From an uncultured delta proteobacterium (GTDB lineage: Bacteria; Myxococcota_A; Polyangia; Palsa-1104): 64,000 nt of DNA. The position numbers and the translations under genes are program-made. The stretch lies in the NCBI GenBank assembly GCA_963785725.1, contig CAWAWS010000017.1, forward strand, positions 1 through 64,000, written 5' to 3'. Positions 1 to 64,000 of the stretch are shown in pieces. The stretch's first letter is position 1. Each line of letters opens with the position of its first letter. Under the pieces are notes generated by a model that saw only the letters and a list, made by a program, of their open reading frames with translations, did no database searches and had not been told where the DNA came from.

Positions 1-363
1 ACGGACAATCGGGTCGGATATCCGGTCAATACTCAGCCGATGGATTCGCTCGCTATCGATCCAATTACTTTGAGAAGGCAGACCCGGTCAGCTTTGTGAT
101 TGCGGCTATTCGGGACTGCCTCCTTTCAGGTGAGAATCGGTGATCTTGCGGGCCAGCTCGGTGTAGAGCTGAACGCGACGGCCTCCGAGTTTGTGACCCA
201 AGCGTTTGTTGAGCTCGCCGCGGCAAACCGCCATGGAAGTATCGGACCCATGATCAGACCATCGATGCTGGCGAAGAAACGATGCCGTGATCCTGCTTGC
301 GGTTGCCAAGTACAATGAGGCACGCCATCGACCGGCAGAGTTCTGGGCCGGGGTGCTTACGTC

Positions 364-892
364 ATGACGAATTCGAGCAAGTTTGTGAGTGCCGAGGCCG
401 CGCTCAGGATCAGTCAGAAGATTTCAACTCGGCCACAGGTTCTTGCGGCACTTCTGGAGGCGACCTCACCTTCGGCATTGTCGGACAGGGAATTTGTGCG
501 GCTCTTTGAGAATCCCTTACTACACCATTCCATTGGCGCATGTTGGGATGACGTCAAGGTCTTGGTTGACTTGGGGATCGACTTGCGGAGTGCATCGTTA
601 GCTAGGCTCCGATTTACGGTGGACACCGCGCTCCATCAGGCAATCACTGAAATGTCAGAGCAGGGCGCATCCGGTGGGCCGACTCTTCGCGAAGTCGTCG
701 AGAGAGTTAGCAAACAGGGCTCATCGACCGCTTCCTGCACTGGAGCAGGCGATGAAGGACGTTCGGACTGCCGAGCGTACTGTGGCAGAGCTGACGAAGG
801 AGAACGAGGCGCTCCGGGGCTCGCTCGAGGAGTTTGGAAAGAAAAGGGCGCGTCATGCCTTGCGCGACGCCAAGGCCAAAGCCAAGGCTTAA
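364..892 (+). pseudogene. Frameshifted or degraded hypothetical gene with a coiled-coil C-terminus
   Basis: ORF 364.. reads as protein-like to about 710, then the overlapping frame (ORF 674..892, LEQAMKDVRTAERTVAELTKENEALRGSLEE) is the more protein-like one. No recognisable family. Confidence 0.3.
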
Positions 893-2055
893 TCTTTCTC
901 TCGGAATTTGTAAGTGGGTTCGCGGTATCCCACTACCCACCTCAAGCACAAACATCTGGTTCTCCTAAGGTTCCTGTGGGTGTTTGAGCTGGCCTTTCGG
1001 CAGGCCGGTTAGGGCGGAATGGGCTTTAGAAAGAGGTGAATGCGCACCGAGGCGTAGGAGTTTCTACGGGGCGAAACGACAGAAGCCCGAGTTATGCGCC
1101 CCAGCCTCCCACCTCATCCGACCATCCTCCACCCGCCACTCTACCCCATCACTCGCCAGGGATAGACGGTTCAAAGCACCGAAGTGGCCACCGGCCGAAG
1201 TATCAGTCCCCGCCCGACCACCGATTTCGCGCCCATCGCCCACCTTCCGCCTCCTCCTGGCGCCCCATTCTACCCTCCCGTCACCCGAAAACGACCGCCT
1301 CGGGCAGACCCCTCCCGAGACGGCCGCGCCGCCTTCACCCTGAGCGCCCTCACTCGCGTCGAGGTCGGACCCCCTCGGCGCCCAACTCCTCCAGCTCAGC
1401 TCTGGCTTGGCCCTCCTCGCCCTCTGGTGGGGCACGAGATTCCCGGGGAGACCTCCGCCATCGGGCCACCTCGCTCTCGTCGGTGCCCTCGCCTCCGCCA
1501 CTAGAGCCCTCCACCGAGATCTCGCCGCCCTCCCGCGCAGCGCCGTCCCCGATCTCACCGAGCTCCCTGCCACCCGCGGGCTCCACCACCTGGATCCCCA
1601 CCGCCGGCGGCGTCCGCTCCACGGTGAAACGGCCCAGCTCGATCACCAGGGTGGGCTCACCAGCGCCCGGCAGCGGCCCTCCGGCTCTCGGGACTTCCGC
1701 ACGGCTCGCCGAGCTCCCGGGCACTGAGATCGAGGCTCCCGACCCTGGTAAGGTCACTCCGGCGGTGACCCGCCTGGGGACGGTCACCACGGACTCCATC
1801 TCGTTCCAGTCGGACGACGTCGGGCCGTTGACCTTGGCCACGAAGGACATTGTCGCTTGAACCCACGAGAGGATGTTGCACCGCGAGAAGCTCAAGCTGG
1901 CCAGCCGCGGGCCAGGACGGCTGGTTCGAAGGTGAGCTGAGCCTGGTTTCGGACCTCCGACCAGTTCGGGTCAGGGGCGCGAACCGAGACAGGGTGCTCG
2001 AGCGTCTTGACCCGGCGAGGATGCCGAAGCCATCCTCGCGACTCCTCGCGGAAAA

Positions 2056-2329
2056 TCAGCCAGCGTCGGGTGGGTTACAGGTGCCGTCGACGTAGCACGT
2101 GCCATCTGCAGCACTGTGCGTTGTTGCTGCAGAAGTTGGACGCCCCGGGGGGAATGCAGCACGCACCGGGGTTGCCGAAGCCGCCGTCGTCGCAGACCAG
2201 GTTGCCGCAGCAGTCGGCACCCGAGTGGCAGAGGAGGTTCGCTGGGCTAGACCCCGGCCCCTCGTTGCAACAGCGGTTAGCATTGCCCGAGACCGCGCTG
2301 CATTCGGTCTCGCAGCAGTCGCTGGCGTC
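2056..2329 (-). pseudogene. 3' fragment of a Cys-rich (myxobacterial-type CC repeat) protein
   Basis: Manual minus-strand translation from 2329: DASDCCETECSAVSGNANRCCNEG...CHSGADCCGNLVCDDGGFGNPGACCIPPGASNFCSNNAQCC, then a frameshift to DGTCYVDGTCNPPDAG-stop. No start or N-terminus is present. Confidence 0.6.
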
Positions 2330-2499
2330 TCGTCGTCGCCAGCGGCAGCGTCGAGATCGAGCTCGGCGACGACCGCCATGTCCTCAACGTCGGCGACTCC
2401 ATCTTCTTCACGGCCGACAACCCGCACGTCTACCGCAATCGCGGCAAGAGCGGCGCCATCATGTACCTGGTGATGACGTACGCCGACAACGTCGGTTGA
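2329..2499 (+). pseudogene. 3' fragment (cupin domain) of an XRE/HTH-cupin transcriptional regulator
   Basis: Manual translation LVVASGSVEIELGDDRHVLNVGDSIFFTADNPHVYRNRGKSGAIMYLVMTYADNVG-stop carries the cupin motif GDSxxFxADxPHxYRN. In-frame TAG at 2278-2280 with no start; HTH absent. Confidence 0.75.
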
Positions 2500-2505
2500 A
2501 TCGCA

Positions 2506-2548
2506 TCCGTTTTAGCGGACGTAATCGGCTCGCATCCGTTTCAACGGA
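2506..2548. promoter_or_regulatory. Two 14-bp palindromic operator-like sites (TCCGYT-N2-ARCGGA)
   Basis: TCCGTTTTAGCGGA at 2506-2519 and TCCGTTTCAACGGA at 2535-2548; three more copies at 3218-3365. Confidence 0.6.
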
Positions 2549-2729
2549 CCAGTAGCTCATGCAGAATACGGCTGCGGTCGGTCCGGCCCGCGTTTCCTGC
2601 GCCCACGGTTCCGTAAGGCTGTCGCCTTCGCCAGCCGTTTTGGCGAACCGATCGCTTCGCAGCGGTTCTGGCGCGGTCTCGCTTGGCCCGCAGCGTTCGC
2701 GCAACTGCCCGCTGGCCGCGCGCTGCGCT

Positions 2730-3165
2730 CGCGTAACCGCCGCTCCGCGCGCGGTCTTTGCGTGACTGCCGCTCCGCCGCGGTTCCGCGTGATGCTGCTT
2801 CGCGCGCGGTCTTTGCGTGAGTGCCGCTCCGCCACGGTTCCGCGGTCCCGCATGATTGCCGTTTGCCGGGGTCCCGCATGATTGCCGTTTGCCGCGGTCG
2901 GCATAATGCCGTTTGCCGCGGTCGGCATAATTGCCGTTTGCCGCGGTCGGCATAATTGCCGTTTGCCGCGGTCGGCATAATTGCCGTTTGCCGCGGTCGG
3001 CATAATTGCCGTTTGCCGCGGTCGGCATAATCGCCGTTTGCCGCGGTTTCGCGCGGTTGCCGCTTGCCCCGGTTTCGCGCGATTGCCGTTTGCCGCGGTT
3101 CCGCGCGATTGCCGCTTGCCCCGGTTCCGCGCGATTGCCGTTTGCCCCGTTTGCCCCGGTTTCAC
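2730..3165. repeat. Tandem repeat array with a 25-bp core unit and degenerate 25-27 bp flanks
   Basis: Near-perfect copies of GCATAATTGCCGTTTGCCGCGGTCG at about 2880-3045, flanked by diverged units such as GCGCGATTGCCGTTTGCCGCGGTTCC. No spacers. Confidence 0.9.
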
Positions 3166-3217
3166 GCAATCGTCCGGGGGCTATCGTTTCGTTGGCGTTT
3201 CTCGTGAATGACTGGCG

Positions 3218-3365
3218 TCCGTTGTAACGGACGAATCCGCTTTGGGCTTGACGCTGTCCGTTATAACGGATATTCGTCTGTCTGGGTGAGCGGTCGTGGG
3301 CTGTGAGCGGCTTGCACGATCGTTCTGCCAAAGCGGCGGATGAGCGCCGCATCCGCTTTAGCGGA
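3218..3365 (+). promoter_or_regulatory. Three 14-bp palindromic operator-like sites around a putative sigma70 promoter
   Basis: TCCGTTGTAACGGA 3218-3231, perfect palindrome TCCGTTATAACGGA 3257-3270, TCCGCTTTAGCGGA 3352-3365. TTGACG at 3248-3253 (-35-like); the -10 match is weak (TATTCG 3271-3276). Confidence 0.6.
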
Positions 3366-3433
3366 TGGGCCTCGATCGTCGCCGGCAACGCGCGTGAATG
3401 GCGGCTGGCTGGCTATCGCCGAAGGAGGCGCGA

Positions 3434-3724
3434 GTGACGCAGCGGATTCTGAAGATCATCGAGCGGGCGGAGGCTCTCGACGAGGCCGTGCATTCGACGA
3501 TCGGCGGCGCGCAGCTCGACATCCTCTTGCGCGGGCCGGGTATTCGCGGGCTCGCGCGGCAGTTCTTGGCGGCGTTCGTCGACCGCGGTGTGCGCGTATT
3601 CTTCGTCAGCGAGGATGCCGAAGCGCGCGGCCTCGCGTGCGAACCCGTCGACGGCGCAGAGCCGGTCGCGCAAGGCGCGCTGCCGCGGCTGCTCGCCGAC
3701 TACGACCAAGTTTGGCACTGGTAG
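3434..3724 (+). CDS. DsrE/DsrF/TusB-like small protein (96 aa)
   Basis: GGAGG at 3424-3428 before GTG; LDILLRGPG...GVRVFFVSEDAEARGL...LLADYDQVWHW fits the DsrE/F/H-like pattern. Confidence 0.6.
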   Translation: MTQRILKIIERAEALDEAVHSTIGGAQLDILLRGPGIRGLARQFLAAFVDRGVRVFFVSEDAEARGLACEPVDGAEPVAQGALPRLLADYDQVWHW

Positions 3725-3728
3725 GCGC

Positions 3729-4064
3729 ATGCGCATCGCCATGATCGGAGGGGTCGAGCGCAACGAGACCGACTACGCTCGCATCGCCGAGCGCGCCGGC
3801 CACAGCCTCGAATTTCACGGCGGCTGGATCGGCGGCCGCGGCGCCGACACGCTGGCGGCGCTCATCGCACGCGCCGAGCTCGTCATCATCGTCACCGACG
3901 TCAACAGCCACGGCGCCGTCATCCTCGCGCGACGGCTCGCGGCCGAGCGCGGGCGGCCGATTCAGTTGCTCCGGCGCATGGGAACGTCGCGTTTTCGCTC
4001 ACTGTTGGAGGCGCTGACGAAGCCGGCGCGCGAGAGCCGGCAGCGCGTCCGCGAAGTCGCGTGA
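3729..4064 (+). CDS. DUF2325-family protein (111 aa)
   Basis: MRIAMIGG...LEFHGG...AELVIIVTDVNSHGAV...AAERGRPI, a typical DUF2325 signature. Confidence 0.75.
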   Translation: MRIAMIGGVERNETDYARIAERAGHSLEFHGGWIGGRGADTLAALIARAELVIIVTDVNSHGAVILARRLAAERGRPIQLLRRMGTSRFRSLLEALTKPARESRQRVREVA

Positions 4065-4128
4065 CCTGCGCCGGCGACCGGGCCGGCCAGCAAGCGCGAG
4101 ATATCGATCAACGTATTCGAGGAGTCGT

Positions 4129-6471
4129 ATGAATCGTCTGGCAGTGGTCTTGTCTTTGCCTCTTGGCTTGTGGGTTGGTGCCGCGCACGCGCAGAGCTCG
4201 TCGTCGAAGGTTCCAGCGGCGAATGAACCGCCAGCGGCGGCGCAGGCAGCGAATGGGCGGCCGACGGCGGCATCGGCCGCGGCTCGTACGTCGAGCCGCC
4301 GACCGACAGTCGCGAGTGCCGCGACGAGTGGCCGGTCGACTGCCGCGCAAGCCGCGACGAGTGGCGGGTCGACGACGGCCGCGCAAGCCGCGACGAGTGG
4401 CGGGTCGACGGTCGCGCACGCCGCGACGAGTGGCCAGTCGACGACGGTCGCGCAAGCCGCGACGAGCGGTCAGTCGACGACGATCGCGCAAGCCGCGACG
4501 AGCGGCCGGTCGTCGGCCGCGCAAGCCGCGACGAGTGGCCAATGGACGACGGTCGCGCAAGCCGCGACGAGCGCGACGAGCGCGACGAGCGGCGGGTCGA
4601 CGGTCGCGCACGCCGCGACGAGCGGCCAGTCGACGACGGTCGCGCAAGCCGCGACGAGCGGTCAGTCGACGACGATCGCGCAAGCCGCGACGAGCGGCCG
4701 GTCGTCGGCCGCGCAAGCCGCGACGAGTGGCCAATGGACGACGGTCGCGCAGGCCGCGACGAGCGGCCAATCGACGATCGCGCAAGCCGCCCCGGATGCG
4801 ACGAGCGCGACCGCCGCGACGAGCGCGACCGCCGCGCCCACCGCCGATCCTACCGTGCAGCAGCTGCTCGACGATCACCGGCGCCTCGACGAGCTCCTGC
4901 GTGCTCAGCAGGCACAGCTGCAGCAGCAGGCGGCCCAGCTGCGCATCTTGGAGAGCGCGGCCCAGCTGCCGCTCGGCGACGACGGCTTCGGCGACGGCTT
5001 CAACGGCGATCGCCGCTACCTCGCCGTCGCCCCCATCGCCGCCGGCGACAAAGATCCCGAGCTGCTCGCTCCGCTCGCCGGCTACTCCGATCGCAACTTC
5101 TTCCTGCGCGATCGCCACAGCTGGTTCGTCTTCGTCCCCAAAGGGCGCATCAACGTCGACTGGTACAACTTCCTCAACCGCCCGGCGCCGCCGGCCGGCG
5201 TCATCCCCAACAGCGCCGCCGATCCGCGCTCGTCGCTGCGCGACACCATCTTCCTGCGTCGCGCGCGCATCGGCATCGCCGGCACCATCGCGCGCCACAT
5301 CGACTTCCGCGTCGAGGCCGAGTTCGCCAGCCTGGCGACGCCCGGTCAGTACGCGACGGTCGTCGACGGCTCGGTGGTCATCAACTACTTGCCGTGGCTG
5401 CAGTTCGAGGTCGGGCAGTTCTATGCGCCGCTGACGCTGGAAAACGCCACCTCGGAAAACTTTACCGACTTCATGGAGAAGAGCGCGGTCGTGCGCTGGG
5501 CCGTGCCGAATACGCGCGAGACCGGCGGCATGATCGAGGGCGTTTTGCCGCGCGGCTTCGCCCGCTACTACCTCGGCGTCTTCGACGGTGACGGGCAGAA
5601 CTTCAAGAACCTCGACAACAAGCCGGCGGTGATTGGACGCGCCTTCATCGCGCCGTTGACGCTGCTGGCGAGCGGTCATCCGCGCTGGCTCGACGAGATC
5701 TGGCTCGGCGGCTCGTTCTGGTGGCAGCAGTCGGACAATCCGGCCGGCGGCCAGCCGGCGTCGATTACGGGCGCCACCGCGGCCGACATCGGGGGCCTCA
5801 CGACCGAAGGCGGCTTCAGCATCATCAGCGGCAACTACTCCAACGGCAACGACCTCAACAAGAACGCCGTTCGCTCGCACCTCGCGCCCGATGGTGAGAC
5901 GGTGAAATACGCCTTCGAGGCCAACGTTCCGCTGACGCAGTTTTTCGGGCTACGCAGCGAGTTCGTGCATCAGTCGATTCATCTGCGCCGCTACGACGAC
6001 ACCAATCCCGGCAATGGCAACCTGACGCGCGCCTACGGTCCGACGGCGTTCCTCGACGGCTTTGGCGCCTATATCGAGGCCTACACGTGGATTGGCGGGC
6101 CGGTGAATACGGACCATCCGGGGCTCTATCAGATCCCGCATTGGAACGGCTACATCAAGCCGGCGCCGCCGCGTTGGGCCGTGTTGTTGTCGGCGCGCTA
6201 CGAGCACGTCGAGCAGGCGATCAGCGGCTTGCCGACGACGCTGCCGAGCGGCAAGCACGGGCTCGATCCCGCCAATGGCCATTACGGCTTCGACGAAATG
6301 CAGCTCGGCGCCAGCTTCTGGGTGACGCGGCATTCGCGCGTGATGGCGAACTACAACTTGGATTACATCGGCTCGGGCGATCCGCGGCAGGCGTCGGCGC
6401 TGATCGAAAAGAACCTGTTTTTCCGCAAGATCGAGCACGAGCTGCTGTTCCGCCTGCAGGTCAATCTGTAG
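4129..6471 (+). CDS. OprO/OprP-like (phosphate-selective family) porin with N-terminal Ala/Thr/Ser repeats
   Basis: GAGGAG RBS, signal peptide, short coiled coil, FLRRARIGIAG, GQFYAPLTLEN, RETGGM, GVFDGDGQN, C-terminal beta-strand LFRLQVNL. Confidence 0.75.
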   Translation: MNRLAVVLSLPLGLWVGAAHAQSSSSKVPAANEPPAAAQAANGRPTAASAAARTSSRRPTVASAATSGRSTAAQAATSGGSTTAAQAATSGGSTVAHAATSGQSTTVAQAATSGQSTTIAQAATSGRSSAAQAATSGQWTTVAQAATSATSATSGGSTVAHAATSGQSTTVAQAATSGQSTTIAQAATSGRSSAAQAATSGQWTTVAQAATSGQSTIAQAAPDATSATAATSATAAPTADPTVQQLLDDHRRLDELLRAQQAQLQQQAAQLRILESAAQLPLGDDGFGDGFNGDRRYLAVAPIAAGDKDPELLAPLAGYSDRNFFLRDRHSWFVFVPKGRINVDWYNFLNRPAPPAGVIPNSAADPRSSLRDTIFLRRARIGIAGTIARHIDFRVEAEFASLATPGQYATVVDGSVVINYLPWLQFEVGQFYAPLTLENATSENFTDFMEKSAVVRWAVPNTRETGGMIEGVLPRGFARYYLGVFDGDGQNFKNLDNKPAVIGRAFIAPLTLLASGHPRWLDEIWLGGSFWWQQSDNPAGGQPASITGATAADIGGLTTEGGFSIISGNYSNGNDLNKNAVRSHLAPDGETVKYAFEANVPLTQFFGLRSEFVHQSIHLRRYDDTNPGNGNLTRAYGPTAFLDGFGAYIEAYTWIGGPVNTDHPGLYQIPHWNGYIKPAPPRWAVLLSARYEHVEQAISGLPTTLPSGKHGLDPANGHYGFDEMQLGASFWVTRHSRVMANYNLDYIGSGDPRQASALIEKNLFFRKIEHELLFRLQVNL
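4310..4790 (+). repeat. Intragenic ~36-bp (12-aa, AQAATSGQSTTV) tandem repeats
   Basis: About 13 units; a higher-order block starting at 4399 recurs at 4591 (192-bp period). Confidence 0.85.
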
Positions 6472-6501
6472 CCGCCTCGCATTCCGGCGGGCGGCGCGCG
6501 T

Positions 6502-7137
6502 TCAGCGGCGCGGCGTGCGACGTTCGGGCGCGCGCGGCGGGCGCCACATCGGCCAGATCGGCGGCGCGCCCGGACCGAGCGTCAGCGGCGCGCGCGCGAC
6601 GAATCCCCAGCGCGCATACAGACGCATGCTGTTTTCCGTCGAGGCTTCGAGGTACGCGGGCGCGCCCTCGGCGTCGCAGCGATCGAGCCGGCTGCGCAGG
6701 AGCGCGGCGCCGATGCCGTGGCCCTGCCGCGCCGGATCGACGCCGAGCGCGAACAAATAATAGTGGCGCTCCTTCGGATGGGCGCGCGACAGGATCTGCA
6801 GCGCCGACCACGCCTCGCGCAGGCGCGCTTTACCGAGCACGGGCCAGAAATGCGGCAACAGGAGCAGCTCGCGCAGCGGGTTCAGCTTCCAGCGGCCGGG
6901 CGGAGTCCACAAGGCGACGCCGCTCAAGTCCTCGCTGATTTCGACGCAGCCGAAAGGGAACGTCAGGCGCTCGAAGCCGAGCTCGAAGAAGCGGCGGATG
7001 GCGAAGGCGCGCTCGGCGTCGCGGCGGACGAACCAGTTGAGCGGCGGGTCGGCGTCGAAGGCGCGCGCCAGCGTCGTCACGGCGATGGCGGCGTCGTCGC
7101 GCGTGGCGGCGCGCACGATGTTGATGGCGGGCGGCAT
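6502..7137 (-). CDS. GNAT family N-acetyltransferase (211 aa)
   Basis: LARAFDADP, LGVDPARQGHGIGAALL (acetyl-CoA motif A), AYLEAS, LYARWGF. Start placed at MPPAINIVR because the upstream extension is repeat-derived. Confidence 0.9.
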   Translation of the reverse strand: MPPAINIVRAATRDDAAIAVTTLARAFDADPPLNWFVRRDAERAFAIRRFFELGFERLTFPFGCVEISEDLSGVALWTPPGRWKLNPLRELLLLPHFWPVLGKARLREAWSALQILSRAHPKERHYYLFALGVDPARQGHGIGAALLRSRLDRCDAEGAPAYLEASTENSMRLYARWGFVARAPLTLGPGAPPIWPMWRPPRAPERRTPRR

Positions 7138-7171
7138 GGCGGCAGGATAACGCGACGCCGGCGCCGCCGGA

Positions 7172-7300
7172 TCGGCGTCATGCCGAACGGCGTCGAACGA
7201 AGATGTCGGCGTCATGCCGAAGGCGTCGAACGAGCGTGTCGGCGTCATGCCGGAACGGCGTCGAGCGGGCGTTTCGGGTGATGCCGAGCTGGTCGAACGA
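7172..7300. repeat. Degenerate 33-35 bp intergenic tandem repeat, 4 copies
   Basis: TCGGCGTCATGCCGAA(C)GGCGTCGAACGA-like units starting at 7172, 7206, 7239 and 7274. Confidence 0.7.
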
Positions 7301-7371
7301 GGGGTGGGATTTATTCGGCGCGGCCTGCTGGGCGCGCTTGCTTGACGCTGACTATTGGGCGCGGATCAGGC

Positions 7372-7827
7372 TTACGAGCGCTTCATGCTGGCGACGAAGT
7401 CGTCCTGCGCCTTCTTCATTTCGGCGGGCGTCAGGTCCTTCGTGTGCTGCGCCAGGTTCCACTTTACGCCCCACTGGTCGACGACGGCGCCGAGGCGATC
7501 GCCCCAGAACATGTCGGCCAGCGGCATCGTCACCTTGCAGCCGGCGTCGACGGCGCGCTTGAAGGCGGCATCGACGTTCTCGCCGTAAATCCAGAACTGA
7601 CCCAGCTGCGCGCCGCCGCCCATGTTGGGGAAGATGTCGTTGACGAACAGCACCGAGTCGCCGATGCGGATCGAGGCGTGCCACACCTTCTGGCCGCTCG
7701 GATCCATGGCGCGGCTGACTTCCTCGGCACCGAACGCGCGCTTGTAGAATGCGATGGCTGCGTTGGCGTCGTCGACGGCAATCTGCGCCGTGATCGTGTG
7801 CATTCCCTCGGGCAATCCCTTGGCCAT
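7372..7827 (-). CDS. VOC/glyoxalase (PhnB-like) protein (151 aa)
   Basis: AAGGAGG RBS; AIAFYKRAFGAEE, HASIRIGDS, DMFWGDRLGAVVDQWGVKW. Confidence 0.9.
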   Translation of the reverse strand: MAKGLPEGMHTITAQIAVDDANAAIAFYKRAFGAEEVSRAMDPSGQKVWHASIRIGDSVLFVNDIFPNMGGGAQLGQFWIYGENVDAAFKRAVDAGCKVTMPLADMFWGDRLGAVVDQWGVKWNLAQHTKDLTPAEMKKAQDDFVASMKRS

Positions 7828-8100
7828 GACGTCCTCCTTGGAAGGTGCCCCCGATCTACACCTCGCGTCGACCGACCGCAACCGTGCGCGCGCACGAGCT
7901 CGTGAGCAACGCGTGACGCTGCGTTTGGGGGCGAACGTCGGCGCTGCGAGACCGAGCCCGCGATAAACCATGCGATCGCTTTGCGCGATCAACCGATGGC
8001 CGGCGCGACGGAGCTGCGGCGCGCGCGGGCACAGCCCGCCCGCGCGCCGCAGCCGAGCGGGATAACGCTTGGGCGCGCAAGACTGCCGCTGGTCTGGCGC

Positions 8101-8250
8101 GCGCGCGGAATTACCGGCCGACGCGCGACCGAGCGGAGCCGACGCGCGCGCAGTCGCGCAATGCGCGCGGAATTGCCAGCCAGCGCGCGAACGAGGCGCC
8201 GACGCGCGCGCAGTCGCGCCGTGCGCGCGGAATTGCCGACCGCGCGCGCC
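8101..8250. repeat. Degenerate ~60-62 bp intergenic repeat, about 2.5 copies
   Basis: GCGCGCGGAATT at 8101, 8163 and 8223, with shared GCCGACGCGCGCGCAGTCGCGC. Confidence 0.65.
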
Positions 8251-8467
8251 CGCCGCGGCAGCGGTCGCCTGCGCGGCGAGCTCGCTCGGGCGGCCGGTGG
8301 CCGCGAGCGAGCTCGCTCCGCCGGAATCGGCCATCGTGTAGTCAGGCACGCCCGCCCAAGGTTTATCGCCATCGCGCGCGCTCCGCACCCACGCGCGCCC
8401 CCAAGTCCGGCAGATCCAACGGCACCGACGCCCGACGGCACCGACGCCGCCGAGCCCGCCGCGGCGG

Positions 8468-9772
8468 CTAACGCCAGCGATCGAACAGCGACTGCGGATT
8501 GCGGCCGTCGTCGAGCAGCTCGGCCAGCAGCTTACGGAACGGCAGCTTCGGCGTCAGCGACGCGATGACCGCCAGCGCGCCCAGTCGCTGCCGCCACAAC
8601 AGCATCGCCGCCGGTGGCAGGGCGATCCGCCGTTCGCGCAAGAGCTCGCCGGTGAGCGCGATCATGCGCGCCACCTGCGCCGTCGTCAGCGTCACGGCCG
8701 CGCGCGACAAGAACGGCGCCGACAGCGCCTCTTCCCACTCGCGCCACGCCGCCGTCTCGAACGTGCGCGCCTCGGCGACGAGCCCTTCGGTATGCGCCGC
8801 GTGCCGCAGCTCCTCGCCGTCGCGATGAATGAGCGCCAAGAACAGGCGACGATCGGCGGCGCGCATGTCGTCCGACAGCTCCGCCGACGAGCCGAAGTCG
8901 ACGAAGCCGACGCGCCCGCCGTCGGCCAAGTAGTTGCCGGGGTGCGGATCGGCGTTGAAGATGCCGTGCTTGAGCGGCGCGCCGAACGCGAAGCGAAAGA
9001 TGGCGCGCGCCGTCCGCTGCCGCGTCTCGGCGTCCTGCGCGGCGACGGCGGCGAGCGTCGCGCCGTCGAGCCGCGTCATCGTCAACAAGCGGCCGGTCGA
9101 GCGCGCGCCATCGACGCGCGGAACGACGATGTCGGCGTCGCCGGAGAAGGCGCGCCGAAACCGGTCGAGCCACACCGCTTCGGCGCGATAGTCGAGCTCG
9201 CCCAACAGCTGCGCGCGCATGACCTCCAGCGTCGCGTCGACGGCGCCTTCGCCGAGCTCGCTGCCGACCACGCGCCGCAGCAGCGACGCCGACGACAGAT
9301 CGTCCGCCAGCGTCTCGGCCACGCCCGGATATTGGACTTTGACGGCCCAGCGCGTGCCATCGGCGTCTTCGGCGGCGTGCACTTGACCGAGCGACGCGGC
9401 GGCGAGCGGCTCGTCGTCCCACTTCGCGAACAGCTGCTCCGGCGGCGCGCCCAGCTCGGCCTGCACGGCCGCGCGAATGATCGATGGCGGACGCGGCGGC
9501 ATGCGATCCCACAAGCGCGACAACAGCGCGCGCGCCTCGGGCGTCGTCGCCGCGCCGGTGACGTCGAGATAGGCGCGCACCTGCGCCGCTTTGGCGACGG
9601 CCGCGCCCAACTCCGCGGCCGACGTCGCGAACGCCTCGGCTTCGGCCAGATCGGCGGCGCGGCGATCGCGCGTCACGTCGACGTCGGTCATGACCGCCTG
9701 CCGCGCCGCGGCCGTGGCGCGCTTGATTCGGGCGCCGGCGAAGGCGATGAGGCGGCGATAACGTCGTTGCAT
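8468..9772 (-). CDS. ABC1/AarF/UbiB-family atypical kinase
   Basis: AAASLGQVH, VKVQYPG, ELDYRAEA, NADPHPGN, DFG. Start uncertain. Confidence 0.9.
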   Translation of the reverse strand: MQRRYRRLIAFAGARIKRATAAARQAVMTDVDVTRDRRAADLAEAEAFATSAAELGAAVAKAAQVRAYLDVTGAATTPEARALLSRLWDRMPPRPPSIIRAAVQAELGAPPEQLFAKWDDEPLAAASLGQVHAAEDADGTRWAVKVQYPGVAETLADDLSSASLLRRVVGSELGEGAVDATLEVMRAQLLGELDYRAEAVWLDRFRRAFSGDADIVVPRVDGARSTGRLLTMTRLDGATLAAVAAQDAETRQRTARAIFRFAFGAPLKHGIFNADPHPGNYLADGGRVGFVDFGSSAELSDDMRAADRRLFLALIHRDGEELRHAAHTEGLVAEARTFETAAWREWEEALSAPFLSRAAVTLTTAQVARMIALTGELLRERRIALPPAAMLLWRQRLGALAVIASLTPKLPFRKLLAELLDDGRNPQSLFDRWR

Positions 9773-9802
9773 CGGCCGTATTTGTAGCCGAACGGCGCCG
9801 CT

Positions 9803-11050
9803 TCACAAGCTGCGGTTGGCGGCCAGGCGCTGGAATCGTCCGAGCAAGAGCGCGACCACGACCCACAGCGCGCACAACGGCAACGCCACCCACGACGCCA
9901 CGGCGCCGACGAGTCCGAACGCGCCGGCGCCGATGGCGTCGCCGCCGCGATAGACGAACGTGTCGATGAACGACTTGGCCGCGTATTTGTCATCGCGATC
10001 GGCCACGACGTAACAGAGCTCGCGCGCCGGCCGCGCCGCGAAGTAGTCGGTCGTGCGCCGCGCCACTTGGAAGCCGATGACCAGCATGAGCGACGGTCGC
10101 AGCGCCAGCGCCACGAAGCCGAGCAGCGTCAACGCCGGCAGCACGAGCAGCGTCGCCGTCACGCCCAGGCGCGCCAGAAACCAGCGCGTCGCCAGCGCCT
10201 GCAGCACGATGCTGGCCACGTTGACCCACAAGTCCATGCGCGCGAACAGCGTCGTGCGCGCCGCGTCGCTGGTGACGGCCGTTTGCACGAGCCGCGCCTG
10301 CTCCAAATACGTGAACGTCGAGGTCACCGTATACAAGAGCAAATAGCCGGCGAGACAGGCCAGCAGCGGCGAACGCACGAGCGCGCCCAGGAACGCGACC
10401 GGGTTGCGACTGCGCGACTTGGCGCGCGCCGGCTGGCCATCGTCGACGCGAAAGAAGCAGAAGACGGCGGCCTCGACGAGCAGCGCGGCCACGAGCGGCA
10501 GCCGCGTCGGACCGATGGCGCGCGTCAACAACGTCGCCACCAGCGCGCCGGCGATGGCGCCGAGCGTGCCGCCGAGCGCGACGACGCCGTAGCGGCGCGC
10601 GGCGGCGGCGGGCGTGAAACGATCGGCCATGAAGCCCCAAAAGACGCTCACGGCGAACAAGTTGAAGACGCTGGTCCAGATGAAGAATGCGCGCGCGGCC
10701 CACGTCGGCGCCGCGTGACCGCCGAGCAGCCACGCGAACGCGACCAGCTGCAGCGCGAAGCCGTGGTAGACGAGCGGCACGAAGCGGCGCCGCGGCAGTC
10801 GCTCGACGAGCGCCGTGAACAGCGGCGTCGCCAGCGCCATCGTCACCAGCGTCGCCATCATCAGCCACGGCAGCGCCTTGACCGCGCCGCGCAGGCCCAT
10901 CGCGTCACGCAGCGGGCGAATGACGTAATAGGCCGCGAGCACGAGGAAGTGGTAGACCGCCGACCAGCCGGCCGCGCGCCGCTCTTTGTCATCGTCGTCG
11001 TCGTCGGGCGTCGCGTGGCGGTCGGCGACAGCCGCGCGCGTCGTCGTCAC
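9803..11050 (-). CDS. MFS transporter, NTT/ATP-ADP-translocase-like (415 aa)
   Basis: YYVIRPLRDAMG, FNLFAVSVFWGFMAD, KYAAKSFIDTFVYRGGD; multiple TM helices; GTGA overlap with the upstream stop. Confidence 0.85.
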   Translation of the reverse strand: MTTTRAAVADRHATPDDDDDDKERRAAGWSAVYHFLVLAAYYVIRPLRDAMGLRGAVKALPWLMMATLVTMALATPLFTALVERLPRRRFVPLVYHGFALQLVAFAWLLGGHAAPTWAARAFFIWTSVFNLFAVSVFWGFMADRFTPAAAARRYGVVALGGTLGAIAGALVATLLTRAIGPTRLPLVAALLVEAAVFCFFRVDDGQPARAKSRSRNPVAFLGALVRSPLLACLAGYLLLYTVTSTFTYLEQARLVQTAVTSDAARTTLFARMDLWVNVASIVLQALATRWFLARLGVTATLLVLPALTLLGFVALALRPSLMLVIGFQVARRTTDYFAARPARELCYVVADRDDKYAAKSFIDTFVYRGGDAIGAGAFGLVGAVASWVALPLCALWVVVALLLGRFQRLAANRSL

Positions 11051-12144
11051 TTTCGCGCGTGCCAGGCGGCCAGCACTTGCCGTTCGCGCTCGGGCGTCAG
11101 CCCCGCTTTTGGCTTCGCGCGCCGCGCCTCCGGCAGCGTATTCCACCACGCCAGCGTGTCGCGCGCGGTGTCCGCGACGCTGCGAAACGTCAGCCCCGCC
11201 TTGACCGCTTTGTCGCGATTGATGCGCCCGAGGTACGTCTCCTCACCGCGCGGCGACAGCCACACCGGCAAGTCGACCCAGCCATGCACGTCCTGCCGAT
11301 CGAGGAAGTCGACGTCGACCCAGGTCAGCTTCGCGTCGCTGTGAGCCGCCTGTTTGCAGCCGTCGAGCAGCGCTCCCACGCCCAGCGTCGTCGCCGGGCC
11401 GGTGGCGTTGAACGTGCCGGTCAGCGTGCGCTCGACGACGGCGATCATCCAATGCGCCAAGTCGCGGACATCGATGTACGACACCGGATCGCTCGGCTGC
11501 CCCGGCGCCAACACCTCGCCGCCACGCGCCAAACGCAACGGCCAGTAGGTGAAACGATCGGTCGGATCTTCGGGCCCGACGATCAAGCCCGGCCGAACGA
11601 CGGTGACGCGGCCGGGCATCGCCGCCGCCGCCGCCGTCTCGCACAGCGCCTTGAGCGGTCCGTACGCGCCGTTGCCCGGATCCTCCGTCGGCTTCTCCAG
11701 CTTGGCGACGGGCGAATTCTCGTCGATGGGCTTCGATCCGTCGGTGTAGACGCTGATGGTGCTGACGAACAGGTAATGTTGCACCGACGGCGCGAGCAGC
11801 GTCGCCGAGTCGTGCACGTGGCGCGGCACGTAGCCGGAGTCGTCGATGACGGCGTCCCAGCGATGGCCGCGCAGGGCGTCGAGCTGGCCGTTGCGATCGC
11901 CGTGCAGCTGCTCGAGGTCGGTGAAGCGGCCGGGGTTGGTCTTGCCGCGGTTGAACAGGGTGAGCGTGTGGCCGCGCCCGCGGGCCACGGCGACGAGCGC
12001 CGGGCCGAGAAACCCGGTGCCGCCGAGGATGAGGATCTTCTTCGGCGGCGGCGGCGCGGCCCACAATCGGCCTGTGCCCAGCGCGGCGACGCCGGACGCA
12101 GCCGCGGCCATCGATGCCTGCATGAAGACGCGGCGCGTGCTCAT
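11047..12144 (-). CDS. NAD-dependent epimerase/dehydratase family protein with Tat signal
   Basis: MSTRRVFM twin-arginine motif; ILILGGTGFLG Rossmann motif; YGPLK; RPGLIVGP. Confidence 0.9.
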   Translation of the reverse strand: MSTRRVFMQASMAAAASGVAALGTGRLWAAPPPPKKILILGGTGFLGPALVAVARGRGHTLTLFNRGKTNPGRFTDLEQLHGDRNGQLDALRGHRWDAVIDDSGYVPRHVHDSATLLAPSVQHYLFVSTISVYTDGSKPIDENSPVAKLEKPTEDPGNGAYGPLKALCETAAAAAMPGRVTVVRPGLIVGPEDPTDRFTYWPLRLARGGEVLAPGQPSDPVSYIDVRDLAHWMIAVVERTLTGTFNATGPATTLGVGALLDGCKQAAHSDAKLTWVDVDFLDRQDVHGWVDLPVWLSPRGEETYLGRINRDKAVKAGLTFRSVADTARDTLAWWNTLPEARRAKPKAGLTPERERQVLAAWHARK

Positions 12145-12174
12145 GGCAGTGCAACACCGGGCCCGCCACGAAGT

Positions 12175-13758
12175 TCAGCGCCGTTCGTAGACGACGCGCC
12201 CGCCGACGATGGTCATCGCGATCGCGGCGTGGAGGAGCCCGGCGGCGGGCGCGTCGAGCACCGTCAGGTCGGCCGCCTGCCCGACCGCGGCGCGGCCGCG
12301 CCAGCCCTCTTCGAACGCGGCATAGGCGGCGCCGGTCGTGAACGCGGCCAGCGCTTCGTCGCGCGTGAGCTTCTCGGCGACCGTCCAGTTGGCGCGCTCG
12401 ACGGCGGCGCGCAGGCCGGCGACGACCGACACATCCTCGACGGGAAAGTCGCTGCCGAAGGCCAGGTGCACGCCGGCGTTCAGCATGCGGCGCCAGGCGT
12501 AGGCGCCGGCCAATCGCGCCGGGCCGAGGCGCGCCTCGGCCCAGCCGTGGTCGCTGACGGCGTGCGTCGGCTGCATCGACGCGATGACGCCGAGCTTGGC
12601 GAAGCGCGGAAGGTCGGCGAGCGCCACGACCTGCGCGTGCTCGATGCGAAAGCGCTGCGCCGCGCCGACGCCCGCCTGCGCGTAAGCGTCGAGCACGTCG
12701 CGGTTGCCGCGGTCGCCGATGGCATGCACCGCCACCTGCCAGCCGCCGCCGAGCGCGCGCCGCGCCAGCTCCTGCAGCTTCGCCGGCGGCGTCAGCGTCA
12801 GGCCGCGATTGCTCGGATCGTCGCTGTAGGGCGCGAGCAGCGCGGCGCCGCGCGAGCCGAGCGCGCCGTCGGCGTAGAGCTTGATGCCGCGCAGCGTGAA
12901 GTAGGCGTCGGGCGGCGAGGGCGCGGGCGCGTGGGCCAACAAGGTCTCGGCGGCCGCGAGCGAGCCGAACGCATAGACGCGCAGCTTCAACCGTCGCGCG
13001 TGCGCCAGCTGTCGATAGACGTCGAGCGCCGCCAGCGGCAAGCCCATCTCGTGAATCTCGGTCAGCCCGGCGGCGACGGCGACGTCTTGCGCGCGCAAGA
13101 TCGCCGCTTCCATCATCGCCGTCGTCGGGGCCGGCTCGGCGCGCGTCACCAGCTCCATGGCGCGATCGACGAAGATGCCGGTCGGCTCGCCCGCGCCGTC
13201 GCGCACGATCTTGCCGCCGGCCGGATCGGGCGTGGCGCGCGTAATGCCCGCGCGGCGCATGGCGACGGCGTTGAGCCACAAGGCGTGCCCGTCGACGCGC
13301 TCGAGCACGACCGCGCGATCGGCGGCGACCCGATCGAGCGCGGCGTGCGTGGGAAATTCGGGGACGGCGAAGCGGTTCTGATCCCAGCCGCGCCCGCGGA
13401 CCCAGTCGCCGCGCGCGGGCGACAGCCGCTGCGCGCAGTCGTCGGGCGCCGTGCAGCCGCGCAGATCGACCTCGGTGAGCGCGAGCCCGAGGTCCATCAA
13501 GTGCGCGTGCGCATCGGTCAACGCCGGCACCACCGCGCGACCGCGCAGCTCGACGACGCGCGTGCGCGGGCCGATGAACGCCGCCACGTCCGCGTCATCC
13601 CCGACGGCGACGACGCGCGCGCCGCGAACGGCGACGGCCTGCGCGTGCGGGCGCGCCGCGTCTTGCGTCAGGACGTCGCCGCCGCGCAGCACGAGATCGG
13701 CGGCCGGCGCGGCCGACGCCAGCGCCGGCAAAAGAAGCAACACGAGGATGCAGCGCAT
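12175..13758 (-). CDS. Secreted amidohydrolase (YtcJ-like, amidohydro_3)
   Basis: Signal peptide; DAHAH, KLYADGALGSRGA, HAIGD, RIEHAQ, GSDFPVE. Confidence 0.9.
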   Translation of the reverse strand: MRCILVLLLLPALASAAPAADLVLRGGDVLTQDAARPHAQAVAVRGARVVAVGDDADVAAFIGPRTRVVELRGRAVVPALTDAHAHLMDLGLALTEVDLRGCTAPDDCAQRLSPARGDWVRGRGWDQNRFAVPEFPTHAALDRVAADRAVVLERVDGHALWLNAVAMRRAGITRATPDPAGGKIVRDGAGEPTGIFVDRAMELVTRAEPAPTTAMMEAAILRAQDVAVAAGLTEIHEMGLPLAALDVYRQLAHARRLKLRVYAFGSLAAAETLLAHAPAPSPPDAYFTLRGIKLYADGALGSRGAALLAPYSDDPSNRGLTLTPPAKLQELARRALGGGWQVAVHAIGDRGNRDVLDAYAQAGVGAAQRFRIEHAQVVALADLPRFAKLGVIASMQPTHAVSDHGWAEARLGPARLAGAYAWRRMLNAGVHLAFGSDFPVEDVSVVAGLRAAVERANWTVAEKLTRDEALAAFTTGAAYAAFEEGWRGRAAVGQAADLTVLDAPAAGLLHAAIAMTIVGGRVVYERR

Positions 13759-13802
13759 GTCCGACCTTACTATTTTCGCAGGCGCGTGGTTATGATCGGC
13801 CT

Positions 13803-14096
13803 ATGGCGATGATGCGGTGGGGAGCGCTGGCGCTGGCCGCGGGCGTGTCGTTGTCCGCGGGCTGCGACAAGTCGAAAGCGGCGCTGGCGTCGACGCAGAC
13901 GCAGCTGGCGACGGCGTTGGCCGAGCGCGACGCCTACAAGCAGCAACTCGACTCGACGCGGGCGCAGCTGAACCAGGCGCTGACGCAGCTGGCGCTCATC
14001 AAGGCGGCGGCCGCCGCCTCACCGCCGCCGACGCCGCCGGCGACCGCGCCGGCCAGCGGCGGCGACGTCAAGCCACCGCCGCCGAAGACGGATTAG
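13803..14096 (+). CDS. Small coiled-coil lipoprotein
   Basis: Lipobox LSAGC, heptad-like middle, Pro-rich tail. Confidence 0.7.
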   Translation: MAMMRWGALALAAGVSLSAGCDKSKAALASTQTQLATALAERDAYKQQLDSTRAQLNQALTQLALIKAAAAASPPPTPPATAPASGGDVKPPPPKTD

Positions 14097-14107
14097 GCGC
14101 GCGATTG

Positions 14108-14698
14108 ATGTCGCCCGCGATGTCGCGTCCGTGCTCGGCGCTGGGCCTGTGCCTGGCGCTGCTGGCCGGCTGCAGCAGCGGTCACGCCAACGTCGCGACC
14201 AAAAGCAGCGACCTCGGGCTCTTCAAGATCGAGAGCGGCCTCTACACCGTCGCCAACCTCGCCACCGCCGGCGACGGCTGCCAGCTCGATCTCGCCAGCG
14301 GCAGCGGTGGCGGCAGCTTCACCATGCTGTCCGTCAACAACGACGGCAACGGCGGCGTCGCGCTCGGCAGCTACCACGGCACCGGCGGCTCGCCGCCTCT
14401 GTTCATGCCGTCGGCGTACACCGGCGGCAACGGCCACTTCAGCGATGACACCCACGGCACGACGCTGACGCAGACGCACGTCATCACCGCCGTCGATGCC
14501 GGCGCCGACTCGTGCAACTACGACGTCACCATCAGCACCGTCTTGACCGTCACCGGCAACGATCGGCTGCACGTGGCGCTCACCCATCGCGACGCCAACA
14601 TCACCGACTGCACCACGCCGCCGGGGTCGAGCTGCACCTCGAATTGGACCTTCGACTTGAGCCTCACGCCGCCGGCCGACCTCGCGACGACCGACTGA
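14108..14698 (+). CDS. Hypothetical lipoprotein (196 aa)
   Basis: Lipobox LAGC; beta-rich body with paired Cys; strong GC3 codon bias. Confidence 0.75.
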   Translation: MSPAMSRPCSALGLCLALLAGCSSGHANVATKSSDLGLFKIESGLYTVANLATAGDGCQLDLASGSGGGSFTMLSVNNDGNGGVALGSYHGTGGSPPLFMPSAYTGGNGHFSDDTHGTTLTQTHVITAVDAGADSCNYDVTISTVLTVTGNDRLHVALTHRDANITDCTTPPGSSCTSNWTFDLSLTPPADLATTD

Positions 14699-14966
14699 TT
14701 TTCGTCGCGTGACGCGGCCCGCCGCAGCCTGCGACAGGTGAGCACACGCTGCACACGCTGCGACAGTTGGCGCACAGTCGGAGGGCAGATTTTTGCACAT
14801 CTCGGCGGAAAACTGCCCGACGCGTGTGCATCGGTTGCAACCTTGAGAGGCGGAGTAGGAGATGTAGGCGTCGCGCAACTCCTGCACAGGCGCGGCTAAA
14901 TCGGGGAGTCAGTGGTGGCTCGCTTCCTGCTTAATTCGCGGGCGCCCATGTACAAGAGCGCGCACC

Positions 14967-17294
14967 TTGTCTAACGCCGACTCGGCCGACGTCGCGCCCT
15001 TGGCGCTGGCGCGACCAGCCGATGTGCTCGTCGTCGATGACGACGCCAAGACGCTGCTGGCGATGACGGCGATGCTGGACGAGCTGGGCGTCTCGATGGT
15101 GCAGGCGCGGTCGGGTCGCCAGGCGCTCATCAAGCTGCTGGAGCACGACTTCGCCGTGATCTTGCTCGACGTGCAGATGCCGGACTTGGACGGCTTCGAG
15201 ACGGCCGAGCTCATTCGCAGCCGCGATCGCACGCGCCACACGCCGATCATCTTCCTCACGGCGTTCAATCAGACCGATCGGCAGCTGATGCGCGGCTACG
15301 GCCTCGGCGCCGTCGACTTCATGTTCAAGCCGATCGTGCCCGAGATCTTGCGCTCCAAGGTGTCGGTGTTCGTCGAGCTGCACAAGAAGACGCAGGAGGT
15401 CGGCCGGCAGGCGCAGCTCATCCGCGACGCCGAGCAGCGCGAAGGCGAGCGCCGCCTGGCCGACGCGCGCCAGCGCTGGGAAGCCGACACCTTGCGCGCG
15501 CAGATGGAGATCGAGCGCGCGCAGGCCGAGACGATGGCCAAGAAGGCCGACGAGCTCGCCCGCGCCGTCGCCGAGCGCGACGCGGCGGCGGCGGCGCTGG
15601 TGCACTCCAACGCGCGGCTGGCGCTCCTGTCCGACAGCGCCAATCGCCTCTTGCTCGGCCTGCAGCCGCGCGTGCTCGTGCGCGACGTCTGTCAGCGACT
15701 GTCGGCGCACCTCGATCTCGAGGTCTACGCCTATCGTCGCTACGACTCCGATCGCGACGTGCTGGTGCTCGAGGCGCACGAAGGCATCGACGGCGCGATC
15801 GTCGACGCGCTGCGCGAAGTGCCGGCCGGCGCCGAGCTGTCGGGGCAGGCGCTGCGCATTCGCCGCCGCATCGTCATCGACGAGCGCACGCCGGCCTCGA
15901 CGGAGGTGCCGCCGAGCGTGCAGCAGCTCGGGCTGCGCGCCTGCGTCATGTTGCCGCTCGTGTCGCTGGCCGACGAGCGCATGATCGGCACGCTGTTCTT
16001 CGGCAGCCGCACGCGCGGTCGCTTCGCCCTCGAGGAGCTGGCGACGATTCAGGTGGTGGCCGATCAGATCGCCATCGCGCTCGACCGCGACGAGCTGATC
16101 GGGCAGCTGCAGTCGCGCAACGCCGAGCTCGCCGACGCCGATCGACGCAAGGACGAGTTCTTGGCGATGCTGGCGCACGAGCTGCGCAATCCGATGGCGC
16201 CGATCGTCAACGCGCTGCACGTCGTCGGTCACGAGCTGGAGACGCGGCAGGATACGAGCCTGGCGCGCGCACACCAGACGATGGATCGGCAGATTCGCCA
16301 TCTGATTCGGCTCGTCGACGATCTGCTCGACGTGTCGCGGATTACGCAAGGCAAGATCGAGCTGCGCCGCGAGCGGGCGACGCTGCAAGGGATCGTCGAG
16401 CAGGCGGTGCAGATCGCGCGGCCGCTCATCGAGTCGCGCGGGCATGCGCTGGCCGTCGCGCTGCCGGCGGCGCCGGTGCCGCTGGCCGTCGACGTGACGC
16501 GCATGACGCAGGTCGTGTCCAACCTGCTCAACAACGCCGCCAAGTACACCGATCTCGGCGGACGCATCGAGATCAGCGCCGAGAGCGACGACGAGGAGGC
16601 CGTCATTCGCGTGCGCGACAACGGCATCGGCATGCGCAACGACATGCTGCCGCGCGTCTTCGAGCTGTTCACGCAGGCCAACCACGCCATCGATCGCGCC
16701 GTCGGTGGCCTCGGCATCGGCCTGACGCTGGTCAAGCGCATGGTGCAGCTGCACGGCGGCGAAGTGTTGGCGCGCTCCGAAGGGTTGGGCAAAGGCAGCG
16801 AGCTGGTGGTGACGATCCCGCTGGCGTCACCGGGAGATGGAGACGAAGACATGTCCGCCATCGTGACCACCCCCATCGTCGACGAGGGCAGCGGCCCGGC
16901 GCGACGGTTACGCATCCTCGTCGTCGAGGACAATCCCGATATTCGCGAGACGTTGAAGGATCTATTGGAGATCGAAGGGCATGAAGTGACGCTGGCGGAG
17001 GACGGCAACCTCGGCGTCGAGCGCGCCGGCAGCCACGACGTCGCGCTCGTCGACATCGGGCTGCCCGGCCTCGACGGTTACGCGGTGGCGCGCGCGTTGT
17101 GCGGCTTCCGCAAGAGTCGCGGCTTTCCCACGCGTCTCATCGCCATGACCGGTTACGGACAGGCCGAAGATCGCCGCCGCGCCATCGAGGCCGGCTTCGA
17201 CGCGCACCTCGTCAAGCCGGTCGATCCCAGCATGTTGACGCGGCTGCTCGCCGATCCGGCGGCCTTCGTGTCGATCGCAAAAGGAGAGGGTTAG
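14967..17294 (+). CDS. Hybrid sensor histidine kinase (REC-coiled coil-GAF-HisKA-HATPase-REC)
   Basis: VLVVDDD...LLDVQMP REC; H-box [26 protein letters not shown]-terminal REC ILVVEDN...LVDIGLP. Confidence 0.95.
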
Positions 17295-17297
17295 CGA

Positions 17298-25415
<8,118 letters not shown>

Positions 25416-25417
25416 CC

Positions 25418-26314
25418 ATGGGCGACACGCCGTCATTCGCCGATGACAGCGGAGAAGAGCGGTTGATCGTTCCCGCCGAGCCGCGCACCGGTCACGACGA
25501 AGATCTGGAGGAGCTCGAGCTCGGCCTTCTGACCGACGCCGTGTACCGTCGCTACGGGCTCGACTTCCGCAACTACGCGCGCGCCTCCTTGCGCCGGCGC
25601 ATTCGGCTGGCGATGGCCGACGAAGGCGTGCGCTCGGTCACCGGCCTGACCGAGAAGCTCTTGCACGACCCGCCGGCGATGGAGCGGCTGCTCTTGCGGC
25701 TGTCGATCAACGTCACGTCGCTGTTCCGCGATCCCGGCTTCTGGCAGTCGCTGCGCAAGCACGTCATCCCGCACCTGCGCAGCAACCCCTTCGTGCGCAT
25801 CTGGCACGCCGGCTGCTCGACCGGCGAAGAGGTCTACTCGATGGCGATCGTGCTGCACGAGGAGGGCCTCTACGATCGCTGCCGCATCTACGCCACCGAC
25901 TTCAACGAGGTCGCCTTACAGCGCGCGCGCGACGGCATCGTCAACGTCGACCAGATGCAGGACTACTCGACCAACTACCTGCGCTCGGGCGGCTTGGGCT
26001 CGCTCTCCGACTACTACACGGCCAACTACGGCCACGCCATCTTCCGCTCGAGCCTGAAGAAGAACGTCGTCTTCTCGCAGCACAACCTCGTCACCGACGG
26101 CAGCTTCAACGAGTTCAACCTCATCTTGTGCCGCAACGTCATGATCTACTTCAACGACGCCTTGCAGAGCCGCGTGCACAAGTTGTTGTACGCCAGCCTG
26201 CGTCGTTACGGCTTTTTGGCCCTCGGTCGCAAGGAGTCGCTGCGCGGCACGCCGCAGGAGGCCGACTACGATCCGATCGACGACACCGAGCGCATCTTCA
26301 AGCGACCGCGATGA
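25418..26314 (+). CDS. cheR: CheR protein-glutamate O-methyltransferase (298 aa)
   Basis: YGLDFRNYARASLRRR, IWHAGCSTGEEVYS, LILCRNVMIYF. Confidence 0.95.
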   Translation: MGDTPSFADDSGEERLIVPAEPRTGHDEDLEELELGLLTDAVYRRYGLDFRNYARASLRRRIRLAMADEGVRSVTGLTEKLLHDPPAMERLLLRLSINVTSLFRDPGFWQSLRKHVIPHLRSNPFVRIWHAGCSTGEEVYSMAIVLHEEGLYDRCRIYATDFNEVALQRARDGIVNVDQMQDYSTNYLRSGGLGSLSDYYTANYGHAIFRSSLKKNVVFSQHNLVTDGSFNEFNLILCRNVMIYFNDALQSRVHKLLYASLRRYGFLALGRKESLRGTPQEADYDPIDDTERIFKRPR

Positions 26315-26893
26315 CCCTCGATCTGTCGCCGCGCCTCGTCGTCGTGGGCACGTCGCTGGGCGGTTTGCACGCGCTCAGCCTCGTCTTGAGCCGACTCGGT
26401 CCCGACTTCGCGCTGCCCATCGCCGTCGTGCAGCATCGCGGCACCGAAGGCGAATCGGCGACGCTGACGAGCCTGTTGCAGCGGCGCTGTGTGTTGCCGG
26501 TGAGCGAAGCCAACGACAAGGAGCCGCTCGTCGGCGGTCACGTCTACTTGGCGCCGCCCGATTATCACCTGCTCGTCGACGGCGGTCGCTTCGCGCTGTC
26601 GACCGAAGCGCGCGTGCAGCATGCGCGGCCGTCGATCGACGTGCTCTTCGAGTCGGCCGCCGACGTCTTCGGCGCGCGCACGCTCGGCGTCGTCTTGACG
26701 GGCGCGAACGCCGATGGCGCCGCCGGCGCCCGGCACATCAAGCGGCGCGGCGGCCAGGTGGTCGCGCAAGAATCCGGCGACGGCCGAGGCGCCGCAGATG
26801 CCGACGGCGGCGATCGCGGCCGGCGCCGTCGATCGCGTGCTCACGCTCGACGAGATCGGCGGCTACATCAACGTCGCGTCCGTCCAAGGCTGA
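26311..26893 (+). CDS. cheB: CheB methylesterase (catalytic domain only), +1 frameshift at ~26771
   Basis: GTSLGG, VVQHR, RPSIDVLFESAA, TGANADGAAG. Removing one A in CAAGAATCCG restores QDPATAEAPQMP...VDRVLTLDEIG-stop. ATGA overlap with cheR. Confidence 0.85.
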
Positions 26894-26917
26894 GCGCCGC
26901 GCCGGGCTACGCCAAGG

Positions 26918-28375
26918 TCACTTGGGACATCCGCCCAGCATGTAGCGCGCGCCCCAAGAGCCCTGTTGCGTGCGGATCGCGTGGGCGCGGTCGGCGCCCA
27001 GCGCCGCCGACAGGGCGGTCTCGAACGCGTCGCCGGCATTCTGCTGCAGCCGTAAGTAGCGTTCGAACGCCGAGGCGCTCGTCGTGTCCGTCGCCGCCGG
27101 AATCAGCCCGGCGCGTTCGTGCGACAGCTTCCAGTAGGCCGCTTGCGTGACCGCTTCGGGCACCTTCAAGCGGATCTCGTTCATCATCGCTTCGGGCGTG
27201 AGCGTCTCGGCGCCACTTTGGTCGCCCGTCACCTCTAGGTACAAGGGTCGCACCTGCGCCACCATGTTCTGCGTGAACTCGGCGCTGACGCGATCGAATT
27301 CGCGGCGCTCGTCGTCACTGACGCCGGCTTCGAGCGCGATGTCGTCGTCCATCGTCGTCGCCGGCACGGTGATGGGTGGCATGTCCCATCGGACTTTGCA
27401 GTCCTTGGCCATCTCCAAGAGCTCGCTCTTCGCCGGCTTGATGAAGTCCTCGCCGTGCTTCCAGGCGGCGGGCATGTTGAAGGGGTCGGGCTTGAGCATC
27501 CGGTCGATCTCGGCATGCAGGCGCACGATCTCCGCGCGCTGCGCGGCGTCGCGCACGAGCAGCTGCTCGCGCGTCGCGCCGGCCGGCGGCGGCGGAAGAC
27601 GCGCCGCCATCGTCGCCAGGTCGCCGGCGAGTCGGGTTGGCGCGCTCGGCGCGTGGGCGCCGCTCGCCGCCAGCTCGCTCGGCGCGGATCGCCGCGCGAG
27701 CATGGCGCGCCCTTCATGAACGCTGACCAGCGCCGTCGTCGCGACCAGCGCACCGACGCCGGCCGCCACTGCAGTCTTGTTCGCCATGACAACCAGCCCC
27801 TTTATCGGTAACGGCAAATGTCGAGCGTGGGTCGCTCGTCCCAGCGTCGTCATCGGCACGAGCCAACCGGCTCGCCGATTCACGTGCAGTTGATCGAGCC
27901 GCGCGCGCAGTCGCTCGAGCCCTTGCTTCAAGCGCCAGCGCACCGTGCCGGCGGGAATCCCGGCGCGCCGCGCGATCTCGGACGGGGATAGGTCCTCGAA
28001 ATAGCAGAGCAGCACCGTCGTGCGATAGGGCTCCTCCAGCTCCGTCAAGAGGGTCGCCAGCTGCCGTTGCAGCTGGGCGCGTTCGACCAGCGCCTCCGGC
28101 GACGGTGCGCCGGCGCCGGTCTCGGAGCGCGCCTCGCGTCGCAGTCGACGTTCGCTGCGACGGCCCATCATGCGGGCGAGGTTGCGCGCCACGGTCGTCA
28201 GCCATTGGCGGCGCCGGTCGCCCGTCGCCGGCGGACGCTCGATCGCCGCGACGAGGGTCAGCTGCGCGAGGTCGTCGGCGTCGGCCGGCTCGCGAACGAG
28301 CGCAGCGGCGACGCGCCGCACCCAAGCCGCGTCAGCGATCAGCTCCTCCAGCGTCAGCTGCTCCGATTGGCCCAC
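26918..28375 (-). CDS. ECF-type sigma-70 factor with TM helix and C-terminal extension
   Basis: ADDLAQ, WLTTVARNLA (region 2); EIARRAGIPAGTVRWRLKQG (region 4); hydrophobic segment then a ~270-aa extension. Confidence 0.85.
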   Translation of the reverse strand: MGQSEQLTLEELIADAAWVRRVAAALVREPADADDLAQLTLVAAIERPPATGDRRRQWLTTVARNLARMMGRRSERRLRREARSETGAGAPSPEALVERAQLQRQLATLLTELEEPYRTTVLLCYFEDLSPSEIARRAGIPAGTVRWRLKQGLERLRARLDQLHVNRRAGWLVPMTTLGRATHARHLPLPIKGLVVMANKTAVAAGVGALVATTALVSVHEGRAMLARRSAPSELAASGAHAPSAPTRLAGDLATMAARLPPPPAGATREQLLVRDAAQRAEIVRLHAEIDRMLKPDPFNMPAAWKHGEDFIKPAKSELLEMAKDCKVRWDMPPITVPATTMDDDIALEAGVSDDERREFDRVSAEFTQNMVAQVRPLYLEVTGDQSGAETLTPEAMMNEIRLKVPEAVTQAAYWKLSHERAGLIPAATDTTSASAFERYLRLQQNAGDAFETALSAALGADRAHAIRTQQGSWGARYMLGGCPK

Positions 28376-28577
28376 CGGCTACAGAGTGCCGAGCCACCCC
28401 GCAGCGTTGGCAAAAAAAGAGACGCGCGGTCAGGTTCGACGACGTGGGCCGCGCGCCGAAGGCGAAGGCCGCCGCTACAGATCCACGTGACGACCGTTGC
28501 TTGGCCCAGGCGATGCTGTTACTGACGAATATGGAACCCAACGTAAACGCCCAGCGCGACGAGCATCGTAGCGGTCG

Positions 28578-28706
28578 TCAGTAGGCGCTCATGGTGTGCG
28601 CGAGCGTGACGACGAGCGCGGCGAACAAGGCCGCCATCGCGACGACGAATGTCGCGATCATCAGTACCGTTCGTCGCTCGTGGCCGGGCAAGTGTTCGAC
28701 CGCCAT
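28578..28706 (-). CDS. Small single-TM membrane protein (42 aa), absent from the ORF track
   Basis: GGAGG 6 nt before ATG; MAVEHLPGHERRTVLMIATFVVAMAALFAALVVTLAHTMSAY-stop. Confidence 0.6.
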   Translation of the reverse strand: MAVEHLPGHERRTVLMIATFVVAMAALFAALVVTLAHTMSAY

Positions 28707-28811
28707 GTGGCACCTCCGCTTCCCAACGAGGTGCATTCCGCCGGCCAGATGATTCGCGGCCGTTCATGGCGCGCGTTTTGCCTCACCCATCGTCAACGCA
28801 AAGGAGACGTC

Positions 28812-29078
28812 ATGCATATCATCGCCATGTTGATCATCGGGCTCATCGTCGGTGCGCTCGCCAAGCTGTTCATGCCCGGCCGCGACCCCGGCGGCATCAT
28901 CGTCACCAGCTTGCTCGGCATCGCCGGCTCGTTCGTCGCCGGCGCCATCGGTCGCGCGTTCGGCTGGTATCACTCCGGCATCAACGGCCCGGGCATCATC
29001 GCGTCCATCTTGGGCGCCATGCTGCTGCTCTTGATCTATCGCTTGGCCATCGGCCGTCGCCGCAGCATCTTCAGCTAG
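28812..29078 (+). CDS. GlsB/YeaQ/YmgE (transglycosylase-associated) membrane protein (88 aa)
   Basis: AAGGAG RBS; IIGLIVGALAKLFMPGRDPGGIIVTSLLGIAGSFVAG. Confidence 0.9.
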   Translation: MHIIAMLIIGLIVGALAKLFMPGRDPGGIIVTSLLGIAGSFVAGAIGRAFGWYHSGINGPGIIASILGAMLLLLIYRLAIGRRRSIFS

Positions 29079-29095
29079 GCCAACCGCGGCGGTTC

Positions 29096-30946
29096 TTAAT
29101 GATGTGAGAAGAAGTTGGCGACGCCGGTCGTCAGCGCCGGCACGTACGTGATGAAGAGGACGCCGAGCGCCATGATCACGAGGAACGGCAGCGCCTGCTT
29201 GTACAGATAAGGGAGCGGCTTGCCGAAGCGCGACGCCGACAAGAACAGGTTCAACCCCATCGGCGGAAACAAAAACCCGAGCTCCAAGTTGGCCAAGAAC
29301 ACGACGCCCAAGTGCACCGGCTCGACGTTGAAGATCGCGCCCAGCGGCGCCACCAGCGGCGCCAGCACGATGATGGCCGCGTAGATCTCGAACACGCTGC
29401 CGAGCACGAGCAGGATGCCGTTGAGCGCGAGCAAGAACGTCCATTGCGAGTGAATGTGCGCCTGCACCCAATCGACGAGCGCGTCGGGAATCTGCGCGTC
29501 GACGAGGTAGTTCGTCAGCCCATACGCCACGCCCATGAGGATGACGACGGCGCCGACGAGCGTCGCCGACTGCACGAGCACGACCGGCATCTCCTTGCGC
29601 GGGTCGACGTCGCGAAAGACGATGATCTCGATGAGCAGCGCGTACAAGGCGCCGACCGCCGCCGCTTCGACGATCGTGCCGAAGCCGGAGGCGATGAACG
29701 ACAGCACGACGAGCGGCAGGCCGAGATCGAACTTGGCCGCCCACAAAGCCCGGCCGGCCTCTTTGGCGACGAAGCTCTGCCGCGGCGCCTTGGCGGCGAT
29801 GCCGGTGCGAATGGCGTACAGCGCGACGACGATGATGAGGACGATGCCGGGCAAGAGGCCGCCCAAGTACAAGCTCTTGGCCGACACGCCCGCCTGTCCG
29901 CCGCCGCCGAGCACGGCGCTGTACAAGATCACCGGCAGCGACGGCGGAAACAGGAGGCCGAGTGAGCCGGCGGCGGTCACGAGGCCGATCGAGAAGCCCT
30001 CGGGATATTTGTCGTTGATGAGCGCCGGATACATGAGGCCGCCGAGCGCCAAGATGGTCACGCCCGAGCCGCCCGTCAGCGTCGTGAACAGCGCGCAGAC
30101 GCTGATGACCATGAGCGCCACGCCGCCGGGCAGCCAGCCGAACAGGCTCTTGTAGGCGCGCACGAGCCGCTGCGACGCGCCGCCCGCCGCCAAGACGTAG
30201 CCTGCGACCGTGAGCAGCGGAATCGCCGGCAAGGTCGAGTTCTCCATCAGCTGCAGCGTCGCCTGCGGCATCGAGGCGATGGGCGTGTCGTGCATGAAGA
30301 ACAGCGTCATGGCGATGGCGGCCATCGCCACGAAGACCGGCGCGCCGAGCGCGAACGCGGCCACGACGAGGATGATGCACGGCCAGCTCAGCCACAGCGG
30401 ATGCGCGCCGAACGCGACGAACAGCGCGACCGTGACGACGCACGCCAGCAGCGACGACGCGCGCCCGCGCCAGCCGCCCGGCGTATGCCAGATGAAGCGC
30501 CCGCAGATGAGCACGAACGCCACCGGCATGATGATCGACGCCCACCACGCCGGCACGCCGAAGGGCAGCTCATCGGTCGACACGCTGTTGGCGCGCACCG
30601 TGAGGAAGCTGGCGTAGGCCAACATCAGCGTCGTCGCCGACGAGATGGCGCCGCTCAAGTAGCCGGCGACCCGGCGCAGCGGATGATGCTCGGGCAGAAA
30701 CACCGTCGTCGCCAGCCCGAGGTGCTTGCCGTTGGCCGTGGCCACGACGGCGCCGAAGAAGCCGAGCCACACGCCGATGCGCTGCGTATACGGCCCCAAC
30801 CCCTTACGCAGGAAAATATCGAGGACCGGCACCAGCACCATCGCCACCGTCAGGACGACGATGATGCCGCGCATGAGCGCGTTGGTCGTGGCCGCCGAGC
30901 CGTGCGAGTCGGTGGGGCTGCTTTGCCCTGCTTCGAGATCGATCAT
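29096..30946 (-). CDS. TRAP transporter fused small and large permease (DctQM)
   Basis: Four N-terminal TMs, then DctM motifs AIPLLTVAGYVL, AGSLGLLFPPSLP, PPMGLNLF. Confidence 0.9.
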   Translation of the reverse strand: MIDLEAGQSSPTDSHGSAATTNALMRGIIVVLTVAMVLVPVLDIFLRKGLGPYTQRIGVWLGFFGAVVATANGKHLGLATTVFLPEHHPLRRVAGYLSGAISSATTLMLAYASFLTVRANSVSTDELPFGVPAWWASIIMPVAFVLICGRFIWHTPGGWRGRASSLLACVVTVALFVAFGAHPLWLSWPCIILVVAAFALGAPVFVAMAAIAMTLFFMHDTPIASMPQATLQLMENSTLPAIPLLTVAGYVLAAGGASQRLVRAYKSLFGWLPGGVALMVISVCALFTTLTGGSGVTILALGGLMYPALINDKYPEGFSIGLVTAAGSLGLLFPPSLPVILYSAVLGGGGQAGVSAKSLYLGGLLPGIVLIIVVALYAIRTGIAAKAPRQSFVAKEAGRALWAAKFDLGLPLVVLSFIASGFGTIVEAAAVGALYALLIEIIVFRDVDPRKEMPVVLVQSATLVGAVVILMGVAYGLTNYLVDAQIPDALVDWVQAHIHSQWTFLLALNGILLVLGSVFEIYAAIIVLAPLVAPLGAIFNVEPVHLGVVFLANLELGFLFPPMGLNLFLSASRFGKPLPYLYKQALPFLVIMALGVLFITYVPALTTGVANFFSHH

Positions 30947-30970
30947 ATGGGGGTCATCATCAATAGAGGG

Positions 30971-30998
30971 TTGACGGAGCGCCTGGCTCTCTTAGGAT
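30971..30998 (+). promoter_or_regulatory. Putative sigma70 promoter for the tatT-dctP operon
   Basis: TTGACG (30971-30976), 16-nt spacer, TAGGAT (30993-30998), 11 nt before ATG 31010. Confidence 0.55.
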
Positions 30999-31009
30999 GT
31001 GCACCTACC

Positions 31010-31915
31010 ATGCGACGTCTCACTTTAGCATGTGTCCTCGTCACGATGGTGACCGGCACGAGTGGCTGCCTGAAGCAGCTCGCCCTCGGCAGCGTCGCCA
31101 ACGCGCTGTCGGCGTCCGGCAACGGCTTCGGCCGCGACGACGATCCCGAGCTCATCGGCGACACCTTGCCCGTCATCATCAAGCTCATGGAGCAGCTGCA
31201 CGACAGCTTGCCCAAGCATCAAGAGCTGGCGGTGGCGCTGACGCGGGCCACGACGTCGTACGGCGTGGCGTTCTTGGCCGAAGACGCCGATCGCGTCGAG
31301 GAGAAGGACGTGCAGGCGGCGCACACAATTCGCCTGCGTGCCCGCCACATGTTGCTGCGCGCGCGCAAGTACGGCCTCGACGCGCTCGAAGTCTCCGTCC
31401 CCGGCTTGGGCGCGGCGATGCTGGCCAACGACCGCGACAAGCGCGCGGCGCTGCTCGCCAAGACCAAGAAGTCCGACGTGGCCGCGCTCTACTGGACGGC
31501 CGCCGCCTGGGGCTCGGCCATCGCGAACGGCAAAGAGGACCTCGAGCTCGTCGGTCAGCTGCCGCAGGTCAACGAGCTGGCCGCGCGCGCGCTCGCCTTG
31601 AACGAGAGCTTCGAAGCGGGCGCCATTCACGAGCTCTACATCAGCCTGGCGGCGGCGCAGAACGATCGCAAAGGCGCCAAGGAGCACTTCGAACGCGCTG
31701 TGCAACTTTCGCACGACCAGAAGCTGTCGCCTCTGGTGACCTACGCCGAGGCCATTTGTGTCGACACGCAAGACAAGAAGGAGTTTCAGCGCCTCCTGAA
31801 CAAGGTGTTAGCGTTCGACGTGAATTCCGATCCCGACCTGCGACTGGTCAACATCTTGTCGCAGCGCCGCGCGCGCTGGCTGATGTCGCGGATCGCTGAC
31901 CTGTTTGCCGAGTGA
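31010..31915 (+). CDS. TRAP transporter TatT (T component) lipoprotein (301 aa)
   Basis: Lipobox TSGC; DDDPELIGDTLP, LYWTAAAWG, AKEHFERAV, EFQRLLNKVLA, QRRARWL; lies next to dctP and dctQM. Confidence 0.85.
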   Translation: MRRLTLACVLVTMVTGTSGCLKQLALGSVANALSASGNGFGRDDDPELIGDTLPVIIKLMEQLHDSLPKHQELAVALTRATTSYGVAFLAEDADRVEEKDVQAAHTIRLRARHMLLRARKYGLDALEVSVPGLGAAMLANDRDKRAALLAKTKKSDVAALYWTAAAWGSAIANGKEDLELVGQLPQVNELAARALALNESFEAGAIHELYISLAAAQNDRKGAKEHFERAVQLSHDQKLSPLVTYAEAICVDTQDKKEFQRLLNKVLAFDVNSDPDLRLVNILSQRRARWLMSRIADLFAE

Positions 31916-31925
31916 GGGGCCCGAA

Positions 31926-32930
31926 ATGACGAAGCTGACGAAGCCGAGAACGTTGCTCGCAGTCGCAATGCTAATGCTGCTGCCGTCGCTGGCGCAGGCG
32001 GACGTGGTCATCAAGCTGGGGACGCTGGCGCCCAACGGCTCGCCTTGGCACACGATCCTCAAGGAGATGGGGCAGAAGTGGGAGCAGGCGTCGGGCGGTA
32101 AGGTCAAGCTGCGCATCTACCCCGGCGGCGTCCTCGGCAACGAAGGCGACATGGTCAAGAAGATCCGCATCGGCCAGCTGCAGGCGGCGGCGCTGACGAC
32201 GGTCGGCCTGCACGACATCTCGGCCGACGCGCAGGCCGTCGACGTGCCGATGATGATCGACTCCTGGAAGACGCTCGACTTCGTCATGGAGCGGATGGGC
32301 CCGAAGCTCGAGAAGACGATGGAGGGCAAAGGCTACGTCGTGCTCGGCTGGAGCGAGGTCGGCTTCGTGCGCTTCTTCTCGACCAAGAAGTACGCGACGC
32401 TGGCGGAGATGCAGTCGGCCAAGATGTTCTGCTGGGAAGGCGATCCGGCGTCGGCCGAGGCCTGGCGCGCGGGCGGCTTCCATCCGGTCATCGTCTCGTC
32501 GACCGACATCGTGCCGTCGCTGCAGACCGGACTCATCGACACGGTGGCGTTGGCGCCGCTGTACGCCTATTCGTCGCGCATCTTCGAGAAGGCCAAGTAC
32601 ATGCTCGACGTGCCGTGGGCGGTGTTGACGGGGGCGACGGTCGTGAAGAAGGAAGATTGGGACAAAGTGCCGGCCGATCTGCAGCCCAAGCTCATCGAGA
32701 TCACGCGCGAGTATTCGAAGAAGGTGGGCATGGAAGTGCGGCGCATGGACACCGAGGCGCTCGAGAACATGGTCAAGCAGGGCCTCGTGCAGGTGAAGAC
32801 GACGGACTTGGCGGCGTTCGATCGCGCGGCGCAGGCGTCGTACAAGGTCATTCGCGGCAAGGTCGTGCCGGCCGACGCGTTCGACGAAGTGAAGAAGCTC
32901 GTCGAAGAAGCGCACGCGGCCAAGAAGTAG
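31926..32930 (+). CDS. dctP: TRAP substrate-binding protein DctP (TatP type, 334 aa)
   Basis: Signal peptide; IKLGTLAPNGSPW, IYPGGVLGNEGDMVKKIRIGQL, LQTGLID. Confidence 0.9.
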   Translation: MTKLTKPRTLLAVAMLMLLPSLAQADVVIKLGTLAPNGSPWHTILKEMGQKWEQASGGKVKLRIYPGGVLGNEGDMVKKIRIGQLQAAALTTVGLHDISADAQAVDVPMMIDSWKTLDFVMERMGPKLEKTMEGKGYVVLGWSEVGFVRFFSTKKYATLAEMQSAKMFCWEGDPASAEAWRAGGFHPVIVSSTDIVPSLQTGLIDTVALAPLYAYSSRIFEKAKYMLDVPWAVLTGATVVKKEDWDKVPADLQPKLIEITREYSKKVGMEVRRMDTEALENMVKQGLVQVKTTDLAAFDRAAQASYKVIRGKVVPADAFDEVKKLVEEAHAAKK

Positions 32931-32933
32931 CCG

Positions 32934-34109
32934 ATGGCCATGGGGCGACCCGCGATCGCAGGTGTGTTGGCGTTCGCGGGCCTCGTCGCCACCCACGCGG
33001 CGGCTGAGCCGGCGAAGGCCGATCATCCGCTGACGCCGCTGCTAGAGGCGCAGGTCGTCGCGATGGCGCCGCTGGTCGCGCTCGCCGACGTCGCCTGTAT
33101 CGAGTCACAGCCCGACGGCACGATGAAGCAGGTGACGGTGTTGACGTGGATCGCCGCGCCGGCGCCGATCGTTCGCAACGTCATCGAAGCCTCCGAGCGC
33201 TACAAAGAGTTCGTCCCCAACCTGACGCAATCGACGCGCGAGCCTTTGCCCGACGGCGGCTGGCTGTCCGTTTGGCGCATGGAGCTGCCCGTCTCCAGCT
33301 TCGAGGGCAAGAGCCGCTTTCACCACGACGGCGACGCCATCTTGGTCCGCGGCGACGACGAGGCCAACTATCGCTACGAGATCGTCCCCGTCGCCGGCGG
33401 CACGATCTTGGCGCAGTACGGCTTCGTCGACGTCAAGCACGCCAGCGCCTTCGTGCGCGCGTTCGTCAAGCGGCAGCCGATGATGGAGCACGGCCTGGCG
33501 CTGTCGGCGCAGCTGATGTTCACGACGGCCATGCGCAGCGAGGCGCTCAAGCGCGCCGCGGCCGCCGGCGCGCCGACCATCGCGGCGCCGCGCGGGCCGT
33601 CGCCGTCGTTCGACGCGCTCTTGGCGCGCGGGCAAGTGGCGCTCATGCGCACGACCGCCGGCGGCGGCGCCGGCGACGTCAGCGTGCTCGAACGCATCTT
33701 CGCGCCCGAAGCGCGCGTGCACGACGTCGTCGTCAAAGCCGGGCAGTGGGCCGACTTCGTGCCCGGCGTCGACAAGAGCTACGCGCGCGCGGCCGGCGAA
33801 TACCAAGTGGAGATGTCGGTCCCGATCGTCAGCTGGGCGACGGCGTGGGCCTTGCGCGACGGGCCGCACGCCATCGACGGCGCGGGCGTGAGCGGCGACT
33901 TGAACGGCGCGCGCTTTCGCTGGGACCTGTCGTCGCGCGGCGAGAAGGAGACGCTCGCCGTCTACCGCGTGCGCCAGAAGCTCGACGCCGGCAGCCTCAT
34001 TCTGCGCAAATTATTCGCACATCAGCCGTCGCTCGAATACGGCATCAACGTCGCGCTCGGCCTCGTCTGGATGCACGCCATGCGCGGCCGCGCCGAAGGT
34101 TGGCGTTAG
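32934..34109 (+). CDS. Secreted tandem START/SRPBCC-like domain protein
   Basis: Signal peptide; two similar halves (IAAPAPIVRNVI...YKEFVPNL and IFAPEARVHDVV...WADFVPGV), each ending in a long helix. Confidence 0.65.
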   Translation: MAMGRPAIAGVLAFAGLVATHAAAEPAKADHPLTPLLEAQVVAMAPLVALADVACIESQPDGTMKQVTVLTWIAAPAPIVRNVIEASERYKEFVPNLTQSTREPLPDGGWLSVWRMELPVSSFEGKSRFHHDGDAILVRGDDEANYRYEIVPVAGGTILAQYGFVDVKHASAFVRAFVKRQPMMEHGLALSAQLMFTTAMRSEALKRAAAAGAPTIAAPRGPSPSFDALLARGQVALMRTTAGGGAGDVSVLERIFAPEARVHDVVVKAGQWADFVPGVDKSYARAAGEYQVEMSVPIVSWATAWALRDGPHAIDGAGVSGDLNGARFRWDLSSRGEKETLAVYRVRQKLDAGSLILRKLFAHQPSLEYGINVALGLVWMHAMRGRAEGWR

Positions 34110-34169
34110 CGCCGACCGACCGTGACTTAGATCGCGAGAACGGTCCGTCAACTGAGCTAATGTGACAGC

Positions 34170-35012
34170 ATGCGGAGCTCGTTTTTCCGCTCGCTGCAGT
34201 CGGCCGCCGCCACACACCGCGCGACGACGACGATCGTCCTGTCGCTGGTCGCGCATGTGCTCGTCATGCTGCTGCTCGTGTGGCGACGCGCGCCGCTGCC
34301 GGTGGCGACGGAAGTGACGCTGCTGAGCGCGCCTGCGCCGAGCCCGGACGAGGAGGGCGCGCCCGCAAGCGCCGGCGCGCCGGCGGAAACGGCGGCGGTG
34401 CCGGCGGCGCGCAGCCGTTCGCGCGCCGCGCACGGGCATCGCGCGCGCTCGCCGGCGCCGCTCGCGCCCGCGCCCGCCGTCAGCGCCGAGGCCGCGCCGG
34501 TCGCACCGGGGCCGCCGACGCCCACCGACGACGAGCAGGCGATCGGCGACGAGCAATCGGTGCCCGACCCGGCCGCGCCCGGCGACGATCGACCCGGCGA
34601 CGGCACGGGCGGCGTCGCCGGCCTCGGCAGCGGCAGCGGCGACGGCGGCAGCGGTCGCGGCGGCAACGGCCGCGGTAACGGCGTCGACCTCAGCCGGGCG
34701 CCCGATCTCGACCGTGAATCGTGCGTGCGCGGCCTCGACTACCCGTGGAAAGCGGCGCTGCTCGACAAAGAGGGCGTCGTGCTGCTGCGCGTGGCGCTCG
34801 ACGCCACCGGCCACGTGCGCCAAGTGCAAGTGCGCCGCAAGGCCGGCTACGGCTTCGACGAGGCCGCGACCGAGTCGGTGCGGCGACGCTGCCGCTTCAC
34901 CGCCGCGCTCGATCGGCACGGCAAGCCGACCGACTACGTCATCGAGGACTACCGCTTCTACTTCATCTACGCCGAGTTCGAGAAGGCGCACGAGAGCGCG
35001 TCGCTGCACTGA
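34170..35012 (+). CDS. TonB-family energy transducer
   Basis: TM helix with SxxxH (SLVAH), Pro/Ala/Gly linker, C-terminal YPWKAALLDKEGVVLLRVALDATG...GYGFDEAA. Confidence 0.85.
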   Translation: MRSSFFRSLQSAAATHRATTTIVLSLVAHVLVMLLLVWRRAPLPVATEVTLLSAPAPSPDEEGAPASAGAPAETAAVPAARSRSRAAHGHRARSPAPLAPAPAVSAEAAPVAPGPPTPTDDEQAIGDEQSVPDPAAPGDDRPGDGTGGVAGLGSGSGDGGSGRGGNGRGNGVDLSRAPDLDRESCVRGLDYPWKAALLDKEGVVLLRVALDATGHVRQVQVRRKAGYGFDEAATESVRRRCRFTAALDRHGKPTDYVIEDYRFYFIYAEFEKAHESASLH

Positions 35013-35129
35013 TCGCGCCGCGGCCGGCGCGGGCGAGGCGACGCTGCCGACGGCGGCCTGCGCATCGGTCGGGCTCGAGTGACCGCGACACTTGGTCCGC
35101 GTCCGACGCGCGCGTAGGCTTGGCCGCGC

Positions 35130-36101
35130 ATGGCGTTACGACCTTTCCCGCTCGACGGTGCGCTCCTCCTCTTCGATCGCGACAGCGGCACCAACGTGCG
35201 GCTCGACGGCGACGAGACGGCCGCCCTGCGCCTCGTCGCGCCGCGCGCCGTGCAGTTCGCCATCACCAACCGCTGCAACTTGGCTTGCTCGTTCTGCTCG
35301 CGCGACGTCGCCGCCGACAGCGCCTGGACGGCCGAGAGCGCCTTCGTCGTGCTCGCCGACCTCGCCCGCGCCGGCGTGCTCGAGGTCGCCTTCGGCGGCG
35401 GCGAGCCGTTTGCCTTCCGCGGCTTCGAGCAGCTCGTCGCGCGCCTGTACGACGAGACGCCGCTGGCCGTGCACGCCACGACCAACGGCCTGCTCCTCGA
35501 TCACGCGCGCCTTTCGCGCATCGCCGGCAAGCTGGGCGAGCTTCGCCTCTCGCTCTACGACGACAACGACTGGCGCCGCACGATCGCGCTGCTCGTCGAC
35601 GAGAAGGTGCGCTTCGGTGTCAACGTGCTGCTCTTGCCCGAACGACTGCCGCGCTTGGAGGCGCTGGTGCTCGAGCTGTTCGATCGCGGCTGTCGCGATG
35701 TCTTGCTGCTGTCCTACAACGGTCCCGATCGCGCGCAGCACCTGTCGGCCGCCGAAGCCGACGCGCTGGCGACGCGCGTGCGGCTCCTCCATCGCGCCCT
35801 CGGCCGGCGCGGTCGCCTCAGCCTCGACGTGTGCTGGGGCGACCGCATGGAGCGCGTGCCGCGTCACTTCGATCGCGACGACTGCGGCGCCGGCCGCGAC
35901 TTCATCGTGATCACCAGCGACAAGCGCATGATGCCGTGCAGCTTCCACCACGCGTCATTCCCGATTCGCGACGCCGCCGACGTCATGGCCCACTGGAACG
36001 GCCGCCGCGTCGAGCTGGCCGCGCCGTCGACGATCGCCGGCTGCGCGCGTCGCGCCGACTACGGCTTGACCGGGCTGGCCGTCGCCAAAGGAGCGTCATG
36101 A
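35130..36101 (+). CDS. Radical SAM enzyme with C-terminal Cys motif (Twitch/SPASM-like)
   Basis: CNLACSFC (CxxxCxxC), GGGEP, TTNG; C-terminal DVCWG, CGAG, PCSF, GCAR. Confidence 0.9.
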   Translation: MALRPFPLDGALLLFDRDSGTNVRLDGDETAALRLVAPRAVQFAITNRCNLACSFCSRDVAADSAWTAESAFVVLADLARAGVLEVAFGGGEPFAFRGFEQLVARLYDETPLAVHATTNGLLLDHARLSRIAGKLGELRLSLYDDNDWRRTIALLVDEKVRFGVNVLLLPERLPRLEALVLELFDRGCRDVLLLSYNGPDRAQHLSAAEADALATRVRLLHRALGRRGRLSLDVCWGDRMERVPRHFDRDDCGAGRDFIVITSDKRMMPCSFHHASFPIRDAADVMAHWNGRRVELAAPSTIAGCARRADYGLTGLAVAKGAS

Positions 36102-37048
36102 AGGTCCGCATCTGGAACGCTTACGCGTCCAACAACAGCGGCAGCTACACCATCGTCGGCCAGCTGCCGTCGCAAGCGGTTGCCGAAGCCGTCGCCGCCG
36201 AGCTGACGACGCTCATCGCCGCGCACGGCAAGTGGCTCGGCGACCCCGAGTCGCAGTCGACCGAATCGCCGCTGGCCGCGTTCTGCCGCGACAACGCGCT
36301 CTTTTGGGAGGATGGCCTCGGCTCCGGCGAGGACTGGTCCGATTCCGACGACCCGCCGCGCGTCGTCGCCGCCGGGCGCCAAGTCATCGTGCATCACCAT
36401 TATACGGTCTCGTTGCCGCCGACGTTCGGCGAGCTCTTCTACAGGCGCGGCGGTCGCGTGCAGACCGAGGAGAACCACGCGCACGCGCCCATCGTCGTCA
36501 CGGCCGAGTTCCGGTGGGGCTGGCGCGAAGCGGACAAAGCGCGACAGCAGCTGGAGCTGCCGCGGCTCATCGCGGCGTTGACCGCGGCCGACGGCCCGCT
36601 ATCGCAGCAGTTCACGGACGGCTGGCCGGCCGCTTGGCGCACCGCCGGCACGGACTGGCAAGACGCACCCTTTACGGTCGGCGCCGTCTTCAAAGATCTC
36701 GTCGCCAGTGTCGGCGCGGTGCGTGACATCGCGACGGCCTGCGGTGCGCAGCTGATGCTGCGGCTGCACGAAGCCGACGACGAAACGAGCGATCCGCTGG
36801 CCAGGCTGCGGCCGAGCACGCCGGCCGTGGCGCGCTTCGAGCTCATCCTCACGGCGGCGTCCGACCCCGATGCGGCGGCCGACTGCATCGCCGAGCGCTT
36901 GCACCTGGATTGGCAGGTCGCGCACGATCTAGTCGCCGCGCTGCCGCGAACGATCGCGCGCGGCCTGGCGGACGCGGATGCCGAGTCGACCGCGCAGGCG
37001 CTGCGCGCCGTCGGCGCCACCGTCCACGTCGCGCGCCGCGACGGCTGA
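36098..37048 (+). CDS. Uncharacterised protein: N-terminal MKVRIWNAYASNNSGSY motif, C-terminal L7/L12-CTD-like domain (316 aa)
   Basis: AAGGAG RBS and ATGA overlap with the radical SAM stop. The last ~68 aa (FELILTAA...AHDLVAALPRTIARGLADADAESTAQALRAVGATVHV) follow the L7/L12 C-terminal pattern. Confidence 0.75.
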   Translation: MKVRIWNAYASNNSGSYTIVGQLPSQAVAEAVAAELTTLIAAHGKWLGDPESQSTESPLAAFCRDNALFWEDGLGSGEDWSDSDDPPRVVAAGRQVIVHHHYTVSLPPTFGELFYRRGGRVQTEENHAHAPIVVTAEFRWGWREADKARQQLELPRLIAALTAADGPLSQQFTDGWPAAWRTAGTDWQDAPFTVGAVFKDLVASVGAVRDIATACGAQLMLRLHEADDETSDPLARLRPSTPAVARFELILTAASDPDAAADCIAERLHLDWQVAHDLVAALPRTIARGLADADAESTAQALRAVGATVHVARRDG

Positions 37049-37049
37049 G

Positions 37050-38066
37050 TCAGGACGTGGCGAGCGCGGCGATGACGACGGCGAGCGAGCGCTCGTAGCG
37101 GTGCGACGTGTTGAAGTGGCCGCCGTCGAACTCCTCGTGCGTGCATTCGATGCCGTAGCCGGCGAGCTTGCCGCGCAGCTGCCGCGTCGCCAGCTGCAGG
37201 TTGTATTCGTCGCTGAGCCCGCCGTCCAAGAACAGCGCGCGCAGCAGCTGCAACCCTTGGCGGTGGCGCGGCTCGTCGACCATCCGCACCGGATCCCACG
37301 CAAGCCAGCGCGCCCACACGTCGGGACGCACGGCCGCCGTCAATAGATGAAGCGGCAGCTCGAAGCCGACGCCGAAACCATACGGCCCCGTCGCGTTCGG
37401 CGACCAGGCGGCCGCGCAGCACAGGTGCGACATGACCTCGAACGCGGCCTGACCTTTGGACGGCTGCTCCTCGAACCAGCGCAAGAAGGCCGGCAAACCG
37501 CCGCGCCGCTCGAGCGTCAACACCGTGTGCGGCAGCTCGCGCCAATAGGAAATGTCGAAGGCGCCGTCGGCCGCGTGCGCGCCGCAGGCGGCGACGACGT
37601 CGGGCCGCTGCATGGCCATGACGAGCGCGCCGTAGCCGCCCGACGACTTGCCGACGACGCCGCGGCCGTCGCGCGTGGGAATCGTGCGAAAGCGCGCGTC
37701 GGCGAAGGCGAAGAGCTCGTCGGCGAGGTAGCTTTGGTAGCGGCCGATCGCCGGCGAGTCGACGTATTGCGAGCCGCCGTAGCGCGTGAAGCAGTCGGGC
37801 AGGATCAAGATCGCCTCGCCGATGCGGCCGGCGCGCATGGCGTCGCCGAGCCGCTGCGGCAGCGGCGTCGTCCAGGCGCTGCGGTTGAGCGCCAGCGACC
37901 AGCCGTTGCCGCCGAAGCCGGCCAAGAGCTGCACCACCGGATAGCGCCGCGCCGGCGACGCCTCGTACGACGGCGGCAAGAGCGCGATGACCTCGCGCCG
38001 CGCCGGATCGCCGAGCGGATTGTCGGCCAGTAAGCGGCTCTCGTGCGTGCACATCTCGACGCGCAT
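37050..38066 (-). CDS. Alpha/beta-hydrolase esterase (enterochelin-esterase-like)
   Basis: NPLGDP, LPPSY, RYPV, nucleophile elbow GKSSGG, EEFDGGH. Confidence 0.85.
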   Translation of the reverse strand: MRVEMCTHESRLLADNPLGDPARREVIALLPPSYEASPARRYPVVQLLAGFGGNGWSLALNRSAWTTPLPQRLGDAMRAGRIGEAILILPDCFTRYGGSQYVDSPAIGRYQSYLADELFAFADARFRTIPTRDGRGVVGKSSGGYGALVMAMQRPDVVAACGAHAADGAFDISYWRELPHTVLTLERRGGLPAFLRWFEEQPSKGQAAFEVMSHLCCAAAWSPNATGPYGFGVGFELPLHLLTAAVRPDVWARWLAWDPVRMVDEPRHRQGLQLLRALFLDGGLSDEYNLQLATRQLRGKLAGYGIECTHEEFDGGHFNTSHRYERSLAVVIAALATS

Positions 38067-38093
38067 GCGCCGAACGCTAGCACGCAGCAGGCG

Positions 38094-39110
38094 TTACAAG
38101 AGCGGCACCGGCGTGGCGCCGATCTTCAGCTCTTTGCACAGGCGCGCCACCAGCTCGTCGTAGACGGACTTGAGGCCGCTCTCGTCGCGCACCTCGGCGA
38201 ACATGCGGCCGCCGGCGATCATGCCGTGGCCGCCGGCGGCGCCGTTGCTGCCGACGACGCGCCGCATGAGCGCGCCCGCCGTCGCGTTGGTGATGTCGGT
38301 GCGCGCCGACAAGAACACGGTCCCGTGATGCTGCCCGACGCACAAGACCCAGTGCGCCTTCTCGTAGGGCAGCATCAAGTCGGCCACTTCGGCGACCAGA
38401 TCGGGATAGCTCAGCTGCCCCAAGTTGATGGCCAAGAGCTCGCCCCACACGACGGCGGAGCGCAGCGCGCGATCGAGCGCCACGAAGTGCTCGCGCCCGA
38501 GCTTGGGATTGACGATCTCGTACAGCTTCTCGAAGTCGGCGATGCCCGACAGCTCGACGTAGGCCGCGCGCTCGTCGGGCCCCGATTCGCGGCCGAGATC
38601 GCGCGTCTCCGACTTGAGCGCGTACAAGAACGCCGTCGCCAAGTTGCTGTCGACGCTGATGCCGCGCTCGCGCAGGTAGCCGTGCACGATGGTCGCCGTC
38701 GCGCCCATCTCGGTGCGGATGTCGAGCCACGGAATCGGCGGCAGATCGACGCGCGGCGGGTGATGATCGATGACGATGTCGGCGTTGCGCGCCTGCGGCA
38801 GCGAGTTGTTGCCGGTGCCCGGCTGCGTGTCGACCATGGCGATGGCCGAGTGCGCGCTCCAGTCGAGCTTGTCCATCGGCGTCAGATCGATCTTCAGCTC
38901 GCGGACCATGGCGCGGTTCTCGGCGCGTCCGATGATGCCGCCGAGCGCGATCGTCGCGCCCGCCATGCCCTCGTGCTCGAACAGCCGCTTCAATCCCAGC
39001 GCCGCCGCGAGCGAGTCGGGATCGGGGTTGTCGTGCGTCAAAATTGCGACGCGACCGTCCGCCGCACGCTGCTTGAGCGCCGCCAGGGATCGCGCGAGGT
39101 CGAAGCCCAT
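38094..39110 (-). CDS. DHH/DHHA1 phosphoesterase (NrnA-like, 338 aa)
   Basis: THDNPDPDS, VDT, IDHH, GATAT, AGGHGMIAGG. Confidence 0.9.
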   Translation of the reverse strand: MGFDLARSLAALKQRAADGRVAILTHDNPDPDSLAAALGLKRLFEHEGMAGATIALGGIIGRAENRAMVRELKIDLTPMDKLDWSAHSAIAMVDTQPGTGNNSLPQARNADIVIDHHPPRVDLPPIPWLDIRTEMGATATIVHGYLRERGISVDSNLATAFLYALKSETRDLGRESGPDERAAYVELSGIADFEKLYEIVNPKLGREHFVALDRALRSAVVWGELLAINLGQLSYPDLVAEVADLMLPYEKAHWVLCVGQHHGTVFLSARTDITNATAGALMRRVVGSNGAAGGHGMIAGGRMFAEVRDESGLKSVYDELVARLCKELKIGATPVPLL

Positions 39111-39257
39111 AGACAATCGAACGTAACGCGTTTGTCGACGGTACACAACCCGTCGCCCACGCTAGTCGGCAAGCGCAAACACGAGTGTAGGAAGCGAGGC
39201 TGGACGAGCGAGCGCCCCAAGTGCGCGTCGTTGGCGAGGATGTAACGGCGAGGCTGT

Positions 39258-40223
39258 TTAGCGGTGGACGACTTCGAGCGGCACGTGCAAGGTCGCCAGC
39301 GCGGCGCCGGTGTTGGCGTCATGCACGTCCCAGCTCAGGTCGAGATCGCCTTGGTGGGCGCCGGTCGCTCGCTTGAAGTACAGAAAGCCGCTCACACGCG
39401 CGCCGGGCGGCAACACGCCCTCGGGCAGGCCGAGCGACAGCACGTCCATCGACGGACGCGCCGGATAGTACGACGGACCCCAATACGTGACCCAGTCGCC
39501 GTAATAGGGCGGGTAGAACCACGGGCCGCCCCAGTAGCCGAGACCGCCGCCGTAGTAGCCGCGCAGACCGCCGTAGGCGCGGAAGCCGACCCAGCCGCCG
39601 CCGTAGTAGCCGTAGCCGCCGTAATGACGACCGAGCGGCGCGACGCCCACGCCGACGCTGACACCGGCGCGCGGCGGCAAGATCGCCGGCCGGCCGACGC
39701 CGGGCGGACCGACGCGCACGCCGCTCGGACGCACGGCCGCGCCGCCGTAACCGCCGCGATAGCCGCCGCCGCCGCGATAGCCGCCACCGCCATGACCGCC
39801 GCCGCCGCCGAAATGCGCGGCGTAAAGGACCGGCCCGTTCGACGCCAGCAGCACCGGCTTGGCCGGCAGCGCGCCCGTGTCGTCGGACTGCGAGACCGGC
39901 ACTTCGCCTTCCTGCGGCAGGAACGGATTGATCGCGCCGTAACGGAAGCCGCTCGCGTCGCGCAGCGCCAGGTCGGCGTACGTCACGCGCACTTCGTTGG
40001 GGCCTGGATTATAGAGCTCGATGGCGATGGGCGTGACGTAGTCGGCCAGATCGTCGGGGTTGGATTCCCACTGATTGGCGAACGCCACGATGGTGACGCC
40101 GTTGACCTGCGCGACGGCGCGATCGCTGCCGCCGCGGGGAACGACCGCGTACTCGGCGGCACAGCCGGCGAGCATGATGCAACCGCACAATAAACTGGAA
40201 GCTAAGCGAATGGGGTGACGCAT
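39258..40223 (-). CDS. Hypothetical lipoprotein with Gly/Tyr/Arg-rich internal segment (321 aa)
   Basis: Lipobox LAGC; a beta-sandwich-like domain (IELYNPGPNEVRV...LPEGVLPPGARVSGFLYF) split by GGGYRGGG low-complexity sequence. Confidence 0.75.
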   Translation of the reverse strand: MRHPIRLASSLLCGCIMLAGCAAEYAVVPRGGSDRAVAQVNGVTIVAFANQWESNPDDLADYVTPIAIELYNPGPNEVRVTYADLALRDASGFRYGAINPFLPQEGEVPVSQSDDTGALPAKPVLLASNGPVLYAAHFGGGGGHGGGGYRGGGGYRGGYGGAAVRPSGVRVGPPGVGRPAILPPRAGVSVGVGVAPLGRHYGGYGYYGGGWVGFRAYGGLRGYYGGGLGYWGGPWFYPPYYGDWVTYWGPSYYPARPSMDVLSLGLPEGVLPPGARVSGFLYFKRATGAHQGDLDLSWDVHDANTGAALATLHVPLEVVHR

Positions 40224-40278
40224 GCGCAACCTCTCGGCCGATAGGTTCAATGTGGGCATGTCGCAGCTTTAAATCAAG

Positions 40279-43200
40279 TCACGCCCGCAGGTCGGGCTCG
40301 TCGAGCCCCGCTTTACGCGCAGCGGCAACGATGTCGCGCGCGGGCGGCGCGCCCAAGTAGCGGGTTCGCCAGCCTTCGTCGCGCAGGCGCCGCGCCTTGC
40401 GCACGACCTCGGCGTGGGCGCGCCGCAGCGCCTCGTGCGCGACCGACGTGGCGCCGGCGGCTTTGGCGGCGCGGGCGTGGATGAACAGCACCTCTTCGGG
40501 CGTGTCGACGTCGCGGCCGGAGTCGAACAGCGTGACCGCCTGCGTCGAACGCGACAGCGCCTCTTGATGCCGGCCGGCGCGACCGAGCGCCAACGCCTCG
40601 GCGCACAAGCCGTAGACCTCGCCGTTGGCGATCTCGGCCTCGCGCGCCAAGCGCGTCGCCGACTGCGCCAACTCGAGCGCCGCTTCGGGCGCGCCGCCGC
40701 GCTCCAGCCGGCAGAACGCCAAGTAGACGAGCGCGCGAATCTCCTGATAGCGATTGCGCGTCTCCGACGCCAACTCGAGGCCGCGCTCGAGCTGCTCGTC
40801 GGCCTCGCCGACCTTGCCTTCGCGCAAGGAGACCTGCGCCAACGAGATGAGCGCGTCGGCGAGACCGGGCTGATCGGCGAGCGCGGTGTGGATCTCGATC
40901 GCCTTCTCGAGATAGCGGCGCGCACGCTCGAAGTCGCCGAGCTCGGCGTAGGTCTGCCCGATGTTGCCGAGCTTGACGCCGATTCCCGCGCGATCGCCGA
41001 GCTCCTGCGCCAGCCGCAGCGAGCGCTTGTAGTGGCCGAGCGCCTCTTCATGCTCGCCCAGCCCGACGAAGACCCACCCCATGTTATTCAACGTCGCCGC
41101 TTCATAACGACGCGCGCTCAGCCGGCGATAGATGACGAGCGCCTCGGCATACGACGACACCGACTCGCGCAGGTGGCCGGTGTGCACGTGCACGTTGCCG
41201 ACCGCGTTCAAGGCCTGCGCGCGCGCCAGCAGCTGATCGCGTGCCGAATTCGTCGCGCTCTCCGACGGCGTGCCGAGGACGTGCAGCGCCGAGAGCGCCA
41301 CCTCCAAGGCCTCGATGTTCTTGCCGACGTTCATGAGCAGCGTGGCCAAGAGGCGCAGCGCTTCGGACTCGCACAGCACGTCTTCGGCTTGGCGCGCCAG
41401 GGCCAGCGCGCGGTCGAGCTCGCGACGCGCGGCGGCGTGGCGGCCGATGTCGAGGTAGAGCAGGCCGAGGCGCGCGAACGCCTGCGACTCGCGGCGGCGG
41501 CCCTCTTTGCCCGGCGTCGCGGCGGCGTGCTTGCGCATGTAGTGCACTTCGCGCAACTGCGCCGGCCGCTTGCCCCAGCCGCGCAAGATCTGCTCGCGCT
41601 CGCCGTGCGCGTCGTAGCGCTCGTCGTGCGCGTCGGCGGGCAACAGCTCGAGCGCGCGCGACAAGAGGGTGAAGGCGTCGGCGTTGCTGGCGTTGTCGCG
41701 CGCGTAGGCGCCGGCCGAGACGAGCGCGCGGCCGGCACCGGTGCGATCGCCCGCCGCCAGCAAGTGTTCGCCCATGCGCGCGTCGTCGCCGCCGGCGCGA
41801 TAAGCGGCCGAGCGGCGCAGGCGATCGGCGGCGACCGAATGCAAGAGCGCGCGCGTGTCGGCCGGCAAGCCCTCGTAGGCGACCTCTTTGGTGATGAGGT
41901 TGCGGAAGCTGTAGGCGCCGGGACCGCGGCCGAAGACGTCGCTGCGCGCCGACGCCGGCGCGATGAGCCCGCGTGCCGCCAGCCGGACGAGCGCGCGGGT
42001 CAGCCGCTCGGGTGGACCGCCGCCGGTCAACGCTTGCAGATCCTCGACGCGGAAGATGCGGCCGAGGAGCGCGGCGCGGCGAATGGTGTCGCGCTCGTCG
42101 TCGGGCAGCCGATCGAGCCGCGCGGCCACGACCGCCTCCACCGTCGTCGGAATGAGCAAGAGCTCGTCGCGCTTGACCCAACGCAACAGGCCATCGACGT
42201 TCGGCTGCAAGGTGCCGCGCTCGACCAGCGAATCGACCATCTCGTTGATGTAGAACGGGTTGCCGCCGGCGCGATCGAGGATCTGCGTGCCCAGGGCGTG
42301 CGCGTCGGCGGGATCGGCGAAGCGGCTGCGCACCAGCTCCTCGCGCTCGCGCAGCCCCAGCTCGCCGACCAGGATCGTCATCACCTTGTCGGTCTGCGAC
42401 AGCTGATCGGTGCGCTCGTCGTGCCGCGCGGTCGCGATGCCGAGCAGCGGCCGCTCGATCGGATCGCGCACCAGCTGCACCAAGATCTCGAACGACTGCG
42501 AGTCCGCTTGGTGCATGTCCTCGACGACGACGACGAGCACGCGCTCTTCCGCCAGCCGCGTCTGCAGCTTGCGCAAGGCCGCGTACAGCCGATGGCGCCG
42601 CTCTTGCGGATCGAGCTCCTCGGCGCCCGACGCGCGCAGACCGAGCAGCGCGCCCAACGCCTCCGACACTTGCCGCGCGTCGCGCTCTTCGGCCGGCGTC
42701 GTGGCCGGGAACAGCCGCTGCACCGTCGTGTCGATGCGCTTCTTGACCTCGCGCGGCTCGGCCTCCTCGGTCAGCTCGAAGAGGTCGCGCGTCAGATCGG
42801 CGACGAGCGCGTAAGGCGTATCGCGCAGCGACGGCCGGCCGACGGCGCGCAAGATGAGGTGCGTCGTGCGATCGAGCTTGTTGCGGAAGGCGTCGACGAT
42901 GGTGGCCTTGCCGACGCCACCGTCGCCGAGGAGCAGCACGTAGCGAGCGCGGCGCTGCTCGACGACCGCGCGGTGCGCGTCGCCGAGCGCCGCCAGCTCC
43001 AAGTCGCGCCCGAGGACGCGGCGCACGCCGGCGTGATCGGCGAGCCGCTCGGCGCGCGGTCGCGGTCCGCGCAGGCGGTACACTTTGGCGCGTCCCGGTC
43101 CGGCCGGCTCGAGGTCGTTGTCGCGTCCGGCGCCGGTGTCGAGATCGGGCGGCAGCGTGATCGCGTCCAGCTGCTCGAAGTTCCAATCGGCGCGCGCGCC

Positions 43201-44769
43201 GCGAAAGCAGCCGCCCGACACGAGGATCTCGCCGCCCATGGCCTCGTTCGCCAGCCGCTGCGCCACCTGCGCCGTTTGGCCGAGCAGCTCGTACTGAAAG
43301 CGCGCCGCGTCCGAGCCTTCGGCGCCGCGCGTGACCAGCGCCGTGCCGCGCGACAGGCCCAGCGCCAGCGTCAACGGCGGCGTCAGATCGCGCGAGATGC
43401 CGTCGAGCGCGTCGATGAGCGCGCGCGCCAGCTCGACCGCGCGCGCCGCGTCGTCCTCGGTGCCGACCGGCAGGCCGATGACGTAGGTGAAGCCGCGATC
43501 GTCGAGCCGATCGGGATGCGCCTGATGCTTGTAGGCGACGTGCTCGGTCACGCGGAGAAAGTCGAGCAAGGCTTCGCGGGCGCGCGCCTCGCCCATGTTG
43601 CGCCGCAAGGTCGGCAGGCCCGCGAGCACGCCTTCGACGACGAGCACCGGCTTGCGCTCGGCCGGCTGCATGAGCTGGTCGCGTGCGCCGGCGCTGGGCC
43701 CGGTCTTGCCGATCGTCGGTCGCGCCTGCCGCGTCGGCGTCGGCGTCGCCACGGCCACGCGCTGGGCGGCCGGCGAATCGGGCGCCGTCATGAGGCCGTG
43801 CGGCAGCGCCGGCCCGTTGCGCTCGGCCTCGGGGATGACGAGCGCCAAGAACGACGCCATCGTCCCCGACTCGTAGATCTGCCCATCCTTCGACGACAGC
43901 GCGAAGAAGAATTGACCGAGCGCCCGATGCAGATCGCGCGCCGTCTGATAGCGATCGTCCGGCTTACGCTGTAAGCACTTGAGGATGATCGCCTCCAGCT
44001 CGCTCGGGATCGCCGGATCGACCTCGCTCGGCTTCGGCACCTGCGCGTTCTTGATGGCGTTGATCGCCTGCCGGCCCTTCAAGTTGCCGAAGAGGCTGCG
44101 CGCGCAGCACAGCTCCCACAGGACGATCCCCGTCGAGAAGATGTCGGCGCGCGGATCGACGGGCAGCCCTTGCGCCTGCTCCGGCGACATATAGGCGAAC
44201 TTGCCTTTGACGACGCCTTCTTCCTCTTTGACGTGGCGAGCGCGGGCGATGCCGAAGTCGACGATCTTGACCATCCCGTCCCACGAGACGATCACGTTCT
44301 GCGGCGAGACGTCGCGATGGACGATGCCGAAGGGCTCGCCGTATTCGTCGGTCTTGCGGTGCGCGTAGTCGAGCCCTTTGGCGACCTGCTGCGCGAGATA
44401 GGCGCACAAACCGAACGGAATACGCGCGTTGGCCTCGACGGCGGCGTTGAGGACGCGCAAGAGATCGACGCCCTCGACGTGCTCCATGGCCAAGAAATAG
44501 GTCGGTCCGATTTGGCCATAACCGAACGTCTGCACGATGTTCGGATGGTTCAAATTGACGGCGACCTTGGCCTCGTCCTCGAACATCTGGCGGAACTGCG
44601 GCGTCTCCGCCAGCGACGGATGGATCTTCTTGATGACGAGGATCTTGGCCAGGCCCTGCGCCAACGGCTCGCGGGCCAGGAAGAGCTCGGCCATGCCGCC
44701 GGCGCCTAGGCGACGAATCAGCTGATATTTTCCGAAGGTGTCCACGGTCGCGGTTAACGTAATTGGCAA
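40279..44769 (-). CDS. Ser/Thr kinase - degenerate class III cyclase-like domain - AAA/STAND NTPase - TPR protein
   Basis: GAGGMA, HRDVSPQN, DFG, GKFAYMSPE; GTEDDAARAV...LGQTAQVAQRL; GRDLEL, Walker A GDGGVGKAT, Walker B VVVVED, GGNPFY, ARLDRL; C-terminal TPRs. Start may be GTG near 44743. Confidence 0.9.
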   Translation of the reverse strand: MPITLTATVDTFGKYQLIRRLGAGGMAELFLAREPLAQGLAKILVIKKIHPSLAETPQFRQMFEDEAKVAVNLNHPNIVQTFGYGQIGPTYFLAMEHVEGVDLLRVLNAAVEANARIPFGLCAYLAQQVAKGLDYAHRKTDEYGEPFGIVHRDVSPQNVIVSWDGMVKIVDFGIARARHVKEEEGVVKGKFAYMSPEQAQGLPVDPRADIFSTGIVLWELCCARSLFGNLKGRQAINAIKNAQVPKPSEVDPAIPSELEAIILKCLQRKPDDRYQTARDLHRALGQFFFALSSKDGQIYESGTMASFLALVIPEAERNGPALPHGLMTAPDSPAAQRVAVATPTPTRQARPTIGKTGPSAGARDQLMQPAERKPVLVVEGVLAGLPTLRRNMGEARAREALLDFLRVTEHVAYKHQAHPDRLDDRGFTYVIGLPVGTEDDAARAVELARALIDALDGISRDLTPPLTLALGLSRGTALVTRGAEGSDAARFQYELLGQTAQVAQRLANEAMGGEILVSGGCFRGARADWNFEQLDAITLPPDLDTGAGRDNDLEPAGPGRAKVYRLRGPRPRAERLADHAGVRRVLGRDLELAALGDAHRAVVEQRRARYVLLLGDGGVGKATIVDAFRNKLDRTTHLILRAVGRPSLRDTPYALVADLTRDLFELTEEAEPREVKKRIDTTVQRLFPATTPAEERDARQVSEALGALLGLRASGAEELDPQERRHRLYAALRKLQTRLAEERVLVVVVEDMHQADSQSFEILVQLVRDPIERPLLGIATARHDERTDQLSQTDKVMTILVGELGLREREELVRSRFADPADAHALGTQILDRAGGNPFYINEMVDSLVERGTLQPNVDGLLRWVKRDELLLIPTTVEAVVAARLDRLPDDERDTIRRAALLGRIFRVEDLQALTGGGPPERLTRALVRLAARGLIAPASARSDVFGRGPGAYSFRNLITKEVAYEGLPADTRALLHSVAADRLRRSAAYRAGGDDARMGEHLLAAGDRTGAGRALVSAGAYARDNASNADAFTLLSRALELLPADAHDERYDAHGEREQILRGWGKRPAQLREVHYMRKHAAATPGKEGRRRESQAFARLGLLYLDIGRHAAARRELDRALALARQAEDVLCESEALRLLATLLMNVGKNIEALEVALSALHVLGTPSESATNSARDQLLARAQALNAVGNVHVHTGHLRESVSSYAEALVIYRRLSARRYEAATLNNMGWVFVGLGEHEEALGHYKRSLRLAQELGDRAGIGVKLGNIGQTYAELGDFERARRYLEKAIEIHTALADQPGLADALISLAQVSLREGKVGEADEQLERGLELASETRNRYQEIRALVYLAFCRLERGGAPEAALELAQSATRLAREAEIANGEVYGLCAEALALGRAGRHQEALSRSTQAVTLFDSGRDVDTPEEVLFIHARAAKAAGATSVAHEALRRAHAEVVRKARRLRDEGWRTRYLGAPPARDIVAAARKAGLDEPDLRA

Positions 44770-44804
44770 TCGTAGCTCAACGAGACGGTCAAAGGGGATA
44801 GCAC

Positions 44805-46319
44805 ATGGGTGACGCGGCGAAGGTGAGTGGGCCGGATTTTTCGCAAGGAGTTGCCGCGAGCGATGTCTTGGATGGTCAGCCGCTCGTCGGCCATGTCGGC
44901 GACGACAGCGTGATGCTGGTGCGACGCGGCGATGACGTCTTGGCCGTGGGCGCGACCTGCACGCACTATTCGGGGCCGCTCGGCGACGGGCTCGTCGTCG
45001 GTGACACGGTGCGCTGTCCGTGGCACCACGCCTGCTTCGACCTGCGCACGGGCGCGGCCGTCAAGGCGCCGGCGCTGAGCCCCATCGCCTGCTACGACGT
45101 CAGCATCAGCGAAGGCCTGGTGCGCGTAGGCGCCAAGAAGGCGGCGCCGGGCTTGCCCGAGTCGCCGCTCGGTGCGCCTAAGTCGATCGTGATCGTCGGC
45201 GCGGGCGCGGCCGGCCAGGCGTGCGCCGGCGAATTGCGCGCGCGCGGCTATCGCGGCCGCCTCGTGCTCATCGGCGCCGAGGACAGCCTGCCCGTCGATC
45301 GGCCCAACTTGTCCAAGGACTATTTGGCCGGCAACGCGCCCGAGGATTGGCTGCCGTTGAAGCCGCGCGAGTGGTACGCCGAGCAGGGCATCGAGCTGTC
45401 GCTGGGCGCCAAGGTGATCGCGCTCGACGTCGAGACGCGGCACCTGACGCTGGAGAACGGGCGCAGCTACGACTTCGAGCGGCTCCTGTTGGCGACGGGC
45501 GCCGAGCCGCGGCGGCTGCAGATTCCCGGCGGCGAGCGCGCGCACACGCTGCGTTCGTTGGCCGACAGCCGCGCCCTCGTCGCGCTGGCCAAGCCCGGGC
45601 AGCGCGCGGTCGTGGTGGGCGGAAGCTTCATCGGGCTGGAAGTGGCGGCGTCGCTGCGGGCGCGCCAGGTCGATGTGACGATCGTCGCGCCGGCCGGCCC
45701 GCCGCTCGGCCGCGTGCTCGGTCCCGAATTGGGCGCGTATATTCAGTCGCTGCATGAGTCGCACGGCGTGCGGTTCCGGCTGGCGATGCCGCGCGAGATC
45801 AGCGACGAAGGGGTCACGCTCGACGACGGCACGATCTTGCCCGCCGACTTCGTGGTCGCCGGCATCGGCGTCAAGCCGGCGTTGACGTTGGCAGAGGTGG
45901 CCGGATTGGCGCTCGGCGAGCGCGACGACGGCATCCTCGTCGATCCGCAGCTGCAGACGAGCGTGCCCGGCATCTTCGCCGCCGGCGACAGCGCGCGCTA
46001 TCCCGACCGCCACGGCGTGCGCCGGCGCGTCGAGCATTGGGTCGTCGCGCAGCGCATGGGTCAGACGGCGGCGCGCAACTTACTCGGCGCCAAAGAGGCG
46101 TTCAGCGAGGTGCCGTTCTTCTGGAGCCAGCATTACGACGTCGGCATCAACTACGTCGGCAGCAGCGACGGCTGGGATCGCCTGACGCTCGACGGCAAGC
46201 CGAGCGAGAACGACTGCTGCGTGCGCTTCTTCAAGGGCGACACGCTGCTGGCCGTGGCCACGATCTATCGCGATCACGAGAGCCTCGCCGCCGAACGCCA
46301 GCTCGAGCTGCAGCGGTGA
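44805..46319 (+). CDS. Rieske [2Fe-2S] plus FAD/NADH oxidoreductase fusion
   Basis: CTHY...CPWH Rieske ligands; GAGAAG; GGSFIG; VPFFWSQHY. Confidence 0.92.
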   Translation: MGDAAKVSGPDFSQGVAASDVLDGQPLVGHVGDDSVMLVRRGDDVLAVGATCTHYSGPLGDGLVVGDTVRCPWHHACFDLRTGAAVKAPALSPIACYDVSISEGLVRVGAKKAAPGLPESPLGAPKSIVIVGAGAAGQACAGELRARGYRGRLVLIGAEDSLPVDRPNLSKDYLAGNAPEDWLPLKPREWYAEQGIELSLGAKVIALDVETRHLTLENGRSYDFERLLLATGAEPRRLQIPGGERAHTLRSLADSRALVALAKPGQRAVVVGGSFIGLEVAASLRARQVDVTIVAPAGPPLGRVLGPELGAYIQSLHESHGVRFRLAMPREISDEGVTLDDGTILPADFVVAGIGVKPALTLAEVAGLALGERDDGILVDPQLQTSVPGIFAAGDSARYPDRHGVRRRVEHWVVAQRMGQTAARNLLGAKEAFSEVPFFWSQHYDVGINYVGSSDGWDRLTLDGKPSENDCCVRFFKGDTLLAVATIYRDHESLAAERQLELQR

Positions 46320-46386
46320 GCGATGGCGGAGGTGCTCAATTGACAGCCGGCCGCGCGGCAGACGATGCTGGATGTCGGAGGACTGA

Positions 46387-46581
46387 ATGAGCCTCATCCG
46401 CAGCGCGATCTGGATAGCGGTCGGACTCGGCGTCCTCGGCATCGACGTCGGTGAGAGCTGGCGCACGTGCAGCTTGCGCGACGGCCACGTGCAGGCGCAG
46501 CCGCACCATCATCGGCGTCATCATCGCCGTCATCATCGGCGCCGCCGCCACCATCGCGCGGCACCGGCGACCGAGCTGTAA
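46387..46581 (+). CDS. Small exported or anchored His/Arg-rich protein (64 aa)
   Basis: GGAGGA RBS; hydrophobic N-terminus; tail HHHRRHHRRHHRRRRHHR. Confidence 0.5.
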   Translation: MSLIRSAIWIAVGLGVLGIDVGESWRTCSLRDGHVQAQPHHHRRHHRRHHRRRRHHRAAPATEL

Positions 46582-46628
46582 GCGCACATCTACCGGCAGC
46601 GCCCGCGGCTGCCGTGCGATTCGAACGT

Positions 46629-47243
46629 CTACTGCGGCGTGATCTTCAGGTTGTCGAAGTGCAGCTCCGCTTCCCAGTCGTTGAACGCGAAGAAGCGATG
46701 GCCCGCGCCTTCGAGCGGATGGCGATCGTCGTAGCTGAGGAACGGCTTGCCGTCGATTTGCCAGTCGATGTGGCCGCCCTTGCGCGCGATGCGCCAGTGA
46801 TAATGCCGCCCGAGCTCGACGCGCACGTCGCTGCGCGTCTTGCGATCGTTGCCGTGCTCGTCGAGACGCGCGATGGCCGAGATCTGGTTGTGCCAGCCGC
46901 CGAAGATGAAGACGTAGCTCGTCGCCGTGTACGAGACGGTCTGCGCCCAGCTCTGACCGTCGCCCCAAATTTCCACCTTCAAGTCGCCGGCGGGATCGTT
47001 GGACCAGCAGTCGAGCTCGATGACGGCGTCTTCGGGGATGGGCTGCGCCAGCCACAGCGGCCGGTTGTAGCCGTGGTCGATCGTCACGGCGCCGTCGACG
47101 ATGCGCCACTTGCCGCCGCCGGGCGCGATCCAGCCCGAGCCGATGTCGGCGCGATCGAAGTTGTCGGACGACGGGCCGGCCGGCGGCAGCTTCTCCACCT
47201 TGCAGGCTCCGAGCAGCAACGCGAGCGCCAACCAACGCACCAT
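46629..47243 (-). CDS. Lipoprotein with concanavalin-like beta-sandwich domain
   Basis: Lipobox LGAC; SDNFDR...GKWRIVDG...LHFDNLKITP. Confidence 0.75.
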   Translation of the reverse strand: MVRWLALALLLGACKVEKLPPAGPSSDNFDRADIGSGWIAPGGGKWRIVDGAVTIDHGYNRPLWLAQPIPEDAVIELDCWSNDPAGDLKVEIWGDGQSWAQTVSYTATSYVFIFGGWHNQISAIARLDEHGNDRKTRSDVRVELGRHYHWRIARKGGHIDWQIDGKPFLSYDDRHPLEGAGHRFFAFNDWEAELHFDNLKITPQ

Positions 47244-47279
47244 GCGCGTTTTGTAGCACGGCGCGGCGCGCGCGGTCAG

Positions 47280-48644
47280 TCAGGCGAGCTGAGAAAAACG
47301 CGCGGCGGCGGCGGCGGCGGTCGGGCGCGCGGCGGCGTCGTCGGCGAGCAGCGCACGCAATAATTCCACGAGCGGCGCGGCTTTGGCGCCGAGCGCGGCC
47401 GTCACTGCCGGCGGCAGCGTGCCCGACCAGCGCGCGTCGCCGCGCAGGAGCGCCGCGCGATCGCCGAGCCAGCTGGCCAGCGCCGCCGTGCCGGTGACGA
47501 GCTCGACGGCGATGACGCCCGCCGCGTAGACGTCGGCCGCCGGCGACAAGACGCCGCGGCGCTGCTCGGGCGCCATGTACGCCAGTGTGCCGCGCGCGGC
47601 GCGATCGGCCGCCGCCGTGCCGTCGGCCAGCTGCGCCAGCCCGAAGTCGCCGAGCACCAGCTCGGCGTCCTCGGCCACGTCGCGAAAGAGCAGGTTCGCC
47701 GGCTTGACGTCGCCGTGCACGACGCCGTGCGCGTGCACCGCCGCCAGCGTCGACAGCAGCTCGGCCGCGCGCGCGATGGCCGACGGCGGCGACAGCGGCG
47801 ACGAGCGCAGCCGCGCCGCCAGCGACCCGCCCGCGCACAGCTCCATCGCCAACAGCTGCCGCTCTTCGTCGAGATCGTAGATGGCGACGACGCCGGGATG
47901 ATGAATCGCCGCCGCCACGCGCGCTTCGAGCCAGGCACGCGCTTGCTCGAGCCCGCGTTGCCGCGCGTGCGGATGCAGGATCTTGAGCGCCAAATCGCGG
48001 TCGAGCTCGGCGTCGCGCGCGACGTAGACGGCGCCCGACGCGCCGCGGCCGAGCTCGCGCACCAGCCGCCAGCGGCCGAAGTCGGCGCCGCCTTCGGGCA
48101 GGCCGGCCAGCGTCGGCGCCGCCAGCACCGGCGCGGCGACCGGCGGCAGGCCGTGTGACAGCCGGTCGGCGCGGCCGCGCGCCTGCGGATAGTCGAGATC
48201 GACGGCCAGGATGCGCTCGAGCTGCCGGCGCGCCTCGACCTCGTCGCCGGTGCGCTCGGCGGCGTCGGCGAGCAGGAAGCGGGCGCGCAAGGCGTGCTCG
48301 CGCACCTCGGCCAGCCGCTCGAGCAGCGGTCGCGCGGTCGCGTGCTCCAGCCGATCGCACAACAGCTCCGCCAGCCGCGCCGCGACGCCGTGATCTTCCG
48401 GTTTGGCGGCCACGAAGCGGCTCAAGATGTCGATGGCCGTATGCTCGCGCCCCGTCGACAACAAGCGCTGCACGGCGGCCCAGAACTCGCGATCGCCGAC
48501 GCCGATCTTGCCTTCGTCGTTGGGATCGCTGAGGCGGCCGAGCAGGTTGCGCAGGAACGCCTCCTCGGCCGGCATCTCGGCTTCGGGCTCGACGGTGGGC
48601 TTGGGCGCGCCGAACGCATCCTTGAGCCAGCCGACGAACGACAT
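47280..48644 (-). CDS. TPR plus Ser/Thr protein kinase, non-RD type (454 aa)
   Basis: Starts MSFVGWLK, overlapping the FHA gene stop (TGATG); GRGASGAV, ALK, HGDVKPAN, DFG, GTLAYMAPE. Confidence 0.9.
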   Translation of the reverse strand: MSFVGWLKDAFGAPKPTVEPEAEMPAEEAFLRNLLGRLSDPNDEGKIGVGDREFWAAVQRLLSTGREHTAIDILSRFVAAKPEDHGVAARLAELLCDRLEHATARPLLERLAEVREHALRARFLLADAAERTGDEVEARRQLERILAVDLDYPQARGRADRLSHGLPPVAAPVLAAPTLAGLPEGGADFGRWRLVRELGRGASGAVYVARDAELDRDLALKILHPHARQRGLEQARAWLEARVAAAIHHPGVVAIYDLDEERQLLAMELCAGGSLAARLRSSPLSPPSAIARAAELLSTLAAVHAHGVVHGDVKPANLLFRDVAEDAELVLGDFGLAQLADGTAAADRAARGTLAYMAPEQRRGVLSPAADVYAAGVIAVELVTGTAALASWLGDRAALLRGDARWSGTLPPAVTAALGAKAAPLVELLRALLADDAAARPTAAAAAARFSQLA

Positions 48645-49870
48645 CAGGCGACCTCCAAGCGCTGCTCGCCGAGCTCGATGACGTCGCCGCGAATGAGCTG
48701 CACGCCGCTGGCCGCGTGCACGCCGTTCAAGTACAAGAGGCGCCCGCCGATGGGCGACAAGCGCGGACGACCGTCGATGAAGTAGAGCTCGCCCACGCCT
48801 TCGACGTCGAGCGCGCCCGAAGAAGCCGACAGTCGCAGGCCGCGATCGAGGCCGCGCGTGACCTCGAGGTGCAGCGTCTCGCCGTCGACGCGGTAGGCGA
48901 TCGCGCATAATTCGCCGAGGCCGATCTCGCCCGCTTCGCCGAGCGGCAAGGTGCCGGCGATGCGCACGCCCGCCAGCGTCGTGCCGTTCTTGGAGTCGTG
49001 GTCGACGAGGGCGAAGCGGCCGTCGGCGGCGAGGATGATGACGTCGGCGTGGCGGCGCGAGATGCCGGCGTCGCGCAAGGGCAGGGCGCAGCCGGCGTCG
49101 CGGCCGAGGCCGAGCGGGAAGGCGCCGACGTAGCGCCGCTCGCGCGCTTGTCCGGCGGCGCCGGCGCGCAGGCCGAGCGCGCCGTCGGCGATGAGCTTGG
49201 CCTCGAGCTCCTCGCGCAGTCGCTGATAGGACGCGCGATCGCGGGTCAATTCGGCCAGGCGGTCGGCGGACACCGTCGTCTTCGCCGGCAGCGCCGTCTC
49301 GGCGCACTGGCGGATGGCCTCCAGCGCGCGATCGCGCTCGCCCGCGGCCAGCGCCAGCTTGTACTCCTCGAACGACTCGTGGACGCGCTCTTCGCGCTTG
49401 CGCCGCTGCTCCTCGCGCGCCAACACCGACTCGAGGCGCTCGACGTCGCCGGCGCGCTGATAGGCTTCGGCCGCCTGCAATTCCTCGCCGATGAACTCGT
49501 GGCACTCGCCGGCGCCGCCGTGATCGCCGACGTCGCCGAAGAGCTGCGCCGCCTCGCGCACGACCTGCTTCTCGGGCTCGCCGACGATCGACGACACGCG
49601 CGCCCAGCCGAACAGCGCCCGAGCGATGCGTTTGCGCGCCTGCTGACCGTCGGGCTCGGTCGGGTCGGTCCAGCGGATGGCGGCGCGCAATTCGTGCAGC
49701 TTGGCCGCCGGCGACGGCGCGCGCTCGGCGCGCAGGAGGTGCATCTCGGCCACTTTGACGCGCTCGCCGGCCAAGGCATAGGCGCGGGCGGCCTCGGCGT
49801 AGTCGCCGGCGGCCTCGGCAGCGACGGCGCGCCGGAAGTCGGCCGAGAACATGCGCTTGAAGAAAGTCAC
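48644..49870 (-). CDS. TPR/helical-repeat plus FHA domain protein (408 aa)
   Basis: GDYAEAARAY...AAEAYQRAGD repeats; FHA motifs LGRD, GISRRHA, DHDSKNGT. GTG start has TATGCT 8 nt upstream. Confidence 0.85.
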   Translation of the reverse strand: MTFFKRMFSADFRRAVAAEAAGDYAEAARAYALAGERVKVAEMHLLRAERAPSPAAKLHELRAAIRWTDPTEPDGQQARKRIARALFGWARVSSIVGEPEKQVVREAAQLFGDVGDHGGAGECHEFIGEELQAAEAYQRAGDVERLESVLAREEQRRKREERVHESFEEYKLALAAGERDRALEAIRQCAETALPAKTTVSADRLAELTRDRASYQRLREELEAKLIADGALGLRAGAAGQARERRYVGAFPLGLGRDAGCALPLRDAGISRRHADVIILAADGRFALVDHDSKNGTTLAGVRIAGTLPLGEAGEIGLGELCAIAYRVDGETLHLEVTRGLDRGLRLSASSGALDVEGVGELYFIDGRPRLSPIGGRLLYLNGVHAASGVQLIRGDVIELGEQRLEVA

Positions 49871-49924
49871 GGCGCCACAGCATACCGCGTTGAACGCAAG
49901 GTGCAGCCACCGTAAGATAAAGTC

Positions 49925-51437
49925 GTGCTCGAACCCGTCGCCCTGAACCAGACCCGGTTCAACGTGCCCGGCATCGCCCCCGACAACCGCGGTGTCGTGC
50001 TCGGCAAGCAGGGCGCGCTCTTGTTCGCGTCGGTCGATCGCCTGGTCGGCTTCTTTCGCATCTTTTGTGACGAGTCGTCGATGGACGATCTGTTGCCGAA
50101 GCTGAAGATCCACCAGCTGCGCACGCCGCTCATGGCGCGCGAGTTCCTCGTGCTGTTCGCGGCGTCGAGCTCGTATCTGCTCGATCGCGCGGCGCGAATC
50201 GCCGGCCTCCTCGGAGGGCTGCCCTTCACCGGCTCGGGCAAGCACTTCGTGAAGTATCGCGACACGCAGTCGCCGCTCGGCTTCGACGCGACGGCGCTGT
50301 CGACGGAGCCGGCCGACTTCGTGCTCTACGCGGACACGTTTACGCAGGGCTATCAGAAGGTCAAAGACGTGCCGTTCGAGCAGCTCGTCTTTCAGCTGTC
50401 ACCGCGGCGTTTGCCGGGCAGCGCCCGACGACGATCTGCAGGACCGCGAGCTGCTCTGGCTGACCGTTCGTCCCGGCCTCGGGCGCGCGATTTTGACCTA
50501 TTTGTGGCGCAATCGCGTGCGCGCCGAGGCCACGTTCGTGCAGCCGGCGCAGACGGCGGCGGGCGCGGGCAGCTTCGGGCAGGGCGCGTCGTTCGTGCTC
50601 ATTCGCGCGCACGAGCTGCCGGCGCGCATGCTGACGCTGTTTGCCGCCGTGCCCGGCGTCGAGATCTTCCGCCCCGTCGCCGAGAACGTCGTCGTGCAGG
50701 TCGGCTTTCGGCATCCGCTGCGGCTCGAGTCGTGCGCGTCGATCTTCGACAAAGAGCGCTTCTACGTGTTCTCGGGCACGCGCGACGCCGTCGACGTCTT
50801 GATGGCGCCGCCGCCGCTGGTGCCGGCGACCGACCTCATCGGCGGCGGCTTCGATTTGGGCGAGCGGCCGGCGCCGATCGAGCAGATGCCGCGCGAGCCC
50901 GACAAGCTCGAAGTGCAGCTCAAGCTCGTGCCCGCGCAGTCGGCCCGCCGCCGCGTGACCGCGACGCTGGTGTCGTGGGCGCACGCCGACCGGCTGCGCA
51001 AGCTGGTCTACGCGCTGCCGCCGACGATGCTGGCGACCTATCGCGTGGCCGCCTTGACCGAAGGGCTGTTCGTCGTCGGCGAGCAGGGCATCGACGGCCT
51101 GCCCATCGGCGACCTGTTTCAGGAGGCGGCGCCGTCGATCTTCGTGCCGCTGGGCATGGAGTTTCTGCCGCGCGTCGGCGCCGCCGTGCTCACCGATCAT
51201 GTCGGCGGCGTCAACGGTCGCTACGTCGTGTTCCCGCATCATGGCCGCCCGCTCGCGCTCGAGCACGGCGCGTTCGAGCCGCTCGGCCGGCGCGCGCTGG
51301 CGCGGCTCGACGTCGAGGTGCGCACGCGCGACGTGCGCCTGCCGCCGCCGCGCGCGACGACGCCGGCGACGGTCGTCAACGAAGAGCTGTCGGCGCTGCC
51401 GCTGTGGGGATTCCAAGGAAATCCCAAGGTCGAATGA
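49925..51437 (+). CDS. Uncharacterised MoxR/vWA-locus protein (~503 aa), +1 frameshift at ~50425
   Basis: Removing one C at 50424-50426 joins ORF 49925 to DDDLQDRELLWLTVRPGLGRAILTYLWRN (ORF ending 51437). Resembles, from recall only, accessory X domains of FtsH/MoxR ternary systems. Confidence 0.7.
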
Positions 51438-52000
51438 GCCGCGGCGCCGTCGTCACGATCGCCGTCATCCTCGTCGTCGTGTCGGCCGCCTCGGCGCACG
51501 CCGAGACCGGCTGGGCCGGCTCGGTGCGGCTCGGCGTCGGCGCGCCGCTCGATTACGCGCGCGCCGGCCAAGCCAACGTCGACATGGCGCTCAATATCCA
51601 CCTCATCATCCGGCCCGGCGCTTACGACGAAACGTGGGGCGGCGGCCCGTTCATCGACGCGCACACGCTCGGCTTCTCGCGCCACGACATCACCGCCGGC
51701 GCCGGCGTCTCGACGCCCGACTACATGGGCCTGTTCGCCGGCGGGCTGCGCATCGGCGCCGGCTACCGCTGGCTCAGCGACGACCGCACCGGCGGCATCG
51801 TGCACACGACGTTCGTCTTCGGCTTCCGCATCCCAATCAAGAACCACGAAGAGCTGGTCCTCGGCATCTACGCCGACGCGCGCGTGCTCCTCGAGCATCA
51901 CCCGACGAGCGAGCTGACGTCGGGCCTCGAGATCGATCCCGTCGGCATCTTGGCGGCGCTGTTTCAAGGCACGAAATGGGAACCGAAGACTAAGCCATGA
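51434..52000 (+). CDS. Hypothetical secreted or outer-membrane beta-strand protein (188 aa)
   Basis: Signal peptide ending ASAHA; amphipathic beta-strands; ATGA overlaps at both ends. Confidence 0.75.
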   Translation: MSRGAVVTIAVILVVVSAASAHAETGWAGSVRLGVGAPLDYARAGQANVDMALNIHLIIRPGAYDETWGGGPFIDAHTLGFSRHDITAGAGVSTPDYMGLFAGGLRIGAGYRWLSDDRTGGIVHTTFVFGFRIPIKNHEELVLGIYADARVLLEHHPTSELTSGLEIDPVGILAALFQGTKWEPKTKP

Positions 52001-53136
52001 AGTTCGCGCCCGCGCGCTGGCTGCATAACTTCGTCCTGCCGCTGATCGCCGGCGGCGACGTGCGCGTGGCGATGGTCTTGGGCGCGCGCGAGCTCCGGCA
52101 GCTCAAGGACAGCGACTTCGACAACGACGAGAACGGCCAGCGCATCGGCGAAGCGCGCCACGCCATCGTCTCCGAGCTGCTCATCTCGCCGCCCGAGCCC
52201 GAGCTCGACGAAGACGCGCTGCGCTTGGCGGCGGCCATGCAAAACCTGCTGTTTCTGCTGCATCCGGGCACGGCCGCGCTCGGCGTGACGCGGCGCCGGC
52301 TGCGCGCGGTCTCGGCCTACACCGCCGAGCTGGCGACGCTGCATCTGCCCGAAGCCGACGAGGAGGGCGCGCGCATCTTGGCCGCCCGTCACTCGATCTT
52401 GCACCACCTGTTCGACCTCGGTCGCGACGACGTGCGCGTCAGCTTTTGGGCCGGCAAGCGCGAATTCCGCGGCGCCGAGCCGCCGCCGCGCCTGCTCAAA
52501 TGGGCCGACGTGCGCCGCGTGCGCGAGGAGCGCTGGCGCATCACCGTCGCCGGCGAGGCGATGGCCGATCCGCTGTACAAGCCGATCGTGGCCGCGCTCT
52601 TGGCCTCGTCGCCGCTGACCGATCTGTTCGAGCCGGCGCGCCTCGAGCCGCGCTTCGACCTGTTGCATCTGGCGCGCTGGCTCCGGCAGCCGTCGCTGGC
52701 GCGCGCCGTCGCCGACCGCTGGCTGTCGGCCGGTCTGCCGCAAGTCGCCGGCGCCTACACGGCGGCGCTGATGGCGCTGTACAACGAAAAAGACACGCGG
52801 GCGCGATTGGCCGCGCGCACGGCGACGTCGTTCGCCGCGCACGTGCAGCTCCTGCATCTGCTCGGCCGCCGCGCGCCGATGGGCGAGCGCGAGCACCTGC
52901 TCGATCTGCAAGGCCTCGTGCAGGCGCAGCCGGGCTTGCGCGACTTCTACGGCCTGTTCGCTGCCGCCCAGCGCGTCGGCCTCGGCCGTCCGACCGACGT
53001 CGCCCGCGATCCGCGCCTCGCGGCCGAGGTCGACCGCTACGCCGCCGCCTGTGCCACGCTCGTCGGCCACAATCGCCTGCTCGAGCTCATCGGCGTCATG
53101 GGCCGCGGCCTCGGCCAGCTGCAGCTCATGCCCTAG
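51997..53136 (+). CDS. Uncharacterised helical MoxR/vWA-locus protein (379 aa)
   Basis: Strong codon bias; FVLPLIAGG, NLLFLLHP, ARHS, PPPRLLKWADVRRV, SPLTDL. No family assigned with certainty. Confidence 0.75.
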   Translation: MKFAPARWLHNFVLPLIAGGDVRVAMVLGARELRQLKDSDFDNDENGQRIGEARHAIVSELLISPPEPELDEDALRLAAAMQNLLFLLHPGTAALGVTRRRLRAVSAYTAELATLHLPEADEEGARILAARHSILHHLFDLGRDDVRVSFWAGKREFRGAEPPPRLLKWADVRRVREERWRITVAGEAMADPLYKPIVAALLASSPLTDLFEPARLEPRFDLLHLARWLRQPSLARAVADRWLSAGLPQVAGAYTAALMALYNEKDTRARLAARTATSFAAHVQLLHLLGRRAPMGEREHLLDLQGLVQAQPGLRDFYGLFAAAQRVGLGRPTDVARDPRLAAEVDRYAAACATLVGHNRLLELIGVMGRGLGQLQLMP

Positions 53137-53222
53137 CTAGCCGCAAATCTTAGTCCCGCACGGGCTTCACAAGTGTTGCCAAGTCGCGTCTCGCGACGAA
53201 AAACGCGGTATGCTATGCGGCA

Positions 53223-54421
<1,199 letters not shown>

Positions 54422-54425
<4 letters not shown>

Positions 54426-54763
54426 AAGTGATCGTCTTCGACGACGTCTTGTGCGGCCGCGCCCGCGAATACGAGGTGGCCAACCTCGACTTGCATTTTT
54501 ATGCGCACGCCGACGAAGCCGTGGCCATCGTCGCGCGCGAAAAGCCCGACGTCGTGCTCATGGACTATTCGATGGACGCGAAACACTCCGGCGAAGACGC
54601 CATTCGCGCCTTACGTTCAGCAGGGATGCCGGGCGGCGGCAAGATCGTCGCCATCTCCTCCGATCCACGCTCGAACGAACGCATGCTGACGGCCGGCGCC
54701 GACGACGCGATCCCGAAGACGCACGTAAAAGGTTATTTGTCTCGACTATCGAAGTTGAAATGA
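54422..54763 (+). CDS. Single-domain response regulator (REC)
   Basis: VIVFDD, PDVVLMD, VAISS, GADDAIPK; ATGA overlap with the MoxR stop. Confidence 0.8.
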
Positions 54764-54776
54764 ATCGATATTCGTC

Positions 54777-56258
54777 ATGATCGCAGCCGAAAAACGTCAT
54801 TCGCATTTGGCGCGTCAAGTCGGGACGCTGGCGCTCAGCCATGTGCGCACGACGAACCCGATGGCGGCCGTGCGCGCCGCGGCCTGGGCGAACACGATGG
54901 GCCGCCTCGGCGTGCATTTGCCGCTGTTCGTCGTGCACGACGTCGGCCTCTTGTTGACGGCGCCGCGCGGCGCCGGCGGCGTGCAGCTCGGCCCGCGCGA
55001 GCCGCTCTTGGCCGCCGTCGGCCTCGGCGACGAAGCGCGCGGCTTACTGCGGCAATATGGCGCGTTATTGGCGACGATCGCGGCCTCGGAGGTCGTCGAG
55101 AAGGCGACGTCGTGGCGGCTGCGCGACGATCTGGTCTCGGTGCTGCTGACGAAGATCTTGGGCGACCTCTATCATCGCTGGCAAGAGCCGACCAAGAGTG
55201 TCGGCGTCGAAGAGCTGCCGCTCGATCCGCAGACCTACGCCGATGCCGACTTGGCGCAGCACTTTCGCGACTTCGACGCCGCGCCCATCATCGGCTTTCT
55301 GCGCTTCTTCGCGTCGCAGCAGCTGCATGTGTATACGTCGCTCGAGCAGATCGATCTCGACACGTTGCGCCTGCTCGGCGTCTTCAACGGCGGCGCCAAC
55401 ATGGGCGGCGGCGTCGAGGCGGCGGCGATCGATCTCGTCGATCTGTTCGGCGTCTTTCAGTCGGCGGAGGCGAACGACGTCGTCAACTTCTCGCTCGAGC
55501 TGTTGCCGTCGGTCTTGGAGACGAAGCGCGCGTCGGGCGTGCAGACGTTCGCCGTCGACGGTTACGCGGCCATCGAACGGCGCGGCAACTTGGATTCGCT
55601 GATGCTGTCCGAGTTCGCTTACGACGACGACCTGTTCGAGCGCAAAGTCATCGACGACGAGCTCTACTATTACGGCCACGAAAAGCAGCGCGAAGAAGAG
55701 CGCCGGCTGCAATACATCCTCGTCGACAGCTCGCCGTCGATGCGCGGCGTGCGCCAAGTCTTCGCGCGCGGCTTGGCGCTGACGCTGGCCAAGAAGCTGT
55801 CGCTCGAAGGCGATGAAGTGTGGCTGCGCTTCTTCGATTCGCGGCTATACGACACGCAAAAGGTGCAGCACGGCGATTTGGCGGCGCCTTATTTGTTGTG
55901 CTTCAAGTCGGAGCGTGGACGCAATTACGCCAAAGTGTTTCGCCAGCTGGCGCTCGAGTTGCAGCGTCTGCGGCGCGAAGATCGGCGCCAGCTCGTCGTC
56001 TACATTCTCACGCACGGGCAGTGCCATATCCCCGTCGAAGTCGTGCAGCAAATGCGACGCGAGGCCTATTTGTACGGCATTTTCATCCTGCCGTCGTCCG
56101 ACGTCAGCCTCGAATATCTCGACCTCTTGCATCGCCATCAAATCGTCGACGAGCAGACGCTGCAGAGCCGCAATCGCCGGCGCGACAAGGCGCTCGACAT
56201 CATCAACGACGCGGGCGGCCGTCCGCCCGATCCCCAAAAGAAGGCAGTGGCGAAATGA
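54777..56258 (+). CDS. vWA-domain protein (ViaA-like MoxR partner)
   Basis: RRGNLDSLMLSE, ELYYY, MIDAS ILVDSSPSMRG, WLRFFDS, YILTHGQ. Confidence 0.85.
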   Translation: MIAAEKRHSHLARQVGTLALSHVRTTNPMAAVRAAAWANTMGRLGVHLPLFVVHDVGLLLTAPRGAGGVQLGPREPLLAAVGLGDEARGLLRQYGALLATIAASEVVEKATSWRLRDDLVSVLLTKILGDLYHRWQEPTKSVGVEELPLDPQTYADADLAQHFRDFDAAPIIGFLRFFASQQLHVYTSLEQIDLDTLRLLGVFNGGANMGGGVEAAAIDLVDLFGVFQSAEANDVVNFSLELLPSVLETKRASGVQTFAVDGYAAIERRGNLDSLMLSEFAYDDDLFERKVIDDELYYYGHEKQREEERRLQYILVDSSPSMRGVRQVFARGLALTLAKKLSLEGDEVWLRFFDSRLYDTQKVQHGDLAAPYLLCFKSERGRNYAKVFRQLALELQRLRREDRRQLVVYILTHGQCHIPVEVVQQMRREAYLYGIFILPSSDVSLEYLDLLHRHQIVDEQTLQSRNRRRDKALDIINDAGGRPPDPQKKAVAK

Positions 56259-56707
56259 TATTCTTACTTTTGCTCGGCCTGTTTTCTTATGACGAGGTTT
56301 TGCATACCGACATCATCGTGCACGCCAAGATCCGCTGGTCGAAGCTCGACGGCGGCGAGCGCGTGTTCGTCGAGATCGCCGGCGGCGAAGCCAAGCGCGT
56401 CAATCCCGGCTGGTCGCCCGATCCGCAGCCGATCGCCTACGACATCGCGCGCGAACGCGATCTGTCGCGCTCGCTGAAGGCCGCGCGTTTGCCGGCGTCG
56501 ACCGGGCACCCGTCGGAGGCGCCCGACGACCGCACGCTCGAAGTCATCGTCGAGGACGCCAAAGGCTGGCACTCTGCCGGCGTCTGGTCGCTGTCGGTCA
56601 AGGCCTGGCAAAAAGGCCGCCTCGGCTCGATCTACGACGCGCTCGAGCCGCTCTTGAAAGTGCAGCCCGACCTCTTCGGCACCGGCACCAAAGGCGGACA
56701 TCCGTGA
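56255..56707 (+). CDS. Hypothetical secreted protein (150 aa)
   Basis: Hydrophobic N-terminus MIFLLLLGLFS; overlapping start and stop at both ends. Confidence 0.7.
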   Translation: MIFLLLLGLFSYDEVLHTDIIVHAKIRWSKLDGGERVFVEIAGGEAKRVNPGWSPDPQPIAYDIARERDLSRSLKAARLPASTGHPSEAPDDRTLEVIVEDAKGWHSAGVWSLSVKAWQKGRLGSIYDALEPLLKVQPDLFGTGTKGGHP

Positions 56708-57315
56708 GGAGGGTGGTGCTGGTGTTGGGCGCGCTGTTGTTGATCGGCGCCGACAACCCGCTGCCGTATCGCATTTGGTGGTCGTTCCCGAACGACGACG
56801 ACACGGCCATCGAAGTCGACGATCCCGATTTGTCGGAGTCGACGTACACCTCGCGCTGGCAGTTCGCGGTCGCCATGCAAAAGTGCGACGTGCGTAAGTC
56901 GAAGCGGCTGGCGCTGCACAAAGACGGCACGCCGGTGCGCGAGATTCGCGTCGAATCGCTCGAGCCCGACGGTTCGACGCGCGCGACCGCTCGCTGCGTC
57001 ATGGCGCTCAAAGACTGGCGCACGCGCATCGGCAAACCGCTCGTCGTGCGGCTCGAGGACGAATTGGACGCGCACGCGGCGTTCCTCATGCCGCGCCATT
57101 TCCCGGGCTCGGGGCCGTTCGACGCCGGCGTCGTTCCCGAGGCCAAGCCGCTCAAAGTCGACGTCAAGCCGCAAAAGCCGCGAGCAGCGGAGCCCAAGCC
57201 GCAAAAAGCCGACGTGAAGCCGCAGCCGCTCGACGCCGCGCCGCCGAAAGCGGACGCGAAGCCGGCCACGCCCGCGACGCCCACGACGATGATCGAAGGG
57301 CACGCCGCGCCATGA
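56704..57315 (+). CDS. Hypothetical secreted protein with Pro/Lys-rich tail
   Basis: Signal MRRVVLVLGALLLIGA; KPQKP repeats; GTGA and ATGA overlaps. Confidence 0.7.
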   Translation: MRRVVLVLGALLLIGADNPLPYRIWWSFPNDDDTAIEVDDPDLSESTYTSRWQFAVAMQKCDVRKSKRLALHKDGTPVREIRVESLEPDGSTRATARCVMALKDWRTRIGKPLVVRLEDELDAHAAFLMPRHFPGSGPFDAGVVPEAKPLKVDVKPQKPRAAEPKPQKADVKPQPLDAAPPKADAKPATPATPTTMIEGHAAP

Positions 57316-59159
57316 TCGAAGCCAATGCTCAGCTCTTGGCGCGCGCGCAAGGCCTGCTCGCCGCCAATCGCGCCGCCGAAGCCGAGCGGCTGTTCCGCCA
57401 GCTGCTGCAGAACACGCACGTCATCGACTTCGAATACGACGAGTGGCTCAAGGGCATCGCCGAGGCCTATCGCGCGCTCGGCCGCACCCGCGAAGCCGGC
57501 TACGTCTACCTCTATTTGCACGCCTTCGATCGCGCGGCCGAGATGTTCCCGGCCGCGACGGCGCCGGTCGACGCGGCGCGCGTGCGCGAATTGGAAGCGC
57601 GTCGCGCCGGCGGCGAGCCGGCCGCGCGCTTGTACGGCGAGGCCGCGCGCGGTTACGCCGAAGCCGGCCGCCACGTGCTGTCGGCGATCGCCTTCGCGCA
57701 AGGCAACCAGCCGCGCGACGAACGTCGCGCTTGGGAGCGCGTCTTGCGCGATCCGCGGCTGCGCGCCCATCCCTACGAAGAGGCGCTCGTGCAGTTCAAC
57801 TTGGGCGTGGCCGCGACGCGCGACGGCGACAAAGAGGGCGGCAATCGCCACCTCGTCTCCGCGCAGCGCCTGCTCGAGGAGGTCGCCGACGAATTCGAGA
57901 CCCACGGCGAGCGCCACCGCGCCTTCGACTGCTACTGCATCCTGCTCAAGCTCGGCAAAGACTCGGGCAGCTTCGAGAACCTCGCCGAAGGCTACATCAA
58001 CTGCATCCGCGTCCTCAAAGAGGACAATTTAAAGTTTTATGTGCTGCAATATTATGAGGATTTTCTTCGCATAGCGCTGGAACGCGAGGAATATCATGCA
58101 GCTGCCACCGTATTCCGCGAAGCGGCCGATTATGCGCGTCGCGTCGGCCTCGTTTATGACCGCGGTTATCTGAAGCGCGCGGCCGAGACGTGGTGGAAAG
58201 CGGCCGAGAAGAACGAGCGCGACGGCGGCCCGGTCGAGATCACCGAGAACGCCTATTTGGCGGCGATCGACGCCTACAACTCGGTCGGCGATTTCTATCA
58301 CGTGCGCGAGTCGTACAAGCAGGTGACGAAGCTGGCGCTGGGCGAGAAGAAGCAAAAGCGCTACTCGGACGTCGTCGCGCGCTACGCCGAGGTGTGGCAA
58401 GAGGCGATCGACGCCGCGCCGTTCCCCGATTATTTGCGGCAGCAGCACGCCTATCCCGAGATTTGGTACCTCGATTTGATCGAGTGGGAGCTCGACGGCG
58501 ATCACCGCGAGGTCTGCGCGTCGATGGTCGGCGACACGCGCTATGCCGACATCATTCGCCGGCGGGCGCTCAACGTCCTGTTCACGCACTTCGACGCGCG
58601 GCCGCGCGACGGCGCCGAGCTCGACGCGCACACGCTGGCGCAAGTGGCGCAAGACATGGGGCAGCTCGGCGCCTACGCGGCGCTCATGCCGCTCGAACGC
58701 CTAGCGACGCACGCCAATCCGGAAGTGCGCCGCGGCGTGATGCGCGCGCTCAAGCACCTCTATTTCAAGCGCACGTTCAACATGATCACGCGCGGCCTGC
58801 GCGACGAAGCGCCGGCCGTGCGGCAGGCGGCGCTGGAAGCGATGGCGGCGCTGCATTTCCCGCACGCGTTCGATCCGCTGATGCGCATCTTCCGCGAGCA
58901 CGACGACGCGCGCGTCAAAGAGGTCGCGCTCGAGAGCATCGGCCGCATCTCGAGCCTGGAAGCGGGCGAGTTCCTCGTCGAAGTGCTGCGCTACGAGTCG
59001 GAGCCGCTGCGGCACGTGGCGCGCCGCCAGCTGGCATCGTTCGACAACCCGGACATCTTCCCCATCTTGCGCAAGCACCTCGAGCTCGAGACGAACGGCC
59101 CGGCGCGCCAAGCGCTCGAGCAGATCGTCCGCGGCTCGACCAGCCGCGCGCCCGCTTAG
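57312..59159 (+). CDS. TPR/alpha-SNAP-like plus C-terminal HEAT-repeat protein
   Basis: All-helical repeats (AARLYGEA, AFDCY, AATVFREAA, AAETWWKAA), then HEAT units (PEVRRGVMRAL, PAVRQAALEAM, ARVKEVALESIG). Confidence 0.85.
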   Translation: MIEANAQLLARAQGLLAANRAAEAERLFRQLLQNTHVIDFEYDEWLKGIAEAYRALGRTREAGYVYLYLHAFDRAAEMFPAATAPVDAARVRELEARRAGGEPAARLYGEAARGYAEAGRHVLSAIAFAQGNQPRDERRAWERVLRDPRLRAHPYEEALVQFNLGVAATRDGDKEGGNRHLVSAQRLLEEVADEFETHGERHRAFDCYCILLKLGKDSGSFENLAEGYINCIRVLKEDNLKFYVLQYYEDFLRIALEREEYHAAATVFREAADYARRVGLVYDRGYLKRAAETWWKAAEKNERDGGPVEITENAYLAAIDAYNSVGDFYHVRESYKQVTKLALGEKKQKRYSDVVARYAEVWQEAIDAAPFPDYLRQQHAYPEIWYLDLIEWELDGDHREVCASMVGDTRYADIIRRRALNVLFTHFDARPRDGAELDAHTLAQVAQDMGQLGAYAALMPLERLATHANPEVRRGVMRALKHLYFKRTFNMITRGLRDEAPAVRQAALEAMAALHFPHAFDPLMRIFREHDDARVKEVALESIGRISSLEAGEFLVEVLRYESEPLRHVARRQLASFDNPDIFPILRKHLELETNGPARQALEQIVRGSTSRAPA

Positions 59160-59162
59160 TAG

Positions 59163-59192
59163 CCGCCACGCCGCGCGCTGGCGGCATGGCGG
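59163..59192. terminator. GC-rich hairpin between convergent genes
   Basis: CCGCCACGCCGC, 6-nt loop, GCGGCATGGCGG (one mismatch); no U tract. Confidence 0.35.
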
Positions 59193-59201
59193 GCGCGTCC
59201 G

Positions 59202-59537
59202 CTATCCGCACACGACCGCTTGTCCCGGCATGCCGCGCCAGCAGACGAAGCGGGCGTCGTCGATGCAATCGGCCGCGCGCATGACCTGCCGGTTGTCGAA
59301 CCCCGGCAGCCGCTGCAGCCGCGGCAACAGCTTCGCCGCCTGCGCACCCGGGATCACGCAGTCGTTGCCTTCGGCGTCGCCGAGCATAAAGAACAGGTCC
59401 TCATCGAAAGGCCCGTCATCCACCGTCACCAGCGCCACCTCCACCAGATCGCGCCACGCCACCCGTTCGATGCTGCCATCTTCGAGCGCGCGCGTGATGC
59501 CCTCTCCGTCAATCTGAAAGTCGTCGCGTCGCGTCAT
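59202..59537 (-). CDS. Hypothetical protein (111 aa)
   Basis: GGAGG RBS; VAWRDLVEV, DDGPFDEDLFF, LQRLPGFDN, FVCW. Confidence 0.75.
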   Translation of the reverse strand: MTRRDDFQIDGEGITRALEDGSIERVAWRDLVEVALVTVDDGPFDEDLFFMLGDAEGNDCVIPGAQAAKLLPRLQRLPGFDNRQVMRAADCIDDARFVCWRGMPGQAVVCG

Positions 59538-59692
59538 AGTGCTACCTCCGCCCTGAGTGATAAGGGCGAATGACGCGCTGCGCAAGTAACGATTTAATTT
59601 CGTAAGTAATCGAAACTTCACATTTTACAAGTCAGTTACAGATCGGTCGGCTAACTGGTGAATAAAACAGGGGCGGCTTCGTCGACCGCTAT

Positions 59693-60979
59693 GTGACTGG
59701 GGATGCCGCGGCGGTCGATTATGGGGCGCTGGCTCGCGAGCTGACCGCGACCGGCATCCTGTCCGACCCGTGGATCGACGGTCGGCCGCGCTTCGCCACC
59801 GCGCCGCTCGTGTTGCCGCGTCGCCGCGCCGGCGCGCTGGCCACCGCCGCCGAAGACCTGGCCGCGGCGTGGGACGAGGCCGCGCGCCTGTGCCTGGCCG
59901 ACGACGCGCTCGTCCACCACTTCTTCCCCGCGCTGACGCCGTTTCAACGGCTCATGTGGACCGCTGCCGGCGGCGCCTGGCACGGCATCGCCCGCGCCGA
60001 CGTCTTCGACACCGACGACGGCCCGCGAATCTGCGAGCTGAACTGCGACACGCCGAGCGGCGAAGCCGAAGCCGTGCTCCTCAACGCCGCGGTCGCGCGC
60101 CGTCATCCGGCGCTCGTCGATCCCAACGCCGACTTGGAGCGCGCGTTCGGCGACGTCGTGCTCGCCTATGCCGGCGGCCTCGATCGCGACCACGCGGCGC
60201 CGCTCACCGTCGGCATCCTCTATCCGACCGAGCTGGTCGAGGATCTGTCGATGATCCTCATCTATCGTCGCTGGCTGGAGGCGCGCGGCTGCCGCGTCGT
60301 CCTCGGCTCGCCGTTCAACCTGCGCCGCATGGGCACGCAAGCGGCCCTCTTCGACGTGCCCTGCGACGTCTTCGTGCGCCACTACAAGACCGATTGGTGG
60401 AGCGAGCGCGAGCCGGTGCGCGACGACGAGCCGCCCTTCGCAGACGCCGAGCCGCTGGCCGAGCAGCTCGGCCTCTTGACCGAGGCGACGTTGGCGCGAC
60501 GCTGCGCGGTCGTCAATCCCTTCGGCGCCGTGCTCATGCAGAACAAGCGCGTGATGGCGCTGATGTGGGAAGCGATCGAGCGCTTCTCGCCGGCGTCGCA
60601 GGCGGCCATTCGCGCTTATCTGCCGTATACGGTTCGGCTGGAGGCGCTGCCGTCGACGGCGTTGCGCGATCGCGCCGACTGGGTCGTCAAGAGCGACTAC
60701 GGCTGCGAAGGCGCCGAGGTCATCATCGGCGCCGCCGTCGACGAGAACGCCTGGAGCGACGTGCTCCGCCACGCCAAGCCCGGCCGCTTCATCGCCCAGC
60801 GCTACTTCCGCGCCCGCCTCGGCGCCGACGGCCGCTCGGTCAACTACGGCGTCTACCTCATCGGTGGCGAGGCTGCGGGCTTCTTCAGCCGCCTCGCCCA
60901 CAACGCTTGGGGCGCCACCGATTATTACGCAGTCACTGCCGCCACGCTCGTCGACGAAACGGGGGAAACGCATGAGTGA
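59693..60979 (+). CDS. Glutathionylspermidine-synthase-like ATP-grasp ligase (stand-alone, YgiC/YjfC type)
   Basis: ARAD, ELNCDTPSG, QNKRVMALMWE, WVVKSDYGCEGAEV, FIAQRYF, GVYLIGG, FSR; no amidase domain. Confidence 0.85.
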   Translation: MTGDAAAVDYGALARELTATGILSDPWIDGRPRFATAPLVLPRRRAGALATAAEDLAAAWDEAARLCLADDALVHHFFPALTPFQRLMWTAAGGAWHGIARADVFDTDDGPRICELNCDTPSGEAEAVLLNAAVARRHPALVDPNADLERAFGDVVLAYAGGLDRDHAAPLTVGILYPTELVEDLSMILIYRRWLEARGCRVVLGSPFNLRRMGTQAALFDVPCDVFVRHYKTDWWSEREPVRDDEPPFADAEPLAEQLGLLTEATLARRCAVVNPFGAVLMQNKRVMALMWEAIERFSPASQAAIRAYLPYTVRLEALPSTALRDRADWVVKSDYGCEGAEVIIGAAVDENAWSDVLRHAKPGRFIAQRYFRARLGADGRSVNYGVYLIGGEAAGFFSRLAHNAWGATDYYAVTAATLVDETGETHE

Positions 60980-62495
60980 ACGAAGCTTTGGCGCGCGCTG
61001 GTGGCGTGAATCGCTGGCGACGTCGCGGTTGGCGCGCGGCGGCTTGGCGGGAACGTTCGGGCTGCTCGGCGGCGCGGCGCTGACCTTGCCCGGCTGCTTC
61101 AACTACGGCGATCCCGTTCCCGACGAATCCGCGGCGCAACAATCGGGCGACGAGATCGACACCAGCGTCGACGCGCTGCAGCTGCAGCAGCACGAAGGCT
61201 GGGACGTCGGTCAGCCGGGCGGCCAGCTGCGCTTCGCCGGCTCGTCGCTGGAGGACGTCGCCGGCACGCAAGACTGGCGCGGCGGCATGCAGCGGCTGGC
61301 GGAGACGCTGCATCCGACCGAGCCGGCGCTGCAGCCCTACTACGTGCCGACGCTGTTTCAGTCGCTGATGGGCAAAGCGGGGCAGCGGCTGCGCGCCGTC
61401 ATGCGGCCGGTTCATGACGACGACATGGATCGCGACTTCGCGCGCGGCCTGGCGCTGCGCGAGGCGTTCGCCGCCGCCGGCTGGCCGCGCGACACGGCGC
61501 TCGTCGTCGATGCGCCCGGCTCGCACGCCGTTGCGTTGGCGGCGGCGCTGGCCGATCACTTCGCGCCCGTCTTCACCTTCGGCAACTGGCCGCATCCGCG
61601 CGGCGTCGTCCCCGCGCACGAGACGCTGGCGGCGACGCTGTTTTACCTGCCCGCCTTCGCCGCCGCGCAAGACGAGCGCCCCAACGACGCGCCGCCGCTC
61701 TTCGTCCTCGACGCCAATCGCCTGGCGCCTTATCGCGACGCCGACGCCGAGTTCGACAACCGCTACTTCGTGCATCTGCCCGACGCGCGTGCGTTCGCGG
61801 CGATGGGCATCAGCCACGTCCTCTACGTCAGCGCCGACGGCTACCAAGAGCTCGACGACCTGAACGCGGCGCTCGTCGAGCTGTCGCAGAATAACGTCGA
61901 CGTGCAGATGGTGGCGCTGGGCGACTTCGTGCCCGCCGGCCAAAACGCCCCCGAGCTGGCGCAGAACGAAGGGAACGACGAGGAGACCGAAGCCGAATAC
62001 GAGAACGAAGGCGTCGGCAATCCGTCGTTCGAGGTCGGCTTTCCCTTCGCGTTCTTCTTCGACTCCTGGCCGTGGTGGCAATCGCGTCCCTGGGCGACGG
62101 CGCGCTATTGCTACGGCGGCTTTGCGCGCGGCGGCAGCTACCGCTTCTGGCGCGATCATGGCGGCTACCACGCGCCCGTCGTCGTCGCCCACGGCGGTCG
62201 CGTCGTCGGCCCGCCGAAAGTCGGCCGCATCAACGGTCTTCAGGCGCGCAGTGCGATGCGCTGGAGCCCGACGCCGCGCGCGACGATGTTCAACCCGCGT
62301 GGCCCGCTCGTGCCCGGCGCGCACCCGCGCGTCGCCGGCTTCGGCCAAGTCCCGGTGCGCGCGTCGCGCTTCGACGGTCGCGTCACCGCCGTGCGCGGCA
62401 GCGGCTTCAGCCACTACAGCCGCGCCGGCGTCCACGGCGCGACGTTCGCCCGCTCCGGCTCGATCGGCCGCGCCGGCGGCGGCTCGAGCGGCTAG
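60972..62495 (+). CDS. Uncharacterised lipoprotein with globular core and Gly/Arg/Ser-rich tail (507 aa)
   Basis: Overlaps the ligase stop; lipobox LPGC; core motifs GNWPHPRG, LDANRL, FDNRY, ELDDL; ends ARSGSIGRAGGGSSG. Confidence 0.8.
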   Translation: MSERSFGARWWRESLATSRLARGGLAGTFGLLGGAALTLPGCFNYGDPVPDESAAQQSGDEIDTSVDALQLQQHEGWDVGQPGGQLRFAGSSLEDVAGTQDWRGGMQRLAETLHPTEPALQPYYVPTLFQSLMGKAGQRLRAVMRPVHDDDMDRDFARGLALREAFAAAGWPRDTALVVDAPGSHAVALAAALADHFAPVFTFGNWPHPRGVVPAHETLAATLFYLPAFAAAQDERPNDAPPLFVLDANRLAPYRDADAEFDNRYFVHLPDARAFAAMGISHVLYVSADGYQELDDLNAALVELSQNNVDVQMVALGDFVPAGQNAPELAQNEGNDEETEAEYENEGVGNPSFEVGFPFAFFFDSWPWWQSRPWATARYCYGGFARGGSYRFWRDHGGYHAPVVVAHGGRVVGPPKVGRINGLQARSAMRWSPTPRATMFNPRGPLVPGAHPRVAGFGQVPVRASRFDGRVTAVRGSGFSHYSRAGVHGATFARSGSIGRAGGGSSG

Positions 62496-62505
62496 CGGCG
62501 CGGGC

Positions 62506-63561
62506 TTACTTGGCGACGGCGGGCGTGACGACGAGCGGCAACAGCCCGAACGGCAGCTCGGCGAAGATATCGGTGCGCGCCTTGCCCGTCACTTCCGCGG
62601 GGATCGGCAGGCCGAGCGCATACAGCGCCGTCGCGGCCGTATCGAGCGTCGACGGCGGATCCGGCAGCACGTAGTCTTCGCGCACGCCCGGACCGCAGGC
62701 AATCCAGGGAATTTCGCGATCGATCTTCTTCGCGCCCGAGTGCACGCGGTTATGCCCGCCATGATCGGCGGTCACGATGAGCAGCGTATCGTCGATGAGC
62801 CCGGACTTCTCCAGCGCTTCGTAGATGATGCCGAGACACGCGTCGCTGTGCGCGATGGCGTTCTTCTGCGGCGACGACATCCAGCCTTTGGCGTGGCCGG
62901 CCTCGTCGGGATCGGAGAAGTGCACGAACGCCAGCGCCGGCTTCTCGGTGGTCAGATAATTGGCCGCCTCTTCCGCGACTTTTTTGCAGTAATAACCGGG
63001 GCGATCGTACATGCCGACCGAGCCCGGCGGCACGATGTGACGCAGCTTCGACTTGCCGGTGAAGAACGCCGTCGACAAGCCGGCGTCGGCCGCATGCGTG
63101 AAGATCGTCGGCGTCTTGATGTAGCCCTCGCGCGGCCGCCACGTATTCCACGTCAGGCCATGCTTCGACGGCTGCACGCCCGACAACATCGACGCGTGCG
63201 CCGGCAACGTCGACGCATCGCGAATCGTCATCGCGTGGTCGCTGTAGCTGCCGCGACGGCGGAGCAGATCGTGCCAATGCAGATGCATCGTCGCCACCGC
63301 ATCGGCGCGCAGCCCGTCCTCGCTGATGATGAGGACGTGGTTGATCTTGAGCTTCGGCTTCTCCGGCGCGACGGTCTTGTCCGGCGGCACGCCCGTGACC
63401 TGCAGCGCGCCCGTCTGCGACGGCGGCTGCTGCGCTTGCTGCTGCTTGGCGTCGTAGGTCGGCGGAACGGGAGCTTGCGGCTGCTGCTGCGTCTGCGCAC
63501 CGACGGGCGCCGACAAAACGCCCACCGCGACGATGAACAGCGCGGCATTGAACTTCGGCAT
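62506..63561 (-). CDS. Alkaline phosphatase superfamily / nucleotide pyrophosphatase-phosphodiesterase, secreted (351 aa)
   Basis: ISEDGLR, STLPAHASMLSG (catalytic Thr), DPDEAGH, TADHGGH. Confidence 0.9.
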   Translation of the reverse strand: MPKFNAALFIVAVGVLSAPVGAQTQQQPQAPVPPTYDAKQQQAQQPPSQTGALQVTGVPPDKTVAPEKPKLKINHVLIISEDGLRADAVATMHLHWHDLLRRRGSYSDHAMTIRDASTLPAHASMLSGVQPSKHGLTWNTWRPREGYIKTPTIFTHAADAGLSTAFFTGKSKLRHIVPPGSVGMYDRPGYYCKKVAEEAANYLTTEKPALAFVHFSDPDEAGHAKGWMSSPQKNAIAHSDACLGIIYEALEKSGLIDDTLLIVTADHGGHNRVHSGAKKIDREIPWIACGPGVREDYVLPDPPSTLDTAATALYALGLPIPAEVTGKARTDIFAELPFGLLPLVVTPAVAK

Positions 63562-63606
63562 CCACAAACTATGCGCGCCCGAGTAGCGCCCGCGCAAGTT
63601 TAGTAG

Positions 63607-64000
63607 CTACGGCGATGTGCGCAAAGGTACGAGCGTCGGCGCGCCTTTGGCCGCCAGCTGACCGCACGCCGCGTCGATATCGTCACCGCGCGGACGGCGC
63701 ACGTAGACCGCCAGGCCGCGATCGCGCAGCGCGTCCTGAAACGCACGCACGCGCTCCGCTTTCGGCCGCCGATAGGGAATTTCGCCCGTCGTCAGCTCGT
63801 GCGGATTCCACGGGATGAGGTTGATCTTCGTCGGGATTCCGCGCACCAGCTCGACCAAGCGGCGCACGTCGTCGTCGCTGTCGTTGACGCCGTCGAGGAG
63901 CACGTACTCGAACGTCACGCGCCGCTTCTTTTCCAGCGGAAACCTGCGCACGGCCTCGAGCAGCTTGGCGATGTTCCACTTCTTGTTGATCGGCATCAGC
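63607..64000 (-). CDS. rlmN: Dual-specificity RNA methyltransferase RlmN, 3' part (runs off the window)
   Basis: MPINKKW, VTFEYVLLDGVNDS, KINLIPWNP, RGDDIDAACGQL. Confidence 0.93.
   Translation of the reverse strand, partial: LMPINKKWNIAKLLEAVRRFPLEKKRRVTFEYVLLDGVNDSDDDVRRLVELVRGIPTKINLIPWNPHELTTGEIPYRRPKAERVRAFQDALRDRGLAVYVRRPRGDDIDAACGQLAAKGAPTLVPLRTSP

Follow-up and report, generated by a model that had tools for sequence, protein, structure and literature searches.

Two overlapping genes in the window analyzed here, 64,000 nucleotides of contig DNA from an uncultured delta proteobacterium, encode a radical SAM enzyme and a protein that begins with MKVRIWNAYASNNSGSYTIVG. The question raised by this locus is whether the enzyme acts on the protein encoded next to it, or together with it on something else. 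PHROGs, PADLOC and NCBIfam leave both proteins nameless beyond generic radical SAM and L7/L12 matches. A preliminary description proposed a maturase-substrate pair, in which the N-terminus of the second protein is modified.

The locus and its radical SAM enzyme

Both open reading frames of the proposed two-gene unit were found at the expected positions (Table 1), with the ATGA overlap at 36098-36101, and both look coding, the third-position GC being 0.91 in gene 1 and 0.89 in gene 2. A 775-codon reading of gene 2, with a long in-frame upstream extension, was ruled out by codon composition (third-position GC of 0.51 in the extension). The neighbors encode a TonB C-terminal protein upstream and a convergent esterase downstream; neither is conserved beside relatives of the pair.

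Table 1. Positions of the genes, motifs and domains of the locus within the window.
Feature	Position	Strand	Description or basis
TAGGCT, -10-like hexamer	35115..35120	+	9 nt 5' of gene 1 ATG; possible leaderless promoter
Gene 1	35130..36101	+	323-aa radical SAM enzyme; its four C-terminal Cys likely bind a Twitch-type auxiliary cluster
Three-strand N-terminal sheet, residues 3-39	35136..35246	+	strands 4-8, 11-15, 21-26 in fused-relative model
CxxxCxxC (C49, C53, C56)	35274..35297	+	translation; 95% of 56 loci
Auxiliary-cluster cysteines C235, C252, C270, C305	35832..36044	+	conservation, 56/56 loci
Gene 2	36098..37048	+	316-aa tagged partner protein; ATGA overlap with gene 1
N-terminal tag, proposed substrate	36098..36160	+	leader strand (2-8), aromatic residue 9, S11-N12-N13-S14-G15
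Domain 1, residues 1-131	36098..36490	+	distant DUF6375/Avap2 homologue, ferredoxin-like order of elements
H127-x-H129, end of domain 1	36476-36484	+	H127, H129 each in 252/270 rows
Domain 2, residues ~132-240	36491..36817	+	second ferredoxin-like domain; secondary structure
Optional L7/L12 C-terminal-like domain, residues 244-316	36827..37045	+	fold match; degenerate in this copy

The unit had also been credited with its own -10-like element. The hexamer TAGGCT is indeed present, but a search for a sigma-70 promoter at gene 1 found none. Of 89 related loci, 34 have TANNNT ahead of a candidate start, compared with 3.8% at random positions but 22.6% (613/2713) before the long ORFs of this genome. 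The enrichment is therefore only modest, and the hexamer may be regarded as compatible with a leaderless promoter.

Gene 1 belongs to the radical SAM superfamily, as judged by its CxxxCxxC motif, a partial barrel and the Pfam match to Radical_SAM PF04055 (E 6e-10, 39.9 bits against a cut-off of 29.5). The exceptions to the motif among the 56 genome loci are truncated or frameshifted copies, and all four C-terminal cysteines, located in VCWG, CGAG, PCSF and GCAR, are kept at every one of these loci, so that the cysteine pattern first read from the sequence is confirmed. No SPASM match was obtained in Pfam for gene 1, while the closest folds are Twitch/SPASM enzymes. Prokaryotic viperin was rejected as an identity for gene 1 (NF038283, 36.3 bits against a cut-off of 180); the PADLOC viperin match covers the shared core only, residues 41-142.

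The fold comparison was carried out with a structure model of a fused relative. SkfB ranks highest (Z 24.6, rmsd 3.3, 288 aligned), followed by SuiB (22.7) and PqqE (21.5), with viperin and BlsE (both Z 19.3) and anSME/AtsB (Z 19.2) lower. In this model, the closest solved folds to the enzyme are thus peptide maturases, although the order in which radical SAM folds score leaves the nature of the substrate undecided. The SkfB and SuiB alignments begin at residue 1 of the model, and the N-terminal sheet of gene 1 is likely to be a cut-down peptide-recognition element. In a search with a profile of this sheet, matches at E 7e-6 to 2e-4 were obtained for 4 of 5 Avap1-type enzymes, and for none of the 12 radical SAM enzymes that this genome encodes besides gene 1; the sheet is common to gene 1 and the Avap1-type enzymes.

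Like gene 1, SkfB, SuiB and PqqE combine CxxxCxxC with auxiliary cysteines and a co-encoded candidate substrate. However, the identity is 15-19%, and gene 1 has only three strands before the barrel. Unlike in those systems, the candidate substrate is a folded protein of 240-320 aa that is often fused to the enzyme, and no protease, transporter or other conserved gene was found beside the pair.

Coupling of the two genes and architecture of the partner

The enzyme gene accompanies gene 2 in 56/56 genome loci, being adjacent in 49 (26 with a 4-nt overlap), fused in 5 and separated by one intervening gene in 2. Of the 61 metagenome loci whose upstream sequence extends for 250 nt or more, 60 have the enzyme, some of the matches being partial. 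In the reverse direction, the tag is present in 9 of 10 genomes bearing the enzyme, and the enzyme is broken in the tenth. The co-occurrence anticipated by the preliminary description is therefore upheld, and genes 1 and 2 form an obligate pair in these sequences. Fusion proteins number 7 among the representatives, an arrangement that also fits a two-part enzyme.

The distribution of the pair is patchy (10/401 genomes), and the family was found in Myxococcota, Planctomycetota and Melainabacteria. The gene 2 profile matched 361 of the 401 genomes, nearly all through ribosomal L7/L12, and 4 among the matches listed cover the N-terminal domain. Relatives in genome contigs came from an alignment-based scan, a single-protein scan giving none; 175 relatives were obtained at E<=0.001 among 50%-identity representatives, and none in viral contigs.

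RtcB lies directly upstream of the pair in 13/122 loci, with RtcA as well in three. No other conserved third gene or defence island was found beside the pair among the 91 of 123 picked neighbors that were scanned, a few of which were substitutes, and a literature search on RtcB with radical SAM and L7/L12 or RNA repair, covering few subscription papers, returned nothing relevant. These neighbors, together with the frequent fusions, would suit a possible but rather doubtful explanation, namely that genes 1 and 2 encode the subunits of a single enzyme, which acts on a nucleotide, a damaged RNA end or another small molecule, for instance in RNA repair, with the tag as a docking strand and lid rather than a substrate. 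H127-x-H129 could then serve a second catalytic site, and the viperin and BlsE folds are in keeping with such an enzyme. The RtcB association, however, has about two origins on a quick tree (12/13 rows fall in one clade), and the RtcB genes of this genome sit on other contigs. In addition, peptide maturases score above small-molecule enzymes, and the accessible portion of PMC11564622 reports that viperin-type nucleotides were not found and that Avap1 has no predicted NTP pocket.

The tag reads aromatic-x-S-N-N-S-G. Its residues N12, N13, S14 and G15, as well as G21, are invariant in 81 aligned relatives, so that the motif first noticed at this one N-terminus holds across the family. Position 9 is F, Y, W or H in 222/223 motif-bearing proteins, and position 11 is Gly in 8/222 proteins and in 3/5 distant fusions. 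Fusions, the 4 loci in which the gene order is swapped, and branches with diverged bodies all keep an intact tag. Nevertheless, residues 1-11 are disordered when gene 2 is modeled alone (pLDDT 92.4 for the model), as one would expect if this stretch bound to something else. In the fusion model, the leader forms a strand at 328-333 (pLDDT 54-59), while the NNS loop stays below 50.

Behind the tag, domain 1 was barely covered in the fold searches with gene 2 and gave no specific match, and ESM Atlas returned no usable match for residues 1-240. Domain 2 has many ferredoxin-like matches (Z 6.3-8.6 over 130-232), none specific. It is most improbable, in our view, that the partner cleaves itself at Ser14 through an N-to-O shift, yielding an N-terminal nucleophile or pyruvoyl group while the enzyme acts in a parallel step. 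Ser14 does open the first strand after disordered residues and is the one tag residue in common with DUF6375. Yet neither the strict coupling nor the conserved leader would be explained, and no Ntn hydrolase or pyruvoyl fold is among the matches listed, in which domain 1 was barely covered. A glycyl-radical reading of G15 was set aside because DUF6375 does not keep the Gly.

The C-terminal tail is homologous to the L7/L12 C-terminal domain in fold and sequence. The structure search gave Z 12.8 (rmsd 1.6, 70 residues) for L7/L12 and 10.8 for ClpS, in agreement with the fold originally recognized, and the family profile matches solved L7/L12 at E 1e-9 and this genome's own L7/L12 at E 8e-14; the Pfam match in gene 2 itself is below cut-off (E 1.6e-4). 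The further claim that the tail targets translation GTPases found no support. The tail is present in only 44/81 aligned relatives, and in this copy the aligned stretch 257-265 contains neither Lys nor Arg, so that with an optional and, here, degenerate domain such targeting is unsupported. The equivalent helix of this genome's own L7/L12 is KIQVIKAIRE, whose basic positions we take to belong to the factor-binding helix. Hence it is very unlikely that the tail is the business end, either a stalk mimic capturing translation GTPases or a ClpS-like module, with the rest as a regulated carrier. True homology to L7/L12, RtcB neighbors pointing to translation stress and a basic helix kept in some relatives (of the 44 with a tail, 13 have Lys262 and 19 have Arg265) speak for it, but 37/81 relatives do without the domain and a distant branch has BRCT or propeller domains in its place.

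Relationship to Avap1/Avap2 and to phage NSSS-tag proteins

According to the accessible portion of PMC11564622, the anti-phage sensor KpAvs2 has two accessory proteins, Avap1 (radical SAM) and Avap2 (DUF6375, PF19902). Even without Avap1, Avap2 in Klebsiella binds KpAvs2 and protects against phage SECphi18 (PMC11564622), and modification would therefore be unnecessary for that activity. In the same portion, the roles of both proteins are left open, and there is no proposal that one acts on the other. Our search for DUF6375, Avap1, Avap2 and PF19902, which covered few subscription papers, returned that paper only, and no Avs2-accessory report since 2025 was found.

In a profile-profile comparison, domain 1 aligned with DUF6375 over 120/130 columns (probability 90.3, E 1.5e-6), while the 31 controls, one reversed and 30 shuffled, reached at most 1.0. 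Gene 2 alone scores 13.6 bits against PF19902, below the cut-off of 27.5, and its relatives reach E 0.003-0.045. ESM Atlas queried with a DUF6375 protein gave DUF6375 clusters only. On this alignment evidence, domain 1 is homologous to the DUF6375 domain over its full length, and the two proteins are distant homologues of Avap1 and Avap2, a relationship that is new here.

The comparison with Avap-type operons was made with cyanobacterial, Deinococcus and Vibrio operons rather than with Klebsiella sequences. Gene order and the 4-nt overlap are the same, the Avap1-type enzyme is 33% identical to gene 1 over 228 aa, and DUF6375 aligns with domain 1 from end to end, including the tag serine and the closing His. 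The tag, however, is S-E-H-S in DUF6375 and S-N-N-S-G in gene 2, which unlike Avap2 also has the second ferredoxin-like domain and the optional tail. Moreover, the gene 1 branch keeps four auxiliary cysteines, whereas C252, C270 and C305 are missing in the Avap1-type and phage enzymes.

Avap1-Avap2-Avs2 defence operons have an adjacent Avs2 STAND NTPase. In contrast, tblastn with two Avs2 queries found none in 123 loci or in this genome (88% complete); at least 2 kb downstream was available in 75/122 loci. Thus, of the suggestion that the pair is a conflict or defence module, the homology to Avap1/Avap2 remains, while neither Avs2 nor conserved defence neighbors accompany it. The same findings bear on the unlikely case of an Avap1/Avap2-like regulator that has lost its neighboring Avs2. 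The partner would then bind a sensor or another target encoded elsewhere, and the radical SAM protein, perhaps sensing redox state or iron-sulfur supply, would regulate the partner solely by binding. The homology, the patchy spread and the binding of Avap2 to KpAvs2 without Avap1 are in its favor; the lack of Avs2-like sequences and conserved defence genes, and an enzyme that keeps its SAM-binding motifs and seven cysteines, are not.

The N-terminus had also been likened to proteins with an NSSS-type motif in bacteria and phages. Phage proteins of this type include gp146c of Salmonella phage Arash, gp130 and gp128 of Microcystis phage Ma-LMM01, and PHROGs 28997 and 16999. They carry a similar N-terminal tag, F-A-T-N-S-S-S-S-H-S-V-I, fused to or near a radical SAM enzyme. 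Arash is the sole phage match of gene 1, and no relatives of gp146c were found in viral contigs. About 16 tag columns align with gene 2 (P 0.011), but the bodies do not, and a tag-only profile fails to detect the phage proteins above chance; the likeness is visible, and the link that it suggests between the two tags stays at that level. In the phage proteins the tag domain precedes the enzyme. The tree permits common ancestry of gene 1, the Avap1-type and the phage enzymes but lends it no support (support 33), and the papers searched contain no report of an NSSS motif with a radical SAM protein.

Proposed modification of the tag

We consider the chances about even that the radical SAM enzyme of gene 1 has gene 2 as its dedicated partner and modifies the invariant tag of that protein. 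Residues 2-8, the leader strand, would bind to the three-strand sheet of gene 1 in the way that leader peptides bind to SkfB and SuiB, and the flexible S-N-N-S loop would enter the barrel. There, hydrogen abstraction from the tag by the 5'-deoxyadenosyl radical would be accompanied by transfer of an electron to the auxiliary cluster. The most probable product would be a cross-link (-2 Da) that joins the aromatic residue 9 with one of the side chains at 12-14; almost as likely, Ser14 would be converted to formylglycine or dehydroalanine. By ferredoxin topology, the modified tag would come to lie beside the conserved H127-x-H129 and form or tune a site of the partner, and the tails, which are interchangeable (L7/L12-like, BRCT or beta-propeller) and in some proteins missing, would have no role other than aiming the partner. 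The setting would probably be a conflict or damage response.

The predicted gene 1/gene 2 complex scored 0.45, which counts as weak support, against 0.00 for the best of 3 controls; in the benchmark of this score, the mark was reached by 116/157 solved and 2/215 mismatched pairs, with only 18 solved pairs and both mismatches at 0.60 or under. The runs share at least 37% of contacts, with a partner pLDDT of at least 76. However, none of the models puts the tag confidently into the active site, the fusion model having a pTM of 0.57. The maturase-substrate proposal therefore retains the obligate pairing, the invariant tag and the peptide-maturase folds, but not the expected picture of the tag within the barrel.

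A precedent for conversion of the serine is the radical SAM enzyme anSME/AtsB, whose target is a serine motif at the N-terminus of a folded protein. It converts Ser or Cys to formylglycine; the present pair differs in having no (C/S)xPxR motif, no sulfatase fold and one likely auxiliary cluster rather than two. For the cross-link, the cyclophane synthases HtkB, HaaB and ChlB join F, Y, W and H within motifs of 3-5 residues, according to the accessible part of PMC11499958. Triceptide synthases act on aromatic-X-X, position 9 of gene 2 shows the same F/Y/W/H set, and Y9-A10-S11 fits this motif, its third residue having a beta carbon. Unlike these systems, the pair has no short precursor peptide, and a match at the family level is lacking, YhhB at E 1e-5 being far below cut-off. 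Furthermore, Gly occurs at position 11, which rules out a universal three-residue cross-link. Since the Avap1-type and phage enzymes lack three auxiliary cysteines, one oxidative chemistry may not hold across the relatives.

As a tentative reading with a real chance of being right, the pair, Avap1/Avap2 and the phage NSSS-tag proteins may belong, as separate branches, to a single system, widespread and so far undescribed, whose dedicated radical SAM enzyme writes a new covalent mark or protein-derived cofactor on a portable N-terminal tag. The mark would switch folded partners on both sides of the phage-bacterium conflict, such as an NLR-like sensor, RNA repair and ribosome-stalk mimicry. If so, the gene 1/gene 2 branch would keep the ancestral auxiliary cluster and, because it also offers natural single-chain fusions, would be the simplest route to the chemistry. 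The family presents an Avap1/Avap2-like unit that is self-standing, obligate and often fused, with an invariant tag, and thereby turns the open question about Avap1 and Avap2 into one mass-spectrometry experiment. If the tag is not modified, the pair would still be an uncharacterised two-subunit radical SAM enzyme; if it is, folded proteins of conflict systems would join the targets of radical SAM chemistry, and a new protein-derived cofactor might lie beside the His-x-His site.

Coupling of the enzyme to its partner

The preliminary description had proposed a two-gene unit with an ATGA overlap, and both open reading frames are confirmed; their composition is of the coding type, and the pair occurs once in the genome. 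No NCBIfam family approaches its cut-off with gene 1, and the sole match of gene 2 to the Pfam and NCBIfam profiles is a weak one to L7/L12 at its C-terminal end. The upstream TAGGCT fits a leaderless promoter. TANNNT precedes the candidate start at 34 of 89 related loci, which are not independent of one another. However, the same pattern lies 4-10 nt before a candidate start in 22.6% of the long ORFs in the genome, suggesting that leaderless mRNAs are numerous in this organism.

Features of the gene pair and its upstream element
Feature	Position	Strand	Basis
Gene 1, radical SAM enzyme	35130-36101	+	ORF, 323 aa; Pfam E 6e-10
Gene 2, partner	36098-37048	+	ORF, 316 aa; ATGA overlap with gene 1
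TAGGCT, candidate -10-like element	35115-35120	+	sequence

Genes 1 and 2 form an obligate pair. Scanning genome contigs for the N-terminal tag of gene 2 (aromatic-x-S-N-N-S-G) gave 56 loci in Myxococcota, Melainabacteria and Planctomycetota, a count that informs on coupling and not on tag conservation because the loci were picked by the tag pattern. The suspected co-occurrence holds, since a gene-1 relative (at least 51% identity) is present at all 56, and the enzyme, in some cases as a partial match, at 60 of the 61 metagenomic loci having at least 250 nt upstream. The genes are adjacent in 49 of the 56 (26 with a 4-nt overlap) and fused in frame in five; an extra gene-2 copy and an unrelated ORF intervene in one locus each. 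Gene order is swapped in four loci. In the reverse test, the enzyme was found in 10 of 401 sampled genomes: four have a separate tagged gene, in five the tag follows the enzyme within one fused chain, and in the tenth the enzyme gene is interrupted by stop codons. The representative search added seven fusion proteins.

Some related loci depart from this layout. In Archangium lansingense (L009:5016-6972), one enzyme is followed by two tandem gene-2 copies, of which the first has lost one His as well as both the W-P and the Y-T motif. In L176, L178, L179, L180 and L181, the enzyme and a diverged, seemingly duplicated partner body form fusions of ~700 residues in total; the tag is S-G-N-N-S-G or similar, H-x-H is kept in four, and a frameshift is apparent after the tag in L181. 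L055 is a fused member that groups with the Myxococcota fusions; its contig bears the label Klebsiella pneumoniae, and this bin label may be wrong.

Anatomy of the partner

N12, N13, S14, G15 and G21 are invariant among 81 aligned gene-2 relatives, so that the SNNSGS-type tag is conserved as expected. Among the 223 proteins having the N-N/S-S pattern (the other 29 of 252 lack it and are left out), 222 carry F, Y, W or H as residue 9. H127 is present in 252 of 270 alignment rows, as is H129. The predicted structure (pLDDT 92.4) has residues 1-11 disordered, followed by two domains with ferredoxin-like strand/helix order and the L7/L12 domain. Strand 1 of a ferredoxin fold begins next to where strand 4 ends; by this topology, Ser14 should therefore lie close to H127 and H129.

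The tail matches L7/L12 (Z 12.8) and ClpS (Z 10.8), in agreement with the preliminary description. Its further proposal that this domain steers the product to translation GTPases is not supported, since only 44 of the 81 relatives have the tail and the window's gene 2 has lost the basic helix. The same observations make it very improbable that gene 2 mimics the ribosome stalk through this tail; self-cleavage of gene 2 would be a most improbable reading. A distant branch, in which the tag reads S-C-N-N-S-S (L152:8312-10791, P0243, P0246, P0250, P0253), has BRCT, zinc-ribbon-like or propeller (BNR-type) domains in place of L7/L12 and is also enzyme-coupled in the one locus seen.

Relationship to Avap1/Avap2 and a possible link to phage proteins

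In the available text of the Avs2 study (PMC11564622), Avap1 (radical SAM) and Avap2 (DUF6375) are accessory to the anti-phage sensor KpAvs2, which Avap2 binds; Avap1 is required against T2 and dispensable against SECphi18, viperin-type nucleotides were not found, and the roles of both proteins are left unexplained. On plasmids, the best two matches of gene 1 lie in operons of the radical SAM-DUF6375 type; the third gene is Avs2 in both operons tested. Several gene-2 relatives match DUF6375 weakly. Gene 1 shares with an Avap1-type enzyme 33% identity over 228 aa and an N-terminal sheet absent from 12 other radical SAM enzymes of the genome. Domain 1 of gene 2 (residues 1-131) aligns end to end with DUF6375 in profile-profile comparison, with a probability of 29.7 for the narrow profile and 90.3 (E 1.5e-6; controls at most 1.0) for wider ones. 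Given the identity, the shared sheet and this alignment, both genes are homologues of an Avap1/Avap2-type pair. However, no Avs2 was found in 123 related loci or in the genome, and C252, C270 and C305 are kept in the gene 1 branch but lost in Avap1-type enzymes. The absence of Avs2 there also argues against a regulator acting by binding only, which we consider improbable.

The single match of gene 1 among phage sequences is Arash gp146c, in which a tag similar to that of gene 2 is fused ahead of the radical SAM domain, as in all 14 viral loci from the tag-pattern search. The earlier likeness to NSSS motif proteins stands in part: the phage tag aligns with gene 2 over the tag only (16 columns, P 0.011), and a tag-only profile did not detect the phage NSSS proteins above chance. 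In the enzyme tree, the three enzyme groups (gene 1 branch, Avap1-type and phage), each well supported, fall on one side, but the branch uniting them has a support of 33. We regard the possible kinship as a lead, not a result. Arash gp143c (L156:5359-5811), annotated as an RNA ligase, lies three genes past the fusion.

Proposed modification and biological setting

A natural fusion, modelled from 149 sequences, was compared with solved folds and matched SkfB (Z 24.6), SuiB (22.7) and PqqE (21.5), then viperin (19.3), BlsE (19.3) and anSME (19.2). SkfB and SuiB start with a leader-binding element, and their alignments begin at residue 1 of the model. Elsewhere in this model, the leader of the tag forms a low-confidence strand and the NNS loop is disordered. 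Complex prediction for genes 1 and 2 lends weak support (score 0.45 against 0.00 for the best control; the runs agreed to 37% or more, the pLDDT of the partner was 76 or higher, and the enzyme was folded without an alignment); in calibration, 18 of 157 solved pairs passed at 0.60 or below, as did both of the two passing mismatches (of 215). Taken together, the fold matches, the leader strand and the complex prediction favor docking of the tag on the enzyme followed by its modification, and we give even chances to gene 1 modifying the tag. The modification would most probably be a cyclophane-type cross-link from residue 9, which is aromatic-only, by comparison with radical SAM cyclophane synthases (available text of PMC11499958). 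Its partner would be residue 12-14 in preference to residue 11, a position that Gly can occupy. Nearly as likely would be conversion of Ser14, the tag residue common to gene 2 and DUF6375. Against uniform chemistry, relatives without the auxiliary cysteines may react differently; against tag modification, Avap2 is effective without Avap1 against one phage in the available text of PMC11564622. That the pair constitutes a two-subunit enzyme is possible but unlikely.

No conserved third gene was found beside the pair among related loci. RtcB is the immediate upstream neighbor in 13 of the 122 loci (72 of these 122 had at least 1.5 kb upstream); 12 of the 13 share one clade of the tree, hence about two origins of this link, and the window's pair is not among them. 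The RNA-repair operon loci are L019, L024, L036, L037, L088-L090, L099, L100, L102, L104, L106, L127 and also L070; RtcA lies between or downstream in three, and an HD-domain gene precedes RtcB in L036 (a Planctomycete). In Obscuribacterales-type genomes (L002, L007, L008, L011, L014, L056), the pair converges on a clpP-clpX-lon operon, probably by common descent of one insertion. Elsewhere in the window, translations inspected by eye resemble a TRAP transporter set of three adjacent genes (29096-30946 and 30997-32930; lipoprotein, solute-binding protein, fused permease) and, in a 1496-aa protein (40279-44769, minus strand), a Ser/Thr kinase fused to a cyclase-like region, an ATPase and TPR repeats.

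The patchy spread, the Avap homology, the RtcB operons and the L7/L12 or BRCT tails point to a setting of conflict or damage response. Genes 1 and 2 are a real, conserved and previously undescribed enzyme-partner family, a variant of the Avap1/Avap2 kind and not a member of the Avap-Avs2 system.
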